The notes under the pieces were generated by a model. It ran no database searches, had not been told where the DNA came from, and saw nothing but the letters and a program-made list of their open reading frames with translations. The translations under genes and the position numbers were made by a program. A stretch of 64,000 nt of DNA, from positions 1 to 64,000 of the IMG/VR virus record IMGVR_UViG_3300040809_000188. One strand, written 5' to 3'. Below, piece by piece: positions 1 through 64,000 of this stretch. This stretch comes from a virus. The number at the start of each line of letters is the position of its first letter. The first letter of the stretch is position 1.

Positions 1-918
1 GCCTTCTTAAATGAAGAACTTGTCGATGTTTCTAATATCGATTCGGATAATGAGTTCTTTTCACAAGGAGCAAGAGTCAACGTCAATCCGGCTTATTTCG
101 GTATTCGTTCAGATATTGAACAGAATGGATACTCACTAGCGCAACTTCCAATCATGCTGATGAAGTTGAAGAGCGGTAAGTACGTTGTCCTTGAGGGCCG
201 TACACGATTTAATATTCTTATCAATATGGGTTGTACTAACATCATTGCTCATGTTTTTGATGAGACAACACCAGCAAATGCTCTACGTTTTGCTACTATG
301 ATGAACTCTGAAAACAAGCCATATGGTGAAGCAACCGTTATGGACATTGAGAAGACAATCCTTCGTTTAGTTGAGTATGGAGAGATTTCAAACGAACAGT
401 CTATGGAATCTTTTGTTGATCAGGTCTTGTATGAGATCAATATTATTTCCACAAAACTAAATGCAACACAAGTAAGTACGATTTGTCACAAAGCAAGAGA
501 AATCAAAGAAGGTGTTCAGCAAATCATTTCTTTTCCAGAAGGAAGAGGTGCTAAAGAGTGGTTGGATAAACATGGATATACCGATAATCGTGAAGTGGTA
601 TATTTTCCGATTGCGTCTTACATTGATAAGACTTTCAGTCGTATCATTAAGGCAGAAGAGTACTATGGTCCAGACGTAAAAGAAATTCGTTTGATTGTTC
701 ACACTGGAACTCCTGATGGAAGAAACCCAGAAAATCACTGGATCAAGAAGGGTGTAGATTTCAAGAAACGATTTGATATGTTTGAACGACAGATTTCTAA
801 GTATCGGTTTGGTAACGCAAAACCAATCGAAGGTCGTACCGTTCTTTATGGAGTAATTCCACAGGTCAAGTCACTTTCTAAAAAGTATCCTATGAACTCT
901 CTTCATATTTACAAATAA
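1..918 (+). CDS. ParB/Srx-like N-terminal domain protein (5'-truncated by window edge)
   Basis: Frame open from base 1; motif IEQNGY..LPIML....KYVVLEGRTR resembles the ParB/Srx core. Confidence 0.55.
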   Translation, partial: AFLNEELVDVSNIDSDNEFFSQGARVNVNPAYFGIRSDIEQNGYSLAQLPIMLMKLKSGKYVVLEGRTRFNILINMGCTNIIAHVFDETTPANALRFATMMNSENKPYGEATVMDIEKTILRLVEYGEISNEQSMESFVDQVLYEINIISTKLNATQVSTICHKAREIKEGVQQIISFPEGRGAKEWLDKHGYTDNREVVYFPIASYIDKTFSRIIKAEEYYGPDVKEIRLIVHTGTPDGRNPENHWIKKGVDFKKRFDMFERQISKYRFGNAKPIEGRTVLYGVIPQVKSLSKKYPMNSLHIYK

Positions 919-923
919 GGCCC

Positions 924-977
924 TTGACATTCTTCTCTACTTATGGTAAGGTGATTCGTTAATGAGAAATAGAGGTA
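924..977 (+). promoter_or_regulatory. Early sigma70-type promoter with GTGATTCG motif and AGAGGT RBS
   Basis: TTGACA 924-929, TG-N-TAAGGT 947-952, GTGATTCG 951-958. Confidence 0.75.
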
Positions 978-981
978 ACTT

Positions 982-1848
982 ATGTACTCCAAAGAACTAG
1001 AATCTCGTATCGACACCTTACTTGAGAATAGAGGTATCGCAGGTCACACAGCCGCTGATCGCTTTATCTCTGACTTCAAATCATATCTGTGTTACTATGA
1101 TGTTACGACAAATGGTAACGCAGAATACACACTTACACTTTTAGAGAATGATGCTAATCTTGTTAGTAACACTGTTCTCTATTCAAACTTTCGTACAACT
1201 TTTGATGATCTGATTCCAGAAATCTTACGTCAAGATATCATCTTTCCTTTGCTGTTCAAGAAACTGATTGGTAGTAATGGTACGGCCATTGGTATTGGTG
1301 AACTTGCATTTCCACTCATCATTGCGGGCTACAGTTTCAGCAATGATAGTGATGGTGTTTTGGATAATGGTGCTAAAGTCGAGATTAAAAAGAATGGTGC
1401 TAGTCTGAAGCCTGTAAAGACAGGTCTTACTGACAAGGGTTTGGTTGATAAACTCAATGCTAAGTATTTTGCTGGAACAGCGCCTGGTATGAAACTTCCA
1501 AAGAAGTTCGATGAACACATTGCAACTGTCTCTGATCCAAGCGTATATGCAGACTACTTTAAGGAACTGTATGTCGGCTGTGATACTACAGAACTCGCTA
1601 AAGAGATTGCTGAATGTTATACTGATGCAGTTGCTTTCAATACCGCTGTTGGTAAGTTTGCTTTGAAAAACTATAAGCGTGTTGATGGTTGGAACAACAT
1701 CATATACATAGATGATGAGAAAATGACACTTGTGAATATTGCTGATTTGACTGATATCGATAAACTTGGATTGAAGTTTACTCCAAAGTTCAAGCGTGGC
1801 GGTGATACACGAGCAATCGCAGATGGTTATGTGAATGTGGCTATATAA
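982..1848 (+). CDS. Putative PD-(D/E)XK restriction-like endonuclease
   Basis: GIGE...SDGVLDNGAKVEIK catalytic-like motif; stop overlaps methylase start (TAATG). Confidence 0.55.
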   Translation: MYSKELESRIDTLLENRGIAGHTAADRFISDFKSYLCYYDVTTNGNAEYTLTLLENDANLVSNTVLYSNFRTTFDDLIPEILRQDIIFPLLFKKLIGSNGTAIGIGELAFPLIIAGYSFSNDSDGVLDNGAKVEIKKNGASLKPVKTGLTDKGLVDKLNAKYFAGTAPGMKLPKKFDEHIATVSDPSVYADYFKELYVGCDTTELAKEIAECYTDAVAFNTAVGKFALKNYKRVDGWNNIIYIDDEKMTLVNIADLTDIDKLGLKFTPKFKRGGDTRAIADGYVNVAI

Positions 1849-2711
1849 TGACTAAACCTTTATTCATCTGGGCTGGTGGTAAGAACAAGATGCTAAAGCA
1901 TTACTTACCACTTATGCCTGATCAAAATATAGAAACATACTCTGAACCATTTTTCGGTGGTGGAGCAATGCTTCTATATGTCGTTGAGAGATACAATCCA
2001 AAAGAGATTTGGATAAACGACATCAATAAAGGATTGGTAAGTATCTACACACACATTCGTGATAACAAACAAGAGTTTTGCTCCATTCTTGATGACTATT
2101 CCAAGCAGTACCTACCACTATCAAAAGAAGATAGGAAGAAGTTTTACTACGACTTGAGGGAAGAGAATGCTTGGAACTATCAAACTTGGGGTGAGGTAAA
2201 AGAATCTGCTGTTCTGTACTTCCTTATGAAGACTGGATTCAATGGTATCTGGCAGATCAACAAAAACACAAACAATCGATATGGTACGCCTGCTGGATTG
2301 CTAAACCAAAAAGACAAGGTTTACGATAAAGGTGTGGTAGACTACTGGCACAAAATGATGAACGAGAGAACGACTCATTTGTTGTGCGGTGACTGGAGTG
2401 AAGCACCAGTTTGTGATTTCACATATTATGATCCACCTTATCGTGGTAGTTTTGCGGATTACAATCAGCCATTCTCTGATGAAGAGTGTGAGAAGTTGAT
2501 TGCTAATGTGGAAAACAACAGCAACGTATGGTTAGCAAATCGTGATATCGGTGATGGTTTTTTTGACAATCGAAATGCGATATGTAAGAAGTTTCCTGTT
2601 ACATATACCGCTGGTAGAAGAAAGAAAACCGAAGAAGGTCATGAAGCAAAGAAAGCAACTGAGATTTTGCTTTACAATACATCAAATAGAACTATTGACG
2701 ATTTCTTCTAA
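1848..2711 (+). CDS. dam: DNA adenine methyltransferase, Dam/D12 class
   Basis: WAGGK, EPFFGGG, INDIN and DPPY motifs. Confidence 0.9.
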   Translation: MTKPLFIWAGGKNKMLKHYLPLMPDQNIETYSEPFFGGGAMLLYVVERYNPKEIWINDINKGLVSIYTHIRDNKQEFCSILDDYSKQYLPLSKEDRKKFYYDLREENAWNYQTWGEVKESAVLYFLMKTGFNGIWQINKNTNNRYGTPAGLLNQKDKVYDKGVVDYWHKMMNERTTHLLCGDWSEAPVCDFTYYDPPYRGSFADYNQPFSDEECEKLIANVENNSNVWLANRDIGDGFFDNRNAICKKFPVTYTAGRRKKTEEGHEAKKATEILLYNTSNRTIDDFF

Positions 2712-2719
2712 AACAGCCC

Positions 2720-2777
2720 TTGACATATGTAAACCATTATGATAGATTCAACAAGTAATGAGAGAGGTGATTCGCAA
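2720..2777 (+). promoter_or_regulatory. Early promoter with conserved leader
   Basis: TTGACA 2720, TAGATT 2743, GAGAGAGGTGATTCGCAA directly before ATG 2778. Confidence 0.8.
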
Positions 2778-5006
2778 ATGGTAAATATCCAGTCTAAAGA
2801 AGTCCTTGCTCGTCTGCTTGCTACTGAGAATCTTACGGTAGTTCATGAGAATGTGCAGACTGCTTCATTTAATGTTGAAGATCGTGTTTTGACACTGCCA
2901 CTTTGGGATGGCATGGAAAACTACACTTATGATCATCTAGTGGGTCATGAGATTGCTCACGCTCTTTACACGCCCGCTCAGAAGTGGATGGACGCCGCTG
3001 GTAATGGTGGTAGAGGATTTCAGTCTTTTCTGAACGTAGTCGAGGACGCCCGTATTGAGCGGATGGTTCAAAAGCGGTATCCCGGCCTTCGTAAGTCATT
3101 CATCAAGTCTTACAAGAAAATGCTTGCTGATGGCTTCTTCGGAAAAAGTTCTGAAGAAATAAATAGTTTCAAACTCATCGACCGTCTGAACGTATTCTTC
3201 AAGTGTGGACAAACTGTCGGTGTTGAGTTCAGTAAAGAAGAGAAGTCTTGGATTTCTGAGATTGACAAGGCTGATACGTTTGAGCAAGTAATCGATATTG
3301 CTACTCGTCTTTATGGTAAAGCAAAAGAAGAACATGAGGAAGAGCAACAGGCGATGTCTGAGGCTTTTGCTCAAATGCAACAGGAATACGGCGATGAAGA
3401 CACTTCCGATGAAGGCGAATACGATATTTCTGAAGGTTTCGGATACGAATCTGACATGGAGACAGAGAGCAATGATCAAGCGAAAAGCGGCTCTGAGGAA
3501 GGCGATTCGGAAGAAGACAATCAATCATCAGTAGGTACTAAAGACACCACTGGTGACGCTTCTAAGAGCGATTCAGAGGGGTCTCAGAACACTACTAGCG
3601 GTCATGACGGTGGTGAGCATGGTCCTGAATCTGTTACCGATAAGTCACTGAATGAAAACATTTCTAATGAGTTTGGTGCTGATCCTGATAAGAGATTCTT
3701 CAATCTGACACTTCCAACCAACAAAACTAAAGTGACAACTGATCGTATTGTCGATTACAAAACAGTACTGTCTCTGTTCGATGATCGTCCAGAGGCTTTT
3801 GATGATGGTGCTGAACTGCTTAAAGTCTTTCAGCGTGACAACAAAAAGACAATCAACTACCTTGTCAAAGAGTTTGAGATGAAGAAAAGAGCCGCTGAAT
3901 ACAAGCGGGCTACTATCTCTAAAACTGGTGTCATCGATACTCTCAAAATGAACAACTACATGTACAGTGATGATATCTTCAAGAAAATGACTGTGTTGCC
4001 TGAGGGTAAGAACCATGGTCTGCTGATGTTCATCGACTGGTCTGGCTCTATGGTGTCTGAGATAAAGAACACCATCGAACAGTTACTAAACCTTGTACAG
4101 TTTTGTAAGCAAGTAAACATTCCTTTCGAGGTCTATGCTTTCACCGATAGATGGGATCGTAATAACAGATATTATCATCGTGATATATTCGATCTCTATG
4201 AGATTGGCTATGACGGCGACTTTCGCTTGGTTCAGTTCTTCTCAAACAAGATGAGCCGGAATGATTATCAGAAAATGTGTAAAGCAATGCTTGCAATGGG
4301 CGAGTTCTTTGATCGGTGGAGTAATCGCTACACTATGAAATGGACTTTGCCTGGTCCTCTTTACCTTGGCGGTACACCACTTGATGATGCTATTGTTGCT
4401 GGTATGATCATTCATGATATCTTCAAAAACAAAAATAGATTGGATGTAGTGAACACAATCTATCTGACAGATGGTGCAAGCGCCGCTATGGAGTTTAGTT
4501 CCAAGGAAAAAACATTTACAGGTAAGGACGAGTACACCACCGAAAGACATTTGGACTTCGGTCGGTATTCTGGACTCGATAAGAATGTAGTATGTTACAT
4601 GACTGATCCAGTAACTAAAAAGCGGTATCGGTACAACAACGGTGAACGTGCCACGCCTCAACTGCTGAGAATCTTTCGGGATCACACTGGTTCTAACGTG
4701 ATTGGATTTCATATCTTACCTTATCGGAAGCCTTCTGCTTTGCGTGAGATTCCAACTGGTGATTATTTTGAGCGAGAGAATATGTGGGGTGATCTAAAGA
4801 AGGATAACTACTGCATCATACCGAACTTTGGATACAGTGCATATTTTGGCATTCTAGGTGGTAAAGCACTTGAGACATCTAATGGTGCAATCGAAGTCAC
4901 TGAGGATGCTACCAAGGCTCAGATACGTTCTGCTTTTAAGAAAGCAAACAAAACACGCAAGGGCAGTCGAGTTATGCTTTCCAAGTTTATCGACTTGGTA
5001 GCATAA
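2778..5006 (+). CDS. HEXXH metallopeptidase-like / vWA domain protein (CobT-like partner of the AAA ATPase)
   Basis: HEIAH, NVVEDARIE, acidic linker, MIDAS DWSGS, GGTP, LTDG; start moved to ATG after RBS. Confidence 0.8.
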   Translation: MVNIQSKEVLARLLATENLTVVHENVQTASFNVEDRVLTLPLWDGMENYTYDHLVGHEIAHALYTPAQKWMDAAGNGGRGFQSFLNVVEDARIERMVQKRYPGLRKSFIKSYKKMLADGFFGKSSEEINSFKLIDRLNVFFKCGQTVGVEFSKEEKSWISEIDKADTFEQVIDIATRLYGKAKEEHEEEQQAMSEAFAQMQQEYGDEDTSDEGEYDISEGFGYESDMETESNDQAKSGSEEGDSEEDNQSSVGTKDTTGDASKSDSEGSQNTTSGHDGGEHGPESVTDKSLNENISNEFGADPDKRFFNLTLPTNKTKVTTDRIVDYKTVLSLFDDRPEAFDDGAELLKVFQRDNKKTINYLVKEFEMKKRAAEYKRATISKTGVIDTLKMNNYMYSDDIFKKMTVLPEGKNHGLLMFIDWSGSMVSEIKNTIEQLLNLVQFCKQVNIPFEVYAFTDRWDRNNRYYHRDIFDLYEIGYDGDFRLVQFFSNKMSRNDYQKMCKAMLAMGEFFDRWSNRYTMKWTLPGPLYLGGTPLDDAIVAGMIIHDIFKNKNRLDVVNTIYLTDGASAAMEFSSKEKTFTGKDEYTTERHLDFGRYSGLDKNVVCYMTDPVTKKRYRYNNGERATPQLLRIFRDHTGSNVIGFHILPYRKPSALREIPTGDYFERENMWGDLKKDNYCIIPNFGYSAYFGILGGKALETSNGAIEVTEDATKAQIRSAFKKANKTRKGSRVMLSKFIDLVA

Positions 5007-5012
5007 TAGCCC

Positions 5013-5080
5013 TTGACATCATCGTTGTATTATGTTAGATTCAACAAGTAATGAGAAAAGTGATTCGCAACTGAGAGAGG
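5013..5080 (+). promoter_or_regulatory. Early promoter with conserved leader
   Basis: TTGACA 5013; TAGATTCAACAAGTAATGAGA identical to 2743 copy; GTGATTCGCAA 5060-5070. Confidence 0.8.
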
Positions 5081-5087
5081 ATTTGTT

Positions 5088-6239
5088 ATGCGTAAACTGA
5101 ACAAGACCCAGAAAGCATTTGTAGCGTTGGCCCAGAAAGAGTTTGGTTCAACAGTCACACGGGCTGAAGCAATCAAACTTGCTGAGAACAATGGATTTCG
5201 CCGTCCAACATGGCTCCTCAACAAGCCAGACTATCGTGTAGGTCACGGTATGTATGAACTGCCTGGCGTTGCTAAAGTAGAAAAGCCAGAGGCAGAAGTT
5301 GCACTTCTTCCAAACACACTTGTCACAAACATGAATGTCGAAACTGAATCATTCACTGAGAACTTGATTCCAGAAGAAGATGAGTTGTTTGTTCCATTTG
5401 GTGATTTCAAAAAGATTAAGCAAATCATCAAATCAGGTATGTTCTATCCAGTTTATGTGACAGGTCTGTCAGGTAATGGTAAGACATTCGGTATCGAACA
5501 GGCTTGCGCTCAAGCAAAGCGTGAAGTTATCCGTATCAACTTTACAGTTGAGACTGATGAAGATGACTTGATTGGTGGCTTCCGTCTAGTAAACGGTGAA
5601 ACCAAGTTCTTCAAAGGTCCAGTTATTAAAGCCATGGAGCGTGGCGCCGTTGCACTGCTAGATGAACTTGATCTCGCTAATCCAGCGAAGGTTATGTGCT
5701 TGCAGTCAATCCTCGAAGGCAAAGGCTACTTCATCAAGAAGACTGGTGAGTATGTCAAGCCTGCTCCGGGCTTTACGATCATCGCCACTGCCAATACCAA
5801 GGGTAAAGGTTCTGACGATGGTCGTTTCATCGGCACTAACGTGATGAATGAAGCGTTTCTTGAGCGTTTCCCTATCACTGTCGAGCAGTCTTATCCACCA
5901 GTTGCTACTGAGAAAAAGATTCTCGGTAAAGTGTTTGATGATCTCGGCATCGATGTGATGGACAACTTTGAAGAGTTGCTTGTTGACTGGGCTGACATCA
6001 TTCGTAAGACTTACTATGATGGTGGTGTCGATGAGATTATCTCAACACGGCGTCTGGTCCACATTGCAAAAGCATACAGCATTTTCGGTGATCGTATGAC
6101 TGCGATTGAGATGTGCATCAATCGGTTCGATGAAGATACTAAGACCTCGTTCCGTGATCTCTACACTAAGGTAGATGCTGATGCTGAGTGTGAGGAAGAG
6201 TTGAAGAAGTCAGAGTTGACTGAAGAAGTACCATTCTAA
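5088..6239 (+). CDS. cobS: CobS-like MoxR-family AAA+ ATPase
   Basis: Walker A GLSGNGKT, Walker B LLDE, ATANTKG, NEAFLERF. Confidence 0.88.
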   Translation: MRKLNKTQKAFVALAQKEFGSTVTRAEAIKLAENNGFRRPTWLLNKPDYRVGHGMYELPGVAKVEKPEAEVALLPNTLVTNMNVETESFTENLIPEEDELFVPFGDFKKIKQIIKSGMFYPVYVTGLSGNGKTFGIEQACAQAKREVIRINFTVETDEDDLIGGFRLVNGETKFFKGPVIKAMERGAVALLDELDLANPAKVMCLQSILEGKGYFIKKTGEYVKPAPGFTIIATANTKGKGSDDGRFIGTNVMNEAFLERFPITVEQSYPPVATEKKILGKVFDDLGIDVMDNFEELLVDWADIIRKTYYDGGVDEIISTRRLVHIAKAYSIFGDRMTAIEMCINRFDEDTKTSFRDLYTKVDADAECEEELKKSELTEEVPF

Positions 6240-6264
6240 GTCACATAAATAACTGAAAATATTT

Positions 6265-6305
6265 AAGAAAGTGCCTTGACATTGGGTGCTTTCTTACTAT
6301 ATAAT
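6265..6305 (+). terminator. Hairpin terminator overlapping the next sigma70 promoter
   Basis: AAGAAAGTGCCT/GGGTGCTTTCTT stem with TTGACA (6276) at the loop; TATAAT 6300. Confidence 0.55.
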
Positions 6306-6337
6306 CTACACAATGTTTTTATTATAGGAGTTTTGAG

Positions 6338-7201
6338 TTGGAAATCACAATCGAACTAGAGCAGTTGCGAAAGAAAAAAATCTTTGTTGCAACGCCCATG
6401 TATGGTGGTAACTGTCATGGCATGTACACAAAGTCAACTGCTGATCTAGCAAAACTTGGTGCCATGTATGAGATGGATATCAAGTTCTTTTATCTCTTCA
6501 ATGAATCTCTAATCACTAGAGCAAGAAACTATTGCGTAGATGAGTTCATGCGTGGTGACTATACGCACCTTATGTTTATCGACTCTGACATTGGTTTTGA
6601 TCCTAACGATGTCATCACACTAGCCGCTTTGTCTAATCCAGATGAGCCTGATGATAGTAAGCGCATGGATATCCTATGTGGTCCTTATCCAAAGAAGACT
6701 ATTGCTTGGGAAAAGATTAAACGTGCTGTTGATAAAGGCTGGGCTGATGAGAACCCAGGCGATCTAGAAAAATTTGTTGGTGACTATGTTTTCAATCCAG
6801 ATACAGATAGCGCAAAAGTAAGACTTGATGAGCCTGTTCCAGTTCTTGAAGGTGGTACTGGTTTCATGATGATCACTAAGAATGCTTTCAAAAAGTTCGA
6901 TGAAGCATATCCAGATTACTCATATCTACCTGATCATGTTCGCACAAAGCACTTTGATGGTAGTCGTGAAATCATGATGTACTTCCAAGCACTGATTGAT
7001 CCTGAGTCAAAGCGTTATCTGTCCGAAGACTACATGTTCTGTCAGTGGATGCGTAAGATTGGTGTCAAGACTTGGATGTGTCCATGGATGCGTCTGCTTC
7101 ACACTGGTTCATATACATTCGGTGGTAGTTTGAGTGATCTCGCTCAACTTGGCGCAACTGCAACCGCTGATCCTGATGAAATTAAGATGATGAAAAAATG
7201 A
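6338..7201 (+). CDS. GT-A fold glycosyltransferase-like protein
   Basis: VATPMYGG, ESLITRARN, FIDSDI (DXD), YLSEDY. Confidence 0.7.
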   Translation: MEITIELEQLRKKKIFVATPMYGGNCHGMYTKSTADLAKLGAMYEMDIKFFYLFNESLITRARNYCVDEFMRGDYTHLMFIDSDIGFDPNDVITLAALSNPDEPDDSKRMDILCGPYPKKTIAWEKIKRAVDKGWADENPGDLEKFVGDYVFNPDTDSAKVRLDEPVPVLEGGTGFMMITKNAFKKFDEAYPDYSYLPDHVRTKHFDGSREIMMYFQALIDPESKRYLSEDYMFCQWMRKIGVKTWMCPWMRLLHTGSYTFGGSLSDLAQLGATATADPDEIKMMKK

Positions 7202-7497
7202 GTAAGAAGTTTAAGTTTGACGAAGACAAGATTATAAAAGAGATATACGACTATGTGGCCGCCACTTATGATGGCCACTACTCTTTCAACAAGTTCCAGT
7301 CTACTGAGTTTATTATCGATAGTGGACATGGTGAAGGTTTCTGTATGGGCAATATCATCAAGTATTGTCAGAGATACGGAAAGAAGGACGGTAAGAACAG
7401 AAATGACTTGCTCAAGGTCGTCCACTATGCTATAATGGCTCTTTATATTGATTCACTTGAAAATAGAACTGAGGTAAATGATGATGAGAATCAGTGA
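7198..7497 (+). CDS. DUF3310-like protein (T7 gp1.7-like family)
   Basis: HY...GFCMGNIIKYCQRYGKK...DLLK motif. Confidence 0.7.
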   Translation: MSKKFKFDEDKIIKEIYDYVAATYDGHYSFNKFQSTEFIIDSGHGEGFCMGNIIKYCQRYGKKDGKNRNDLLKVVHYAIMALYIDSLENRTEVNDDENQ

Positions 7498-8155
7498 TGC
7501 TACGATGAATGTGTTGAAGAACTTTTCAACCATTAATCCTTCTCTTGCATTCAAGCAAGGAAACACAATCCGCACTGTAAGTGAGCAAAAGAACATCCTT
7601 GCTCAAGCGGTGGTGGAAGAAACCTTTCCAGTAGATTTTGCTATATATGAACTGAACCAGTTCCTTGGACTTGCAAGTCTCTTTGATAATGCTGACTTTG
7701 CATTTGGTGAAATGGATGTGACAATTCGTGATGAACACAACAAGTCACGTTCACGATATACATATACTGATCCTTCTATGGTGACATCACCACCAGAGAA
7801 GAATATTGATATGCCTGATCCAGAGATTGTATTCTCTGTTACGGCTGATGATTTGAAAGCAGTAGTATCTGCGGCTAATCAACTGGGTCTTCCAGAAGTT
7901 GTTGTTCGTGGTGGTACGATGGGTATTTCTCTTGTCGCTACTGACACAAAGAACCCAACATCAAATGAATACAGTCGTGATGTTGCTCCTAGCAATGGTG
8001 ACGTATTCAACATGGTTTTCAAAACTGAAAATCTTAAATTCATCACTGGCGATTACGATGTGAAAATATCTAAAGCTGGTATCTCTCATTTTAAAAATAT
8101 CTCAGGCTATATCGAGTACTGGGTCGCAACAGAAACAAATTCGGAGTATAACTAA
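7481..8155 (+). CDS. gp45: Sliding clamp gp45
   Basis: LKNFSTINPS, FAIYELNQFL; precedes clamp loader; ATG choice 7478/7481/7484 ambiguous. Confidence 0.95.
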   Translation: MMRISDATMNVLKNFSTINPSLAFKQGNTIRTVSEQKNILAQAVVEETFPVDFAIYELNQFLGLASLFDNADFAFGEMDVTIRDEHNKSRSRYTYTDPSMVTSPPEKNIDMPDPEIVFSVTADDLKAVVSAANQLGLPEVVVRGGTMGISLVATDTKNPTSNEYSRDVAPSNGDVFNMVFKTENLKFITGDYDVKISKAGISHFKNISGYIEYWVATETNSEYN

Positions 8156-8156
8156 A

Positions 8157-8363
8157 ATGGCACAAGTAGAACCTCAAATGATGGCAAATATGGTACAAAT
8201 CATTGATGTTTGTACAAAACGTGGCGCCTTTGAAGGGCAAGAACTAGCTGGTGTAGCAACAGTAAGACAGTTCTTGATCGAAAAAATTCAAGAAGATCAA
8301 CCTGCACAAGACCCAGTTGGTCAATCTGTAGCTGATCTTCCAGCGGAAGCCACAGAACAATAA
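8157..8363 (+). CDS. Conserved small phage protein
   Basis: IIDVCTKRGAFEGQEL; tight operon spacing. Confidence 0.7.
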   Translation: MAQVEPQMMANMVQIIDVCTKRGAFEGQELAGVATVRQFLIEKIQEDQPAQDPVGQSVADLPAEATEQ

Positions 8364-8390
8364 GTCAAACTTTTATATTATGGGAATGTA

Positions 8391-9332
8391 ATGCGTGATA
8401 ATTTTTTATGGGTAGAAAAGTATCGTCCTAAGATGGTAAAGGATGCTGTTCTGCCACCCTCTCTGAAAGAAACCTTTCAGACCTTTGTGAACAACAAAAA
8501 CATTCCAAACCTCCTTCTAACTGGCTCTGCTGGTGTTGGTAAGACAACTATCGCTAGAGCCATGTTGGAAGAGTTGGACTGCGACTATATCGTAATCAAC
8601 GGTTCTGATGAAGGACGTTCTATTGACGTTCTGAGAAATGAACTGAGAAACTTTGCGTCATCTGTATCTTTTTCAGGTGGACGTAAGTATGTGATTCTAG
8701 ATGAAGCAGACTATCTCAATGCTAACTCTGTACAACCAGCACTGAGAAACTTCATGGAAGAGTATAGCAACAACTGTGGATTCATTCTTACTTGTAACTT
8801 TGTCAACAAGATTATTGCACCGCTACAAAGTCGATGTTCTGTGATTGAGTTCAAGATTAGCAATGCTGACAAACCACAGATGGCTAAAGAGTTCTTTCAG
8901 AGAATACAAAAGATTCTATTGCTAGAACAAGTCACATATGACAATAAGGTTGTAGCAGAAGTTGTCAAGAAATATTTTCCAGACAATCGTAGAGTACTCA
9001 ATGAACTACAAAGATACTCTGCTACTGGTACTATCGATACTGGTATTCTGTCTACTTTCTCCGACAAGAATCTAAACTCTCTCATCGAGGCTTTGAGAAA
9101 CAAAGAGTTCAGCACGGTTCGTAAATGGGTTGCACAGAATGTTGATGGTGATGTAGCACCACTCTTTCGTAAAATCTATGAAGGTATGAATGAATACATT
9201 CAGCCTCAGAGCATACCACAGACAGTTGTGACAATCGCTGACTATCAATACAAGTCTGCTTTTGTTGCTGATCAAGAGATCAATATCATGGCTTGTCTAA
9301 CTGAACTGATGGTAGAGGTTGAGTGGAAATGA
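8391..9332 (+). CDS. gp44: Clamp loader large subunit gp44
   Basis: LWVEKYRP, GSAGVGKT, LDEAD, SRC. Confidence 0.97.
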   Translation: MRDNFLWVEKYRPKMVKDAVLPPSLKETFQTFVNNKNIPNLLLTGSAGVGKTTIARAMLEELDCDYIVINGSDEGRSIDVLRNELRNFASSVSFSGGRKYVILDEADYLNANSVQPALRNFMEEYSNNCGFILTCNFVNKIIAPLQSRCSVIEFKISNADKPQMAKEFFQRIQKILLLEQVTYDNKVVAEVVKKYFPDNRRVLNELQRYSATGTIDTGILSTFSDKNLNSLIEALRNKEFSTVRKWVAQNVDGDVAPLFRKIYEGMNEYIQPQSIPQTVVTIADYQYKSAFVADQEINIMACLTELMVEVEWK

Positions 9333-9877
9333 TTACAGGTGTGAACGTAGATCAAATATTCTATACCGAAATGATTACCATGTCCGTATCTCAAGACACG
9401 GCTCAAGAAGTTCTACAAGAGGTTCATGCTAACAAGGATAAAATCAAACTTGTAAGTGATGCTACAAGAGAAGAGAATCCAGAGACATATGCAACAGACT
9501 GGTCCAGTCCAGTAAAAATCAAATCCTTTGAAAATCTTTTTGAGAATGGGATTGTAAGCGTATTCAAAGAAAATGGGCTGAACGTCAACCTAAAAACATA
9601 CTGGACTGCTATTTACAATCAGAATGCAGTTCATTCTATGCATAATCATGCAGATGTAATTTATGATAATAATCTCTTGTCTGGAATATTGTATCTGACA
9701 AGCATAGGTGAGACTGATTTTTTTGCTAATAGTATGTCTGCTAAATACACGCATTATAGACAAAATAGTGAGTTTGGAAGGATTGTCATCTTTCCCTCAA
9801 CGCTTTTACACAGTGTAAACTATCATCATAGTGATAAAGATAGGTATATTATTGCTTTTAATATGGGAGTTGAATAA
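9329..9877 (+). CDS. Putative 2OG-Fe(II) oxygenase
   Basis: HNH, LSGILY, IFPSTLLHSV, R..IAFN. Confidence 0.75.
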   Translation: MITGVNVDQIFYTEMITMSVSQDTAQEVLQEVHANKDKIKLVSDATREENPETYATDWSSPVKIKSFENLFENGIVSVFKENGLNVNLKTYWTAIYNQNAVHSMHNHADVIYDNNLLSGILYLTSIGETDFFANSMSAKYTHYRQNSEFGRIVIFPSTLLHSVNYHHSDKDRYIIAFNMGVE

Positions 9878-10458
9878 TGCAAACTAAAGTATTTGATAAT
9901 AACTTTACACCAGATTTTCTAGTCAAACTTTATATTGCTAGTGTTCAAATACCATGGGAATACACAAACACTTCAAACAGAGTGACATATCCACACAAAT
10001 CAAAACTGTCAGTTGGTAATCTACCCTTTTTCTTTGGAAATAGATTATTTAATAAAGAAAACAGTTTAAGAGTAACAAACTGTGATGTTGATGATGTTTT
10101 TTGGGAAGTATTAGAGCATTTCTGTTTCAATCTTTATACAGAAGAAAAACTTGAGTTGATCGCTATTGACGCAAACTTACAACTACAGGGTATGGATGGT
10201 GACTGGCATTCAGACGTTATGATTAGTCCTGATGATGGTTCAAGCAGAACGATTATGTTTTATCCAATGTATGAATGGTTTGATGATTGGGGTGGACAAC
10301 TAGAGATTCAGAATGATGATGGTGGTATTGATAGTCTTCTACCAAAGCCAGGTCGCTTCATATATTTCAACTCTAAGGAACTTCATAGAGGATTAGCGCC
10401 AAAGATACCAAACAAACCTAGAATGTCGATTGCTTATCGCATGAGAGTTGTGGGTTGA
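9877..10458 (+). CDS. 2OG-Fe(II) oxygenase (prolyl-4-hydroxylase-like)
   Basis: WHSD, WGGQL, ELHRG, RMSIA. Confidence 0.8.
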   Translation: MQTKVFDNNFTPDFLVKLYIASVQIPWEYTNTSNRVTYPHKSKLSVGNLPFFFGNRLFNKENSLRVTNCDVDDVFWEVLEHFCFNLYTEEKLELIAIDANLQLQGMDGDWHSDVMISPDDGSSRTIMFYPMYEWFDDWGGQLEIQNDDGGIDSLLPKPGRFIYFNSKELHRGLAPKIPNKPRMSIAYRMRVVG

Positions 10459-10489
10459 CATTTTGATCAAAGAGTGATATATTATTGTA

Positions 10490-10888
10490 ATGACAAATCC
10501 ATTCGATTATGTAAACGCCATCAATACGACTAAGAAGAATATCATGCGAGGTACAGAGAACGATTATCTTGCTGAAAAGTCTTACTCTGTCTTTATGACA
10601 AATCGTGCATTGTCCTATCATATGGACACTATAGGCGCCGCTAACGAGATGAACAAGCGGTGGGAAACAGACAATCTCCTTCAGTTCGAGTATTTACTAA
10701 ATACTGTTAGACCCAAAAAAAGGTTTGCTAAATGGGTGAAGAAAGATGATGAAGGCGATCTGTCTATGGTGAAGCAATATTATGGTTACAATGATGCTAA
10801 AGCACTTCAAGCCTTATCTATCCTTTCTTCAGAACAGTTGACAATAATAAGAAACACACTGGAAAAAGGTGGGAGTAATGACGGTTGA
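10490..10888 (+). CDS. gp62: Clamp loader small subunit gp62
   Basis: PFDYVNAIN, NRALS, ANEMN, KRFAKW; own TTGACA promoter at 10456. Confidence 0.93.
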   Translation: MTNPFDYVNAINTTKKNIMRGTENDYLAEKSYSVFMTNRALSYHMDTIGAANEMNKRWETDNLLQFEYLLNTVRPKKRFAKWVKKDDEGDLSMVKQYYGYNDAKALQALSILSSEQLTIIRNTLEKGGSNDG

Positions 10889-11276
10889 TATTAGTAATCT
10901 CGTAGAGGTGACACTAAAAGAAGACGATGATTTTCTAAAGATTAGAGAAACACTAACTCGTATCGGTGTCGCATCACGCAAAGACAAGACAATCTATCAG
11001 TCTTGTCATATTCTTCACAAACAAGGTAAGTATTATATCGTACACTTCAAAGAGTTGTTTGCGCTTGACGGAAAGCCTAGCAACTTTACTGAAGACGATA
11101 TTGCAAGACGTAACACGATTGCTAACCTGCTTGCTGAGTGGGGATTGATTGGATTGGTAGACGACACTAAGTCTTCTGATCCTGTAGCACCACTATCACA
11201 AATCAAGGTGCTACCTTACAAAGAAAAAGACGAATGGATTCTGACAGCAAAGTATAATATTGGGAAGAAAAAATAG
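10878..11276 (+). CDS. regA: Translational repressor RegA
   Basis: DFLKIRETLTRIGVAS, QSCHILHKQGKYYIVHFKELF. Confidence 0.97.
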   Translation: MTVDISNLVEVTLKEDDDFLKIRETLTRIGVASRKDKTIYQSCHILHKQGKYYIVHFKELFALDGKPSNFTEDDIARRNTIANLLAEWGLIGLVDDTKSSDPVAPLSQIKVLPYKEKDEWILTAKYNIGKKK

Positions 11277-11279
11277 ATT

Positions 11280-11714
11280 ATGGAAAAAAGATTGATATAC
11301 TCTAACTTTCGTAGTGTAGAGGACTTTATGAATGCATTTGGGCAAGAGGTAAAAGAAGAGCCTGAGTTTCCAGATGAATCCACACAGCAGTTGAGGATTG
11401 AGTTGATTGAAGAGGAACTTGATGAACTTAAAGAAGCCATTGAAGCCAAGAATATCGTGGCGGTTGCTGATGCTCTCACTGATATTCTATATGTCACTTA
11501 TGGGGCTGGTCACGCTTTTGGCCTCGATTTAGACAGATGTTTTGCTGAAGTGCAAAGAAGTAATATGAGTAAACTTGGTGCAGACGGTAAGCCAATCTAC
11601 CGTGAAGATGGTAAGGTGCTGAAAGGGCCTGACTATTCTGAACCAAATCTTTACGAAATCTTGTTCTCAACATATCTTGATAAAAGAGCAAAAAAGATAT
11701 CAGAGAACTCTTGA
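11280..11714 (+). CDS. MazG-like NTP pyrophosphohydrolase
   Basis: EELDEL, DALTDILYV, EVQRSNMSK, GKVLKGP. Confidence 0.85.
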   Translation: MEKRLIYSNFRSVEDFMNAFGQEVKEEPEFPDESTQQLRIELIEEELDELKEAIEAKNIVAVADALTDILYVTYGAGHAFGLDLDRCFAEVQRSNMSKLGADGKPIYREDGKVLKGPDYSEPNLYEILFSTYLDKRAKKISENS

Positions 11715-11800
11715 AATATATGCTAATGATGCATATATAAGTCGTAAGCGCCTTTATGGGCTTATTTACAAAACAATCTTGCTTAATAGGAGATTAGCAA
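11710..11800 (+). promoter_or_regulatory. RpoH-like promoter and ROSE-like RNA thermometer upstream of hsp20
   Basis: CTTGAA 11710...CATATA 11732; hairpin AATCTTGCT-TAAT-AGGAGATT pairing UUGCU with the SD. Confidence 0.6.
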
Positions 11801-12229
11801 ATGACACATTTAACTACTTTCGATATTAATCGACTCACCCCATATGCCGTTGGTTTTGACAGAATGTTCGACAATCTACAGAGATATGCTGAACACCAAA
11901 AACAATCAACAGGCTTTCCACCATACAACATTCGTAAAGAATCAGAGACAGACTTCTACATTGACATGGCAGTAGCAGGCCTGAGCAAAGAAGATGTTGA
12001 AGTGGAGTATAAACAAGGTGAAGTCACAGTTCGCTCTACATACGATAAACTTGATGAAACTAGCGAAATGATTCACAGAGGTATCTCTATGAAGAAGTTT
12101 GACCGTAAGTTTACACTTGCTGATGATATCGTAGTGAAAGATGCTGAACTGACAAACGGTATGCTCACCATTCAACTTGAGCGTATTATTCCAGAAGAAA
12201 AGAAGCCTCGGCTGATTGAAATCAAATAG
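11801..12229 (+). CDS. hsp20: Small heat shock protein (IbpA-like)
   Basis: GFDRMF, FPPYNI, HRGIS, NGMLTI, IPEEKKPRLIEI. Confidence 0.95.
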   Translation: MTHLTTFDINRLTPYAVGFDRMFDNLQRYAEHQKQSTGFPPYNIRKESETDFYIDMAVAGLSKEDVEVEYKQGEVTVRSTYDKLDETSEMIHRGISMKKFDRKFTLADDIVVKDAELTNGMLTIQLERIIPEEKKPRLIEIK

Positions 12230-12231
12230 TT

Positions 12232-12264
12232 CTAAATAGGGGGTGTAAGGCCCCCTATTTTTTT
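12232..12264 (+). terminator. Rho-independent terminator overlapping late-type CTAAATA
   Basis: AAATAGGGGG/CCCCCTATTT plus T tract. Confidence 0.75.
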
Positions 12265-12280
12265 ATAAGGAGAATGTATA

Positions 12281-12796
12281 ATGGCGGCAGAAAACTGGCA
12301 GAAATGTTTAGAGACTATCCTTCATCACGAAGGTGGTTATGTTAATCACCCTGACGACCCAGGCGGTGAAACCAATCTTGGTGTCACGAAAAGAGTTTGG
12401 GAAGAATGGGGTGGAACTAAAGATATGAAAGACTTGACAGTAGAAGATGTCGAGCCTATCTACAAGAAGAACTATTGGGATAGAGTGAAAGGTGATGACT
12501 TGCCTTCTGGTCTAGACCTTTGTGTATTTGATTTTGGTATCAATGCTGGAACAGGTCGTGCGGCGAAGTATCTACAAGGACTAGTTGGTGCTGGACAAGA
12601 CGGCGCAATCGGACCAGGCACACTAGGTAAACTTGCTGAGTATCTAGAGGAAAACAGTGTTGAAGTAGCAATCGGCGAATATCAACATCGTAGACAAACT
12701 TACTATGAAGGTCTGAAAACTTTCGCCACATTTGGTAGAGGTTGGACACGGCGTGTGACTGAAACTACTGAACTTGCACTTGAGATGATGGATTAA
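12281..12796 (+). CDS. Glycoside hydrolase family 108 lysozyme (endolysin)
   Basis: HEGGYVNHPDDPGGETNLGVT; C-terminal FGRGWTRR. Confidence 0.93.
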   Translation: MAAENWQKCLETILHHEGGYVNHPDDPGGETNLGVTKRVWEEWGGTKDMKDLTVEDVEPIYKKNYWDRVKGDDLPSGLDLCVFDFGINAGTGRAAKYLQGLVGAGQDGAIGPGTLGKLAEYLEENSVEVAIGEYQHRRQTYYEGLKTFATFGRGWTRRVTETTELALEMMD

Positions 12797-12800
12797 CTTT

Positions 12801-12817
12801 TGTAACATTTGTGCAAA
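12801..12817 (+). promoter_or_regulatory. Possible Pho box upstream of pstS
   Basis: TGTAAC and TGCAAA half sites 11 bp apart. Confidence 0.4.
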
Positions 12818-12903
12818 AAAAGTCTAAGTTCTAAATACGAAAAGAGACACCAAAGTGCGAAGATGGGTGCCTCTTTTCTTGTCTTAACAATAGGAGAACG
12901 ATT

Positions 12904-13932
12904 ATGCGTAAATCGCTCGTAGTATTATTTAGTATGATGATGCTTTCAACTGCCGCTCATGCTAGAGATTATATCAGCATTGCTGGCTCATCAACAGTCC
13001 TTCCATTTGCAACAATCATTGCTGAAAAACTAGGTAACAACCCTGCAATCAAAACACCAGTAGTAGAATCTGGTGGATCATCTGTAGGTAAGAAGAATGT
13101 ATGTCAAGGTGTTGGCACTCAATACATCGACATTGGAAATGCTTCATCTCGTATGAAGGTAAAAGAACTAGAATACTGCAACGCACAAGGCGTTGATTTG
13201 ACAGAAATCAAAGTTGGTTACGATGGTATCGTTGTTGCTAACTCAAGAAAAGCACCACAACTTGTAATCAGTCGTGCAGACTTGGGTAAAGCACTAACTG
13301 CTAAGATTCCACAAGAAGACGGCACTTGGATCGATAATCCATACACACATTGGAATCAAGTCAATCCAGACTTGCCAAATATTCCAATCAAAGTCATGGG
13401 TCCGCCAACGACCTCTGGAACAAGAGCATCTTTTGTAGAGATGATTAATGAGAAGGCTTACTGCGGAAAAGATGAACTTGCTAAGAAAGCATTGAAGATT
13501 GCTGGCGAGAAAGCAAAAGTTTGTCGTGCTATGAGAACAGATGGTGCATACATCGAGGCTGGTGAGCAAGACAATCTGATTGTTCAGAAACTACAAGACG
13601 ATCCAGAAGCGTTTGGTATTTTCGGCTTCTCATATCTGGATCAAAACTCTGACACAATACAAGGTGCTGTGCTAGATGGTGTTGAGCCTTCTTTCGACTC
13701 TATTGCTGACGGACAATACAAAGCAAGTCGTGCGCTTTACTTCTATGTCAAGCACAATCATATTGGTGTAGTGCCAGGCATTGAAGAATACATGAAAGAG
13801 TGGACGAAGCATTGGACAGATGATGGTGTTCTTGCTGATGCTGGTATGATTCCTTTGCCAGAAGAAGAGATGTCTGAGATGAAGTCTCGTATCTCATCGC
13901 TACCAAAACTAACTGTTGAAGACTTGAAATAA
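12904..13932 (+). CDS. pstS: Phosphate ABC transporter substrate-binding protein PstS
   Basis: Signal peptide, RDYISIAGSSTV, NASSR, GPPTTSGTR, SRALYFYVK. Confidence 0.93.
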   Translation: MRKSLVVLFSMMMLSTAAHARDYISIAGSSTVLPFATIIAEKLGNNPAIKTPVVESGGSSVGKKNVCQGVGTQYIDIGNASSRMKVKELEYCNAQGVDLTEIKVGYDGIVVANSRKAPQLVISRADLGKALTAKIPQEDGTWIDNPYTHWNQVNPDLPNIPIKVMGPPTTSGTRASFVEMINEKAYCGKDELAKKALKIAGEKAKVCRAMRTDGAYIEAGEQDNLIVQKLQDDPEAFGIFGFSYLDQNSDTIQGAVLDGVEPSFDSIADGQYKASRALYFYVKHNHIGVVPGIEEYMKEWTKHWTDDGVLADAGMIPLPEEEMSEMKSRISSLPKLTVEDLK

Positions 13933-13971
13933 TGTCTTGACATTTCGTATGGATTTTGATATAACTACAGC

Positions 13972-16473
13972 ATGAGATTCTATACAAACACATACACTCG
14001 TGGCAATCTTGTCTACATCCGAGGCTATGATAATGGTCGGCGCTTTGTAGACAAGATTCCATACTCTCCCACATTCTATCTTGCAAGCAAGCGAGACAGT
14101 GATTGGAAGACTGTCAATGGTACGCCTGTTGAACCAGTTGTCCAAGGCTCTATTCGTGAAGCAAGAGATTTCGTCAAGCGATATGCTGATGTCGATGGGT
14201 TTACCGTCTATGGTTCAAACCTGTACGAGTATGCTTGTCTGAATGAGGAGTATGGTAACGATTACGATATCGAACACATTCGTGTTGCTAACATTGACAT
14301 TGAGGTTGGTTCTGAGGAAGGATTTCCAGAGCCGTCTGATGCTAAACAACCTATCACTGCTATCACTGTAAAGATGAATGGTAAGGTGTTCGTGCTTGGT
14401 GTTGGTGAGTATCACAATACCAGAGATGATGTTCGCTATCTCAACTGTCTGACTGAAGGCAGATTGATTATGAAGTTTCTCGACTTGTGGGAAAAACTTG
14501 ATGCTGATATCGTCACTGGTTGGAATGTTCGCTTCTTTGATATTCCCTACCTTGTCAATCGTATCACTCGTCTGTTCGATGAGAAGATGGCTCAAAGGAT
14601 GTCTCCACATCGTAGTCTGAACTATCGACATATACAGCAATGGAACAGACAACAAGAGTGCTATGAACTCGCTGGTGTCTCTATCCTCGACTATCTTGAA
14701 CTCTATCGTAAGTTCACATACTCACAGCAAGAATCTTATCGACTTGACCATATCGCTCATATAGAGATTGGTGAGAAGAAACTCGACTACTCTGAGGTTG
14801 GAACACTGCATGAGTTGTATCGAACTGACTATCAGAAGTTCATTGACTATAACATCAAGGATGTGGAACTTGTCGAGCGTATTGATGACAAGATGAAACT
14901 GATTGAGATGGCTCTCGCTATCGCATACGATGCAAAGGTGAACTACAACGATGTGTTCACACAGGTGCGTCTGTGGGATGTTCTCATTCACAACTATCTT
15001 CTAAAGAAGAAGATGGTGATACCACCAAAGAAGTCTAGCATCAAGACGCAAGCGTATGCTGGTGCTTATGTCAAAGACCCGCAAGTTGGACAACACAAAT
15101 GGGTGGTGTCGTTTGACTTGAACTCGCTGTATCCACACCTGATTATGCAATACAATATCTCGCCTGACACTTTCGTTGAGGGTAAGTTTGCACAGACATC
15201 TGTTGACAAACTGATTGCTAGTGAGACACCAGAGTGTCCAAAAGACATGGTGTTGACTGCAAATGGACACTATTATAACCGAACCTTCCAAGGCTTCCTT
15301 CCTGAGATGATGCAGACAATGTATGATGAGCGTTCTCTCTATAAGAAACAGATGATTGAAGCGGAGAAAGAACTTCAGAAATCTAAATCGAATGAACTGG
15401 TGAAGAAGATATCCAAGTATAAGAACTTGCAAATGGCCAAGAAGGTTCAGTTGAACTCTGCTTATGGTGCGCTTGGTAATCAATACTTTCGGTTCTTTGA
15501 TGTACGACAAGCGGAATCTATCACACTATCTGGTCAGTTGTCTATTCGGTGGATTGAGAAACGCTTGAATGAATATTTGAACAAACTGTTGGATACGGAG
15601 GATGAAGACTATGTTATTGCGTCAGATACGGATTCAGTATACATTACTTTTGACAGGTTGGTTGATAAGGTGCTACGAGAGCGAGAGGAGGAGTCGAAGG
15701 ACAGTTACTGTGGGAGGGTGGTTGACTTCCTCGACAGAGTTGCTACAGAGAAGGTTGAACCTTTTATTGATAAGGCTTATCAAGACCTTGCTGATATGAT
15801 GAATGCTTATGAACAGAAGATGTTCATGAAGCGTGAGGTGATTGCTGACAAGGGTATATGGACTGCTAAGAAGCGATATATGCTGAATGTTCACGATAGT
15901 GAGGGTGTTCGTTTCTCCACACCTAAACTAAAGATGATGGGTATCGAAACTGTCAAGTCTTCAACGCCTGCGTCTTGTCGTGACGCTCTGAAGGAAGCGA
16001 TTGAGATTACTCTGAACAAGGATGAAGAGACTGTTCAGAAGTTCATCGCCGACTTCAAAGAGCAGTTCAAGTCTCTACCGTTTGAGGACATTGCTTTCCC
16101 TCGCTCACTGTCTGATTTGAATAAATATGATAGTAAGGATAAAGACAACCTCGTCCTAGCAAAAGGAACACCTATCCATGTAAGAGGTGGACTGCTATAC
16201 AATCATCTCATTCGTCAGAACGGATTGGAGAAGAAGTATCCGACTATCAAAGATGGTGAGAAGATTAAGTTCTGTTATCTCAAAGAGCCGAATGGCACTG
16301 GACAGAATGTCATCTCAATCATCAACAATCTTCCATCTGAGTTTGGACTTGAAAAGTTCATTGACTACGAACTACAGTTCGCTAAAGCGTTCACTGAGCC
16401 TTTGAAGGTTATCCTTGATGTCATCGGATGGAGTACCGAAAAGAAATCAACACTGGAGAATTTTTTTACATGA
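13972..16473 (+). CDS. gp43: Family B DNA polymerase gp43
   Basis: Exo DIE, SFDLNSLYP, KVQLNSAYG, SDTDS, KKRY; promoter TTGACA 13937. Confidence 0.98.
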   Translation: MRFYTNTYTRGNLVYIRGYDNGRRFVDKIPYSPTFYLASKRDSDWKTVNGTPVEPVVQGSIREARDFVKRYADVDGFTVYGSNLYEYACLNEEYGNDYDIEHIRVANIDIEVGSEEGFPEPSDAKQPITAITVKMNGKVFVLGVGEYHNTRDDVRYLNCLTEGRLIMKFLDLWEKLDADIVTGWNVRFFDIPYLVNRITRLFDEKMAQRMSPHRSLNYRHIQQWNRQQECYELAGVSILDYLELYRKFTYSQQESYRLDHIAHIEIGEKKLDYSEVGTLHELYRTDYQKFIDYNIKDVELVERIDDKMKLIEMALAIAYDAKVNYNDVFTQVRLWDVLIHNYLLKKKMVIPPKKSSIKTQAYAGAYVKDPQVGQHKWVVSFDLNSLYPHLIMQYNISPDTFVEGKFAQTSVDKLIASETPECPKDMVLTANGHYYNRTFQGFLPEMMQTMYDERSLYKKQMIEAEKELQKSKSNELVKKISKYKNLQMAKKVQLNSAYGALGNQYFRFFDVRQAESITLSGQLSIRWIEKRLNEYLNKLLDTEDEDYVIASDTDSVYITFDRLVDKVLREREEESKDSYCGRVVDFLDRVATEKVEPFIDKAYQDLADMMNAYEQKMFMKREVIADKGIWTAKKRYMLNVHDSEGVRFSTPKLKMMGIETVKSSTPASCRDALKEAIEITLNKDEETVQKFIADFKEQFKSLPFEDIAFPRSLSDLNKYDSKDKDNLVLAKGTPIHVRGGLLYNHLIRQNGLEKKYPTIKDGEKIKFCYLKEPNGTGQNVISIINNLPSEFGLEKFIDYELQFAKAFTEPLKVILDVIGWSTEKKSTLENFFT

Positions 16474-17144
16474 TTTGCCATAGAATGACTAAGGGAGTAT
16501 ATTTTTTTGAAAATGTGTTTTCTCCTACTACACATATGTTCTTAGAGAACTATACCAGCGATGGAATAAAATATAAATTGGATGGTAGAATGGGGTCATT
16601 AGACACACAGACGTTTAATGAAAGTCCTGATCCCACACTGTTTCCTCTTTTTCTTGATGCTAGAGACAGAATGGTTCAACATATGTTTTATGATTCGCCA
16701 GAGTTTATGGAGATGTTTACATTTGATATACGCATAATGGATTGGATAAATTGTTTAGCAAAAGCGCCAAACACTTTTAGCGAGACAGAGCCTCATTATC
16801 ATGTCGATAATGATGGGGTTAATTTAAGCATTGTATATTATCCACATACAACATGGGATGACTCTTGGGGTGGAAAGTTGGCAATGGGGTCTTCTTTGAA
16901 GATAAGTCCTGTTCCTAATGGTGCTGTGATGTTTATGTCTCACATCCCCCATAAAATAGAATCCATAACTACCAAAGCACAGTCATGGAGAAAAACAATA
17001 TTCGTCAGAACTAAATTGCATTGTGATATAACAAAACTTGGTGATTTCATGAGTGATGTAGTGAAAGAAACTATGGATACAAAATATATTAAACCAAAAA
17101 AAGTCACTTTACCACAGGGTCAAAGTGTATTAAATTTCGAGTAA
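16470..17144 (+). CDS. 2OG-Fe(II) oxygenase-like protein
   Basis: YHVD, YYPH..W...WGG, IPH; ATGA overlap with gp43. Confidence 0.7.
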   Translation: MICHRMTKGVYFFENVFSPTTHMFLENYTSDGIKYKLDGRMGSLDTQTFNESPDPTLFPLFLDARDRMVQHMFYDSPEFMEMFTFDIRIMDWINCLAKAPNTFSETEPHYHVDNDGVNLSIVYYPHTTWDDSWGGKLAMGSSLKISPVPNGAVMFMSHIPHKIESITTKAQSWRKTIFVRTKLHCDITKLGDFMSDVVKETMDTKYIKPKKVTLPQGQSVLNFE

Positions 17145-17157
17145 CTTGGAGAAGGAT

Positions 17158-17421
17158 ATGTCTGATTTCGATTTCGGTTTCACAGCCGTCACAGAAGAAG
17201 AACTTGCAGTTGTACAACAAGCAAAAGAAACTGTCGCATCGACCACAGAAGGGCTTGACAAACTGCAAGAAAAATGCGATACTCTGTATAACATGATAAA
17301 GCCATTGCTAAACAATCTAGCCGCAAATCCTGACAAGGATTACATCTACTGGCCGGGGGATTTACGCATGACAAAGATCGAAGAATTTAGTGACAAACTT
17401 GATGGAGTTTATAAAGGATGA
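17158..17421 (+). CDS. Conserved hypothetical protein
   Basis: DFGFTAV...PLLNNL..NPDKDYIYWP; good RBS. Confidence 0.75.
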   Translation: MSDFDFGFTAVTEEELAVVQQAKETVASTTEGLDKLQEKCDTLYNMIKPLLNNLAANPDKDYIYWPGDLRMTKIEEFSDKLDGVYKG

Positions 17422-18467
17422 GTTTTCTTAATAATGTGATTGCTGGTATTGATAATACACATGTAGCCAGCAGTGGTGAGAATAGTTCAGAGTTTTCTGG
17501 AACTATTGATACAGGTTCATACATTCTCAATGCGGCTATGTCTGGTAGTCTGTATGGGGGTGTGCCTAATAATAAGATAGTAGCATTCGCTGGTGAAAGT
17601 GCAACTGGTAAGACCTTTTTCGTTCTAGGTGTTATCAAGCAGTTTCTTGATGATAATCCTGATGGTGGTGTTATCTACTTTGATACAGAAGCCGCTGTTA
17701 CTAAGAACATGATGACCACTAGAGGCATTGATGTAGATAGAGTTGTTATCAGTGAGCCACAATCTATTGAAGAGTTTCGGACAAATGCTGTTCGTATGCT
17801 TGATTCATACAATGATAGTAGCGAACAACCACCTATGATGATGGTGCTTGATTCACTTGGTATGTTATCATCTGTAAAAGAACTGGAAGATACTGCTTCT
17901 GGTAAGCAAGCAAGAGACATGACAAAGGCTCAACTATTGCGTGGTACTTTCCGTGTTCTATCTCTGAAACTTGCAAAAGCGAATGTGCCTCTGCTTGTAA
18001 CTAATCATGTCTATGATGTGGTCGGTGCTTACATACCTACTAAAGAAATCTCTGGTGGTAGTGGATTGAAATACGCCGCTTCATCCATTGCTATGCTTAG
18101 TAAGAAAAAGGACAAAGATGGTACTGATGTTGTTGGTAATATCATCAAGGTCACTATGCACAAGTCTCGCTTCACTAAAGAGAACAAGAAAGTGGAAGTG
18201 AAACTGTCCTATGATACTGGTCTAGACAGATACTATGGCTTGCTAGAACTTGCAGAGAAGTATGATATCATCAAAAAGGTATCAACTCGTTACGAACTAC
18301 CTGATGGTACAAAGGTGTTTGGTAAGAACATCAATGAAGACCCTGAGAAGTACTTCACAGAAGAAGTAATGGCTCAACTAGAAGAAGCGGCTCATAAAGA
18401 GTTTATGTATGGTCGTGATGAAGATGAAGAAGTAGTAGAAAATGATGAAGAGGTAGTTGTGCAATGA
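17418..18467 (+). CDS. uvsX: RecA-like recombinase UvsX
   Basis: GESATGKT, FDTE, LDSLG, SGGSG. Confidence 0.95.
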   Translation: MSFLNNVIAGIDNTHVASSGENSSEFSGTIDTGSYILNAAMSGSLYGGVPNNKIVAFAGESATGKTFFVLGVIKQFLDDNPDGGVIYFDTEAAVTKNMMTTRGIDVDRVVISEPQSIEEFRTNAVRMLDSYNDSSEQPPMMMVLDSLGMLSSVKELEDTASGKQARDMTKAQLLRGTFRVLSLKLAKANVPLLVTNHVYDVVGAYIPTKEISGGSGLKYAASSIAMLSKKKDKDGTDVVGNIIKVTMHKSRFTKENKKVEVKLSYDTGLDRYYGLLELAEKYDIIKKVSTRYELPDGTKVFGKNINEDPEKYFTEEVMAQLEEAAHKEFMYGRDEDEEVVENDEEVVVQ

Positions 18468-18715
18468 CGATAACTTTTTTGAAAAAACTTGGTAAAAATC
18501 TATTCACACTTCTCGCATTGTGTGGATTGATATACTCTTTCCTTGTTGTTAGCGACAAGTATTTCGGTGAAGCACTATATGGTCTCATTGCTTTTGTTGT
18601 ACTATTCACTGCGTATTGGATAACAGAGCGCAGTTGGGATGAAGCAAAGGAAGATCATAAAGAAGTTAGATATGTAAACTATTTGGGTGGAAAGAAGAAC
18701 GATGACTCAGTATAA
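18464..18715 (+). CDS. Small two-TM membrane protein
   Basis: Two hydrophobic segments; overlapping start/stop. Confidence 0.65.
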   Translation: MTITFLKKLGKNLFTLLALCGLIYSFLVVSDKYFGEALYGLIAFVVLFTAYWITERSWDEAKEDHKEVRYVNYLGGKKNDDSV

Positions 18716-18998
18716 TATCATTCAACATAAAGATGCGTTTCATGAAGACTTGATGTGTATTGAAGTTGAAGACGGCCCATATAAAGGAGTTGTCTTTCAA
18801 TATGACAATCTAAGATTGGATGAGGATGAAGACGATGACGCAAAGGTTAGTTTCAACTTTATCACTGTCAAAAACGAACAAGGTCTTGACTTGACATCTG
18901 AAGACTTTATTGATATACTTGGCGAGATACTAAACGAACTACTAAGGGATTTTGTTGATGCGAATCGAACTGATGGTGCTGAAGCACCTTCTGAATGA
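18702..18998 (+). CDS. Acidic protein, possible gp40-like head assembly chaperone
   Basis: Position between uvsX and gp41 as in T4; identity uncertain. Confidence 0.5.
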   Translation: MTQYNIIQHKDAFHEDLMCIEVEDGPYKGVVFQYDNLRLDEDEDDDAKVSFNFITVKNEQGLDLTSEDFIDILGEILNELLRDFVDANRTDGAEAPSE

Positions 18999-20370
18999 TG
19001 AAGGTTATGCTAGACGTACATTGCCATATCTCAAGTCAGATTATTTTCAAGAACGACATGAGAAGACTATCTATCAAGAGATTGACAAGTACATTTCACA
19101 GTACAATGCTTTGCCTACTAGAGAAGCACTTGTCATTGAACTAGATAATAATGGTAAGATTTCTGATGAAGATTTTACTGAATGTAGTTCGATTATTGGT
19201 GAACTAACAATCACAGAAGAAGTCGATAAAGAATGGCTTATTGAAAAGACTGAGAAGTTCTGTCAAGAGAAGGCTATCTACAATGCAATCATGCAGTCGA
19301 TATCAATCATTGAAGGCGATACAAAAAGCGAGAAAGGAGAAATCCCTGAACTCCTATCTGATGCGCTTTCTGTGTCTTTTGACCCTAGCATCGGTCACGA
19401 CTTTTTGGATGACAGTGATGATCGGTGGGATTTTTATCATCGCATTGAAGAGCGCATTCCATTCGACATTGACTACCTTAACAAGATTACTAAAGGTGGT
19501 CTTCCGAAGAAGTCATTGAATATTATTCTTGCTGGCACAGGCGTAGGTAAATCACTTGCGATGTGTCATATGGCTAGTGCGAATCTTCTAAACGGTAAGA
19601 ATGTTCTCTATATCACAATGGAAATGGCAGAAGAGAAGATTGCAGAACGTATTGATGCTAATCTATTGAATGTATCACTAGATGATTTGCAATCACTGTC
19701 AAAAGAGATGTATGACAAAAAGATTACCAGAGTAAAAGGTAAGACATCTGGTAAACTGATTGTCAAAGAGTATCCAACTGCATCTGCACACACTGGACAC
19801 TTTCGTCACTTATTGAATGAACTGCGACTAAAGAGATCGTTTATTCCAGATATTATTTACGTTGATTATCTAAATATCTGCATGTCATCACGAATCAAGT
19901 CTGGTGCTAATGTCAACTCATACACCCTCATAAAAGCGATTGCAGAGGAACTGAGAGGACTTGCGGTGGAAAGAGTGGTTCCTATTGTGTCTGCAACACA
20001 GACAACTCGTAGCGGCTACACAAGTTCAGACATTGGACTTGAGGACACATCTGAATCATTTGGTTTGCCTGCTACTGCCGACTTTATGTTTGCTCTTATC
20101 TCTACTGAAGAACTTGAAGAGTTGAATCAGATTATGGTAAAGCAGTTGAAGAATAGATACAATGATCCTACACTCTACAAAAGATTTGTGGTGGGTGTAG
20201 ACAGAGCAAAGATGCGTCTGTATGATGTAGAACAAGAAGCCCAAGGTGATGTTCTTGACGGCCCAGTCATGGACAACTCAGAGTTTGGACAAAGAGACAA
20301 CGAAGAACAAATGATGAAATGGGCAACAAAAACGATGGGTAGAAAGGACTTTAGTGGACTAAAGGTATGA
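18958..20370 (+). CDS. gp41: Replicative helicase gp41
   Basis: AGTGVGKS, TMEM, VDYL, SATQ, SESFGLPATAD, QLKNRY. Confidence 0.97.
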   Translation: MRIELMVLKHLLNDEGYARRTLPYLKSDYFQERHEKTIYQEIDKYISQYNALPTREALVIELDNNGKISDEDFTECSSIIGELTITEEVDKEWLIEKTEKFCQEKAIYNAIMQSISIIEGDTKSEKGEIPELLSDALSVSFDPSIGHDFLDDSDDRWDFYHRIEERIPFDIDYLNKITKGGLPKKSLNIILAGTGVGKSLAMCHMASANLLNGKNVLYITMEMAEEKIAERIDANLLNVSLDDLQSLSKEMYDKKITRVKGKTSGKLIVKEYPTASAHTGHFRHLLNELRLKRSFIPDIIYVDYLNICMSSRIKSGANVNSYTLIKAIAEELRGLAVERVVPIVSATQTTRSGYTSSDIGLEDTSESFGLPATADFMFALISTEELEELNQIMVKQLKNRYNDPTLYKRFVVGVDRAKMRLYDVEQEAQGDVLDGPVMDNSEFGQRDNEEQMMKWATKTMGRKDFSGLKV

Positions 20371-20561
20371 TAGAACTTGCATATGCTGGAATGGTAATAT
20401 GTAAACTTGTATCACAAGATATCGATGAGAACAGTACTGACAAAGATAGATTATGTGAGTACAAATGTCAGGACAAAAGAAAGAATGAAGTGGTGTACAC
20501 ACCTAACATTTACAACTGTCCTACAGTATTATATGTTGACAAACTAAAGGATGATTCATGA
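20367..20561 (+). CDS. Small Cys-containing hypothetical protein
   Basis: ORF with overlapping start/stop. Confidence 0.55.
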   Translation: MIELAYAGMVICKLVSQDIDENSTDKDRLCEYKCQDKRKNEVVYTPNIYNCPTVLYVDKLKDDS

Positions 20562-20758
20562 ACTACGAAGTACGAAGACACGGCGAAAACTACAAGATTT
20601 ACGAAATACCAACACAACAATACATCTATAAAGATAGTCAGCGAATCACCGCCGAATCACTTTGCGATTCGCTGAATAAGGGTTCAGGATTTGATGGAGA
20701 AACTCCTCGATTTTTCAACAACTTAGCAAGTGGGGTTGACATCAGTGAGTTTACTTGA
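20558..20758 (+). CDS. Hypothetical protein
   Basis: LNKGSGFDGETPRFF; contains three GANTC motifs. Confidence 0.65.
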   Translation: MNYEVRRHGENYKIYEIPTQQYIYKDSQRITAESLCDSLNKGSGFDGETPRFFNNLASGVDISEFT

Positions 20759-20770
20759 TATATTACAACC

Positions 20771-21139
20771 ATGCTGATGATTGAGGTACATGGTGCTAGA
20801 AAGACTAAAGCGGCTCTCGCAAGGGATGCCGCTATCTTTGCTTTTGAATACTTGATGCCTAGAATGAGAAAGCAAGTAGACGTTGAGATTACCTTCACTA
20901 GAATGTATGATGTCTATGGTTATCAAGCAGAGGTCGGTGATCGTGAGTTTGAGATTGAGTTAGACAACAGATTAAAGGGTGATGATCTTTTGACTGCTAT
21001 CTTTCATGAGGTAACTCACTGTGTTCAAGACTTGAGAGGTCAGAAGGGTGGTTGGGAACTGCCTTATGAAGAGCGTCCTTTTGAGATTGAAGCGTATGCT
21101 ATGCAAGAAGAAATCTTAGAAAAGTGGAAAAAAAGATAA
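20771..21139 (+). CDS. HEXXH zincin-like protein
   Basis: FHEVTH and PFEIEA; promoter TTGACA 20736. Confidence 0.7.
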   Translation: MLMIEVHGARKTKAALARDAAIFAFEYLMPRMRKQVDVEITFTRMYDVYGYQAEVGDREFEIELDNRLKGDDLLTAIFHEVTHCVQDLRGQKGGWELPYEERPFEIEAYAMQEEILEKWKKR

Positions 21140-21147
21140 AAAAGACC

Positions 21148-21215
21148 TTGACATTTTCCGAAAATATGGTATAAATGTAAAGTAAGTTAGTTAAGTGATT
21201 CGCAATGAGAGAGGT
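21148..21215 (+). promoter_or_regulatory. Early promoter with conserved leader
   Basis: TTGACA 21148, TATAAA 21170, GTAAGTTAGTTAAGTGATTCGCAATGAGAGAGGT. Confidence 0.8.
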
Positions 21216-21221
21216 TTGATT

Positions 21222-21575
21222 ATGGCTTATATTTCACAAGAACAGAAGAAAGAACTTGCCCCTGCTATTAAAGCGGTTCTCAAGAAGTACAATATGAAGG
21301 GTAGCATCGGCATTGACAATCACAGTAGTCTGCGTGTTCGTGTTACTGAAGGCCCTTTGAAGTTTGATGATTATGAGCAAGTCAACACTTACCACATTGA
21401 AAAGTTCTACGGTAAAGACACTAAAGAAACTGCTTTTCTGACTGAACTTGTCGCCGCTATGAAAGGCACTAAGTGGTACAACAACAGCGACTACATGACT
21501 GACTATTTTGATGTCGCTTATTGGATTGATGTTCATGTTGGTCGGTGGGATAAAGCCTACCAGCAGACTGTTTAA
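21222..21575 (+). CDS. Early hypothetical protein
   Basis: MAYISQE..., NSDYMTDYFDV motif; start moved to ATG after RBS. Confidence 0.8.
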   Translation: MAYISQEQKKELAPAIKAVLKKYNMKGSIGIDNHSSLRVRVTEGPLKFDDYEQVNTYHIEKFYGKDTKETAFLTELVAAMKGTKWYNNSDYMTDYFDVAYWIDVHVGRWDKAYQQTV

Positions 21576-21589
21576 GAAGAGAGGTTATT

Positions 21590-21787
21590 ATGAAAGAACT
21601 TTGGATTGAAGCGGAAAATCGGGTCTATTATGCACTCGCTGATGCTATTGTCACTGGTTGTGAACATGTCACTGAGATGGTTGAAAAGGCCGAAATCCTT
21701 GAAACTGATATTGAGTTTCTTGGTGAGGATATGGTTCAAGATATCGCAACTGAAGTTTGGAACGAATATTGGACACAGTTTGAATAA
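21590..21787 (+). CDS. Small acidic early protein
   Basis: AGAGAGGT RBS. Confidence 0.7.
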   Translation: MKELWIEAENRVYYALADAIVTGCEHVTEMVEKAEILETDIEFLGEDMVQDIATEVWNEYWTQFE

Positions 21788-21792
21788 AGCCC

Positions 21793-21847
21793 TTGACAAA
21801 TTCTGTAGTTGTGGTAATATATCAGTATAGTGATTCGCAAGAGAGGT
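21793..21847 (+). promoter_or_regulatory. Early promoter with conserved leader
   Basis: TTGACA 21793, TAATAT 21815, GTGATTCGCAAGAGAGGT 21830. Confidence 0.8.
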
Positions 21848-21853
21848 GAAAAT

Positions 21854-22042
21854 ATGTGGGTAGCAAAACCAAATTTGAATAACAACACAGGTCTCAAAGA
21901 GTTTGAGAATGTGAAAGAAGCAGTTGCATACTTGGAAGAGTACACTGGTATTGAAATGGCTTATGAGCGCAATCGCAAGACAAAAAAGATCACTTACGAT
22001 TGGGAACTGATTGGTAAACTTTGGGAGACTGCTAATGTCTAA
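21854..22042 (+). CDS. Early hypothetical protein
   Basis: ATG after RBS. Confidence 0.7.
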   Translation: MWVAKPNLNNNTGLKEFENVKEAVAYLEEYTGIEMAYERNRKTKKITYDWELIGKLWETANV

Positions 22043-22382
22043 GATGTGGAAACTTCATCAGATTGTTCTGACCAATGATATTGTTGACTTGATCAACCAA
22101 GAGGGTTTTCAAGCCCATGTAAAAGGTGTTGCTTACACTGAAGCATTGATGAAGGGTGATCCTAAGATTGGTTTGATGCACAAGTGTTATGATCATGTCG
22201 CCAACATTATTGCTGATGATTTAGAGCATTGCTTTGAGGTTGGTAACATCGGTCCTGAAGATCGGATTGAGAAGTTGGATAAGATGCACTCGATTTCTGT
22301 TGGTGACATTCTTGAGGATGACACGGGCAAGAAGTTTGTTTGTGCGAAGTCTGGTTGGGAAGAAGTGAAAGAGGTGGCATGA
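22035..22382 (+). CDS. Hypothetical protein (YodL-like HSISVGD motif)
   Basis: MHSISVGDIL...GW. Confidence 0.7.
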   Translation: MSKMWKLHQIVLTNDIVDLINQEGFQAHVKGVAYTEALMKGDPKIGLMHKCYDHVANIIADDLEHCFEVGNIGPEDRIEKLDKMHSISVGDILEDDTGKKFVCAKSGWEEVKEVA

Positions 22383-22600
22383 TGAGTAATCAACGAGGTT
22401 TGAAACGCAACAAAGCGGTTTTTAATGACGGTGGTTCTATGCTCCGACAGATCATCAACTTTGCGGAAGAGGCAGAAGAACTGCTAGAGAAGCAAGGTGA
22501 GGAAGACGCCGCTTTTTACTTTGGACAGTTGAAGGATTGGTTGCGTGATAATCCGGCTAAAGGTTTTTCTGTTCCAACTCATACTATTTTGGGTTTGTAG
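22379..22600 (+). CDS. Hypothetical protein
   Basis: GAGGT RBS, ATGA overlap. Confidence 0.65.
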   Translation: MMSNQRGLKRNKAVFNDGGSMLRQIINFAEEAEELLEKQGEEDAAFYFGQLKDWLRDNPAKGFSVPTHTILGL

Positions 22601-22611
22601 TAAAAAAGGCC

Positions 22612-22670
22612 TTGACAAACTAGTCAACATTTGCTATAAAGTAAGTATAGTGATTCGCAAAGAGAGAGGT
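22612..22670 (+). promoter_or_regulatory. Early promoter with conserved leader
   Basis: TTGACA 22612, TGCTATAAA 22632, GTAAGTATAGTGATTCGCAAAGAGAGAGGT. Confidence 0.8.
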
Positions 22671-22676
22671 GAAGAA

Positions 22677-23021
22677 ATGAACGAAGTAATGACCCAGAAA
22701 ATCGAAAAGTTGTTTGACGCTATTACTAAAGATTACGAAGATTGGGCCCGCCGTGCAAACATTAAACGCCGAACCGCTCAAGATTTTCGTGACAGCCTTG
22801 GTGTGATCGTAGGTAATAAATACATCAAAGTTACAGAGAACGGTAATCAGATGCGTGTTTGGGGTTTTGTTGTCAACACCGAAACTGATAAGAAGTTCAA
22901 GTTTGGTGACATTCTCATGGCGGCTGGTTGGAAAGCGCCTGCTCGTAACACTGCCCGTGGCAATGTTATGACTGAAGAGTTCAGTGCGGTTCAGTGGACT
23001 GGACCTGCTTACTTGCGCTAG
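22677..23021 (+). CDS. Conserved early phage protein
   Basis: GDILMAAGWKAPARNTARGN...WTGPAYL motif. Confidence 0.8.
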   Translation: MNEVMTQKIEKLFDAITKDYEDWARRANIKRRTAQDFRDSLGVIVGNKYIKVTENGNQMRVWGFVVNTETDKKFKFGDILMAAGWKAPARNTARGNVMTEEFSAVQWTGPAYLR

Positions 23022-23185
23022 TCGCAAGCGTGATACGAGGCGGTCGGTCACGAAAATAGAATCAAAAAGCCCTGCCTAGGAAGTGGGTTGCCGTCTAAGT
23101 TTCAGAGTTTGGTTTGCCCGGCTACCTCTCTCTCATTAACTTACAAGCCGGGCGGTGGGCAGTTTATAAAACGTAAGACCCACCA
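23012..23185 (+). ncRNA. Candidate structured antisense sRNA targeting early-gene leaders
   Basis: GC-rich multi-stem intergenic region; GCCCGGCT/AGCCGGGC stem displays loop ACCTCTCTCTCATTAACTTACA complementary to the leader consensus. Confidence 0.65.
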
Positions 23186-23202
23186 TTTCATAAGAGGTAA
23201 AG

Positions 23203-23607
23203 ATGAAAAAGATTGTATTTGGATTGCTTGGTGTATGCGCTTTTGCTACAACAGCATATGCAGAAACCGTCACCGATCATTATAAAACGGTTATCAATCG
23301 CACACCATATCAAGTTGAAGTATGCACAGATAAGCAAGTTTCTGGTGATAAGACTGGTGACATGCTCAAAGGAGCAATCATTGGTGGTATCATAGGAAAC
23401 AATATCAAAGGAGAAGAAAATGGCGGTGCTATGGGCGCTATTCTCGGCGGCATGCTTGGTCATTCAAATAGCACTGCTACTGGCGGCACTGCAAGGCAAT
23501 GCGAAGTAGTAACACGCTATAATGAAGAAGCGATTCAAGTTTATTCGCATTCTACAGTGACATTTTATGATGATGGTAAACAATATACAGTGAGGTTTCA
23601 GAAATGA
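23203..23607 (+). CDS. Exported glycine-zipper 2TM protein
   Basis: Signal peptide; GAIIGGIIG...GAILGGMLG. Confidence 0.8.
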   Translation: MKKIVFGLLGVCAFATTAYAETVTDHYKTVINRTPYQVEVCTDKQVSGDKTGDMLKGAIIGGIIGNNIKGEENGGAMGAILGGMLGHSNSTATGGTARQCEVVTRYNEEAIQVYSHSTVTFYDDGKQYTVRFQK

Positions 23608-23849
23608 GTTTTGATTGGCCAAGAATACATAAATGGGAAGAACGCATTGAGTCAGATGTAACAGATTCAGTTTATGAATATGTTATGGAACACTATGGTG
23701 TCGATGAAATCGTAGAGTTGACAGAAGAACAAATCAAAGAAGTTGAAAACTTCAGAGATGAACTAAATGAATATAGTCCAATGCAATGGGGCTTCTCTAA
23801 CCTGATTAATCATTGGGAAAGTGAAACTTGGGAAGCAGAGAATGAATAG
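23604..23849 (+). CDS. Acidic hypothetical protein
   Basis: ATGA overlap. Confidence 0.65.
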   Translation: MSFDWPRIHKWEERIESDVTDSVYEYVMEHYGVDEIVELTEEQIKEVENFRDELNEYSPMQWGFSNLINHWESETWEAENE

Positions 23850-24066
23850 ACGATATAGAATCTTTGGTGCTAGATATGAGTTGTCTGAAAAACTGATGGA
23901 GAATGACGATCAGTCATGGCCAGAAGAGATTACAGCGAAACCAAAAGTGTTTCATGTGGAAATCACTGAAGACAAAAAGAGAGTTGCTTTTCTAACTCGT
24001 AATACATATGATGAAGCGAGAGCGATTGCAGAGGATTTTTGTAGTTATGGCAAGACGACTGTTTAA
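23842..24066 (+). CDS. Hypothetical protein
   Basis: ORF in tight operon. Confidence 0.6.
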   Translation: MNRRYRIFGARYELSEKLMENDDQSWPEEITAKPKVFHVEITEDKKRVAFLTRNTYDEARAIAEDFCSYGKTTV

Positions 24067-24307
24067 GAATCGACATGGTGACACACAGTCATTTGAGTGG
24101 ACAGAAGATAGAAACATTCTCTGGCGTGGTTCTCGCAGTCATGAAAGGATTACTTGGGACCCTCATGCTGATATCATTACAATGGTTGATCCCGCTGGTG
24201 GCCCCTATCTCGCAAAAGGTGATGTCATTGACTTTCCAGAAGAGTTTGCTGGATATACGATTAAACACTTTGAGCAACACGATGAGGGCTATATAATACA
24301 TGTGTGA
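24047..24307 (+). CDS. Hypothetical protein
   Basis: NRHGD...MVDPAGGPY motif. Confidence 0.7.
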   Translation: MARRLFKNRHGDTQSFEWTEDRNILWRGSRSHERITWDPHADIITMVDPAGGPYLAKGDVIDFPEEFAGYTIKHFEQHDEGYIIHV

Positions 24308-24313
24308 TAGTTT

Positions 24314-24396
24314 GCGCCTATGGTGAAATTGGTAGACACGCTAGATTTAGGTTCTAGTGCGAAAGCGTGGGAGTTCGAGTCTCTCTAGGCGCACCA
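24314..24396 (+). tRNA. tRNA-Leu(TAG)
   Basis: GCGCCTA/TAGGCGC acceptor, long variable arm, TTCGA, CCA. Confidence 0.95.
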
Positions 24397-24402
24397 AATT
24401 AT

Positions 24403-24478
24403 TCCCTGTTAGTTCAGTTGGTAGAACGGTGGACTGTTAATCCATATGTCGTTGGTTCGAGTCCAGCACAGGGAGCCA
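24403..24478 (+). tRNA. tRNA-Asn(GTT)
   Basis: TCCCTGT/ACAGGGA, loop CTGTTAA, CCA. Confidence 0.95.
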
Positions 24479-24481
24479 TTT

Positions 24482-24557
24482 GCTGAAGTAGCACAGTTGG
24501 TAGTGCAGTTGATTTGTAATCATCAGGTCGGGAGTTCGAGCCTCTCCTTCAGCACCA
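24482..24557 (+). tRNA. tRNA-Thr(TGT)
   Basis: GCTGAAG/CTTCAGC, loop TTTGTAA, CCA. Confidence 0.93.
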
Positions 24558-24558
24558 T

Positions 24559-24632
24559 GCGGTTATGATGTAAGGGTAGCCTATCTCGTTGCCAACGAGA
24601 ATGTGAGAGTTCGATTCTCTCTAACCGCTCCA
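24559..24632 (+). tRNA. tRNA-Gly(GCC)
   Basis: GCGGTTA/TAACCGC, TCTCG-TTGCCAA-CGAGA, CCA; weak D stem. Confidence 0.9.
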
Positions 24633-24634
24633 TA

Positions 24635-24683
24635 AAGTAGTGTCATTCCTACTTAATAATCGAATGACTGGTGCCACCTGGGC
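24635..24683 (+). ncRNA. H-type pseudoknot small RNA candidate
   Basis: S1 AAGTAG/CTACTT, S2 GTCATTC/GAATGAC, L1 1 nt, L3 AATAATC. Confidence 0.5.
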
Positions 24684-24712
24684 AAAAGGGTTGACTTTGT
24701 TCAGCCCTTTTT
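24684..24712 (+). terminator. Rho-independent terminator of tRNA operon
   Basis: AAAAGGGTTGA/TCAGCCCTTTT. Confidence 0.8.
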
Positions 24713-24718
24713 CTATTT

Positions 24719-24726
24719 TATAAATA
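24719..24726 (+). promoter_or_regulatory. T4-type late promoter
   Basis: TATAAATA; also at 26785, 31250, 58533, 60253. Confidence 0.8.
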
Positions 24727-24754
24727 GTGAGTAAATAAAACATACGAGGGTATC

Positions 24755-25552
24755 ATGCTTACATTTACTGAGCATCAAAATCTACAAGAGACAATCGGGC
24801 AGGCTGGACTTGACTATGAAATAAAGGTTCACTCTGCTATGAAAGCGGCGAACATTGCAGGTCTAAATGCTGGTGACAAGCCAGGCGCTGGGTTTTCTAA
24901 TGTTGGTGCTGGAGATATTGAAGCATCCTATAATGGTAAACCTTTCAACATCGAAATCAAAGCAGGCGCCAAGGATCAAATGGGTGGTGGTTCTTTTCGT
25001 TATGACATGGCTACTGGAACATTTACACCAGCAAAAGAGATGGACCCAGAAGACTTGGACTTGTTGTTAGCGGCGGCTAAAGAAAAGACTGACGATATTA
25101 ACAACTACATCAAGGCCGCTAGAAAGATTGAACCAGTTCAGTTTCACAAAAACATTTCTGGTATCCCTCTAAAAATATCTGTTGATGGTCGTGCAGAACT
25201 AAAGAAAAGAGGACTGCTTGCCAAAATCAACAAGAACATCAAATCATCAACCGCATTTATCATTAAACACTACAACAAAAAGGGTGTGTATTACATCAAT
25301 GTGGGTGGTGCTGGACTGTTCTATATGGGTAAAAATCCATTGAAACTTGATGTGCCAGAACTAAAAGGTGAGATTCAGATTGAAATGAGACTTGGTTTTG
25401 GTGGTGGTAAACTATCATTCCCTACACAACCAGAGCCTACATCCGCTCGTTCTGCTGGACTAAGACTTCAAGGAAGACTCTTGACAAGAGGTAAATCTCC
25501 GTATAGTCTAGACAATGTAGAAGATATTAAGAAACTGTTTGGTGTGAAATGA
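24755..25552 (+). CDS. Late PD-(D/E)XK nuclease-like protein with capsid-targeting-like N-terminus
   Basis: GLDYE...GDIE...NIEIK; N-terminus MLTFTEHQNLQE. Confidence 0.55.
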   Translation: MLTFTEHQNLQETIGQAGLDYEIKVHSAMKAANIAGLNAGDKPGAGFSNVGAGDIEASYNGKPFNIEIKAGAKDQMGGGSFRYDMATGTFTPAKEMDPEDLDLLLAAAKEKTDDINNYIKAARKIEPVQFHKNISGIPLKISVDGRAELKKRGLLAKINKNIKSSTAFIIKHYNKKGVYYINVGGAGLFYMGKNPLKLDVPELKGEIQIEMRLGFGGGKLSFPTQPEPTSARSAGLRLQGRLLTRGKSPYSLDNVEDIKKLFGVK

Positions 25553-26778
25553 AAAAGTTTTCGTCCTATCTAATCGAAGAAAAAAACACACACATGGAGC
25601 ATATTGAAGACAATGTGCTAAATGGTGGTGTGCAAGGTGCTAGAGAAAGCATCAACTTTCTTAGAGGCATCAGAGATATGCTTGCTGGTAGTAGCGATGC
25701 ATCAGTCAGTGCTAGTGTCAAGTGGGATGGTGCGCCTGCAATCTTTGCTGGAACCGATCCTTCTGATGGACAGTTCTTTGTAGCAAAGAAGGGTGTATTC
25801 AATAAGAATCCTAAAGTCTACAAAACAGATGCAGACATTGATGCTGATACTTCTGGTGATTTGAACACCAAACTCAAACTTGCACTGAAGTATCTACCAG
25901 ACTTGAATATCAAAGGTGTGATTCAAGGTGACTTTTTGTTTGCTAAGAGAGACTTGAAGAAGCAGAAGGTTCAAGGCAAATCATACATCACGTTTCATCC
26001 TAACACCATTGTCTATGCAGTTCCTACTGATGTGCCACTTGCTAGAGAGATATCTAAAGCAAAGATAGGTATTGTCTGGCACACCAAATACACAGGCAAC
26101 TCTTTTGAGACAATGAAGTCATCATTTGGTGAAAACATTGCTAACAGTCTGACATCATCAAATGCAGTCTGGTCAGTTGATGCTGAATACAAAGATGTGT
26201 CTGGTAATGCTACACTTACAAAGAAACAGACAAAAGAGATTACAGATATTCTCTCAAATGCTGGTAAAGTATTCAATAAGATTGATGCGGCTGGTCTAAA
26301 TGGTATTTCAGATAACAGCGAACTACTAATGCGTATGAAGACTTTTCTGAATACTAAAGTAAGAAAACAAGAAAAGGTTACAAATGTGAAAAAAGCAGTC
26401 ACAGATATGATTGACTATTTTCACAACTACTATCAGATTGAAACAGAAAAGCGTAAATCTGAAAAAGGTAAAGCGGCTGTTGATGAAAGAAAAAGAGAAG
26501 TAATGAAATACTTTTCAGATACAAACAGAGCAAACCTAGAGAACATTCTCACTCTAATGAATCTTATGGTTGATGCAAAAGAAATACTTATCAAGCAGAT
26601 GAACAAAGTAAAATCTCTTGATACCTTCTTGCTTACAGATAAAGGTTTCAAAGCAACAGGACAAGAAGGTTTTGTTGCTATTGACAGAGTGGGTAAGAAT
26701 GCTGTAAAACTAGTTGATAGAATGAACTTCAGTTATGCTAACTTTAGTCCTAATGTCAAAAAGGGATGGCAAAGATAA
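25549..26778 (+). CDS. Conserved marine T4-like protein (KNTHMEH / VKWDGAPA family, ligase/NTase-like)
   Basis: KWDG, QGD, EGFV, KLVDR..FS motifs; N-terminus MKKFSSYLIEE. Confidence 0.75.
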   Translation: MKKFSSYLIEEKNTHMEHIEDNVLNGGVQGARESINFLRGIRDMLAGSSDASVSASVKWDGAPAIFAGTDPSDGQFFVAKKGVFNKNPKVYKTDADIDADTSGDLNTKLKLALKYLPDLNIKGVIQGDFLFAKRDLKKQKVQGKSYITFHPNTIVYAVPTDVPLAREISKAKIGIVWHTKYTGNSFETMKSSFGENIANSLTSSNAVWSVDAEYKDVSGNATLTKKQTKEITDILSNAGKVFNKIDAAGLNGISDNSELLMRMKTFLNTKVRKQEKVTNVKKAVTDMIDYFHNYYQIETEKRKSEKGKAAVDERKREVMKYFSDTNRANLENILTLMNLMVDAKEILIKQMNKVKSLDTFLLTDKGFKATGQEGFVAIDRVGKNAVKLVDRMNFSYANFSPNVKKGWQR

Positions 26779-26865
26779 AGTTATTATAAATACTGTAAAG
26801 ATAACAGAATCATTCTACACTGATTCGCAGTATATGTCAAGCGTTAAGTCTAAGGAAAACACGCA

Positions 26866-29340
26866 ATGAAAAAACTAGTATTTACATTCGGGCGTATGAA
26901 CCCACCTACTATTGGTCATGAGAAACTGGCGAATAAGATTAAGTCAGTAGCGAAACAGGAGAAAGCCGATGCTCGTATCTATCTCTCCCATACACAGAAC
27001 CCAACTAAAGACCCGTTATCCTACAAGCAAAAACTTGCTTTTGCTAAAAAGGCATTTGGAATTGCACACCAATCAAACGCAAAGCAAATCTTCCAAATCC
27101 TCAAAGAAATCTACGCCGACAAATACACAGACATCGTTATGGTGGTCGGTTCTGATAGGGTAAAAGAGTTTAGCACACTTCTAAACAAATATAACGGCAA
27201 AGGTGACTATGAGTTCGATAGCATCAAAGTCATTTCTGCTGGTGAGCGTGATCCTGATGCACAGGGTGTCGAAGGTATGTCTGGCACCAAACTCAGAGCA
27301 ATCGCAAAGGCTGGTGACTTTGATACATTCAAACAAGCCGCCGCATCTAAACTGTCTGACAGAGACAAGAAGAAGATGATGGACATGGTGCAGAAAGCAC
27401 TATCAGAAGAAGTCCTAGAAGACTGGTCAGACGATGACACTGCTCTATATGAAGAACTAGAACTACTAGACATCAATGAAGCACCGTTGACACCACAGCA
27501 AAGACGCAAGAGAGCAATGATTATGAAGCGTCTTGCTCCTAAACTTGCTAGACAGCGTAAGATTAAAGCAAAGCAAAAGGCTGGCGGTGAGAAACTTCAG
27601 CAAAGAGCAAAGAAGCAGGCTATTCAGATAGCGAGAGAAAGAATCGCTGGTGAAAAGGGTGCAAAGTACAAAGACTTGTCACCATCTGCTAAACAGGCTA
27701 TCGACAAGAGAGTTCAGAAGCAGTCTGGTATTGTCAACAAACTTGCAAAGAAACTATTACCGTCAGTAAAGAAGAAAGAGATGGAAAGAGTAAAGCAAGC
27801 AAGAACACAGTCAGAAGATTTTGATGCACTAGTAGAATCAGCACTAAAAACTATCAAGGTTGGTGAAGATGCGATTGGTGCAAAAGACACACAATATGCT
27901 CTAGTCAAAGAACGCAAGGTTATTGCTATTGGTTTGAAAAGCGAAATGCAGAGACTTTCTATGAAAGAAGGCGGCAGAGTTTGGAAAGTCAGTGCTGAAA
28001 ATAAAGTTGGTGATTTGGTAGAAGCAAAGACTAGACAAGACCCTGAGATTAAAGATATTGAAGGCACACAGCCAGCAAAGTATTATACTGGTGATATGTC
28101 TAAGTCTACTAAAGAAAAGAGAGCGGCTTACTTTAAGAAGCAAGCAAAGAAAGACGATGATAGCAAAGCGGCATATAAACCAGCGCCCGGCGATGCTGAT
28201 GCAAAGACTAAGCCATCTAAACACACTCTAAAATATAAGAAGATGTTTGGTGAAGAGATTGAAGGTCTAAAGAAGAAAGCAGAGAAGTCTGGCATCTCTT
28301 ACGGCATTCTAAAGAAAGTCTACGACAGAGGCATGGCGGCATGGAAGTCTGGTCATCGCCCAGGCACAACACCACAACAGTGGGCGTTTGCAAGAGTAAA
28401 CTCATTTATCACTGGTGGTAAAACTCGCACAACTGCTGATGCAGACTTATGGGCGAAGCATAGCGGCAAGTCTGAAGCAGTGTCTCCAGCACAGCAAGCG
28501 GCTATTGCTATCGCTAAGAAGAAGTCTGGCAAGTATGATAAAGACGGCAAACGTATTGATGAAGCATATGAGTTCGGAACAGATGAATATGCAAATCATA
28601 CAAAAGATATGACGCCCGGTCAGACAGATGAGATGACTGTCAAAGACAAGAAGTTGCCTAATCTAAAGATTGCGACAGGTAAGTCTGCAAGACAAGCAAA
28701 GCAAACTCTTGCAAGAAACAAAGCAAGAGCAGAGCGCAAGAAGGGAACTGGACTAGCGGCGGCATACAATCCTGATGATGATTTTAGTGGTAAGCCAGTG
28801 AAGAAGTTTAAAGACTTTAAAAAAAAGAATCAAATAAGTGAGGGTATACAGTATCATTTAGACACAGGTGTGCCGTTTGCTGATAATATTTTTCGTCATG
28901 ACTCACCATCGTTCTATATGTTCTTTCAAGAAGCAAGAGTAAGATGGAGAAATGGTGAACTAGAACCAGATGCTACAGACAAGCAAATACTGATGACTGA
29001 CATTGGTTTGTTTGGTATCTATGAGGGCAAAGAAGTTCCACTTGATTGTCCTCTAATGGAAGCAGATAAAGATGTAGAACTCAACTCACCAAAACGAGGT
29101 GGTTCTAAGAAGTTCTATGTGTATGTGAAGAACGATAAGGGTAATGTGGTAAAAGTGGAGTTTGGTGATACTTCTGGATTGAAAGCAAAAATCAATGACA
29201 GAGAAGCGGCACGAAACTTTGCAAGTCGTCATCAGTGTGATACAAAGAATGATAAGACAAAGCCTGGATACTGGGCGTGTAGATTGCCTTGGTATGCAAA
29301 GTCACTAGGACTAGAAGGCGGAGGTAAATACTTTTGGTAA
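26866..29340 (+). CDS. Cytidylyltransferase-like domain fused to multiple small modules (putative polyprotein)
   Basis: FTFGRMNPPTIGH (HxGH), VVGSDR, MSGT, then K-rich and other modules separated by (I/L/V)xE sites. Confidence 0.8.
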   Translation: MKKLVFTFGRMNPPTIGHEKLANKIKSVAKQEKADARIYLSHTQNPTKDPLSYKQKLAFAKKAFGIAHQSNAKQIFQILKEIYADKYTDIVMVVGSDRVKEFSTLLNKYNGKGDYEFDSIKVISAGERDPDAQGVEGMSGTKLRAIAKAGDFDTFKQAAASKLSDRDKKKMMDMVQKALSEEVLEDWSDDDTALYEELELLDINEAPLTPQQRRKRAMIMKRLAPKLARQRKIKAKQKAGGEKLQQRAKKQAIQIARERIAGEKGAKYKDLSPSAKQAIDKRVQKQSGIVNKLAKKLLPSVKKKEMERVKQARTQSEDFDALVESALKTIKVGEDAIGAKDTQYALVKERKVIAIGLKSEMQRLSMKEGGRVWKVSAENKVGDLVEAKTRQDPEIKDIEGTQPAKYYTGDMSKSTKEKRAAYFKKQAKKDDDSKAAYKPAPGDADAKTKPSKHTLKYKKMFGEEIEGLKKKAEKSGISYGILKKVYDRGMAAWKSGHRPGTTPQQWAFARVNSFITGGKTRTTADADLWAKHSGKSEAVSPAQQAAIAIAKKKSGKYDKDGKRIDEAYEFGTDEYANHTKDMTPGQTDEMTVKDKKLPNLKIATGKSARQAKQTLARNKARAERKKGTGLAAAYNPDDDFSGKPVKKFKDFKKKNQISEGIQYHLDTGVPFADNIFRHDSPSFYMFFQEARVRWRNGELEPDATDKQILMTDIGLFGIYEGKEVPLDCPLMEADKDVELNSPKRGGSKKFYVYVKNDKGNVVKVEFGDTSGLKAKINDREAARNFASRHQCDTKNDKTKPGYWACRLPWYAKSLGLEGGGKYFW

Positions 29341-29612
29341 AACCATATAAAGACATACATTTAGCACCAAATGTCTTTGTTCGTGAGTTTGATCCAGAAA
29401 TAGATAGTGATGAACTAGTATGGCACAGAGACAAAAAGAATAGACACTTTGCAGTGTTAGAAGGTAAAGACTGGTGGTTTCAAGAAGACGATAAGATGCC
29501 AGTCGAACTAGAAAAAGGTAAGATTTACGAAATAGAGAAGGGTGAATATCACAGACTTCTCAAAGGAACAAAAGCAACTCAACTTAGAATAAAGATATGG
29601 GAAGAAGAGTAA
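29334..29612 (+). CDS. Cupin-like protein
   Basis: ELVWHRD, YHRLLKG. Confidence 0.7.
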   Translation: MVKPYKDIHLAPNVFVREFDPEIDSDELVWHRDKKNRHFAVLEGKDWWFQEDDKMPVELEKGKIYEIEKGEYHRLLKGTKATQLRIKIWEEE

Positions 29613-29613
29613 A

Positions 29614-30819
29614 ATGTCACTAGAAAGCACAATAAGAATGATGACTGAAAGTAAAGTCGTCAAAGAAGATGGACACACAGATGTCGCTTCTGCTAAGAGA
29701 CAGTGCAAAACCGCTATGGAAGATGCTCAAGCCATCATAGGTGTTCTAGATGGCATGAACGATGAAGATGCGCTACCTACTTGGTGGACAAACAAACTTG
29801 CGATTGCGGCCAATAGCATGAACAAGTTGAACGACTATCTGTCAAATCCAACAGAGCAAAAAGAAGAAGTTACAGAGGAAGTAGAAATGACTGACATAAA
29901 TGAAGGACGCATGAAAGAACTTCATGGATACATGGAAAAAGGTATGTCTGCAAAAGAGATTGCCAAGAAAATGAAACTCGATGTTAAGACTATCAAAGCA
30001 CTTATCGGTGAAGAAGTCGAAATCGAAGAAGAGTTTATTGACGACCTAATCGAAGCAGTTGAACTTGATGAAGCGCCAAAGATGAAGTATGCTCTTGTCG
30101 GCAAAGATATGAAAATCTATTCAATGGGTAGTGATGAGCGAGACTTGAGATTGGACAGGCGTTCTCTTGAAAAAAGATTCAAAGATGTTGCACCACTAAA
30201 AATGGCAAGACTTAAAACTGCACAAACTATTGGTGACAAAGTAGATAAATCCCAACTAAAGGAGGAGACAGTGAACGAACATACACACTATAAGATGGAG
30301 CCGTTTGGTGTTTCCAGAAGTCTAGTTGACTCTGTAAAAGCAGTTCTTGCCGGTAAACCAAGCAGAGAAAACATCCCAGAAGAGATTCTAGACGATGATG
30401 TTGCTGACTTTATCGGAGCGGCTTCTAAAGCGGCTGCCGCTGGTAAGAAGAAGTTCAAGTTTGGTGACAAAGAATATCCAGTAACAATCAAAAAGTCTAC
30501 TGCTGATAAAGTTTCTAAGAAGATGGAAGAATCAGTAAAGAAAGAAGAAGAAGGCGAAGAAGATGCACCTTCTGACGACAAGAAAGCAAAGGAGAAGAAG
30601 GACGAGAAGAACGGCAAGAAAGAGCCTATTGAAATCGATCCTGAAATCAAAGAAGAAGCAGAAGGCGAAATGACTGATGCTCAAATGAAGAAGCGTGAAG
30701 AGATTGTCAAGTCAATGAAAAAGCGTGAGCAAGAGTTCAAAGACAAATATGGCGACAGATGGAAAGAAGTCATGTATGCTACTGCTACTAAGATGGCAAT
30801 GAAAGAAGCAAAGAAGTAA
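29614..30819 (+). CDS. E/K-rich modular protein, likely prohead/internal protein
   Basis: EDGHTDV, LPTWWTNK, FKFGDKEYPVT, VMYATATK modules; many xxE sites. Confidence 0.7.
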   Translation: MSLESTIRMMTESKVVKEDGHTDVASAKRQCKTAMEDAQAIIGVLDGMNDEDALPTWWTNKLAIAANSMNKLNDYLSNPTEQKEEVTEEVEMTDINEGRMKELHGYMEKGMSAKEIAKKMKLDVKTIKALIGEEVEIEEEFIDDLIEAVELDEAPKMKYALVGKDMKIYSMGSDERDLRLDRRSLEKRFKDVAPLKMARLKTAQTIGDKVDKSQLKEETVNEHTHYKMEPFGVSRSLVDSVKAVLAGKPSRENIPEEILDDDVADFIGAASKAAAAGKKKFKFGDKEYPVTIKKSTADKVSKKMEESVKKEEEGEEDAPSDDKKAKEKKDEKNGKKEPIEIDPEIKEEAEGEMTDAQMKKREEIVKSMKKREQEFKDKYGDRWKEVMYATATKMAMKEAKK

Positions 30820-31298
30820 TGAAAATATACTGCGACATGGATATGGTTCTATGTAACTTTCTCAAAGGAGCAGAGAAGGTTGCTGGTGAACCATTTCCAG
30901 AGAAAAATGGAAAATATTCTAAAGACGAAAAGAAAGCCATGATTGCGGCTACGAAAGGTTTTTGGGATAATCTTGAGTGGATGCCTGGGGGTAAAGACTT
31001 GTGGAACTATCTAAACAGCATCGAAGGTGCTGAAGTCAATATTCTATCAGCATACGCATCGTGGGACCCAAGTTGTAAGAGGGGTAAAAGAGTTTGGATT
31101 GCAAAGAATCTAAAACCAAAGCCCAATAAAATCCATTTGGTTCGCAGAGAAGACAAACAGAATTACGCTGATGCAGATAGCATCCTCGTAGATGACCATG
31201 GGAAGAATACAAGTGAGTTCAAAAGAGCAGGCGGACAGGCTGTCACGCATATAAATACTAGTAAAACAATATCCGAATTAAAGCGGATACTCAAATAA
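30819..31298 (+). CDS. HAD-family 5'(3')-deoxyribonucleotidase-like protein
   Basis: IYCDMDMVL, GK..W, LVDD. Confidence 0.85.
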   Translation: MKIYCDMDMVLCNFLKGAEKVAGEPFPEKNGKYSKDEKKAMIAATKGFWDNLEWMPGGKDLWNYLNSIEGAEVNILSAYASWDPSCKRGKRVWIAKNLKPKPNKIHLVRREDKQNYADADSILVDDHGKNTSEFKRAGGQAVTHINTSKTISELKRILK

Positions 31299-31314
31299 GA
31301 CAAGGAGAATAGAA

Positions 31315-31806
31315 ATGTCACTTTGGGGAATGAATGACGGAAAGGCCACCGCTGGCAGTATTGTTGTAACAGCGGCGAACAGCACAGTGGTTGGTACTTC
31401 CACAACTTTCACTAACTTTGCGGTTGGTGATTTTCTAAACGTAGGTAAGAACGACTATGTGATTACTGCTATTGCGAATGCAACAGTAATGACAGTTCGT
31501 GCTGGCGAAACTGGTGGAACTCTTGTAGGCGCACAATCAAACAGCACCTACTATGTTCAAGAGAAGCCTCTTTATGTTGCTTACTCTTCAGTTGGACTAG
31601 ATGCTAACAACGTCTACGGTGTATCAACATCTGAAATGAACTTTGCAAACACCGCTGGTACAGAGTCAGACAATGTACCTCACGCTGGTTGGAATCTAAG
31701 AACTGAAGGTTCTGGTGGTCGTGCTGGTCGTGTGTTCTATGAGACACTCGTAGCCGCATCATCTATCACTGGTGACGCTGGTGACGATAGCAAACTTCCA
31801 GAATAA
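31315..31806 (+). CDS. Virion structural protein
   Basis: Late promoter 31250; MSLWG, HAGW, ETLVA. Confidence 0.7.
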   Translation: MSLWGMNDGKATAGSIVVTAANSTVVGTSTTFTNFAVGDFLNVGKNDYVITAIANATVMTVRAGETGGTLVGAQSNSTYYVQEKPLYVAYSSVGLDANNVYGVSTSEMNFANTAGTESDNVPHAGWNLRTEGSGGRAGRVFYETLVAASSITGDAGDDSKLPE

Positions 31807-31830
31807 GTTCTGATTGATTAGGAGTAGAAA

Positions 31831-32862
31831 ATGGCAGACAAGAAGGTCAGCGCATTAACAGCCATTACAAATATGTCTAGTGACGATTTGCTAATGGTTG
31901 TAAATGATCCTTCTGGCACACCAGCCAGTAGGAAAATAACACATGCAAACTTCTTTGCAAATGTGCATACGGTTTCTGATTTCACATCGAATGTTACTAT
32001 TAGTAGCACGACAGCAACCGTGTCTGCCAATACTACTTTTAACGGTAGTGTAACTTATAACGGTGGTATTACCTTTAGCAGTGGTGTGACGTTTGCAAAT
32101 AGTACAATCAACGTACTTGGAGCGAATACCATTGTCAATGGTAACTTGACTGCAAATGGCGCATTGGTTCTAAGAAGTTCAGTATCATCTAGTGGTTTAA
32201 ATATCATTGGAAGCAACGGTAAAATCAATGCTAACAATGCTATCACCGCTGGAACTATTACTGAAGCAATGATGCAGACAAAGCCTATTGCTAATACAAC
32301 AGCAAGAACTTTGATTTCAGATCGTATGCAAGTTGCTAATACAACAGCACTTGTCAATGATCGTATGCAAGTTGCTAATACGACAACTAACTTTTTAAGC
32401 AAGACATCGCTAGATACACAGATTACGTCTGCAAATGTTGTCATCGATGCTGGTCCAACAGTATCAAATACTGGTGTTCATATCTCAAATGGTGCTATTA
32501 ATATCTTCAGTGATAGCGGCCGATCTTCATTGGTTGATTTTTACTGTGAAGTTGCAAATCAGCACAAGGTAAGACTACAAGGACCAGCACACGCTAACTT
32601 CAGCGGTGATGTTGTGGTTACTCTGCCAGTTAAGTCTGGTAATGTTGCTACAACAAACAGTGAAGTGTTCACTGGAACCACATCAGCAGAAAATCTGACA
32701 GTCAATAGTCTTTTCAGACTTACAAATAAAGTTTCAGACTTTGCTACATCTAATGCTGTGACTGAATCTGTCACCGCAGGCTCTGTATATTACAGTAATA
32801 CATATTTGTATGTCGTTACTGACAGCAACACAATAAAAAGGGTTCTATTGAGTACTTGGTAA
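31831..32862 (+). CDS. Fibre-like virion structural protein
   Basis: MADKKVSAL N-terminus, N/T/S-rich beta repeats. Confidence 0.7.
   Translation: MADKKVSALTAITNMSSDDLLMVVNDPSGTPASRKITHANFFANVHTVSDFTSNVTISSTTATVSANTTFNGSVTYNGGITFSSGVTFANSTINVLGANTIVNGNLTANGALVLRSSVSSSGLNIIGSNGKINANNAITAGTITEAMMQTKPIANTTARTLISDRMQVANTTALVNDRMQVANTTTNFLSKTSLDTQITSANVVIDAGPTVSNTGVHISNGAINIFSDSGRSSLVDFYCEVANQHKVRLQGPAHANFSGDVVVTLPVKSGNVATTNSEVFTGTTSAENLTVNSLFRLTNKVSDFATSNAVTESVTAGSVYYSNTYLYVVTDSNTIKRVLLSTW
32320..32385 (+). repeat. 39-bp-period tandem duplication (DRMQVANTT x2)
   Basis: GATCGTATGCAAGTTGCTAATAC at 32320 and 32359. Confidence 0.85.
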
Positions 32863-33258
32863 ATGTTTGAAAACTTGAATGATGATAACTATATGTTATT
32901 TGCCGCAAAATATTATGAAAATGCACACTGCACAGATTTATTAGAGTTTCATGATGATTTGAAAAGAATAAGATATATTAAGAGACTATTTAAAAAGTAT
33001 GAACAAACTGGTGAGTTGAAAGATAGGTTGATATTCAATCATCTAATCGTTTTGTATAATGTATTTGAACACAGAGCAATGACACGAATGCTTTGTTATA
33101 AGTTATATGATCAGTTACAATACTTGAAACCATTTCTGATATTCCTGAACTATTGGAGAACAGATGTTGGTTTACTTGATGGAAAAAGAATAAGAGATAG
33201 TGATATTCCCATTGATATGGGTATTGTCAAGAGATTAAGAGAGTTAAATGGCCAGTAA
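32863..33258 (+). CDS. Conserved marine T4-like hypothetical protein
   Basis: EFHDDLKRIRYIKRL, NHLIVLYNVF. Confidence 0.8.
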   Translation: MFENLNDDNYMLFAAKYYENAHCTDLLEFHDDLKRIRYIKRLFKKYEQTGELKDRLIFNHLIVLYNVFEHRAMTRMLCYKLYDQLQYLKPFLIFLNYWRTDVGLLDGKRIRDSDIPIDMGIVKRLRELNGQ

Positions 33259-33823
33259 GTTTGGAGACCTATTATTAGCGTATAACTTTATCAAGAGGTT
33301 AGTCACACCTTTTGATGAAACTGATGCGTTCAAACTAGGTATCATCGATGAGCGTGGTAAGAAGATTAAGGACCCGAAGACTTCTGAAGAAGAACTTTCG
33401 TTCTCGACTTTCAATCGTCTTGTCTTCAATATCAAAAAAATCATCGAAAGACTTCCAGGCGGTAAATCAAAACTTGCATCATATGGTGCCGCTTTGTTTT
33501 TGATTAAAGAAAGCGCAAATCCAAAAGAACATTACACAGACGAAGAAATCATGCAAGCGTTGGAGGAGAACATGGACTACCTTGCAAAGCACGATAAAAT
33601 GACATACAAGAAACTTTTCGAGGATGCTCCAGCAACTTCAACTGCTGGTGTAGCAGGCACAGGCGATGATGCTGATACTGTTCCAGTAAAGAAGAAAAAG
33701 CAAATCGAAAAAGATGGTCGTAAGAAAGAAATGAAAGCATATCTCAAAGCATATCTTGAGCGTAGAGCAAAGCGTGAAGAACTTGCTAAGAAAGAAGAAA
33801 TGAGAAAGCGTTTAGGATTGTAA
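33248..33823 (+). CDS. Conserved T4-like hypothetical (virion-associated) protein
   Basis: FIKRLVTPF...AFKLGIIDERG. Confidence 0.75.
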   Translation: MASKFGDLLLAYNFIKRLVTPFDETDAFKLGIIDERGKKIKDPKTSEEELSFSTFNRLVFNIKKIIERLPGGKSKLASYGAALFLIKESANPKEHYTDEEIMQALEENMDYLAKHDKMTYKKLFEDAPATSTAGVAGTGDDADTVPVKKKKQIEKDGRKKEMKAYLKAYLERRAKREELAKKEEMRKRLGL

Positions 33824-33824
33824 A

Positions 33825-35123
33825 ATGGCACAGTATCGCAGAGACAGACACGAATATCTTCCGAATGGTAACACTATCTTTGAGGTAGTGATGCTTGCTG
33901 ATGAATATGGTAATCGTATTGGTCCTGCGAATCCATCTGGCATGGCAGTAGATGCTTTTGGTAGAGCAAGAGTGTCACAGCCATTTACACTTTTTGATTC
34001 TTCACATCGTTTTGATGATAACGAAGCGTTTGCAACATCCAATACAGCAACAGCAACTTATGAACATTTCGCTAATAATGGTCTTGTTGTATTAGATGTT
34101 GATACAACAGATGGTGCTGAAGTTGTTCGTGAAACCAAGAGAGTATTCTCTTACCAACCGGGCAAGTCTCTGCAAGTATTAAATACTTTTGTTATGGATA
34201 CAGCAAAGACTGGTCTAAGACAAAGAGTTGGATACTTTGGTGCTAATAATGGTATCTTCATAGAGCAATCAAACTCTGACATCTACTTTGTAAAGAGGGC
34301 AATAAACTCTGGCACTGTTGCTGAAACAAGAGTTTCTAAAGCAAACTGGAATCTTGATACACTTGATGGAACAGGTCCATCTCGTAAGACACTAGATTTA
34401 ACAAAAGCACAGATTCAGTTTATTGATGTCGAATGGCTTGGTGTAGGAACAGTAAGAACAGGTTTTGTTATTGATGGACAGTTTATTCACTGTCACTCTT
34501 TCCATCACGCAAATGAAATCACTGATACCTATATGCAGACTGCATCTTTGCCTATTAGATATGAAATCAAAAATACTGCCGCAACTGCTAGTGCAAGTCG
34601 AATGAAACAGATTTGCTCTTCTGTTATTTCAGAAGGCGGTTATGAGTTGCGTGGAGAAAAACACGCTGTAGCAACACCAATCGCAACACCAAGAAATCTT
34701 ACACCTGCCGCAACATATCTTCCAATCATTTCACTTAGATTAAAAGCAAGTGAGTTGGATGCTGTTGTCATTCCTGTCGGTGGTGCTTTGTCTGGTGTTG
34801 GTAATAATGCTTACTTCTCTTGGAGACTTGTTCGTGGTGGAACGACAAGTGGTGGTAGTTGGTCTTCAAATGGAAACTCTAGTGTTGAATACAATACTTC
34901 AGGAACATCATTTAGTGGAGGAAAAGTAGTTCGCTCTGGATTTGTAACATCGACAACACAGTCTGTTGGAGCAACAGATTTGATTGGTGAGAACTTCTTT
35001 AATCTCCAGTTGAGAAGAGATGGACTAGCAGATACAGCAGAAGAGTTTACACTTTTGGTAGCATCAAAGGTTGATAACGATGACATTTATGCATCTCTTG
35101 AGTGGGAAGAGATTACACGCTAA
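33825..35123 (+). CDS. Virion structural protein
   Basis: DAFGRARVSQPFTLFDS, YQPGKS, EWLGVG, ISEGG. Confidence 0.75.
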   Translation: MAQYRRDRHEYLPNGNTIFEVVMLADEYGNRIGPANPSGMAVDAFGRARVSQPFTLFDSSHRFDDNEAFATSNTATATYEHFANNGLVVLDVDTTDGAEVVRETKRVFSYQPGKSLQVLNTFVMDTAKTGLRQRVGYFGANNGIFIEQSNSDIYFVKRAINSGTVAETRVSKANWNLDTLDGTGPSRKTLDLTKAQIQFIDVEWLGVGTVRTGFVIDGQFIHCHSFHHANEITDTYMQTASLPIRYEIKNTAATASASRMKQICSSVISEGGYELRGEKHAVATPIATPRNLTPAATYLPIISLRLKASELDAVVIPVGGALSGVGNNAYFSWRLVRGGTTSGGSWSSNGNSSVEYNTSGTSFSGGKVVRSGFVTSTTQSVGATDLIGENFFNLQLRRDGLADTAEEFTLLVASKVDNDDIYASLEWEEITR

Positions 35124-35668
35124 TGTATATGACAGAGAAAACAATCACTCGCTCAGACTTGGCGCAGATAGAAAAGTATGCTGACAAGTTGTTTGCGAAA
35201 GTAGGGATTGATGTGGAATTTACAAAACATTTCTTGGATCGTGTAAACGATGAAAGAAATAAGAAGCAGATAACAACTGCTGAACTAACTCGTATCTTTA
35301 AACAGGTCTTCAGTAAGCACGGCAAACCGATTGCAAGACTAGGACCTGATGCAGAAGCAGTAATGAAAGATATGAGAACTGACATCAACATGCCTTTTGT
35401 TCTGAAGTTGTCTGGAAACGAACTTGAACTTGTCGCTAAGACAGTCATGCGTAAGAAGGACTTTAAGACCTCTAATAAGACATTTGCAGTAGAAGAAACT
35501 CTGCAAATCTTACATAGAGAGTCAAACAAACAAGGTAAAAAGACTTTTAAGGAGTTTACCGATGTTAAAACGATGGATACAAAAAAGAGTATCAGAGAGG
35601 ACATCATGGGATGGCGGAATGCTCATCGCACTTGGCCTTCTCGTACTATTCCTCTCACCTCTCGCTAA
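35123..35668 (+). CDS. Hypothetical protein, possible RelE/BECR-like RNase fold
   Basis: VEFTKHFLDRVND...AKTVMRK. Confidence 0.6.
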   Translation: MYMTEKTITRSDLAQIEKYADKLFAKVGIDVEFTKHFLDRVNDERNKKQITTAELTRIFKQVFSKHGKPIARLGPDAEAVMKDMRTDINMPFVLKLSGNELELVAKTVMRKKDFKTSNKTFAVEETLQILHRESNKQGKKTFKEFTDVKTMDTKKSIREDIMGWRNAHRTWPSRTIPLTSR

Positions 35669-35726
35669 GATTGCGGCTGGTATTGCAATAGCATACGGTC
35701 TATGGACAATCTTTAAGAGCGAGTAA
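35562..35726 (+). CDS. 54-aa two-TM holin-like protein (absent from ORF track)
   Basis: AAGGAG RBS; MLKRWIQKRVSERTSWDGGMLIALGLLVLFLSPLAKIAAGIAIAYGLWTIFKSE. Confidence 0.7.
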   Translation: MLKRWIQKRVSERTSWDGGMLIALGLLVLFLSPLAKIAAGIAIAYGLWTIFKSE

Positions 35727-35824
35727 GGACTACTCTACCCACATAGTATTTTAGACTACTACAACTCACATGCGATTTTGTATGCGTGGTGGGCTTTTGT
35801 GTCCTATTTCCAAAGGAGAAAAAA

Positions 35825-36058
35825 ATGGAAGTACTAAATAACATTAAAGGATGGGCTGGATCACTTGCTGACGTAGGTGTAAGTCTAGCCGCATTAGCAA
35901 TCGTTGCTGAAGTTCTAGGTCTAGGCAATATGCCTTTCATGCCTGAAGGACTTAGCGTGGTTGATAATGTATCTGCAATGATTAGCAATCTTGGCGCACA
36001 AGGTGTGATGGGCTTGATTGCTATTTGGGTACTTTATAGCATCTGGCAAAGGAAGTAA
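35825..36058 (+). CDS. Small two-TM membrane protein (holin candidate)
   Basis: AAGGAG RBS; hydrophobic helices. Confidence 0.7.
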   Translation: MEVLNNIKGWAGSLADVGVSLAALAIVAEVLGLGNMPFMPEGLSVVDNVSAMISNLGAQGVMGLIAIWVLYSIWQRK

Positions 36059-36059
36059 A

Positions 36060-36563
36060 ATGTTGAAACTCTATATTATGGTTGCTTTAATTGCGGTACT
36101 TGGCGCTGTTGGATACGGCGCCAAGTATTACTATGATACAACGCAAGCGACCATTGGAACATTGAGAGAAAATAATGCTCAACTTGAAGTAGCAGTTCAG
36201 ACTGCAAATGAAAGCGTTGAGTCATTGCAACAGGATATGGTAAAACTAGGTGAACTAAATAATAAACTTCAAGGCGATTTGCAAAAAGCAGAAGCGTATG
36301 GTGATAATCTAAGAAACAAACTTAGACAAATGGACTTGGTTGCAGACGCAATCAGAGATGCGGAAAATTTGGAAGGAAGAATGAATGGTGCTACAGCAAA
36401 AATATGGCGTGAACTTGAGCGTGACACTGGCGGTGCTGGTGACAAGCCTCTTCCTAGTTGGTTGCAGCCTCCCTCAACCAGAACCACAGATCAAAGTGGT
36501 GACGAAGGTGGAGAAGACGCAGATTCCAGTGGTAGCCAGACCGAAACCGATACAACTAACTGA
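36060..36563 (+). CDS. Inner-membrane spanin (Rz-like)
   Basis: N-terminal TM plus coiled coil; overlaps a lipoprotein gene. Confidence 0.75.
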   Translation: MLKLYIMVALIAVLGAVGYGAKYYYDTTQATIGTLRENNAQLEVAVQTANESVESLQQDMVKLGELNNKLQGDLQKAEAYGDNLRNKLRQMDLVADAIRDAENLEGRMNGATAKIWRELERDTGGAGDKPLPSWLQPPSTRTTDQSGDEGGEDADSSGSQTETDTTN

Positions 36564-36825
36564 TACAAAGATATACGTTGTAAACAAAGATAACTTAGAT
36601 AAGTTTGTAGAAGAGTTTAAAGAGGTCAATGGTGATCTCGCATTCGTAGCACTGAGCATTCGTGATTACGAAAATCTAGCATTAAATGTCGCAGAGTTGC
36701 GCCGTTTTATAAATCAACAAACACAAATAATCCTTTATTATGAACAAGCCGTGACACCAGACGGAGAGGAAAATAAAGGAAATGCTGAATCTACAGATAG
36801 CCAGTCGGATGGCAAAAGCGAGTGA
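36385..36825 (+). CDS. Outer-membrane spanin lipoprotein (Rz1-like)
   Basis: Lipobox LVGC followed by Pro-rich segment; overlaps i-spanin. Confidence 0.75.
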   Translation: MVLQQKYGVNLSVTLAVLVTSLFLVGCSLPQPEPQIKVVTKVEKTQIPVVARPKPIQLTDTKIYVVNKDNLDKFVEEFKEVNGDLAFVALSIRDYENLALNVAELRRFINQQTQIILYYEQAVTPDGEENKGNAESTDSQSDGKSE

Positions 36826-37519
36826 GATAGCATATTTGGATGATGCAGAAAAGCAATATGTTGAACTAGGATATTATGGACACACATTCTTTGATATTGA
36901 TGGCGCACAATGTCATGCAGTATGGAATGACACAGAATATGCATTATGCTTCAGAGGAACAGAACCATCAGAGATTGGTGACATTCTTGCTGATCTAAAT
37001 GCTATACCAAGAGGTGCAATGACACATGGTCTTGTTCATTCTGGTTTCATGGGTGAACTGGACAAACTATGGCAAAACGTAGTAGAGCATCAAGCAAAAC
37101 ATCAAGATAAAACATTCTACATTACAGGACATTCTCTAGGCGCCGCAATGGCGACTATTGCTACATCTCGTTTTGAAGAGTTCACAAAGGTTCATGAACT
37201 GTACACGTTTGGATCACCAAGAGCAGGCACCAGAAGTTTCGTGAAGAATATCACTACACCACATTATCGTTTTGTGAATAACAATGACATTGTGACAGCA
37301 GTTCCACCAAGACTTATGTTCTATCGTCATCATGGAAACTTGACATACATCAATCATTATGGTAATATACGAAAACTAACACCATGGCAAAGAATGAAAG
37401 ACAAGTGGAGAGGTCGCTGGAGAGCATTCAGAAAAGGCATGCCTTTCGATGGTGCATTCGATCACTCAATGACATTGTATAGAGAAAAGGTTGTTAAGAA
37501 TGCAGAGGAAGATAAATAA
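36782..37519 (+). CDS. Class 3 lipase
   Basis: FRGT, VHSGF, GHSLG, TFGSPR, NNNDIV, DH. Confidence 0.92.
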   Translation: MLNLQIASRMAKASEIAYLDDAEKQYVELGYYGHTFFDIDGAQCHAVWNDTEYALCFRGTEPSEIGDILADLNAIPRGAMTHGLVHSGFMGELDKLWQNVVEHQAKHQDKTFYITGHSLGAAMATIATSRFEEFTKVHELYTFGSPRAGTRSFVKNITTPHYRFVNNNDIVTAVPPRLMFYRHHGNLTYINHYGNIRKLTPWQRMKDKWRGRWRAFRKGMPFDGAFDHSMTLYREKVVKNAEEDK

Positions 37520-37905
37520 TGCTTGAGAGAATGTTTGAAGATACGCTGTGGATTTACACAGCAATAGGAGGTTCTCTCATTGGTGCGGCTTTTCTCGCAT
37601 ACTTCAAAGAGACTAGAGCCGGACTATGGTGTTATGCCAAGTTAGATCAGTTTCTCGATTATCTTGTAGAGAAGTACGGACTGACTTGGTTTGAACAACC
37701 AACAGACGCATGGAGAAAGAAGTATCCATATGTCACAAAGAAGATAGACGAACTAGAAGCAAGGATAGCCGCTATGGAAGCACCAACTAAAAAATGTGAG
37801 TGTGGACATGACTGTCATTGTGGTAATGAATGTCAAGAGTGTGTAAACGATGTTTGCACAGAGTGTAAGTGTGAGGATAGTCGTGGACAATCAGCAGATT
37901 TTTGA
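37519..37905 (+). CDS. Membrane protein with Cys-rich metallothionein-like tail
   Basis: N-terminal TM; CECGHDCHCGNECQECVNDVCTECKC. Confidence 0.7.
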   Translation: MLERMFEDTLWIYTAIGGSLIGAAFLAYFKETRAGLWCYAKLDQFLDYLVEKYGLTWFEQPTDAWRKKYPYVTKKIDELEARIAAMEAPTKKCECGHDCHCGNECQECVNDVCTECKCEDSRGQSADF

Positions 37906-38155
37906 TTACATCAACGACTTGAGAAAAGAGTCAAAAAAGGAACACGAGTTGTTGCATAAGCGTATATCTGACATGAAGGACGAACTTCTTGCAGAAATGA
38001 AAGAAATTCGTAATGAGCAAGCGGCTGTAAACAGACGCATGGACAATCGTGTGACTGCACTTGAGCGTTGGAAGTGGACTATCGTTGGTGGTGCTATCGT
38101 TCTAGGCTTTGTCTTATCTGGTGGAGTCGAAGCAATACGGAATCTTTTGTCTTGA
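37883..38155 (+). CDS. Coiled-coil protein with C-terminal TM (XhlA/holin-like)
   Basis: RVTALERWKWTIVGGAIVLG. Confidence 0.7.
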   Translation: MDNQQIFDYINDLRKESKKEHELLHKRISDMKDELLAEMKEIRNEQAAVNRRMDNRVTALERWKWTIVGGAIVLGFVLSGGVEAIRNLLS

Positions 38156-38190
38156 CATCATAACAGTTTTACCATATAATCTTTTACATT

Positions 38191-39198
38191 ATGAGCAACT
38201 ATATTGACTTGAAATACCTGAATCAACTTTCAGGGCAACTTTCGCAGTTCAAGCGGAAGGATAACAATCTATTCAACTTTCGCTGTCCATTCTGCGGCGA
38301 TAGCGAAAAGAACAAACTCAAAGCAAGAGGCTATGTGTTTCTTGTTGAGGGTGCTTATTTGTACAAGTGTCATAACTGTGGTGTATCAGCAAATATTGAC
38401 AAACTTATCAGTCATGTAAGTCCTGATATGTACAAAGAATACCGCACAGAGCGGTTCATAGACAAGCGTAGAGAGCCTGTGACACCGGCTAAGACTTCAA
38501 CAGGTATAAAGTTCCGCAACCGAAATTATCATCTAAAGACCCCCCTCAAATCGTTGAAGAAGATTTCGCAGTTAGAGCATAATCATCCAGCGAAGCAATA
38601 TGTAGAGAAGAGAATGATACCAAAGGAGTATCATCGTAAGTTGTTCTATGCTCCAAAGTTTGCAAAGTGGGTGAACACAATCATTCCAAACAAACTGGAT
38701 GAGAAGTATGATGAACCTCGTTTGATCATACCGTTCTTTGATGAGCAAGAAAGGTTGTTTGGTTTTCAGGGTAGAGCGTTTGGTAAAAGTGCTGTCAAGT
38801 ATATCACCATCATGCTTGACGAGGGTGCTATTAAGGTGTTTGGACTAGAAGATGTGGATAAGACAAAGCGCATCTACATCACTGAAGGGCCTATAGATAG
38901 TATGTTCCTACCAAATAGTCTCGCAATGGCTGGTGCAGATATGAAATCTCTGAACCTACCAGATGTTGTATACATATATGACAATGAACCAAGAAGTAGT
39001 GAAATACTGAAGAAGATTGAAAAAAATATTTCCGCTGGTGCCTCTGTATGCGTCTGGCCAAGTTTTTTGAAAGAAAAAGATATTAATGATATGATACTAG
39101 CCGGATTGAGCATTTCAGAGATTCTAGGAATTATAAATGATAACACATTTTCTAAATTAAGAGCGAAAGTAAAACTTGCAGAGTGGAGAAAAGTATAG
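38191..39198 (+). CDS. gp61: DNA primase gp61
   Basis: CPFCGDS, CHNC, EGPIDS, DNEPR, KDINDM; promoter TTGACA 38152. Confidence 0.96.
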   Translation: MSNYIDLKYLNQLSGQLSQFKRKDNNLFNFRCPFCGDSEKNKLKARGYVFLVEGAYLYKCHNCGVSANIDKLISHVSPDMYKEYRTERFIDKRREPVTPAKTSTGIKFRNRNYHLKTPLKSLKKISQLEHNHPAKQYVEKRMIPKEYHRKLFYAPKFAKWVNTIIPNKLDEKYDEPRLIIPFFDEQERLFGFQGRAFGKSAVKYITIMLDEGAIKVFGLEDVDKTKRIYITEGPIDSMFLPNSLAMAGADMKSLNLPDVVYIYDNEPRSSEILKKIEKNISAGASVCVWPSFLKEKDINDMILAGLSISEILGIINDNTFSKLRAKVKLAEWRKV

Positions 39199-39199
39199 T

Positions 39200-39859
39200 A
39201 TGGAAGTGACTTTGATTGATAGTATGGGAACTGACTTGACTGTTGTGAATGCCGCAAGAGTTTCATTCTCTAAAACGTCTACATGGGCTAGAAACATTCC
39301 TCAATCTGAGACATATGAACTTTCAGATAGGGATAAGAAACTGATTCGATATCTAGCAGAACACAATCATTGGTCGCCTTTTGGACATGCATCATTGCAG
39401 TTCCATATCAAAGCACCTGTGTTTGTTGCAAGACAACTTGTAAAGCATCAAGTGGGTCTTGTGTGGAATGAAGTAAGTCGTAGATACGTTGATGATGAGC
39501 CAGAGTTTTACATTCCTAAAGAATGGCGCTTGAAAGCAGAAGATAAGAAACAGGGTAGTAGTAACGAGACAGTGGAATACAGCATCGATTCAACGATGAT
39601 GTGGTGTAAAGAGACTTATCAGAATCTACTCAATAAGAACATTGCGCCAGAGATGGCACGAATGGTACTACCACAAAACATGATGACTGAATGGTATTGG
39701 AGTGGTACACTATTCGCATTTGCGAGAGTATGTAACCTTAGATGTAAGGAGGATACACAAGCAGAGACAAGAGTTATAGCAAATCAAATAAGCGAACTAG
39801 CAAAGAAAAAGTTTCCAGTTTCGTGGGAACATCTAACAGACGGAGAAATCGATGAATAA
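39200..39859 (+). CDS. thyX: Flavin-dependent thymidylate synthase
   Basis: NAARVSF, HWSPF, RQLVKHQ, NEVSRRY, ARMVLP. Confidence 0.96.
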   Translation: MEVTLIDSMGTDLTVVNAARVSFSKTSTWARNIPQSETYELSDRDKKLIRYLAEHNHWSPFGHASLQFHIKAPVFVARQLVKHQVGLVWNEVSRRYVDDEPEFYIPKEWRLKAEDKKQGSSNETVEYSIDSTMMWCKETYQNLLNKNIAPEMARMVLPQNMMTEWYWSGTLFAFARVCNLRCKEDTQAETRVIANQISELAKKKFPVSWEHLTDGEIDE

Positions 39860-41762
39860 CTATCTACCAACAGAATATCAATCCTTTATTCACCTATCAA
39901 GGTATTCACGCTGGCAACCAGAACTAGGTCGCAGAGAAACTTGGGATGAAACTGTTAGTAGATATTTTGACTTCTTTACTGAGCATTTGAAAGAGCAGTG
40001 TGACTTTGATCTTGATCCAAAAGACAGAAAGCGTCTTGAAGAGTCTGTACTATCATTGAACACAATGCCTTCTATGCGTTGTCTGATGACTGCTGGTGAA
40101 GCACTAAAGCGTGAAAATATCGCAGGCTATAACTGTTCTTATATTGCTGTGGATTCACCAAGAGCATTTGATGAAATCCTATACATTCTTATGAACGGAA
40201 CTGGTGTCGGTTTCTCTGTTGAGCGTCAAGATGTAGCAAAACTTCCAGTAGTAGCAGATGAACTTCATCCTACAGATACAACGATTATTGTGCCAGACAG
40301 CAAACTAGGATGGGCGAAATCTTTGAAAGAACTCATTCATCTTCTATACTCTGGTCAGATTCCAAAATGGGATTTGAGCAAGGTTCGTCCAGCAGGCGCT
40401 CCATTGAAAACATTTGGTGGTAGAGCATCTGGTCCAGAACCACTAGATCAACTGTTTCGTTTTGCAGTAAATATCTTTACACACGCACAAGGACGCAAAC
40501 TCTCTTCACTAGAGTGTCATGACTTGGTGTGTAAGATCGCTGAGATTGTTGTTGTCGGTGGTGTTCGCCGTTCAGCACTTATCTCTCTTTCAAATCTAAG
40601 CGATGATCGTATGAGAGTTGCTAAATCAGGACAATGGTGGGAAGACAATGCACAAAGAGCCCTTGCGAATAACTCGGCCTGTTACACGGAAAAGCCAGAA
40701 ATCGGCATCTTCATGGACGAATGGAAATCCCTTTACGACTCGAAATCTGGAGAGCGGGGCATCTTCAACCGTCAGTCTGCCAAGCAACAGGCTGAACGTA
40801 ACGGTAGACGAGAATCTGAATGGGATTTCGGTACGAACCCCTGTTCAGAAATCATCCTAAGAAGCAAGCAGTTTTGTAATCTTTCAGAGGTTGTTGTTCG
40901 TGCATCAGATAGCATGAACACATTGAAGAAGAAAGTTGAGATTGCTACAATCCTTGGTACATTTCAGTCTACACTAACTAACTTCAAGTATCTGTCAAGT
41001 TCATGGACAAACAATACGAGAGAAGAGAGACTACTTGGTGTATCTCTGACTGGTATTATGGATAGCACACTTACCAATGGTAAAGAAGATGGACTTGAGA
41101 AGAGACTAGATGAACTAAAGAAAATCGCTGTGAAGACAAACGAAGAATGGTCAGAGAAACTTGGTATTCCACAGTCTGCGGCTATCACTTGTGTAAAGCC
41201 ATCAGGCACAGTATCACAGTTGGTTGATTCTGCGTCTGGCATTCATGCTCGTCATAATCCTTATTACATTCGTACTGTTCGTGCAGACAAGAAAGACCCT
41301 CTTGCACAGTTCATGCGTGATGCAGGGTTCCCTGTAGAGGATGATGTAATGAAGCCTGAGCATACCTATGTGTTCTCTTTTCCAATGAAAGCACCAGAAC
41401 ATGCTGTAATGCGTACTGACATGACTGCACTGGAGCAACTAGAACTATGGTTGCAGTATCAGAAGCATTGGTGTGAGCATAAGCCATCTGTGACAATCTC
41501 TGTCAAAGAGCATGAGTGGATGGAAGTTGGTGCATGGGTTTACAAACACTTTGATTGGATGAGTGGTGTATCATTCCTACCATTCTCTGAGCATGTATAC
41601 AAGCAAGCACCATATCAAGACTGTGACGAAGCAACTTATGAAGCAGAACTTGAGAAGATGCCTAAGAATGTTGACTGGTCAGCACTAACTCTATACGAGC
41701 AGTCAGACATGACAGAAGGCGCACAAGAACTTGCTTGTGTAGCAGGCGCTTGCGAAATCTAA
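39852..41762 (+). CDS. nrdJ: Class II (adenosylcobalamin) ribonucleotide reductase
   Basis: YNC, VVGGVRRSA, TNPCSEI, CVKPSGT, C-terminal CxxxxC; no nrdB adjacent. Confidence 0.92.
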   Translation: MNNYLPTEYQSFIHLSRYSRWQPELGRRETWDETVSRYFDFFTEHLKEQCDFDLDPKDRKRLEESVLSLNTMPSMRCLMTAGEALKRENIAGYNCSYIAVDSPRAFDEILYILMNGTGVGFSVERQDVAKLPVVADELHPTDTTIIVPDSKLGWAKSLKELIHLLYSGQIPKWDLSKVRPAGAPLKTFGGRASGPEPLDQLFRFAVNIFTHAQGRKLSSLECHDLVCKIAEIVVVGGVRRSALISLSNLSDDRMRVAKSGQWWEDNAQRALANNSACYTEKPEIGIFMDEWKSLYDSKSGERGIFNRQSAKQQAERNGRRESEWDFGTNPCSEIILRSKQFCNLSEVVVRASDSMNTLKKKVEIATILGTFQSTLTNFKYLSSSWTNNTREERLLGVSLTGIMDSTLTNGKEDGLEKRLDELKKIAVKTNEEWSEKLGIPQSAAITCVKPSGTVSQLVDSASGIHARHNPYYIRTVRADKKDPLAQFMRDAGFPVEDDVMKPEHTYVFSFPMKAPEHAVMRTDMTALEQLELWLQYQKHWCEHKPSVTISVKEHEWMEVGAWVYKHFDWMSGVSFLPFSEHVYKQAPYQDCDEATYEAELEKMPKNVDWSALTLYEQSDMTEGAQELACVAGACEI

Positions 41763-42016
41763 GTCCTTGTATTAGGATTTGTACACTTGAGAAATCAAAC
41801 GAAGACATCTCATATTGCGTGGGATGTTTTCGTACTCAAGATGAAATTCGTGATTGGCTCATAATAACAGATGAATCAAAGATTGACATCATGAACGATT
41901 GTCAGAAACGAAGGAAATCTTATGAAGAAAGTTTTACATTCAGTCCTGAAAACAGGACAGATTATAAAATCAAAGTCGGGCGAGAAAGAATGGGTGGTAG
42001 TAGAAACAGGAGATGA
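41735..42016 (+). CDS. DUF1289-like Cys protein
   Basis: SPCIRIC...CVGCFRT..EI..W; start uncertain. Confidence 0.7.
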   Translation: MCSRRLRNLSPCIRICTLEKSNEDISYCVGCFRTQDEIRDWLIITDESKIDIMNDCQKRRKSYEESFTFSPENRTDYKIKVGRERMGGSRNRR

Positions 42017-42116
42017 AGAAGTTCTACTAGCCGCTATTTCGTCTTACAAGAAACTGTCAACAAAAGATGCCATGGATTGGAATCTGCTTGAAGAAGAAGA
42101 TTTAAAGCATCTATAA
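41922..42116 (+). CDS. Hypothetical protein
   Basis: AAGGA RBS. Confidence 0.55.
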   Translation: MKKVLHSVLKTGQIIKSKSGEKEWVVVETGDEEVLLAAISSYKKLSTKDAMDWNLLEEEDLKHL

Positions 42117-42174
42117 GTGTCAAAAATTTGAATCACTAAATACTCACGAATCTTTAACGGAAAAGGGTGTCAAT

Positions 42175-42387
42175 ATGCGTCAAGTCGATGAAATGGTATA
42201 CGAACTAGAGTGTGACTCTTGTGGTGTATCATACGAACTTATTGTAGATGGTGCTGAGAAGAACGAACCAGTTTACTGTGCGTTCTGTGGCGCTGATATC
42301 GATATTGAACCTGACGAAGATGAAGATTTCATACATGATATTGATGATGAGTATGATGAGTTAGATTTTGACGATTATAGAGACTGA
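42175..42387 (+). CDS. Zinc-ribbon acidic protein
   Basis: CDSC...CAFC. Confidence 0.75.
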   Translation: MRQVDEMVYELECDSCGVSYELIVDGAEKNEPVYCAFCGADIDIEPDEDEDFIHDIDDEYDELDFDDYRD

Positions 42388-42823
42388 TTACGAAAATCCT
42401 TGGACATTTAACGGAAAACCATTTACTTCAGAAGACATAGGAAAATATGTAGGGTTCGTTTATGTCATTATTCACAAAGATAGTGGCCGACAATATATCG
42501 GCCGAAAGTATTTCCACACATTACGCAAAACAAAGGGCAAGACGAAACGAGTTCGCAAAGAGTCGGACTGGAAGAAGTATTACGGCTCTTCAGGAGACTT
42601 GTTGTCTGATGTTCAGACGTTGGGAAAAGAAAACTTTCAAAGAATAATTTTGTCTTTACATACGACAAAAGGTGATGTAAACTATGAGGAAGTAAAACAA
42701 CAGTTTAAGTACGATGTCTTAGAAGACACTAAATATTACAATGATAACATTAATGGAAAGTGGTATCGCAAAGCGGATCACATAGTTGAAGGAAGACTAT
42801 ACAATGAAGATTTCAGACTTTGA
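42368..42823 (+). CDS. GIY-YIG endonuclease
   Basis: GFVY...YIGRK, YYGSS, YYNDNI. Confidence 0.85.
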   Translation: MTIIETDYENPWTFNGKPFTSEDIGKYVGFVYVIIHKDSGRQYIGRKYFHTLRKTKGKTKRVRKESDWKKYYGSSGDLLSDVQTLGKENFQRIILSLHTTKGDVNYEEVKQQFKYDVLEDTKYYNDNINGKWYRKADHIVEGRLYNEDFRL

Positions 42824-43496
42824 AAAAGTAAAAAAGTTCCCATATCTATCAGACGACAAAGACACAATGCAGGCTAGGTTCAGAGAACTAGACTGGCTTG
42901 CACCTATGATCAATGACAAAGGTTGGAATCTTGAGTTTGGTGTACACACTGGACAAACCATTAACTGTATTGCTACCATGCGACCTGACTTGGAGTTCGT
43001 AGGATTTGATTCCTTTGAAGGACTTCCAGAAGATTGGGATATGGGTCAGAAGATGGTAAAGAAGGAAGCATTTGACAGAGGTGGCGAACTACCAGAAGTC
43101 GCAGATAATGTGTCTCTTGTCAAAGGATACTTTGATGCTACACTTCCACAATGGCTAAGAGAACAAGCGGAGGATGGATATGAACGGCCCAAACCAGAAA
43201 GTCAGAGCATATCTTACCTACACATTGATAGCGATATTTATTCTTCTTGCGTCACAATCTTTGAGCATCTAAACGACTATATCAAGCCTGGCTGTATCAT
43301 TCGATTTGATGAACTGTCATGCTGGCGTTATGTATTCCAAGAGGCATCACCCAAAAGTTTGCAACGAGTTTTCTATACAACATGGAAAGAGCATGAGTGG
43401 AAAGCACTGCATGAGTGGATGTCTAAATGTGACAGAAAAGTAGCACCTTTGTGTCGAAACTGGTTTCAGTCTGGTACGGTGATTGTTACACAATGA
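42804..43496 (+). CDS. TylF/MycF-like SAM-dependent methyltransferase
   Basis: LEFGV, GFDSFEGLPE, HIDSDIY, FDE. Confidence 0.85.
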   Translation: MKISDFEKVKKFPYLSDDKDTMQARFRELDWLAPMINDKGWNLEFGVHTGQTINCIATMRPDLEFVGFDSFEGLPEDWDMGQKMVKKEAFDRGGELPEVADNVSLVKGYFDATLPQWLREQAEDGYERPKPESQSISYLHIDSDIYSSCVTIFEHLNDYIKPGCIIRFDELSCWRYVFQEASPKSLQRVFYTTWKEHEWKALHEWMSKCDRKVAPLCRNWFQSGTVIVTQ

Positions 43497-44104
43497 TTAT
43501 CTCACACAAATACAAGTTTATCTTTGTAAAGACCCGTAAAACTGCTGGCTCAACATTTGAGAAGTTGGTGTCTCCGTACTTGGGTGAAGATGATATTTGC
43601 ACTGGTTCAAGTAGAGATGGAACTCCAGCACTTAACTGTGCGCCAGATACAAATGGTCATATTCCTCTTAGAGATATTATGTCTAAGTATTTTCCATCAG
43701 GCACCAACTACGATATCATCACAATCGAAAGAAATCCATACGATAAGGTAGTAAGCAGTTACTACTGGCATCAACACATCAAACCCCATCAGTTCGGTGA
43801 TATGTCTTTTGGTGTCTACATGAAGACTTGCAACTTGCTTCCACGAGATTGGAAACTCTACACGATTAATGGATCACTGCAATATAAAACCAAAGTTTTC
43901 AAATACGAGAATATGAACGACATATATGTTTGGTTAAAAAAGATGCGTGGACTTCATATTCCACTTGACAAACTGGGTCAAACTAAGTTAAAATCAGGCA
44001 TTAGAAAAGTAAAAGATTATAGAGAACTACACAATGACAATACGAAGAAAATTGTATTAGACTTGTTTCCAGATGAAATAAAGGAGTTTCGTTATGAGTT
44101 CTGA
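43493..44104 (+). CDS. Sulfotransferase family protein
   Basis: FVKTRKTAGST (5'-PSB), RNPYDKVVS (3'-PB). Confidence 0.85.
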   Translation: MIISHKYKFIFVKTRKTAGSTFEKLVSPYLGEDDICTGSSRDGTPALNCAPDTNGHIPLRDIMSKYFPSGTNYDIITIERNPYDKVVSSYYWHQHIKPHQFGDMSFGVYMKTCNLLPRDWKLYTINGSLQYKTKVFKYENMNDIYVWLKKMRGLHIPLDKLGQTKLKSGIRKVKDYRELHNDNTKKIVLDLFPDEIKEFRYEF

Positions 44105-44822
44105 TCCTATCAGACTATTCATCGGCACATCAGCAAACGGCGAAGATGCTAAGATTGAGATGGCTTATGAGTATTCGCTGAGAAAGAATACAGATAGAGA
44201 TATTGAGATTGTTTGGATGCGTCAGACAAATGACACTGAATCATACTGGCATGGCTGGGAAGACAAACGCTGGTCAACGCCTTTCAGTGGCTATCGTTGG
44301 GGCATTCCAGAATACTGCAACTTTGAAGGTCGTGCAATCTACACAGACTGTGATATGATCAATCTACGAGACATTGGTGAACTATTCGATATGGATATTG
44401 CTGATGACAAATGGATGCTTGCAAGAGACGGCAAGCGTTTTGGTGGTAAAGAGTTCTGTGTTATTCTATTTGACAATGCAAAGTTCAAAGGAAACATGCC
44501 TCCTGTAAATGAATGGAAGAAAGTAGATTCAGCACATCATCAGTTTATGCAGTTGTTCATTCAGAACAATCTAGTTGGTGACTTAGACCCTCGTTGGAAC
44601 AGTCATGATGGTGATGCAGAACCTATCTATCATCTACACTACACACATATGCCTACACAGCCTTGGAAGCCTGCTTGGTTTACTGGTACACCAGAAGAGC
44701 ATCCAAGACAAGACTTGGTAGAACTGTATCATAACACATATGAAGAAGCACTTGCAAATGGATACAAACTTGAAGACTATCAAGTCAATCGTGGTGTGAA
44801 CTATGGGATTATCGGCAAATGA
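44094..44822 (+). CDS. GT8-like glycosyltransferase
   Basis: STPFS, AIYTDCDM, WN, LHYT. Confidence 0.8.
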   Translation: MSSDPIRLFIGTSANGEDAKIEMAYEYSLRKNTDRDIEIVWMRQTNDTESYWHGWEDKRWSTPFSGYRWGIPEYCNFEGRAIYTDCDMINLRDIGELFDMDIADDKWMLARDGKRFGGKEFCVILFDNAKFKGNMPPVNEWKKVDSAHHQFMQLFIQNNLVGDLDPRWNSHDGDAEPIYHLHYTHMPTQPWKPAWFTGTPEEHPRQDLVELYHNTYEEALANGYKLEDYQVNRGVNYGIIGK

Positions 44823-45547
44823 GCATTTATGGTGAAGTGCCAACACATCCTGTGGTGTTTGCGGCATGTGATAAACACTACTTCAAAGAACACGGACCAT
44901 CTTTTATCTACTCCTGTAATGATGCTGGCAAAGACGTTCATGTTCATGTCACAGAAGCAGAACAAGAAACATATAACATTGCAAACATTCTGAACACAGA
45001 TACAGATGTAAAATGCACCTTCTCATACAACGAGTTTGAGAATATGGGAAGAGGACAGCGCACATACTACGCTTGTCTGAGGTTTCTTGTTCTACCAATC
45101 ATTCTACAACACGCAAAGAAAGTCATGACACTTGACATTGACTGTATGGTTATGAAAGACTTTGACTGGCCTGATAAGCCTGCTGGTTACTTTCCAAGAG
45201 AGCCTATTGCTGGAACAACGGGCTGGGAAAATCAAGGAACAAGAGTAGCCGCTGGTGCTGTGTATATGGATGACAGAGCATTGCCTCTTGCTCAAGCAGT
45301 TGTTGAGCGTATTCAACAAGGACCATGGCAATGGTTTCTAGATCAGATTGCATTGTCTGAATCTTTCGCTAGAGTAAGTGAAGACGATGTGGTAAAGTTT
45401 GATGCTGAGTTTATGGATTGGGAGTTCAAAGAAGGCACAACTATCTGGACTGGTAAGGGTCCAAGAAAGTTTGAAAATCCAATATATGTAGCAAAGAAGA
45501 ATGAGTTCAATCGTCTTCCTACAGCAACGACAAGGTGTTGGGCATGA
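44819..45547 (+). CDS. GT-A fold glycosyltransferase-like protein
   Basis: YYACLRF, LDID, AAG, LDQIAL. Confidence 0.7.
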   Translation: MSIYGEVPTHPVVFAACDKHYFKEHGPSFIYSCNDAGKDVHVHVTEAEQETYNIANILNTDTDVKCTFSYNEFENMGRGQRTYYACLRFLVLPIILQHAKKVMTLDIDCMVMKDFDWPDKPAGYFPREPIAGTTGWENQGTRVAAGAVYMDDRALPLAQAVVERIQQGPWQWFLDQIALSESFARVSEDDVVKFDAEFMDWEFKEGTTIWTGKGPRKFENPIYVAKKNEFNRLPTATTRCWA

Positions 45548-46518
45548 GTAAAGTATTGATTTTAAGACCTCGTTTAGACTTACCTTTCAAGAAGTTTGGA
45601 CTAGAGATTGCTAATAAGAATCTACCAGACATTCGTGTGTGGTGGGATAAGTTTATAACTGCACTTGAAGTACATCACGAAATGAAAGGTGATGATGTTG
45701 TAGTTGTAGAAGCCCAGAGATTCCAGTTTCACAACAGTCTTGTTGAGCAATACAAGCCAGATGTTGCATATGTACCACACGTTGAAAAACACAACTTTGG
45801 TGGTGGTGATGAGTGTCGTTACTATATGCAGACTGTTGTTCCTTGGCTCTTTACAATCGATCACAAAGGCTGGGCTGGTGGTGGTTCATTTGTCGGTGAA
45901 GCATACGATACTCTGCCTGATGACAATGGTGCTACTTTTGCAAAGTTTCAAGAACGCATGAAGCGTGGTGAAAGCAAGTATGAACAACCAAATCATGATT
46001 CTTTCAACTGCACTGAAGACTTTATCTTCTGTCCACTTCAGATTCCACATGATGAGACTATCAAATGGCACAGCAAAGTAAAGATGGAAGAACTTGTAGA
46101 AAAACTCTGTCACTGGTCAAACACAAGTGATCACGCAGTTGTATTCAAAAGCCATCCTATGAATCCAAAGAGTATGGAAGAGATGAAGAAGATTGCATCT
46201 GGTCACAATAAGGTAATGTGGATCGATCATGCAAACATTCACAATGTCATACCAAAAGCAAAAGCAGTCTATGTTATTAACTCTGGTACAGGTATGGAAT
46301 CAATGTGTCATGAAGTTCCTGTTGTACGCTTTGGTGATGCTGAATACAATGATGCTGTAATCGCTGGTAACATCAATGATTTGAACGAAACCTTCAAAAA
46401 AGTTGAAAAAATTGATAAAAAAATAATGACTGAAAAATACAAGCAATTTTATAACTGGTTTGTCAATAAGATTTGTTATGATGCTACTGATATGGGAACC
46501 TTTATGAAAATAAAATAA
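45544..46518 (+). CDS. KpsC/KpsS-like capsule-modification glycosyltransferase
   Basis: PLQIPHD, KSHP, INSGTGMES. Confidence 0.75.
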   Translation: MSKVLILRPRLDLPFKKFGLEIANKNLPDIRVWWDKFITALEVHHEMKGDDVVVVEAQRFQFHNSLVEQYKPDVAYVPHVEKHNFGGGDECRYYMQTVVPWLFTIDHKGWAGGGSFVGEAYDTLPDDNGATFAKFQERMKRGESKYEQPNHDSFNCTEDFIFCPLQIPHDETIKWHSKVKMEELVEKLCHWSNTSDHAVVFKSHPMNPKSMEEMKKIASGHNKVMWIDHANIHNVIPKAKAVYVINSGTGMESMCHEVPVVRFGDAEYNDAVIAGNINDLNETFKKVEKIDKKIMTEKYKQFYNWFVNKICYDATDMGTFMKIK

Positions 46519-46629
46519 TGTCCGATATGATACTACTAGGTCAGCAATACTGACGGATTATATATACAGGTGTCAGCGAACTAGTTGACACCTTTTTTTC
46601 ACAAACAAAACCTTTTTAGGGAGACTACG

Positions 46630-46800
46630 ATGGCAGCCAGATTTTTTGGTGCCCTAGTAGATATGTTCGGTCGTCATCGTATGACAGGTAACCGGCAAAT
46701 CGATATCTGGGCAGAGACAGAATTTAAACACAACGCACAATGGGCTAAAAACTTTTATTACAGAACAGGGAGATTTCCAAGTGGCAAAGATGTTTGCTAA
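46630..46800 (+). CDS. Small protein (56 aa)
   Basis: AGGGAG RBS; WAETEF motif. Confidence 0.65.
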   Translation: MAARFFGALVDMFGRHRMTGNRQIDIWAETEFKHNAQWAKNFYYRTGRFPSGKDVC

Positions 46801-46918
46801 AGCAATGAATATTTTTGAACGTATCGGAACAGCAAGAGCGGCGCATCATCTAGCGACAATGGGTCGTTACGAAGAAGCAAGAAAACTCATGACGGAGTTT
46901 AAAAAAAATGATTATTAA
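46790..46918 (+). CDS. Small protein (42 aa)
   Basis: MFAKAMNIFERIGTARAAHHLATMGRYEEARKLM; overlapping chain. Confidence 0.65.
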   Translation: MFAKAMNIFERIGTARAAHHLATMGRYEEARKLMTEFKKNDY

Positions 46919-47075
46919 TTTCTTTAGAATACTTACAAATGATTACTTCAAGGATATTGAAAGAAGAAGAGAAGAGGCTTGGCTCGCTAGGTCTACTGAT
47001 CTTGTTGACTTGGAACGCCGTCAGAGAGAACTCACTTACGGGTCGGGCAATTACAAGTTCTTTAATGAAAGGTGA
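46908..47075 (+). CDS. DUF3563-like small protein (55 aa)
   Basis: EEAWLARSTDLVDLERRQREL. Confidence 0.7.
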   Translation: MIINFFRILTNDYFKDIERRREEAWLARSTDLVDLERRQRELTYGSGNYKFFNER

Positions 47076-47085
47076 GGATTGAACA

Positions 47086-47127
47086 ATGTGGCCATACACA
47101 GATGAAGAAAATGACTTTTTGTCATAA
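47086..47127 (+). CDS. 13-aa micropeptide MWPYTDEENDFLS
   Basis: AGGTGAGG RBS; followed by terminator. Confidence 0.45.
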   Translation: MWPYTDEENDFLS

Positions 47128-47133
47128 AAAAAG

Positions 47134-47178
47134 AAAAGAGGTCTTGACACGGGCCTCTTTTTTTGATATAGTGATTCG
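47134..47178 (+). terminator. Terminator fused to early promoter
   Basis: AAAAGAGGTC/GGCCTCTTTT stem with TTGACA 47144 in loop; TATAGT 47167; GTGATTCG 47171. Confidence 0.7.
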
Positions 47179-47181
47179 TAA

Positions 47182-47262
47182 ATCGGAGAGGGCATTAAGG
47201 TTGGTTGGCCCACGGTGAAAGTTCCATGATGATGGTGTGGGATTGAAGTTGTCCTCTCCGAT
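47182..47262 (+). ncRNA. Candidate ~80-nt structured ncRNA
   Basis: 13-bp closing stem ATCGGAGAGGGCA/TGTCCTCTCCGAT; inner CCCAC/GTGGG; immediately after promoter. Confidence 0.55.
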
Positions 47263-47282
47263 ACAATATTTTGGAGAAACCG

Positions 47283-47357
47283 ATGCTTTGGTTTTTATTT
47301 GGTATATTAGCAGGCATTGCTGGATATAACTTCTGGCTTGCTACTTGTATGCTCTAG
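47283..47357 (+). CDS. 24-aa hydrophobic peptide
   Basis: GGAG RBS; MLWFLFGILAGIAGYNFWLATCML. Confidence 0.5.
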   Translation: MLWFLFGILAGIAGYNFWLATCML

Positions 47358-47361
47358 TTAT

Positions 47362-47438
47362 GGCCTCGTAACTCAACTGGATAGAGTAACGGCCTTCTAA
47401 GCCGTAAGTTGCAAGTTCGAGTCTTGCCGAGGTCGCCA
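47362..47438 (+). tRNA. tRNA-Arg(TCT)
   Basis: ACGGC-CTTCTAA-GCCGT, TTCGA, CCA. Confidence 0.95.
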
Positions 47439-47440
47439 AT

Positions 47441-47514
47441 AGAGGTATGGTGTAGTGGAAACACGACAGTCTCCAAAACTGTAAACTGAGGTTCGATTCC
47501 TTGTACCTCTGCCA
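47441..47514 (+). tRNA. tRNA-Trp(CCA)
   Basis: AGAGGTA/TACCTCT, ACAGT-CTCCAAA-ACTGT, CCA. Confidence 0.95.
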
Positions 47515-47534
47515 TTTTTATTAAGGAGTTTAGT

Positions 47535-48158
47535 ATGGCAAATCATGTAACGAGTGGTATTGAAATCGTAGAAGGTAATGATGCGGTGAAAGAGTGGTTT
47601 GCATCTCTTTCAGAAAAACTTACCGTTCCAGCAGATGAGCGTGAAGGCTCTTTTGGTGGGGTGTATCGACCTGTATATGAAATGTTTGATGAATGGCCCG
47701 AATCAGAACATGATATGGACACCTATAGTTGGTTTCATGAAAACATCGGTCCTAAGTGGTGTCATGTATATGATGCTGATAGTGACAGACTTATGTTTGA
47801 ATCTGCTTGGTCCTTTCCAGAAGCATTATTCTTGCGTATTCACCAAGAGGCTTGCAAGATCGATCCTCTAGTAATCATGTCAGCGCATTATGATGATGAG
47901 ATGCCCAACTTCTTTGGTTCATGCGTGTATGCTGACGGTGAACTATACGATGAAGAATATTGGGATGAAAGCAACTATCATCATATCGAAGTAAAGTTCT
48001 GGTGGGATGAAGAAGAGGATGGTCCAGAACCAGATGACTTTGATTCTTCAGAAGCATATGAAAAAATGTGGGAAGTCATTCAAGACGACATTGATGGTAT
48101 GGTTCAGGGTGTAAAGGAATATCGTGCAGAAATGGCAGAAGAAGATGCATCCGATTGA
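47535..48158 (+). CDS. Acidic YubB/DUF1281 ferredoxin-like fold protein
   Basis: W..ENIGPKW, FESAWSFP. Confidence 0.65.
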   Translation: MANHVTSGIEIVEGNDAVKEWFASLSEKLTVPADEREGSFGGVYRPVYEMFDEWPESEHDMDTYSWFHENIGPKWCHVYDADSDRLMFESAWSFPEALFLRIHQEACKIDPLVIMSAHYDDEMPNFFGSCVYADGELYDEEYWDESNYHHIEVKFWWDEEEDGPEPDDFDSSEAYEKMWEVIQDDIDGMVQGVKEYRAEMAEEDASD

Positions 48159-48336
48159 ACTTACAGAAAGACGCATAGATAATGTTATGAAAATGATGAG
48201 CCACTTTGAAGAGGGTTCATGGGGATATAACTATTGGGGTAGTGTACTTGGCTATCTCTTGAGAAAACTAAATGGAGAAGTAAATGAGAGAACTACTGTT
48301 AGATGCAGTGATCAAACACGCTATCGGACACATTGA
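48145..48336 (+). CDS. Hypothetical protein
   Basis: SWGYNYW motif. Confidence 0.6.
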   Translation: MHPIELTERRIDNVMKMMSHFEEGSWGYNYWGSVLGYLLRKLNGEVNERTTVRCSDQTRYRTH

Positions 48337-48490
48337 GAAGCATAAGGTAAACATTGAAGTTTATCTCAATCAGTCTGTTGGTATTGGTGAACACTCTGAT
48401 ATCATCGAAGCAATCGAAGTCGAACTTGAAGAGATTGCAAAATATGAAGATCAGTTGGATGTAGTCCGTAAGCACTTTGGTCGAGGCTAA
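48284..48490 (+). CDS. Conserved small phage protein
   Basis: NIEVYL...VGIGEHSDI. Confidence 0.75.
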   Translation: MRELLLDAVIKHAIGHIEKHKVNIEVYLNQSVGIGEHSDIIEAIEVELEEIAKYEDQLDVVRKHFGRG

Positions 48491-48491
48491 A

Positions 48492-48734
48492 ATGTCATAT
48501 GTAGTCTATGGTCGACAAGACTGTAACTGGTGCTATCGTGCTAAGAAGTTCTTAGAGCAAAAGCAAGAAGATTTCAGGTACATCGATATTGACGATGATG
48601 CTAGAACAAAAGCATTTCTTGTTAGTAAAGGTTTTAAGACAGTGCCTCAGATTTATCTTGACAATGAGCATATTGGTGGTTATACTGAACTAGTTGCATA
48701 TTTTGAAGAGGGCTCTTATGGAGACAACACCTAA
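48492..48734 (+). CDS. nrdC: Glutaredoxin
   Basis: CNWC, TVPQI, IGGYTEL. Confidence 0.93.
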   Translation: MSYVVYGRQDCNWCYRAKKFLEQKQEDFRYIDIDDDARTKAFLVSKGFKTVPQIYLDNEHIGGYTELVAYFEEGSYGDNT

Positions 48735-49404
48735 AAATCAAATGATGATATATCCAATCACGGAAGGTGGATTGGATTTTCTTCATATTAAAAATATACC
48801 TGATAGTTTGCTTGATGATGTCAGAAAAGAATTTGAAGTTGCTAAAAACTTCATGTATTTTGATGATAAAAAAGGTGGCGCCGCTCACAATGATACTGGA
48901 GGGTACAAAAGAACTGGTGGTGCTATACTAGCACACGATATATTTCATCCTCACTTTGTTGAACACACTGCATCAGTACAGTATACAGTAAAGATGAGAA
49001 AAATCATTCTGAGCAATCTATGGCCAGTTCCACCCTTTAGTCACATAAACTATTTTAGATATCCAGAACAAGTTATTATAAACTATGCTGGATATCGTAA
49101 TGGTGAAGAGTATAAAGCGCATTGGGACCTAGGAACTCTAACACTGATTACTTGGCTGAGTGATCACAATGAGTTTAGTGGTGGAGAGATTGTCTTTCCT
49201 GAGTTTGACAACTATACAATAAAACCAGAAAAGAATAGTGCTATTTTGTTTCCATCACACTATCAGCATGAAGTAAGAAAGGTTATAACAGACAGTGACG
49301 AACTTGTTCGTTATACATTTTCAGCTTTTTTTCATACATTAGACCCTAGAGAAGCGGTTAAGCAGAGACCAATTAAAAAGAGACCAACAAATGATGAATG
49401 TTGA
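48718..49404 (+). CDS. 2OG-Fe(II) oxygenase
   Basis: YKAHWD, FSGGE, FPS..QHEV, RY. Confidence 0.85.
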   Translation: METTPKNQMMIYPITEGGLDFLHIKNIPDSLLDDVRKEFEVAKNFMYFDDKKGGAAHNDTGGYKRTGGAILAHDIFHPHFVEHTASVQYTVKMRKIILSNLWPVPPFSHINYFRYPEQVIINYAGYRNGEEYKAHWDLGTLTLITWLSDHNEFSGGEIVFPEFDNYTIKPEKNSAILFPSHYQHEVRKVITDSDELVRYTFSAFFHTLDPREAVKQRPIKKRPTNDEC

Positions 49405-50050
49405 AGGGTGGTTTTCAGCACCAGTGTTTTATGGAATACCTGATAATGTAGATATGTCCAAACTAGAAAGATTTTACAATTTTGCAAAAGAAGAAGACCC
49501 GTACGGCCGAAAGATTAGTAATGTTGGTGGTTGGCAATCTAGGGTCTATGAAAGACATGAAAACGAAGACTTTTTAGAATTTTCTAAAATAGTTGAAAAA
49601 TATGCAGATTATTGTCTACAAGAATACTATGCTGTAAATATAGAAAAATATGGTACATATATGAAAGGCGGATGGTTTTCAACAAATGTAAATACTGATC
49701 ATAATAGTATCCACATTCATGGAAATTGTTTTTTGTCTGGCACGTTTTATGTTAAAGTTCCTGAAAAAATAAGTGGGAATGAAGATTATGATAACCATGA
49801 TGGTTGTATTACATTTCATAGAGACTTTGGAGAAAAGCATTTTATGGAAGCAATAGAAATAGAAAAAAACACTTCATGGAATATCACCACAGTATCATAT
49901 AAACCCAAAAAGGGTCAGTTGATTATTTTTCCATCAATACTTCCTCATAGTGTTATGCCAAGTTTAACAAATGAAGAAAGAATTAGTTTGAGTTTTAATT
50001 TAGTAGTGGGGATTCGAGATACTAGGAGTGAACAATATGAATCTTACTGA
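49391..50050 (+). CDS. Putative 2OG-Fe(II) oxygenase (TIGR02466-like)
   Basis: SNVGGWQS, HIH, SGTFY, FPSILPHSV, RISLSFN. Confidence 0.85.
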   Translation: MMNVEGWFSAPVFYGIPDNVDMSKLERFYNFAKEEDPYGRKISNVGGWQSRVYERHENEDFLEFSKIVEKYADYCLQEYYAVNIEKYGTYMKGGWFSTNVNTDHNSIHIHGNCFLSGTFYVKVPEKISGNEDYDNHDGCITFHRDFGEKHFMEAIEIEKNTSWNITTVSYKPKKGQLIIFPSILPHSVMPSLTNEERISLSFNLVVGIRDTRSEQYESY

Positions 50051-50348
50051 AAAAGAAAATGCAAAAGCAGAAGAGTTTGAAGAGCAAATCAGACAGAAGC
50101 AGACTATTATGTCTGGACTTCATGCTGGTGTAGTGAAGGTTGAGTTTATAAAGAAAGATGGCACAAGTCGCACAATGGTTTGTACTCTAAATAAACAATA
50201 TCTACCAGAACAGACAGATATTGAAGAGACAACTAAAACAAAGTCTTCAGAAGCGGTTGCTGTTTGGGATTTAGAGAAAGATGCATGGCGTTCCTTTAGA
50301 TGGGACTCTGTGAAGTCATACACCACTGGAGTTAGTTATGAAACTTAA
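50037..50348 (+). CDS. WYL-like SH3-fold protein
   Basis: FIKKDGTSRTMVCTL, VWDLEKDAWRSFR. Confidence 0.8.
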   Translation: MNLTEKENAKAEEFEEQIRQKQTIMSGLHAGVVKVEFIKKDGTSRTMVCTLNKQYLPEQTDIEETTKTKSSEAVAVWDLEKDAWRSFRWDSVKSYTTGVSYET

Positions 50349-51321
50349 CATTGTTGACAATAGAGAAGATAAGGATGAGTTCTCCATGGGTCCATCACTA
50401 GATGGAACCTACACCGAAGCAAAAGGTGGAACAGAACTGATGAACAAAGCACTGTACGAGCGAGTTGACAATGACTTGCTTGATCAGTTCTACATCATCA
50501 AATCAAGAGTTCGTTGGACTGATCCTAAGAAAAAAAATATCCTATGGCTACATGATACTTGGGATGATCCTGAGTCTCAACATCTGAAAGATGAAGAAAA
50601 GCGAAAGCGTTTTGCTAAACTTGTGTTTGTGTCAAACTATCAGTTGCAAACATACAATCTAGCACTTGGTGTACCATATGCTGAATCGTTTGTCTTGCGT
50701 AATGCGATTGATCCTATTCCATATAAAGATAAGCCAAAGGATCAGATTCGTCTGATTTATCATACGACACCGCATCGTGGACTTAACATTGCATACGCCG
50801 CTATTGAAGAACTTGCTAAGATACATGGTGATAAGATTCACTTTGATGTGTTCTCATCATTCCAAGCATATGGTTGGGAAGATGCGGATAAGCCATACTT
50901 AGAGTTGTTTGATAACATTCGTAATCATCCACAGATGACGTATCATGGTTTCCAAGAGAACTCTGTGGTTCGTGAAGCACTACAGCAAGCACACATCTAT
51001 GCTTATCCTAACATCTGGCCTGAGACTTCTTGTATCAGTGTTATCGAAGCAATGTCTGCTGGCTGTCAGATTGTGTGTCCAAACTTTGCGGCGCTACCAG
51101 AAACCACAGGTCACTTTGCAACGATGTATCAGTTCTCTGAAGATATGGGTTTCCATGCTAATGTCTTTGCGAACATGCTACACGCCGCTATCGAAAATCA
51201 CAACACAGAAGATATGCAGAGAAAGATGATGTTCCAAAAGAACTGGACTGATAACTTCTATAACTGGGATTTGCGAGCCGCTGAGTGGACAGGGTTCTTG
51301 CAGGGATTGTTGAAATCATGA
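50338..51321 (+). CDS. GT-B (GT4-like) glycosyltransferase
   Basis: GGTE, TPHRGL, ETSCISVIEAMSAG. Confidence 0.85.
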   Translation: MKLNIVDNREDKDEFSMGPSLDGTYTEAKGGTELMNKALYERVDNDLLDQFYIIKSRVRWTDPKKKNILWLHDTWDDPESQHLKDEEKRKRFAKLVFVSNYQLQTYNLALGVPYAESFVLRNAIDPIPYKDKPKDQIRLIYHTTPHRGLNIAYAAIEELAKIHGDKIHFDVFSSFQAYGWEDADKPYLELFDNIRNHPQMTYHGFQENSVVREALQQAHIYAYPNIWPETSCISVIEAMSAGCQIVCPNFAALPETTGHFATMYQFSEDMGFHANVFANMLHAAIENHNTEDMQRKMMFQKNWTDNFYNWDLRAAEWTGFLQGLLKS

Positions 51322-51857
51322 TCTATGATATCATAGATGATTTACTTCCAAAGGAGTTCAATGCCATCTGTGAAAACAAGTTGATGAACTCACACAGATG
51401 GCATTTTCCTCCAAACGAGATGGGAGATGATAATCCTCATGGTTGGGAAAATAATGGGTTGGTTATCAGATCATATCCATCACAAGATGATAATCTCTTT
51501 GAGATAAATGTTCTAGGTTCTGTCATACTAGAGACATGTATCGCAAAACACGCCGGCACATTTTCTAATATATGTCTAGAAAGACTTGTATGGAATAGAT
51601 ATGATAGAAAATCGGGTTGTTCATTTCATCAAGATTCTGGATCAGGAATCCAAAGCACTGACGTACTTATGAGCATGATATACAATCTAAATGACAATGA
51701 TGGTCATAATATAATAGGTGAAGAAAAAATTCCTAGCAAAAATGGAAGATGTATTCTGTTTCAAAGCACAGACTGGCACAATGCAATGCCGCCGGTTGAG
51801 TATCCAACTAGACTTACATTAAACGCAGTATTCAGTTATTCTCATTATATCAAATAG
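51318..51857 (+). CDS. 2OG-Fe(II) oxygenase-like protein
   Basis: FHQD, WHNA, RLTLN. Confidence 0.7.
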   Translation: MIYDIIDDLLPKEFNAICENKLMNSHRWHFPPNEMGDDNPHGWENNGLVIRSYPSQDDNLFEINVLGSVILETCIAKHAGTFSNICLERLVWNRYDRKSGCSFHQDSGSGIQSTDVLMSMIYNLNDNDGHNIIGEEKIPSKNGRCILFQSTDWHNAMPPVEYPTRLTLNAVFSYSHYIK

Positions 51858-51865
51858 GAGTAGAT

Positions 51866-52060
51866 ATGTATCCAGGCCACGACATGCGTGAAGGACACGA
51901 AGATTATATGAAACGCCGAATCAAAGAGATGGAAAAGACTACGATTCGGCGTTTAGCGACTTCTGACACACCAAACAGAAGTCCAGAAGCAGATTCTATC
52001 ACGCAAATACTTGAAAGGATTGAGAAAAAAATCGACAAATTAATTGAAAAAGGGGGTTGA
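51866..52060 (+). CDS. Hypothetical protein
   Basis: AGGAG RBS. Confidence 0.6.
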   Translation: MYPGHDMREGHEDYMKRRIKEMEKTTIRRLATSDTPNRSPEADSITQILERIEKKIDKLIEKGG

Positions 52061-52114
52061 CATCAATCCCTTTTCTGCTATGATGTAACAGTAACAAAGA
52101 GAGGTGATTCGCAA
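52047..52114 (+). promoter_or_regulatory. Terminator-embedded early promoter with conserved leader
   Basis: Hairpin AAAAGGGGGTTGA/TCAATCCCTTTT; TTGACA 52057, TATGAT 52079, AGAGAGGTGATTCGCAATG. Confidence 0.8.
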
Positions 52115-52194
52115 TGTTGACTGCTTTGAAAATAATGATTGGTACTGTCGGTTTTACGATGGTTGTCGCACTTCCTATTTTGCTTGTTTGGTAA
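52114..52194 (+). CDS. 26-aa hydrophobic early peptide
   Basis: MLTALKIMIGTVGFTMVVALPILLVW; strong RBS. Confidence 0.6.
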   Translation: MLTALKIMIGTVGFTMVVALPILLVW

Positions 52195-52204
52195 GGAGTA
52201 AGAG

Positions 52205-52354
52205 ATGAAAAAGTTTGTTATTACAGCCCATATGAAAAATGGTGATGCTTGGGAAACTACACGCCATACCAAAGAAGGTTTGGACAGTGTTATTTCAGAC
52301 ATTCTTAAAGATGATGCTGTAGCACGTTTTACGGTTGAGGAAAAAAATGCTTAG
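52205..52354 (+). CDS. 49-aa early protein
   Basis: AAGGAG RBS. Confidence 0.6.
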   Translation: MKKFVITAHMKNGDAWETTRHTKEGLDSVISDILKDDAVARFTVEEKNA

Positions 52355-52601
52355 AGATAATCTAACGCCTGCTGAAATGCTTGAAAAAGAGTTCATGGAT
52401 TGGATTTGGTCGCAAGAGACAATCAAAGGTAAAAAGGTTGTGAATCGTCATCTTGGTTTTGGTTCTTGGCCAGACATAAAACTCACACTGGAGGGTGGTT
52501 CTTTTGTGAGTGCTAAGAAACTCTTCAATGAAATTCTGGAAGAGATGGCTGGAGAAAATGAAGCAACGAGGATTATGGAAAATGGACAAAAACCGTTTTA
52601 A
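52347..52601 (+). CDS. Hypothetical protein
   Basis: GAGG RBS. Confidence 0.6.
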   Translation: MLRDNLTPAEMLEKEFMDWIWSQETIKGKKVVNRHLGFGSWPDIKLTLEGGSFVSAKKLFNEILEEMAGENEATRIMENGQKPF

Positions 52602-52854
52602 CTGGAGAGCAATCTGCATTGGTGACTTTGTTCGCTTGAGGGGTAAAACTCGTCATGGTAAGAATCGTATCAATCAACATGGCGATGTATGGGAAGTTGT
52701 CGATGAACAACTGACAAAGATTCTCTTGCAGTCTCTTCAGAACACGTTCAAAGACACACCCAATCGTGTCGCAGAAAAAGACTGGAGATGGATTTCTTCA
52801 GTTGATGACAAAAACTTTGAAATCGTTGAGCATCTTAAAGGAGAAGCCGCATGA
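52582..52854 (+). CDS. Hypothetical protein
   Basis: GKTRHGKNRINQHG motif. Confidence 0.65.
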   Translation: MDKNRFNWRAICIGDFVRLRGKTRHGKNRINQHGDVWEVVDEQLTKILLQSLQNTFKDTPNRVAEKDWRWISSVDDKNFEIVEHLKGEAA

Positions 52855-53309
52855 ATAAAAAGGCTATCAAAAAGCAACTCATGAAAGAACTTGCACCAAA
52901 GCGCACTAAAGTAAAGCGCAGACGCAAGCCTATGACTGAGGAGCAGAAGAAAGCGGCGGCTGAACGCCTTGCTAAGGCTCGTGAGAAGCGTCAGAAGACA
53001 AATCCACCGAAGTATGCAAACATTCATCCTAGTGTGCTTGCAAAAGATGATGAGGATACGTTCTCACGAAAGAATGTGACTGCTTGGATCAAACATCAGA
53101 AAGAACTGCTGTCAGAGTATCGAAGACAGGAACGAATGAAGATGAAGGGTGCGCCTATGAAGGTTGCTGATTGTGTTGCATACATTCGACACTGTGAGTG
53201 GTATCTCAAGAATGGTGATTGGATCGATGGTTACTATGGTAAAGATGCGGATAAGAAAATCAAAATGCGAACTGTTGTGCCATCTGAAACAACTAAATAC
53301 TCTGAGTAG
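52851..53309 (+). CDS. Basic conserved T4-like protein
   Basis: AAERLAKARE...YLKNGDW. Confidence 0.75.
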   Translation: MNKKAIKKQLMKELAPKRTKVKRRRKPMTEEQKKAAAERLAKAREKRQKTNPPKYANIHPSVLAKDDEDTFSRKNVTAWIKHQKELLSEYRRQERMKMKGAPMKVADCVAYIRHCEWYLKNGDWIDGYYGKDADKKIKMRTVVPSETTKYSE

Positions 53310-53322
53310 TAAGGAGTTTTGA

Positions 53323-53682
53323 ATGAATGTAATCAAGTTTCCTAAGACTAATCCTCGTATATCCGCCGAAGCATCTCTGAGTGAAGTGCAAGAGAAAATC
53401 GAAAAGGCAAAGCAGAAGTATGTCAATGCTCTTGTCGATCATCACTCAAGTCAACTATTAGCAAACATCATGCTGTCTGGTATTGAAGTCGAAACAGATG
53501 ACTTTATGAAGGACTTTGCTTTCACTGTCGAAACACTTAGATCATCGATGTATCGAAGCATGGGTATTGAACATCCACTACAAGAACAAATCGATGAAGC
53601 GGTGTCTTTAGTAGAGAAAGAAGAAGACGAAGACTTCAGCGATGAGGCTCTTATGCAGTGGGATGACGATGACGATGAGTAA
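53323..53682 (+). CDS. Conserved hypothetical protein
   Basis: NVIKFP...HPLQ. Confidence 0.7.
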   Translation: MNVIKFPKTNPRISAEASLSEVQEKIEKAKQKYVNALVDHHSSQLLANIMLSGIEVETDDFMKDFAFTVETLRSSMYRSMGIEHPLQEQIDEAVSLVEKEEDEDFSDEALMQWDDDDDE

Positions 53683-53899
53683 CACTTACACTCAACGTCA
53701 ATGGGATAGAGAAGTGGGGTATGGTGTGGTGCCTAAGGAGTATAGAATGTCAAGTGAGGATTTATTGATTGAACGTATTTTGACAAATGAGTTGTTGCGA
53801 ATGGAATCATTACAGAAAGGTCTGTATACTGATCAGGATGTGGTTGTTCGCAACTGGATGGAAAAACGCATAAAAGACTTGACAAAAGGTTCAGAATAG
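53675..53899 (+). CDS. Hypothetical protein
   Basis: YTQRQWDR motif. Confidence 0.55.
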   Translation: MSNTYTQRQWDREVGYGVVPKEYRMSSEDLLIERILTNELLRMESLQKGLYTDQDVVVRNWMEKRIKDLTKGSE

Positions 53900-53938
53900 T
53901 TTATATATAATATAGGATGAAAAACGTGAGTAAGGATT

Positions 53939-54805
53939 ATGATACTCTTGGACTTGAATCAGGTGATGATTTCAAACCTGATGATGCAGATTGGAAACAA
54001 TCGTAATAATGAAATCGATGAAGACCTTGTACGACACATGGTGCTAAACAGCATCAGATTGTACAAAGGCAAGTTTGGTAAGAAGTTTGGTGAACTCGTC
54101 ATCTGTTGTGACGACAAGAACTACTGGCGCAAACAAATATTTCCCTATTATAAAGCACACAGAAAAAGTGACAGAGAGAAGTCACCATTAGATTGGAACA
54201 AAATCTTTACAGTTCTGAACACCATTCGTGATGAACTGAAAGAGTCTTTTCCATGGCGTGTACTACAAGTAGAAACCGCAGAGGCCGATGATATCATTGG
54301 TACTCTGTGTCATCGTTTTGGTAAAATACTCAAGGCAGATGATGATGAACCTATTTTAATTTTGTCTGGTGACAAAGACTTTGGACAGTTACAGAAATAC
54401 TCAAATGTCGAACAGTTCTCACCGATAACAAAGAAGTGGATTCGGATTAACAATCCAGAAGCATTCTTGCGTGAACATATTATGAAAGGTGATAGAGGAG
54501 ATGGTATTCCTAACTTTCTGTCTGGTGACAACTGTATTGTCGTTGGTCAGCGTCAGAAGCCACTTATGTCGAAGAAACTCGACACTTGGATTAGTCTTGA
54601 TCCAGTAGACTTTTGTAATGAAGTTATGCTAAGAAACTACAAGCGTAACGAGGCTCTAGTAAATCTTGATATGATTCCTGATGAGATTCAATCACAGATA
54701 AATAATCAGTACGATGAATATCAGATACCTGATAGAAAAGGTCTACTGAACTATTTTATCAAAAAGCGATTGAAAAACCTTATGGAACATATTGGAGAGT
54801 TTTAA
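53939..54805 (+). CDS. rnh: T4 RNase H / 5'-3' exonuclease
   Basis: YWRK..FPYYK, EADD, SGDKDF, GDRGDGIPN. Confidence 0.95.
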   Translation: MILLDLNQVMISNLMMQIGNNRNNEIDEDLVRHMVLNSIRLYKGKFGKKFGELVICCDDKNYWRKQIFPYYKAHRKSDREKSPLDWNKIFTVLNTIRDELKESFPWRVLQVETAEADDIIGTLCHRFGKILKADDDEPILILSGDKDFGQLQKYSNVEQFSPITKKWIRINNPEAFLREHIMKGDRGDGIPNFLSGDNCIVVGQRQKPLMSKKLDTWISLDPVDFCNEVMLRNYKRNEALVNLDMIPDEIQSQINNQYDEYQIPDRKGLLNYFIKKRLKNLMEHIGEF

Positions 54806-55236
54806 TGAGACAGACCTTCTACGAGATTTTTACAGAAGTAGAGAAATGTAAAACCAAGAAAGAAAAGATTGCTAAGTTGCGTGAACATAGTGGCGCACCA
54901 ATGAAGCAAGTTCTTGGTTGGACTTACGATCCAAACGTAAAGTGGTTACTACCAGAAGGTGATCCGCCTTACAAGCCTCTTGCAACAGGTATTGAAGCAG
55001 AAGGCAGACTTGTATCAGAGTTGAGAAGATTATATTTGTTTATCGATGGTTCTACAGATACACAAAAGAATTTAAAACAGGTTCGCAGGGAACAACTATT
55101 CATTGAGTTGTTGGAATCTGTTGATCCAGGCGATGCTAAAGTACTACTTGGTATGAAAGATGGTAAGTTGCCGTTCAAGGGTATTACCAAGAAACTAGTA
55201 GCAGAAGCATTTCCTAATCTTGCTAAGAACTGGTGA
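54805..55236 (+). CDS. Conserved T4-like protein downstream of rnh
   Basis: LPEGDPPY, RREQLFIELLE. Confidence 0.8.
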   Translation: MRQTFYEIFTEVEKCKTKKEKIAKLREHSGAPMKQVLGWTYDPNVKWLLPEGDPPYKPLATGIEAEGRLVSELRRLYLFIDGSTDTQKNLKQVRREQLFIELLESVDPGDAKVLLGMKDGKLPFKGITKKLVAEAFPNLAKNW

Positions 55237-55256
55237 AAGGACGATAGGTCGCTACT

Positions 55257-55433
55257 ATGGCTAAAAGTAAAAGGTCTTCCCAAACAGAAGACGAAAGAGA
55301 TTTCAAGCGGATTAAAGAACAGCGTAAGCCGATTAAAAACTTTAAGACGCACTTGAACGATCTAGCACAAGCATACTTAGATGATGAAGAGTTTGATGAT
55401 GAAAACAGCATTTATCATAGGGAACGGCGTTAG
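55257..55433 (+). CDS. 58-aa charged protein
   Basis: Manually translated ORF filling the gap. Confidence 0.55.
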   Translation: MAKSKRSSQTEDERDFKRIKEQRKPIKNFKTHLNDLAQAYLDDEEFDDENSIYHRERR

Positions 55434-55980
55434 TCGAAAACCTATTGACTTAAACACTCTTGTTGGTAAAGGAACCATTTTTGGTTGCAATGCTCTTTAC
55501 CGTGAGTTCAACAAATACGACTATCTGGTCTCAATCGATAAATCTTTTCAAACTATCATTGAAGCCAATGATGAAGTGTTTGGTACAGATGATCGAATCA
55601 TCTTTCCACCAGACAATGAGTGTTGGGAAGATGCTGAGTACAGTCCGAATCGAAGACGCAGTAATGCTGGTATGAATGCAATGCTTGAAGCGATTCGCAG
55701 AGGCCATGATAAACTGTACTGCTTGGGTTTTGATTTTTTATTGAAAGACAATGAGTTATCTGAAGATAATCTGTTTAAGAATCAGGCAGGATATGGACCC
55801 GAAACTCATGCGAATCACCAAGATAATGTTCATCGAATCGCATATTTAGAGTGGTTTATGCGTAAACACCACAAAACAAAGTTTACTTTTGTTCTACCAG
55901 ATAATGAACAATTTCAAACACTTACTGCCCCAAATGTGACAGGCATATTTATTTCAAAATTTATTGAAAAAAAGTGTTGA
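55396..55980 (+). CDS. DUF115/MptE-like Rossmann-fold protein (GT-like)
   Basis: AFIIGNGVSR, GCNALYR, LGFDF. Confidence 0.7.
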   Translation: MMKTAFIIGNGVSRKPIDLNTLVGKGTIFGCNALYREFNKYDYLVSIDKSFQTIIEANDEVFGTDDRIIFPPDNECWEDAEYSPNRRRSNAGMNAMLEAIRRGHDKLYCLGFDFLLKDNELSEDNLFKNQAGYGPETHANHQDNVHRIAYLEWFMRKHHKTKFTFVLPDNEQFQTLTAPNVTGIFISKFIEKKC

Positions 55981-56044
55981 CATATATCTCTCCAGTTGCT
56001 ATAAAGTATATGTAAGTTAGTTAGTGATTCGCAAAGAGAGAGAG
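55977..56044 (+). promoter_or_regulatory. Early promoter with conserved leader
   Basis: TTGACA 55977, TGCTATAAA, TGTAAGTTAGTTAGTGATTCGCAAAGAGAGAGAG. Confidence 0.8.
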
Positions 56045-56046
56045 AC

Positions 56047-56301
56047 ATGACAAAAGAAACGATTTTCCTTGACGCTCAAAACGGTGCTGTTGCTGTCTAC
56101 AAAGGTGTAGCAAATCTTGTCGGTCTTGCTAAGAACGGTAAGACACTCAAGTACATCTTTGACACTTACAACATTGACTACATGAATGACACTGTGTTCT
56201 TTCAGAGTAGCATGGACTTTGCTGATGAAAACGGCTTTGCTACCGCTGACGGTGCTGTACAGATTGTCAATGAAATGATCAACGAACTGGAGACTGTATA
56301 A
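56047..56301 (+). CDS. Early hypothetical protein
   Basis: SSMDFADENGF motif. Confidence 0.75.
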   Translation: MTKETIFLDAQNGAVAVYKGVANLVGLAKNGKTLKYIFDTYNIDYMNDTVFFQSSMDFADENGFATADGAVQIVNEMINELETV

Positions 56302-56774
56302 TGACTGCATTTGCTGTGAAAACTTCTGTTCTCGAAAACTATGCGGCTCATGATGATGATTGGGATGGTGTGACTACTCGCTGGAAAGCAAAGCCTGGCT
56401 CTACTTACATTGTTGAGACTGCTTGTATGCCAGATGTTCGTGAGGTTATGTCTCTCATCTGTGAAGAGAACAATGCTCTGATTGAGCGTATTGAGTCGAT
56501 TGATATGGTAGAAGATTCTAATCATGAATCTGAGTTTGTCAAATCACAGAAAGAGTATGATCCTGATGGCTGGGATACTCTCTATCTTGATCCTGTCATT
56601 CGCCGTGGTAAGAATGCTCATTGGTTCATGAAGCGTGGTTACATTGCTGGAACTCGCTTGAAGCATGAAGAAAAATATGCTCATCTCGCAGGCAAGTTCG
56701 TAGGTTGGGTTGACAATCTGAATACTGGCAAGTGTGTCGTCAAGATTGAGGGCGACACTAGGGAGACATTATAA
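56301..56774 (+). CDS. Early hypothetical protein
   Basis: ENYAAHD...WKAKPGSTY. Confidence 0.75.
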   Translation: MTAFAVKTSVLENYAAHDDDWDGVTTRWKAKPGSTYIVETACMPDVREVMSLICEENNALIERIESIDMVEDSNHESEFVKSQKEYDPDGWDTLYLDPVIRRGKNAHWFMKRGYIAGTRLKHEEKYAHLAGKFVGWVDNLNTGKCVVKIEGDTRETL

Positions 56775-56944
56775 TGAATGGTGATATTGGTTTAGCATGG
56801 GAGTTGTTACAGCCCTTGATAATCATGAGTGTAACAATCGGTGTGGTGCTTGCAGTTCTGTTTGGTTTTATCAGAATTGGTTTCAAGTTAGCACCATGGA
56901 TTGTGGTAGCGGCACTAGCAGTTTGGTTTTTTGGAGGCGTCTAA
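56774..56944 (+). CDS. 56-aa two-TM membrane protein
   Basis: Manual translation; GGGAG RBS; TAATG overlaps. Confidence 0.65.
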   Translation: MNGDIGLAWELLQPLIIMSVTIGVVLAVLFGFIRIGFKLAPWIVVAALAVWFFGGV

Positions 56945-57123
56945 TGGGATACAAAGCAAAAGTTTCTTGGGATGAGTTGAAAACAGAAGGCGTTCTGAAA
57001 GGACTCTATGTTCCCAAATCAATCAAGTGTGTCTCTTTGAAAGAGGCTTTTACACTTGCTTCAGAGTTGAAGAAAGAAAACGCACAGAGCATTAAGATTG
57101 AGAGGTACAAAAATGCTGTTTAA
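56944..57123 (+). CDS. Hypothetical protein
   Basis: GGAGG RBS; start moved from 56797. Confidence 0.6.
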   Translation: MGYKAKVSWDELKTEGVLKGLYVPKSIKCVSLKEAFTLASELKKENAQSIKIERYKNAV

Positions 57124-57403
57124 ATCATATATCGATTTCGATCCAGTTTGCGATTATCAAGGCTTCACCCTTGGTCGTTTTAGTCATGATGATTCTGATG
57201 GATTTGAAAAGTATGATTACGATGTCTATCAGATTGCAGAGCATATCACCTATGATGATGGTCCTGAGATAGAGACATACTTTCATATCAAATCGTTGGA
57301 TATCAGTCCATACGAAAAATCTGTTGAAACGATTAAAAAAGTCTTTAAAGAGTATATCGATGATTTTCTTAAACTAAATCACGGATTGGAAAAATCTCTA
57401 TGA
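57113..57403 (+). CDS. Hypothetical protein
   Basis: GAGGT RBS. Confidence 0.65.
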   Translation: MLFKSYIDFDPVCDYQGFTLGRFSHDDSDGFEKYDYDVYQIAEHITYDDGPEIETYFHIKSLDISPYEKSVETIKKVFKEYIDDFLKLNHGLEKSL

Positions 57404-57573
57404 TAGAAATAGGACTTCTTTTGTTTATAGCATTGTGTTCATACGCATCCTATAAGCATGGTTTCAATGATGGTGTCCTCACTGGAGTTGATGGCACCAT
57501 AAAGCATTTTGCAAGACACGGTCTTTTTTTGAATGATGAAATGAAAAAAGCCCTTGACAAACTAGAGGAATAG
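57400..57573 (+). CDS. 57-aa N-terminal TM protein
   Basis: Manual translation; ATGA overlap. Confidence 0.55.
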   Translation: MIEIGLLLFIALCSYASYKHGFNDGVLTGVDGTIKHFARHGLFLNDEMKKALDKLEE

Positions 57574-57610
57574 TGCTACTAATAGAAGTAAAAAGAAGGA
57601 GTAATTCGTT

Positions 57611-57790
57611 ATGGGAAAAGTAAGTGATCTAATGATCGAAGCGCAAGAGTTTGTTCTAGGATATATGGATAATGAAGGTGCTTTGTTTATAACAGAGCCT
57701 GAACTATATACTCTAGCACATCAGTATCATGGAATCTTCTTTGCTGATTGTGTAAAGCAAGCATATAAGGATATGATGGAAGGTTGGTAA
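57611..57790 (+). CDS. 59-aa protein
   Basis: Promoter TTGACA 57554; AAGGAG RBS. Confidence 0.6.
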   Translation: MGKVSDLMIEAQEFVLGYMDNEGALFITEPELYTLAHQYHGIFFADCVKQAYKDMMEGW

Positions 57791-57791
57791 T

Positions 57792-57986
57792 ATGGAAGGT
57801 GTTGGTGAAGGGCCCTTTAAACAGGGTTTACAATCTGACAAGACTGGTATTCAACGAGAGACTTATTCTCGTATCATTGAACGTGATGGCATGATGTTTG
57901 AAGAACGCTGGACACGACAGTGGTTTGGTGATGGAAACTATGTTGATCATTTCACTTCAATGCCTATTAGTAGGACTTGTTGGTAA
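57792..57986 (+). CDS. Hypothetical protein
   Basis: EGPFK motif. Confidence 0.6.
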   Translation: MEGVGEGPFKQGLQSDKTGIQRETYSRIIERDGMMFEERWTRQWFGDGNYVDHFTSMPISRTCW

Positions 57987-58537
57987 TGAATATTTTCTAT
58001 CTACATGAAGAAGCAAAGACTTGTGCAATGATGCACAATGATAAGCACTGCGTAAAGATGATTGTTGAGTATGCTCAACTACTGTCAACAGCACATCGTG
58101 TTCTTGATGGTGAAGAGTACTATGACAAGACTGCAAACGGTAGACGTATCAAACGCTGGCGTATGAGCAATGCTATCATGGAAAAGGGTTTGATGAAAGC
58201 CTCTCATGTCAATCACCCATCAAACCAGTGGTTGCGTAAATCAAAAGCAAACTATGAATGGTTGTTTGAGATGTGGTGTCATCTACTTGATGAGTATTCT
58301 CATCGGTATGGTAAGATTCACAAATGTATTGAGCGGTATGAGTATCTCAAAAATCCACCAAAGAATATTCCAGTGAAGTCTTTTGAGTTCTCTTACGAAG
58401 ACTTAGCAATGTATGACGATGTGAAGTCAAATGATCCTGTAAAAGCGTATCGTGATTATTACAATAAATACAAAACACATTTTGCGGTGTGGACAAAGCG
58501 TCACATTCCAGAATGGTGGAATCCTGTTTCCGTATAA
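57986..58537 (+). CDS. Pyrimidine-dimer DNA glycosylase (DenV)-like protein
   Basis: MNIFYL...DKHCVKM..E.AQLLSTAH, HVNHP. Confidence 0.8.
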   Translation: MNIFYLHEEAKTCAMMHNDKHCVKMIVEYAQLLSTAHRVLDGEEYYDKTANGRRIKRWRMSNAIMEKGLMKASHVNHPSNQWLRKSKANYEWLFEMWCHLLDEYSHRYGKIHKCIERYEYLKNPPKNIPVKSFEFSYEDLAMYDDVKSNDPVKAYRDYYNKYKTHFAVWTKRHIPEWWNPVSV

Positions 58538-58563
58538 ATACTCGTGAACAGTCAGGAGATATT

Positions 58564-58872
58564 ATGCCTACTTATGATTTTATGAATCGTGATACTGGTG
58601 AGCAATTCACCGAAATAATGAGTAATAGTGAACGAGTGAAGTTTCTGACTGAGAACCCTCACATTCAACAACTTATTACCCAAATGAACATGATTTCTGG
58701 TATACCTAAAAATGACGATGGATGGAAAGAAAATCTATCTCGTATAGCAGAAGCACATCCAACTTCAACTCTAGCAGAACGACACGGTAAACGCTCCTCT
58801 AAAGAAGCGAAGATATCTGGTATTCTGGAGAAGCATGGTGTGAGAAAGGGTAAATATTCAATGGACCTATAA
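58564..58872 (+). CDS. FmdB-like small protein
   Basis: MPTYDF...TGE; late promoter 58533. Confidence 0.7.
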   Translation: MPTYDFMNRDTGEQFTEIMSNSERVKFLTENPHIQQLITQMNMISGIPKNDDGWKENLSRIAEAHPTSTLAERHGKRSSKEAKISGILEKHGVRKGKYSMDL

Positions 58873-58882
58873 AGGAGCGCCC

Positions 58883-59632
58883 ATGCCTGACAGTCTCTCA
58901 CTCGACTACGAAGATAACATTTATCCCATTTCAAAAAGACAGAGAAGACGACTACAAAGAAAGAAACAGCAAAACGGTTTACGATTACAAGATATCGAAC
59001 CTATTACTGATACACAAGAAAAGGTATTTGACTCATATCTAAGCGGTCAAAACATCATGTGTCACGGTGTTGCTGGTACAGGCAAAACATTCATATCATC
59101 CTATCTAGCGATTAGAGACATCATAGATAAGTATGATGATAAAGAAACACTACAGATTGTTCGTAGTGTTGTTCCTACAAGAGACATGGGATTTCTGCCC
59201 GGCTCTCAAAAAGAAAAAACAAAGGTTTATGAAGCACCTTACTATGCAATATTCAGTGAACTGTTTGGTAGAGGTGATGCATACGAAGTACTGAAAGCAA
59301 GAGGTCAAGTCCAGTTTACAACAACTTCTTTTGTAAGAGGCTTGACATTTAACGACAGTATTGTTATAGTAGATGAATGTCAGAACATGACATATCATGA
59401 GTTAGATTCAGTTATTACCAGACTGGGTGATAACTGTCGTGTTATATTTTGTGGAGATTTTAGACAGTCAGATTTCAAATGGGCTGATGAGCGCAAGGGA
59501 ATCATGGACTTCATGAAGATTATAAATAGCATGAAATCATTCGACTTTGTGGAGTTCCACAAGGAAGATATTGTTCGTAGTGAACTGGTTAAAGAGTACA
59601 TAATAAATAAATTAGAGTTAGGACTACTTTGA
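58883..59632 (+). CDS. phoH: PhoH-like ATPase
   Basis: GVAGTGKT, GFLPG, RGLT, DECQN, GD..QSD, DIVRS. Confidence 0.95.
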   Translation: MPDSLSLDYEDNIYPISKRQRRRLQRKKQQNGLRLQDIEPITDTQEKVFDSYLSGQNIMCHGVAGTGKTFISSYLAIRDIIDKYDDKETLQIVRSVVPTRDMGFLPGSQKEKTKVYEAPYYAIFSELFGRGDAYEVLKARGQVQFTTTSFVRGLTFNDSIVIVDECQNMTYHELDSVITRLGDNCRVIFCGDFRQSDFKWADERKGIMDFMKIINSMKSFDFVEFHKEDIVRSELVKEYIINKLELGLL

Positions 59633-59647
59633 AATGGAGAATAGATA

Positions 59648-60292
59648 ATGAGTTTTGGACCGCATATTGATCATTATATTGGGGTTTATGACAACGTATT
59701 TTCTGAACAGGAATGTAAATCGATAATTGAAAAGTTTGAGCATATTAATGGTGTTAGTGGTTATATAAACAATCCACAACATGATTATGCTAAACAAAGT
59801 GGTGACACTCAGTTTAATGAGGGTAAACTAGGTAGAAGTGATACTTCTCTATTTTTTGAAGAAGTGTCACAACAATATTCAAAGTGGATTCACGAGGGAA
59901 TCGTGAAGTGTGTTGATGAATACAAGAAGACTTACTTGGGTCTAGATGGATTACCTCTTGTATCAACAACATGTAAAATTCAAAGAACTGGATATGCTGG
60001 TGGTTATCATGTATGGCACTCTGAACATGGTGGCGATGAAACCTCTATGAGAAGAGTTCTAGTTTGGATGCTGTACTTAACAACACATGAAGAGAGTGGT
60101 GAAACTGAGTTTCTTCAACAGGGTATTAGAATTAAACCTCAGGCTGGAAGAGTTGTAATCTGGCCAGCATCGTTTACTCATCCTCATCGTGGAAATCCAG
60201 TGTATGATCACCATAAATATATTGCTACTGGTTGGTTTAATCATTACTACAATATAAATAGAGTTGATGCACAAACCCCAACAAGTCCATAA
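59648..60292 (+). CDS. 2OG-Fe(II) oxygenase
   Basis: YHVWHSE, WMLYL, GETEF, THPHRG, KYIATGW. Confidence 0.88.
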   Translation: MSFGPHIDHYIGVYDNVFSEQECKSIIEKFEHINGVSGYINNPQHDYAKQSGDTQFNEGKLGRSDTSLFFEEVSQQYSKWIHEGIVKCVDEYKKTYLGLDGLPLVSTTCKIQRTGYAGGYHVWHSEHGGDETSMRRVLVWMLYLTTHEESGETEFLQQGIRIKPQAGRVVIWPASFTHPHRGNPVYDHHKYIATGWFNHYYNINRVDAQTPTSP

Positions 60293-60326
60293 CTGTGGAT
60301 TCGGGGAGATAGCCAAGGAGTAATTA

Positions 60327-60746
60327 ATGGCACAATATGCAGTTTTAGATGACAACAACAAAGTCATAAACATCGTGGAGTCGGATGCTGACAATGCGGA
60401 AGAGTCTTGGATTCTTTTGGACTATTCTGAACAAGAAGCCATAAGAGATGCGGCTACGACTCTTGAAGAAGCGGCTAATGCACATTTTGAAGTTGCAACT
60501 ATTGGGTCTACATACAATCCTGATGATGAAACGTGGTCAGCACCAGTTGCTACCGCTGATGAAAATAAACTACAAGCGCAAATATCATTAGTTAGTACTG
60601 ATTGGACACAACTTCCTGATTGCGGATTGACTGATGCATGTGTCGCTTTGTTTGCAACATATAGAGCATCTCTAAGAACGATCAGACAAAGTGACGTTGA
60701 TGAAAACGTAACTTGGCCGGAAAAACCAGCAGAGGAGTGGGCATAA
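60327..60746 (+). CDS. Tail-fibre assembly chaperone-like protein
   Basis: TDWTQLPD...YRASLR...WPEKP; late promoter 60253. Confidence 0.7.
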   Translation: MAQYAVLDDNNKVINIVESDADNAEESWILLDYSEQEAIRDAATTLEEAANAHFEVATIGSTYNPDDETWSAPVATADENKLQAQISLVSTDWTQLPDCGLTDACVALFATYRASLRTIRQSDVDENVTWPEKPAEEWA

Positions 60747-60747
60747 A

Positions 60748-61386
60748 ATGGCTTACATTATAGGAAACACAACTGTTATTACAAATAATGCGGCACTAGG
60801 TTCTGTCAGTGGTAACAGTCTTAATCTTGCGAACAATAACAACATTCCAGCAGGCGGTGCTACAATCAATCGCTTTACAAGTACAACCAACACATCAGTC
60901 GCAGGCTCAACAAATGGTTTTGTTATAGCACAAGCCGGCGGCGGCGGTGGCGGCTGGAATCAAAACTCGTATGGTGAGGGACCCGGCGGAAGTGGCTGGG
61001 GAGCGGCTGGTGCTGGTGGTATTGCTGTTGGTGATGTTTCTGGTGGGGGTAACGCTACTTTCACAGTCGGTGCTGGCGGACAGAGAGCAAACTCTCGAAA
61101 TGCTAGAGGCCAGTCTGGTGGAGCATCAAACTTCTCATACAACTTCAACATGCAATGTAATGGTGGAGGTGGTGGAGCGGCGGGTCAGAACGTCTATGGA
61201 CCTGGTAGTCCACCATCTGGCGCTGGTTTTGGTGGTACAAGAATGGAAACAACTAGTGGAAATTCTGGCCAAGCAAATGCTCAGAACTCAAACATTTTTG
61301 ATGGTTTTGGGAGAGGTGGTCGAGATGGTGGTATCCAAACGCAACCTCAGGCCGGTCAAGCAGGCATTATGTTTATGGTAGGATAA
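60748..61386 (+). CDS. Glycine-rich short fibre/adhesin-like protein
   Basis: GGGGGG, TVGAGG, GGxS motifs. Confidence 0.7.
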   Translation: MAYIIGNTTVITNNAALGSVSGNSLNLANNNNIPAGGATINRFTSTTNTSVAGSTNGFVIAQAGGGGGGWNQNSYGEGPGGSGWGAAGAGGIAVGDVSGGGNATFTVGAGGQRANSRNARGQSGGASNFSYNFNMQCNGGGGGAAGQNVYGPGSPPSGAGFGGTRMETTSGNSGQANAQNSNIFDGFGRGGRDGGIQTQPQAGQAGIMFMVG

Positions 61387-61922
61387 TGTTCAAAAATTTG
61401 ATAAAGGCTCCTAGAGTCATAAAGTATGATGATAGAGATGGTGAAAGAACTGGTTATAATAAAAACTTTGGAATGTTTCAAGAAGAAATTATTCCAAGAG
61501 TTTTGCCTACCTTTCGCTGGTTAAGAGGTATTATTGATATCCATAACACCGCAGGTCTTTTTGATAATGCAGAAGATGATCCATATAGAAATGGCGTTGA
61601 CTACCATGCAACATGGGAAGACGCCTTTCTCTTCCAAGGATATGAGAACGGAGAAAAATCATTTCTGACAGCACTCGTTTGTCAGAACATCGATGCTCAT
61701 GGCTTCATCACCACAACAACAAATCATTGGCCTGAAAAGAAGAATCCAAAACTAGGAAAGAATGAAGTAATCGTTAGATTGCAGTTCAAAGGACAAGAAT
61801 GCATTCCAAGTCTTGACATTCAGGGAAATCCTGTTATAATAGGTAAAACTCATCCTAGACTGTATTTACCTAGAGAAGTGCAAAAACTGTTAGATAATGT
61901 CTTTGGATATGATTTAGATTGA
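61386..61922 (+). CDS. Hypothetical protein
   Basis: TAATG overlap. Confidence 0.65.
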   Translation: MFKNLIKAPRVIKYDDRDGERTGYNKNFGMFQEEIIPRVLPTFRWLRGIIDIHNTAGLFDNAEDDPYRNGVDYHATWEDAFLFQGYENGEKSFLTALVCQNIDAHGFITTTTNHWPEKKNPKLGKNEVIVRLQFKGQECIPSLDIQGNPVIIGKTHPRLYLPREVQKLLDNVFGYDLD

Positions 61923-61940
61923 TAACAAAGCAGATATATT

Positions 61941-62687
61941 ATGAAAATTCTTTTGACTACGCCGAACGAGATAATGAAGGAACGTCTTCATGAGTTCTTT
62001 GATCCAGCCTTAAAAAATCTTCCAGATTGGTACAAAAATCTTTCAGACAAGAAGTTATCAACAGTAAACAAATGTCCAGCATTCATATGGACGTTTAAGA
62101 CTAGTTATTTGATCAGAACACCATGTGATATTATGATTAAAAAAACTGGTGATCAGATTTTATTTGAACCTTTAAATCGTGCTGTAATGAAAATAGATTT
62201 TCATGATATTGAATATCAAATGAGTAAGGAACAATATGGTGATTACTTTGCAGTAAAAGTTGAATATAGAATGTCTATTAAAACTTCAGAACCAGTTAAG
62301 GCGTTATTCTTATCACCATTTCAGATGTATCCAGAGAACAATAAACTTTTTACATCTGCTTCTGGTGTTATACCTTATGTTCACAAAAATACACCACTAA
62401 ACATATTTCTATTCTTTCATAAGCAAACTATTATTGATCTTCTTCAAAAGTATGATAATGAGTTTGTTATATACAAAGGTACACCAATAGCACTGTTGTA
62501 CTTTCCAACCGAAACTTTACCAAAAATAGAAGTGAAGATCGGAGATCACGGTGAAAATATGCTTCATGAAGAGCATCTTACATTAAAGGAGCCTAGCATA
62601 AAACATTTATCTAGATACTTTGATAAATGGAAAGAAAGAAATGTATTAGGAAAACTGATTTGGAGATATTTACTATGGCGCAGATAA
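61941..62687 (+). CDS. Hypothetical beta-rich protein (P.WYK...CP family)
   Basis: LPDWYK, KCPA, KGTPIA; very AT-rich. Confidence 0.65.
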   Translation: MKILLTTPNEIMKERLHEFFDPALKNLPDWYKNLSDKKLSTVNKCPAFIWTFKTSYLIRTPCDIMIKKTGDQILFEPLNRAVMKIDFHDIEYQMSKEQYGDYFAVKVEYRMSIKTSEPVKALFLSPFQMYPENNKLFTSASGVIPYVHKNTPLNIFLFFHKQTIIDLLQKYDNEFVIYKGTPIALLYFPTETLPKIEVKIGDHGENMLHEEHLTLKEPSIKHLSRYFDKWKERNVLGKLIWRYLLWRR

Positions 62688-63274
62688 ATGCACTTTTTCC
62701 TACACCACTGTATACAGAACAACTTGAAGTTAGACAAGATGAGGTAGATTTCATCGATGGACTTGAGTACAATGATGATGGTAGAATTACTAAGAACGCC
62801 TACATTTTGAATCTACCTGAACTAAAGACATTGAGAGATGAGATAGATTCACACGTTAAAAACTTCTTTTTTGAGATATATAAACCAAGGACTGAAGTAG
62901 ATATTTACATAACACAGTCTTGGGGATCAAAGTGTAAGGTTGGTTCTGGACATCACACACATTCTCATTCAAATAGTATCTTTAGTGGAGTGTATTATCC
63001 ATGCGCTGATGCTGAAGTAGATGAGATTGGATTTGCTAGAAATCGGCATGTACCATGGAAAGTATATAGTGATGAGTATACTATTTGGAATAGTGAAACA
63101 TGGTCATTTCCTGTTGGTACAGGAACACTGATTATCTTTCCTAGTCATCTTTATCACTACGTTAATCATGTTAGTCCAAGTGTAAACAGAGATGTTAGAA
63201 TGAGTCTAGCATTCAATACCTTCCTAAAGGGTAGAATTGGTGATTATGAAGGACTAGTAGAGTTGGATTTGTGA
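62675..63274 (+). CDS. Putative 2OG-Fe(II) oxygenase (TIGR02466-like)
   Basis: LFPTP, HSHSNS..SGVYY, FPSHLYHYV, RMSLAFN. Confidence 0.85.
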   Translation: MAQINALFPTPLYTEQLEVRQDEVDFIDGLEYNDDGRITKNAYILNLPELKTLRDEIDSHVKNFFFEIYKPRTEVDIYITQSWGSKCKVGSGHHTHSHSNSIFSGVYYPCADAEVDEIGFARNRHVPWKVYSDEYTIWNSETWSFPVGTGTLIIFPSHLYHYVNHVSPSVNRDVRMSLAFNTFLKGRIGDYEGLVELDL

Positions 63275-63966
63275 TGTTCAATCATATGAACGTAGAAATA
63301 CCAGAAATCAAAACAGAGACAATCAACGGTGGGCGTTATTATGTAACGCCTACTGGAGAAAAATATCCATCTATTACAACAGTTCTGTCAATACTCTCCA
63401 AGAAAGCAATCATGGAGTGGCGTAAACGTGTAGGCGCAGAAGAAGCAAATAAAATCTCCACACAAGCGGCTCGTAGAGGCACCAATGTTCATCAGATGTG
63501 TGAGGATTATCTTAACAATAAAACTTACATAACAGAGAAAACAATGCCAGTTGACAAAGAAATGTTTGCAACTTTGAAGCCGATTTTAGATGAACGCATA
63601 AATAATATACATACTCAAGAGGCGACACTTTATTCTGATTATCTTGGTGTTGCTGGAAGAGTTGACTGTATCGCAGAGTTTGATGGTCGACTGTCTGTAA
63701 TAGACTTCAAAACCTCTCGCAAACTAAAGAAGAAAGAGTGGATTTCAAATTACTTTCAACAAGCATCTGCGTATTGTGTAATGTACGAAGAACGTACAGG
63801 AATACCTATAGACCAGATTGTCATTCTCATAGCAGTAGATGACGAACAACCACAGGTATTCATAGAAAAAAGAGACAATCACATACATGACTGTATAGAA
63901 ACGATTGCTCTTTATAAGGAACAATACAATGAAAAAACTACTAATCGCAATGGGGGTGCTTCTTAG
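63274..63966 (+). CDS. PD-(D/E)XK (Cas4-like) phage exonuclease
   Basis: YPSITTVL, GT.VH, AGRVD, IDFKTS, Q..AY. Confidence 0.9.
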   Translation: MFNHMNVEIPEIKTETINGGRYYVTPTGEKYPSITTVLSILSKKAIMEWRKRVGAEEANKISTQAARRGTNVHQMCEDYLNNKTYITEKTMPVDKEMFATLKPILDERINNIHTQEATLYSDYLGVAGRVDCIAEFDGRLSVIDFKTSRKLKKKEWISNYFQQASAYCVMYEERTGIPIDQIVILIAVDDEQPQVFIEKRDNHIHDCIETIALYKEQYNEKTTNRNGGAS

Positions 63967-64000
63967 TTTTACAGTTACAGCGAATGCTAAACCAGAATGG
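63929..64000 (+). CDS. Start of exported protein (truncated by window edge)
   Basis: MKKLLIAMGVLLSFTVTANAKPEW signal peptide. Confidence 0.55.
   Translation, partial: MKKLLIAMGVLLSFTVTANAKPEW

What the first reader, a model, noticed from the sequence alone, without database searches (positions are those of the whole stretch)
23116..23153. Candidate phage sRNA whose hairpin loop is antisense to the shared leader/RBS of the early regulon
Seen: a perfect GC-rich 8-bp stem (GCCCGGCT 23116-23123 / AGCCGGGC 23146-23153) displays the 22-nt loop ACCTCTCTCTCATTAACTTACA, whose reverse complement is TGTAAGTTAATGAGAGAGAGGT. That is nearly a consensus of the 5' leaders of the early promoters: GTTAATGAGA+AGAGGTA (958-977, nuclease-dam), TAATGAGAGAG (2756, vWA), TAATGAGA/TGAGAGAG (5049/5072, cobS), GTAAGTTA+AATGAGAGAG (21182/21204), AGAGAGGT (21580, 21840, 52098), GTAAGT+AGAGAGAGGT (22641/22661), TGTAAGTTA+GAGAGAGAG (56011/56036). 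In several leaders the two matched halves flank the GTGATTCGCA insert, which could loop out. Core and late genes mostly use AGGAG-type SDs and would match poorly. On the minus strand there is no TTGACA upstream and no start codon after the SD, so this is not simply an inverted leader. Inference: a trans-acting multi-target sRNA, transcribed from early promoter 22612, blocks ribosome binding on early mRNAs as a negative-feedback early-to-middle switch. I do not know of such a system described in T4-like phages.
Basis: partly seen in the sequence, partly recalled or inferred. Interest (0 to 1): 0.88.

Follow-up and report, generated by a model that had tools for sequence, protein, structure and literature searches.

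The report
Conserved phage RNA hairpin antisense to early leaders
A small conserved RNA hairpin in an uncultured marine T4-like phage carries a loop that can pair with the ribosome-binding leaders of the phage's own early genes, so it is a candidate new RNA regulator of early translation that has not yet been tested experimentally.

Summary
It is not a chance structure. The same element lies 3' of homologs of one early gene (114 aa, weak DUF7717 match) in two clades of marine myophage contigs. There are five stem versions, 70 of 70 stem cells pair, and 6 of 8 pairs show changes on both sides. The loop start ACCUCUCUC and a 5' flank are invariant. Nothing in Rfam matches.

In the window the four best loop duplexes on the whole + strand are early leaders, including the upstream gene's own leader. 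Shuffles of the whole loop (0 of 300) or of its 3' half alone (1 of 300) rarely do as well. Three related lineages repeat this. In one lineage the loop's 3' half and the leader of an orthologous gene changed together.

In the second clade the loop does not match the local leaders. The window has no terminator after the hairpin. RNA-library contigs only cover the region.

Verdict: a new structured RNA family (about 0.9). That it pairs with early leaders and represses them is plausible (about 0.45). Action in trans and an early-to-middle switch are untested.

The parts
22612..22640 (+). Early sigma-70-type promoter (TTGACA, 17 nt, TATAAA) that drives the 114-aa gene and the RNA element behind it
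22641..22676 (+). Own 5' leader of the 114-aa gene, which contains GTGATTCGCA and the AGAGAGAGGT SD. It is the best duplex partner of the loop in the whole window (-25.2 kcal/mol)
22677..23021 (+). 114-aa early gene with a weak DUF7717 match (E 4e-05, below the Pfam cut-off) and a phrog_5014 match. The RNA element follows its homologs in both clades
23022..23105 (+). Upstream segment of about 84 nt, nearly invariant in the window, L308, L327 and L008-type contigs but absent from L003-type and clade 2. Its function is unknown
23106..23115 (+). 5' flank AGTTTGGTTT. The TTTGGTTT part is invariant in all members found, but the searches that found them required it. It may be a processing or binding site (inference)
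23116..23153 (+). Hairpin H1: 8-bp stem (23116-23123 with 23146-23153) and a 22-nt loop (23124-23145). The loop starts with the invariant ACCTCTCTC
23154..23184 (+). Hairpin H2 (GGTGGG 23154-23159 with CCCACC 23179-23184, 19-nt loop). It is conserved in L308 and L327 and replaced by other hairpins in L003-type, L008-type and clade 2. It is not a terminator
23203..23607 (+). Downstream 134-aa gene with a signal-peptide-like N-terminus and a weak glycine-zipper match. It is not linked to the RNA in clade 2
21181..21221 (+). Leader of the 117-aa gene that begins MAYISQEQ (21222-21575). It is a candidate target (-22.7) and the leader that co-varies with the loop in the L008-type lineage
56006..56046 (+). 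Early leader and candidate target (-24.4)
951..981 (+). Early leader of the gene at 982-1848 and candidate target (-22.4)
2731..2777 (+). Early leader of the 742-aa gene, a weaker candidate target (-18.3)
5046..5087 (+). Early leader of the gene at 5088-6239, a weaker candidate target (-17.2)

Best explanation
The hairpin is the core of a previously undescribed structured RNA that is carried in the 3' untranslated or intergenic region behind an early gene of marine T4-like phages. The stem holds out a long pyrimidine-rich loop. The invariant 5' part of the loop (ACCUCUCUC) is complementary to the GA-rich Shine-Dalgarno run of the phage's early leaders. In this clade the variable 3' part is complementary to the 5' end of the same leaders, so the conserved GTGATTCGCA block of the leader would loop out.

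The most likely mechanism is base pairing of the loop with these leaders, including the leader of its own mRNA and that of the gene beginning MAYISQEQ. That pairing would cover the ribosome-binding site and lower early translation as the RNA accumulates.

Shown: the structure, its conservation, the complementarity, and one co-variation between loop and leader. Inferred: that pairing happens in the cell, that it represses, and that the RNA acts in trans, whether after processing or as part of the long early transcript.
For: Structure. There are five stem versions, and 70 of 70 cells pair. Six of 8 pairs changed on both sides. None of 500 shuffles reached the observed percentage paired or the covariation score, and slid registers pair at only 22-46% (one search gave the same on 7 rows). 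In clade 2, H2 and H3 also show compensatory changes (9 of 36 predicted pairs). Their G-U pairs would be A-C on the other strand, which puts the RNA on the + strand.

Loop constraint. The first 9 loop bases are invariant while the stem varies.

Complementarity in the window. The top 4 of all + strand sites are early leaders. Shuffle counts were 0 of 300 (whole loop), 1 of 300 (3' half) and 0 of 300 (5' half). The six best of 93 ORF start regions are all promoter-proximal (p 0.007).

Replication in relatives. In L050 the top 3 sites are 3 leaders, and in L131 the top site is a leader. In L327 the top 3 sites are leaders.

Co-variation. The MAYISQEQ protein is 98% identical between the window and the L008-type contigs. 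Yet its leader and the loop's 3' half both differ, and each loop prefers its own leader. The window loop gives -22.7 on its own leader and -16.7 on the L131 leader. The L131 loop gives -22.0 on its own and -18.7 on the window leader.

Transcription context. An early promoter lies at 22612. Contigs from RNA libraries bridge the gene end into the element (22936-23126) and run from the loop into the next gene (23130-23280).
Against: The clade-2 loop is nearly invariant, but local leaders are not its best partners. A leader was the top hit in 1 of 6 loci and 1 of 5 loci. The clade-2 MAYISQ homolog's leader pairs at only -8.9. Clade-2 loops even pair slightly better with clade-1 leaders than with their own.

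Any CU-rich loop pairs with GA-rich SD runs, and the leaders are one repeat family, so the independent evidence is small: one co-variation event and four related lineages.

The 196-nt region as a whole does not fold better than shuffles (z -0.83, 47 of 200 shuffles fold as well).

No terminator or promoter delimits an sRNA in the window. The RNA-library contigs are low depth and give no strand or ends, and DNA carry-over is possible.

One of the five measures, pairs with a change on both sides, was reached by 60 of 500 shuffles.
Confidence: 0.45

Rival explanations
1. The hairpin is a conserved RNA element, but its real ligand is not the early leaders. The invariant ACCUCUCUC loop start, which resembles an anti-Shine-Dalgarno sequence, would bind something common to both clades. 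Candidates are a host or phage pyrimidine-binding protein, host mRNAs, or another RNA. On this view the match to clade-1 leaders is mostly a by-product of their GA-rich SD runs.
For: Only the flank, the stem geometry and ACCUCUCUC are shared by both clades. The clade-2 loop is almost invariant over many contigs, although the local leaders pair poorly with it. The element always follows the same gene family, which might encode a partner.
Against: In the window the 3' half of the loop adds specific complementarity to the leaders (1 of 300 shuffles). That half co-varies with an orthologous leader. No protein partner was identified. The model of the 114-aa protein was too poor to use (mean pLDDT 58).
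Confidence: 0.25
2. The element acts only in cis on the transcript that carries it. It could be a 3' end structure that stabilises or ends the early mRNA, a processing site, or a partner that closes the mRNA by pairing its 3' region with its own 5' leader.
For: It lies directly behind the stop codon of the same gene in both clades. In clade 2 it is followed by H2 and a covarying GC-rich hairpin with a U-rich tail, so it forms the 3' UTR of a short early mRNA. The best duplex site in the whole window is the leader of its own mRNA (-25.2).
Against: H1 itself has a 22-nt loop and no U tract, and no terminator was predicted in the window before 24684. A mere stabiliser would not need an invariant loop. 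Other leaders pair nearly as well as the own leader. In L131 and L327 the top site is another gene's leader.
Confidence: 0.2
3. The loop is a relic: a fragment of an early-leader cassette that was inserted in inverted orientation during cassette-mediated shuffling, and it has no function of its own.
For: The loop reads like the reverse complement of a leader with its central block deleted. PeSL-type cassettes are reported to mediate recombination in T4-type phages (PMC4122927, figure legends read; PMC2839356, abstract only).
Against: The stem keeps perfect pairing through compensatory changes at 6 of 8 positions in five versions. The loop start is invariant across two clades whose flanking protein is only 42-45% identical. 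G-U pairs in the clade-2 helices point to selection at the RNA level.
Confidence: 0.05

Closest known systems
c4 antisense RNA of phages P1 and P7
   Same: It is a phage-encoded RNA whose exposed loops pair with the ribosome-binding region of target messages in the phage's own genome. It is cut out of a longer transcript rather than made from its own unit. (Passages of the review PMC12197685 were read; the processing detail is recalled.)
   Different: There is no sequence or structure match: no Rfam family, c4 included, was hit. c4 belongs to temperate phages and controls one immunity operon. Here the candidate targets are a repeated family of early leaders in a lytic T4-like phage, and a single 22-nt loop would bridge two leader segments.
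Bacterial multi-target sRNAs with C/U-rich loops that cover Shine-Dalgarno sequences (for example RNAIII, RsaE, RoxS; recalled, not from a call)
   Same: A pyrimidine-rich loop on a stable stem is complementary to purine-rich SD runs of several messages.
   Different: Those are host sRNAs with their own promoter and terminator. This element is phage-borne, lies in a 3' UTR or intergenic position, and in the window has no terminator. There is no homology.
PeSL promoter-terminator cassettes of T4-like phages (PMC4122927)
   Same: The candidate targets look like PeSL-type cassettes: a stem-loop, a sigma-70-like early promoter, a conserved leader, an SD and a start codon, repeated before many early genes.
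   Different: The hairpin is not a PeSL. It has no promoter and no start codon on either strand. It is antisense to the transcribed part of such cassettes.
T4 RegB endoribonuclease and RegA translational repressor (review PMC3014915, seen only in the search listings; their functions are recalled)
   Same: The proposed outcome is the same: early messages are shut off through their ribosome-binding sites.
   Different: Those are proteins. Here an RNA would do the job by base pairing. No homology is implied or tested.

Membership tests
Trans-acting base-pairing sRNA that occludes ribosome-binding sites | A discrete small transcript with defined 5' and 3' ends (own promoter or processing, and a terminator) | tested here: inconclusive
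   The window has no terminator between 20900 and 24684 and no promoter next to the hairpin. Clade 2 has a covarying GC hairpin with a U-rich tail after H2. RNA-library contigs cover the region but show no ends or strand.
Trans-acting base-pairing sRNA that occludes ribosome-binding sites | An exposed seed complementary to the translation initiation regions of targets, beyond chance | tested here: met
   for the window; for L050, L131 and L327. Not met in clade 2.
Trans-acting base-pairing sRNA that occludes ribosome-binding sites | Seed and target change together across relatives | tested here: inconclusive
   There is one clear event, the L008-type loop with its MAYISQEQ-gene leader, with a swap penalty of 3-6 kcal/mol either way. 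Across the two clades the signal is asymmetric. There are too few independent lineages.
Trans-acting base-pairing sRNA that occludes ribosome-binding sites | Repression of targets when supplied in trans | not testable with these tools
   This needs reporter or infection experiments.
P1/P7 c4 antisense RNA family | Match to the curated RNA family model | tested here: not met
   No Rfam family reached its threshold in the window. Permissive scans of the element gave only weak eukaryotic snoRNA, miRNA or lncRNA noise.
Intrinsic (rho-independent) terminator | GC-rich stem, short loop, and a U tract directly after the stem | tested here: not met
   H1 has a 22-nt loop and is followed by GGTGGG. H2 is followed by ATTTCAT. 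The scan found no terminator here.
PeSL early promoter cassette | Stem-loop followed by -35/-10 boxes, an SD and a start codon | tested here: not met
   Neither strand has a promoter hexamer pair at the hairpin or a start codon after the SD-like run. The defining features are taken from the figure legends of PMC4122927.
tmRNA or tRNA (the same slot holds a tmRNA gene in some relatives) | Detection by ARAGORN or by the Rfam tRNA/tmRNA models | tested here: not met
   ARAGORN and Rfam find only the six tRNAs at 24314-24632 and 47362-47514.

The most novel reading that the evidence does not exclude
This is a phage-encoded RNA that represses a whole regulon. One hairpin loop would bridge the 5' end and the Shine-Dalgarno run of the mobile early-promoter cassettes. 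Made from an early transcript, it would shut off translation of the phage's own early genes. That would be an RNA counterpart of T4 RegB/RegA that co-evolves with the cassettes it controls.
Probability: 0.3. Interest if true: 0.8.

Novelty: new variant of a known kind. Interest (0 to 1): 0.6.

Why it matters
Regulatory RNAs of lytic phages that act on the phage's own messages are hardly known. The review read here in passages (PMC12197685) mainly lists temperate-phage and prophage RNAs. My searches found no description of this element or of an RNA acting against leaders in T4-like or marine myophages.

If the pairing is real, it gives a simple testable model for how abundant uncultured marine myophages time early gene expression. 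It would also link that timing to the repeated promoter cassettes that shuffle their genes. Even if the target turns out to be different, this is a compact RNA motif supported by covariation that could be added to RNA family libraries.

Tried and rejected
Kissing loop or pseudoknot between the H1 loop and H2. By eye, 5-8 nt of H2 are complementary to the loop's 3' part in the window, L003-type and clade 2. Against shuffled loops this is not significant in the window (77 of 300), L308 (78), L327 (171) or L008-type (127). It is significant only in L003-type (9 of 300) and two clade-2 variants (4 and 3 of 300); five other clade-2 variants gave 35-65 of 300. I rejected it as a general feature.

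Cis pairing of the loop with the SD of the downstream gene at 23203. This falls in the same window test and is not above shuffles.

H2 loop as a late promoter. The TATAAAAC-like run is not conserved in L308 or L327. Rejected.

Known RNA families. None were found.

tRNA or tmRNA remnant. None was found.

Thermodynamic stability of the whole 196-nt region. It is not better than shuffles on either strand.

Protein partner. The AlphaFold model of the 114-aa protein had mean pLDDT 58, and its conserved C-terminal part was below 50, so I made no fold search.

Close phage genomes. megablast found only tRNA matches. Methylophilales phage Melnitz has the 134-aa gene but no hairpin upstream of it.

The 14-base loop pattern alone mostly gave chance hits. 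Three unrelated hairpins (L117, L119, L122) were set aside because their context differs. L326 from the metagenome scan was also set aside for its unrelated context.

Among the 80 best loci of the protein family, only 1 (L241, the same contig as L008) carries the element.

RNA runs. Parts of the stretch have no RNA contig (22550-22660, for example), but with contigs at this depth that says nothing.

Supplementary files of papers were not opened. They could hold transcript maps for Melnitz-type phages that I did not see.

Full report
WHAT IS THERE

The window is a 64-kb piece of a 72-kb viral record. All long ORFs are on the + strand, the GC content is 39.6%, and there are six tRNA genes. Its proteins relate it distantly to marine T4-like myophages such as Methylophilales phage Melnitz and Pelagibacter phage Mosig.

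The hairpin is exactly as described: GCCCGGCT (23116-23123), a 22-nt loop (23124-23145) and AGCCGGGC (23146-23153). It lies in a 181-nt gap between two genes. The upstream gene (22677-23021, 114 aa) has an early promoter at 22612 and a weak DUF7717 match. The downstream gene (23203-23607, 134 aa) looks like a secreted glycine-zipper protein. A second hairpin, H2, follows at 23154-23184.

IS IT MORE THAN CHANCE?

As a fold of the whole 196-nt region it is not. The z-score is -0.83 on the + strand and -0.51 on the - strand. The evidence comes from relatives.

I first searched IMG/VR with the downstream protein (48 loci). I then searched with a flank-plus-loop-start pattern (59 stretches). Both searches found the same element directly behind homologs of the 114-aa gene.

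- Clade 1 holds the window, an L003-type phage (2 contigs) and an L008-type phage (3 contigs).
- Clade 2 holds 9 contigs (L173, L187, L192, L193, L195, L196, L205, L209, L222).

One metagenome scan gave 29 stretches. Of these, 28 carry the element in the same context and 1 (L326) is unrelated. They include a near-identical strain (L308) and a further clade-1 lineage (L327).

The element is restricted. Of the 80 best loci among at least 585 homologs of the protein, only 1 has it.

STRUCTURE AND STRAND

The stem occurs in five versions. On 9 distinct hairpins all 70 cells form standard pairs, and 6 of 8 pairs changed on both sides. No shuffle in 500 reached the observed percentage paired or the covariation score. 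Registers slid by 1-3 columns pair at only 22-46% (one search gave the same picture on 7 rows). One measure, the number of pairs with a change on both sides, was reached by 60 of 500 shuffles, so the strength lies in the perfect pairing and not in that count.

The first nine loop bases and the flank TTTGGTTT are invariant while the stem varies. The searches required both the flank and the loop start, so their invariance among what was found is partly built in. The independent protein-based search did recover the L003 and L008 types with the same motifs.

In clade 2 the element continues with a second hairpin and a GC-rich hairpin with a U-rich tail. Nine of 36 predicted pairs there show compensatory changes. 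Several G-U pairs would be A-C on the other strand, so the RNA is read from the + strand. There, the element is the 3' UTR of a short early message.

In the window no terminator is predicted between 20900 and 24684, so the hairpin sits inside a longer early transcript that runs into the tRNA cluster.

No Rfam family matches.

THE LOOP AND THE LEADERS

The early genes of this phage carry a repeated cassette: a small stem-loop, TTGACA, a -10 box, a leader with GTGATTCGCA, a GA-rich SD and a start codon. This is the PeSL type of cassette described for T4-like phages (PMC4122927, figure legends read).

- A duplex scan of the loop along the whole + strand puts four early leaders on top: 22641 (the 114-aa gene's own leader, -25.2), 56006 (-24.4), 21181 (-22.7) and 951 (-22.4). 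The next site scores -19.1.
- For 12 leaders chosen by promoter and ORF alone, the mean energy of -14.6 was reached by 0 of 300 whole-loop shuffles, 1 of 300 shuffles of the 3' ten bases and 0 of 300 shuffles of the 5' twelve bases. Both halves therefore count, not only the anti-SD run.
- Among 93 ORF start regions the six best are all promoter-proximal (p 0.007).

The leaders are copies of one family, so these hits amount to one match to a consensus and not to many independent matches.

RELATIVES

In the L003-type contig the three best sites are three early leaders. In the L008-type contig the best site is a leader. In L327 the three best sites are leaders.

The most telling case is the gene for a 117-aa protein beginning MAYISQEQ. 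Its protein is 98% identical between the window and the L008-type phage. Its leader has a GA run where the window has GTAAGTTA, and the L008-type loop has a second CU run where the window has TTAACTTAC.

| Loop | Own leader | Other lineage's leader |
|---|---|---|
| Window | -22.7 | -16.7 (L131 leader) |
| L131 (L008-type) | -22.0 | -18.7 (window leader) |

Each loop prefers its own leader. That is one compensatory event between loop and target.

WHAT SPEAKS AGAINST A GENERAL ANTI-LEADER ROLE

In clade 2 the loop is almost invariant, but local early leaders pair at only about -16. They are the top site in 1 of 6 loci and 1 of 5 loci. The clade-2 homolog of the MAYISQ gene has a leader that pairs at -8.9. 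Clade-2 loops pair on average no better with their own leaders than with clade-1 leaders. Either the clade-2 target is something else, or the part common to both clades (ACCUCUCUC) has a ligand other than the leaders.

EXPRESSION

Six runs on record as RNA hold parts of the stretch. I laid four of them. Their contigs cover 22841-23071, 22936-23126 (bridging the stop codon into the element) and 23130-23280 (from the loop into the next gene). These are low-depth contigs without strand or ends, and DNA carry-over cannot be excluded. They fit co-transcription with the flanking genes and do not show a discrete sRNA.

READING

A new structured RNA family is well supported (about 0.9). That its loop pairs with early leaders and lowers their translation is the best single mechanism (0.45). 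Whether it does so in trans after processing or within the long transcript is open.

The rivals are:
- another ligand for the conserved CU-rich loop (0.25);
- a purely cis role at the 3' end of the early message, including pairing with its own leader (0.2);
- an inert inverted cassette fragment (0.05, disfavoured by the covariation).

The closest known system in mechanism is the c4 antisense RNA of P1/P7, whose loops pair with a ribosome-binding region (PMC12197685, passages read), but the element is not a member of that family.

My literature searches found no description of this element.

Noticed in passing
L192 6463-6931 (-), L222 1445-1779 (-), L038 2649-2997 (+): ARAGORN calls permuted (two-piece) tmRNA genes in these related phage contigs, with tags ANDNWYYEEYRLAA, ANDNWYYEDYRLAA and ANENFALAA. 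In L038/L039 and in L025-L032, tmRNA-like sequence fills the slot upstream of the homolog of the 134-aa gene, where the window has the hairpin element. ARAGORN did not call a tmRNA in L025.
   Followed up: partly
window 2767, 5060, 21195, 21830, 22650, 52104, 56024 (and 47171 with one mismatch): The 10-mer GTGATTCGCA occurs in seven early leaders (13 matches at one mismatch or fewer, against 3.9 expected). In two leaders it directly follows GAGAGG, so that GAGGTGAT reads like an extended SD. Similar TGATTCG motifs appear in leaders of more distant phage contigs (L254, L300, L303). Its role is unknown.
   Followed up: partly
window 23022-23105: This non-coding segment of about 84 nt behind the stop codon differs at only 1-3 positions between the window, L308, L327 and the L008-type contigs, although the flanking 114-aa protein is only 55% identical to the L008-type protein. 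It is absent from L003-type and clade 2. It could be a recent transfer or a constrained extra RNA domain.
   Followed up: partly
L173, L187, L193, L196, L209 and other clade-2 loci, leaders after the -10 box: Clade-2 early leaders carry AGTTTGG or AGTTTGA about 8 nt after the -10 box (11 of 13 distinct leaders). AGTTTGG is also the start of the invariant flank just 5' of the hairpin. It may be a shared processing or binding site.
   Followed up: no
window 47144-47180 and 52057-52090: In these early promoters the -35 box sits in or next to a small GC hairpin followed by a T run. This is the promoter-terminator (PeSL-like) arrangement.
   Followed up: no
L195 2212-2290, and L309 at about 5809: One clade-2 early leader (ATAGAGGTTGAGAAGGTG) is strongly complementary to the clade-2 loop (-20.6, the top site in both loci). 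It precedes a 77-aa ORF with a GTG start. It may be a genuine clade-2 target.
   Followed up: partly
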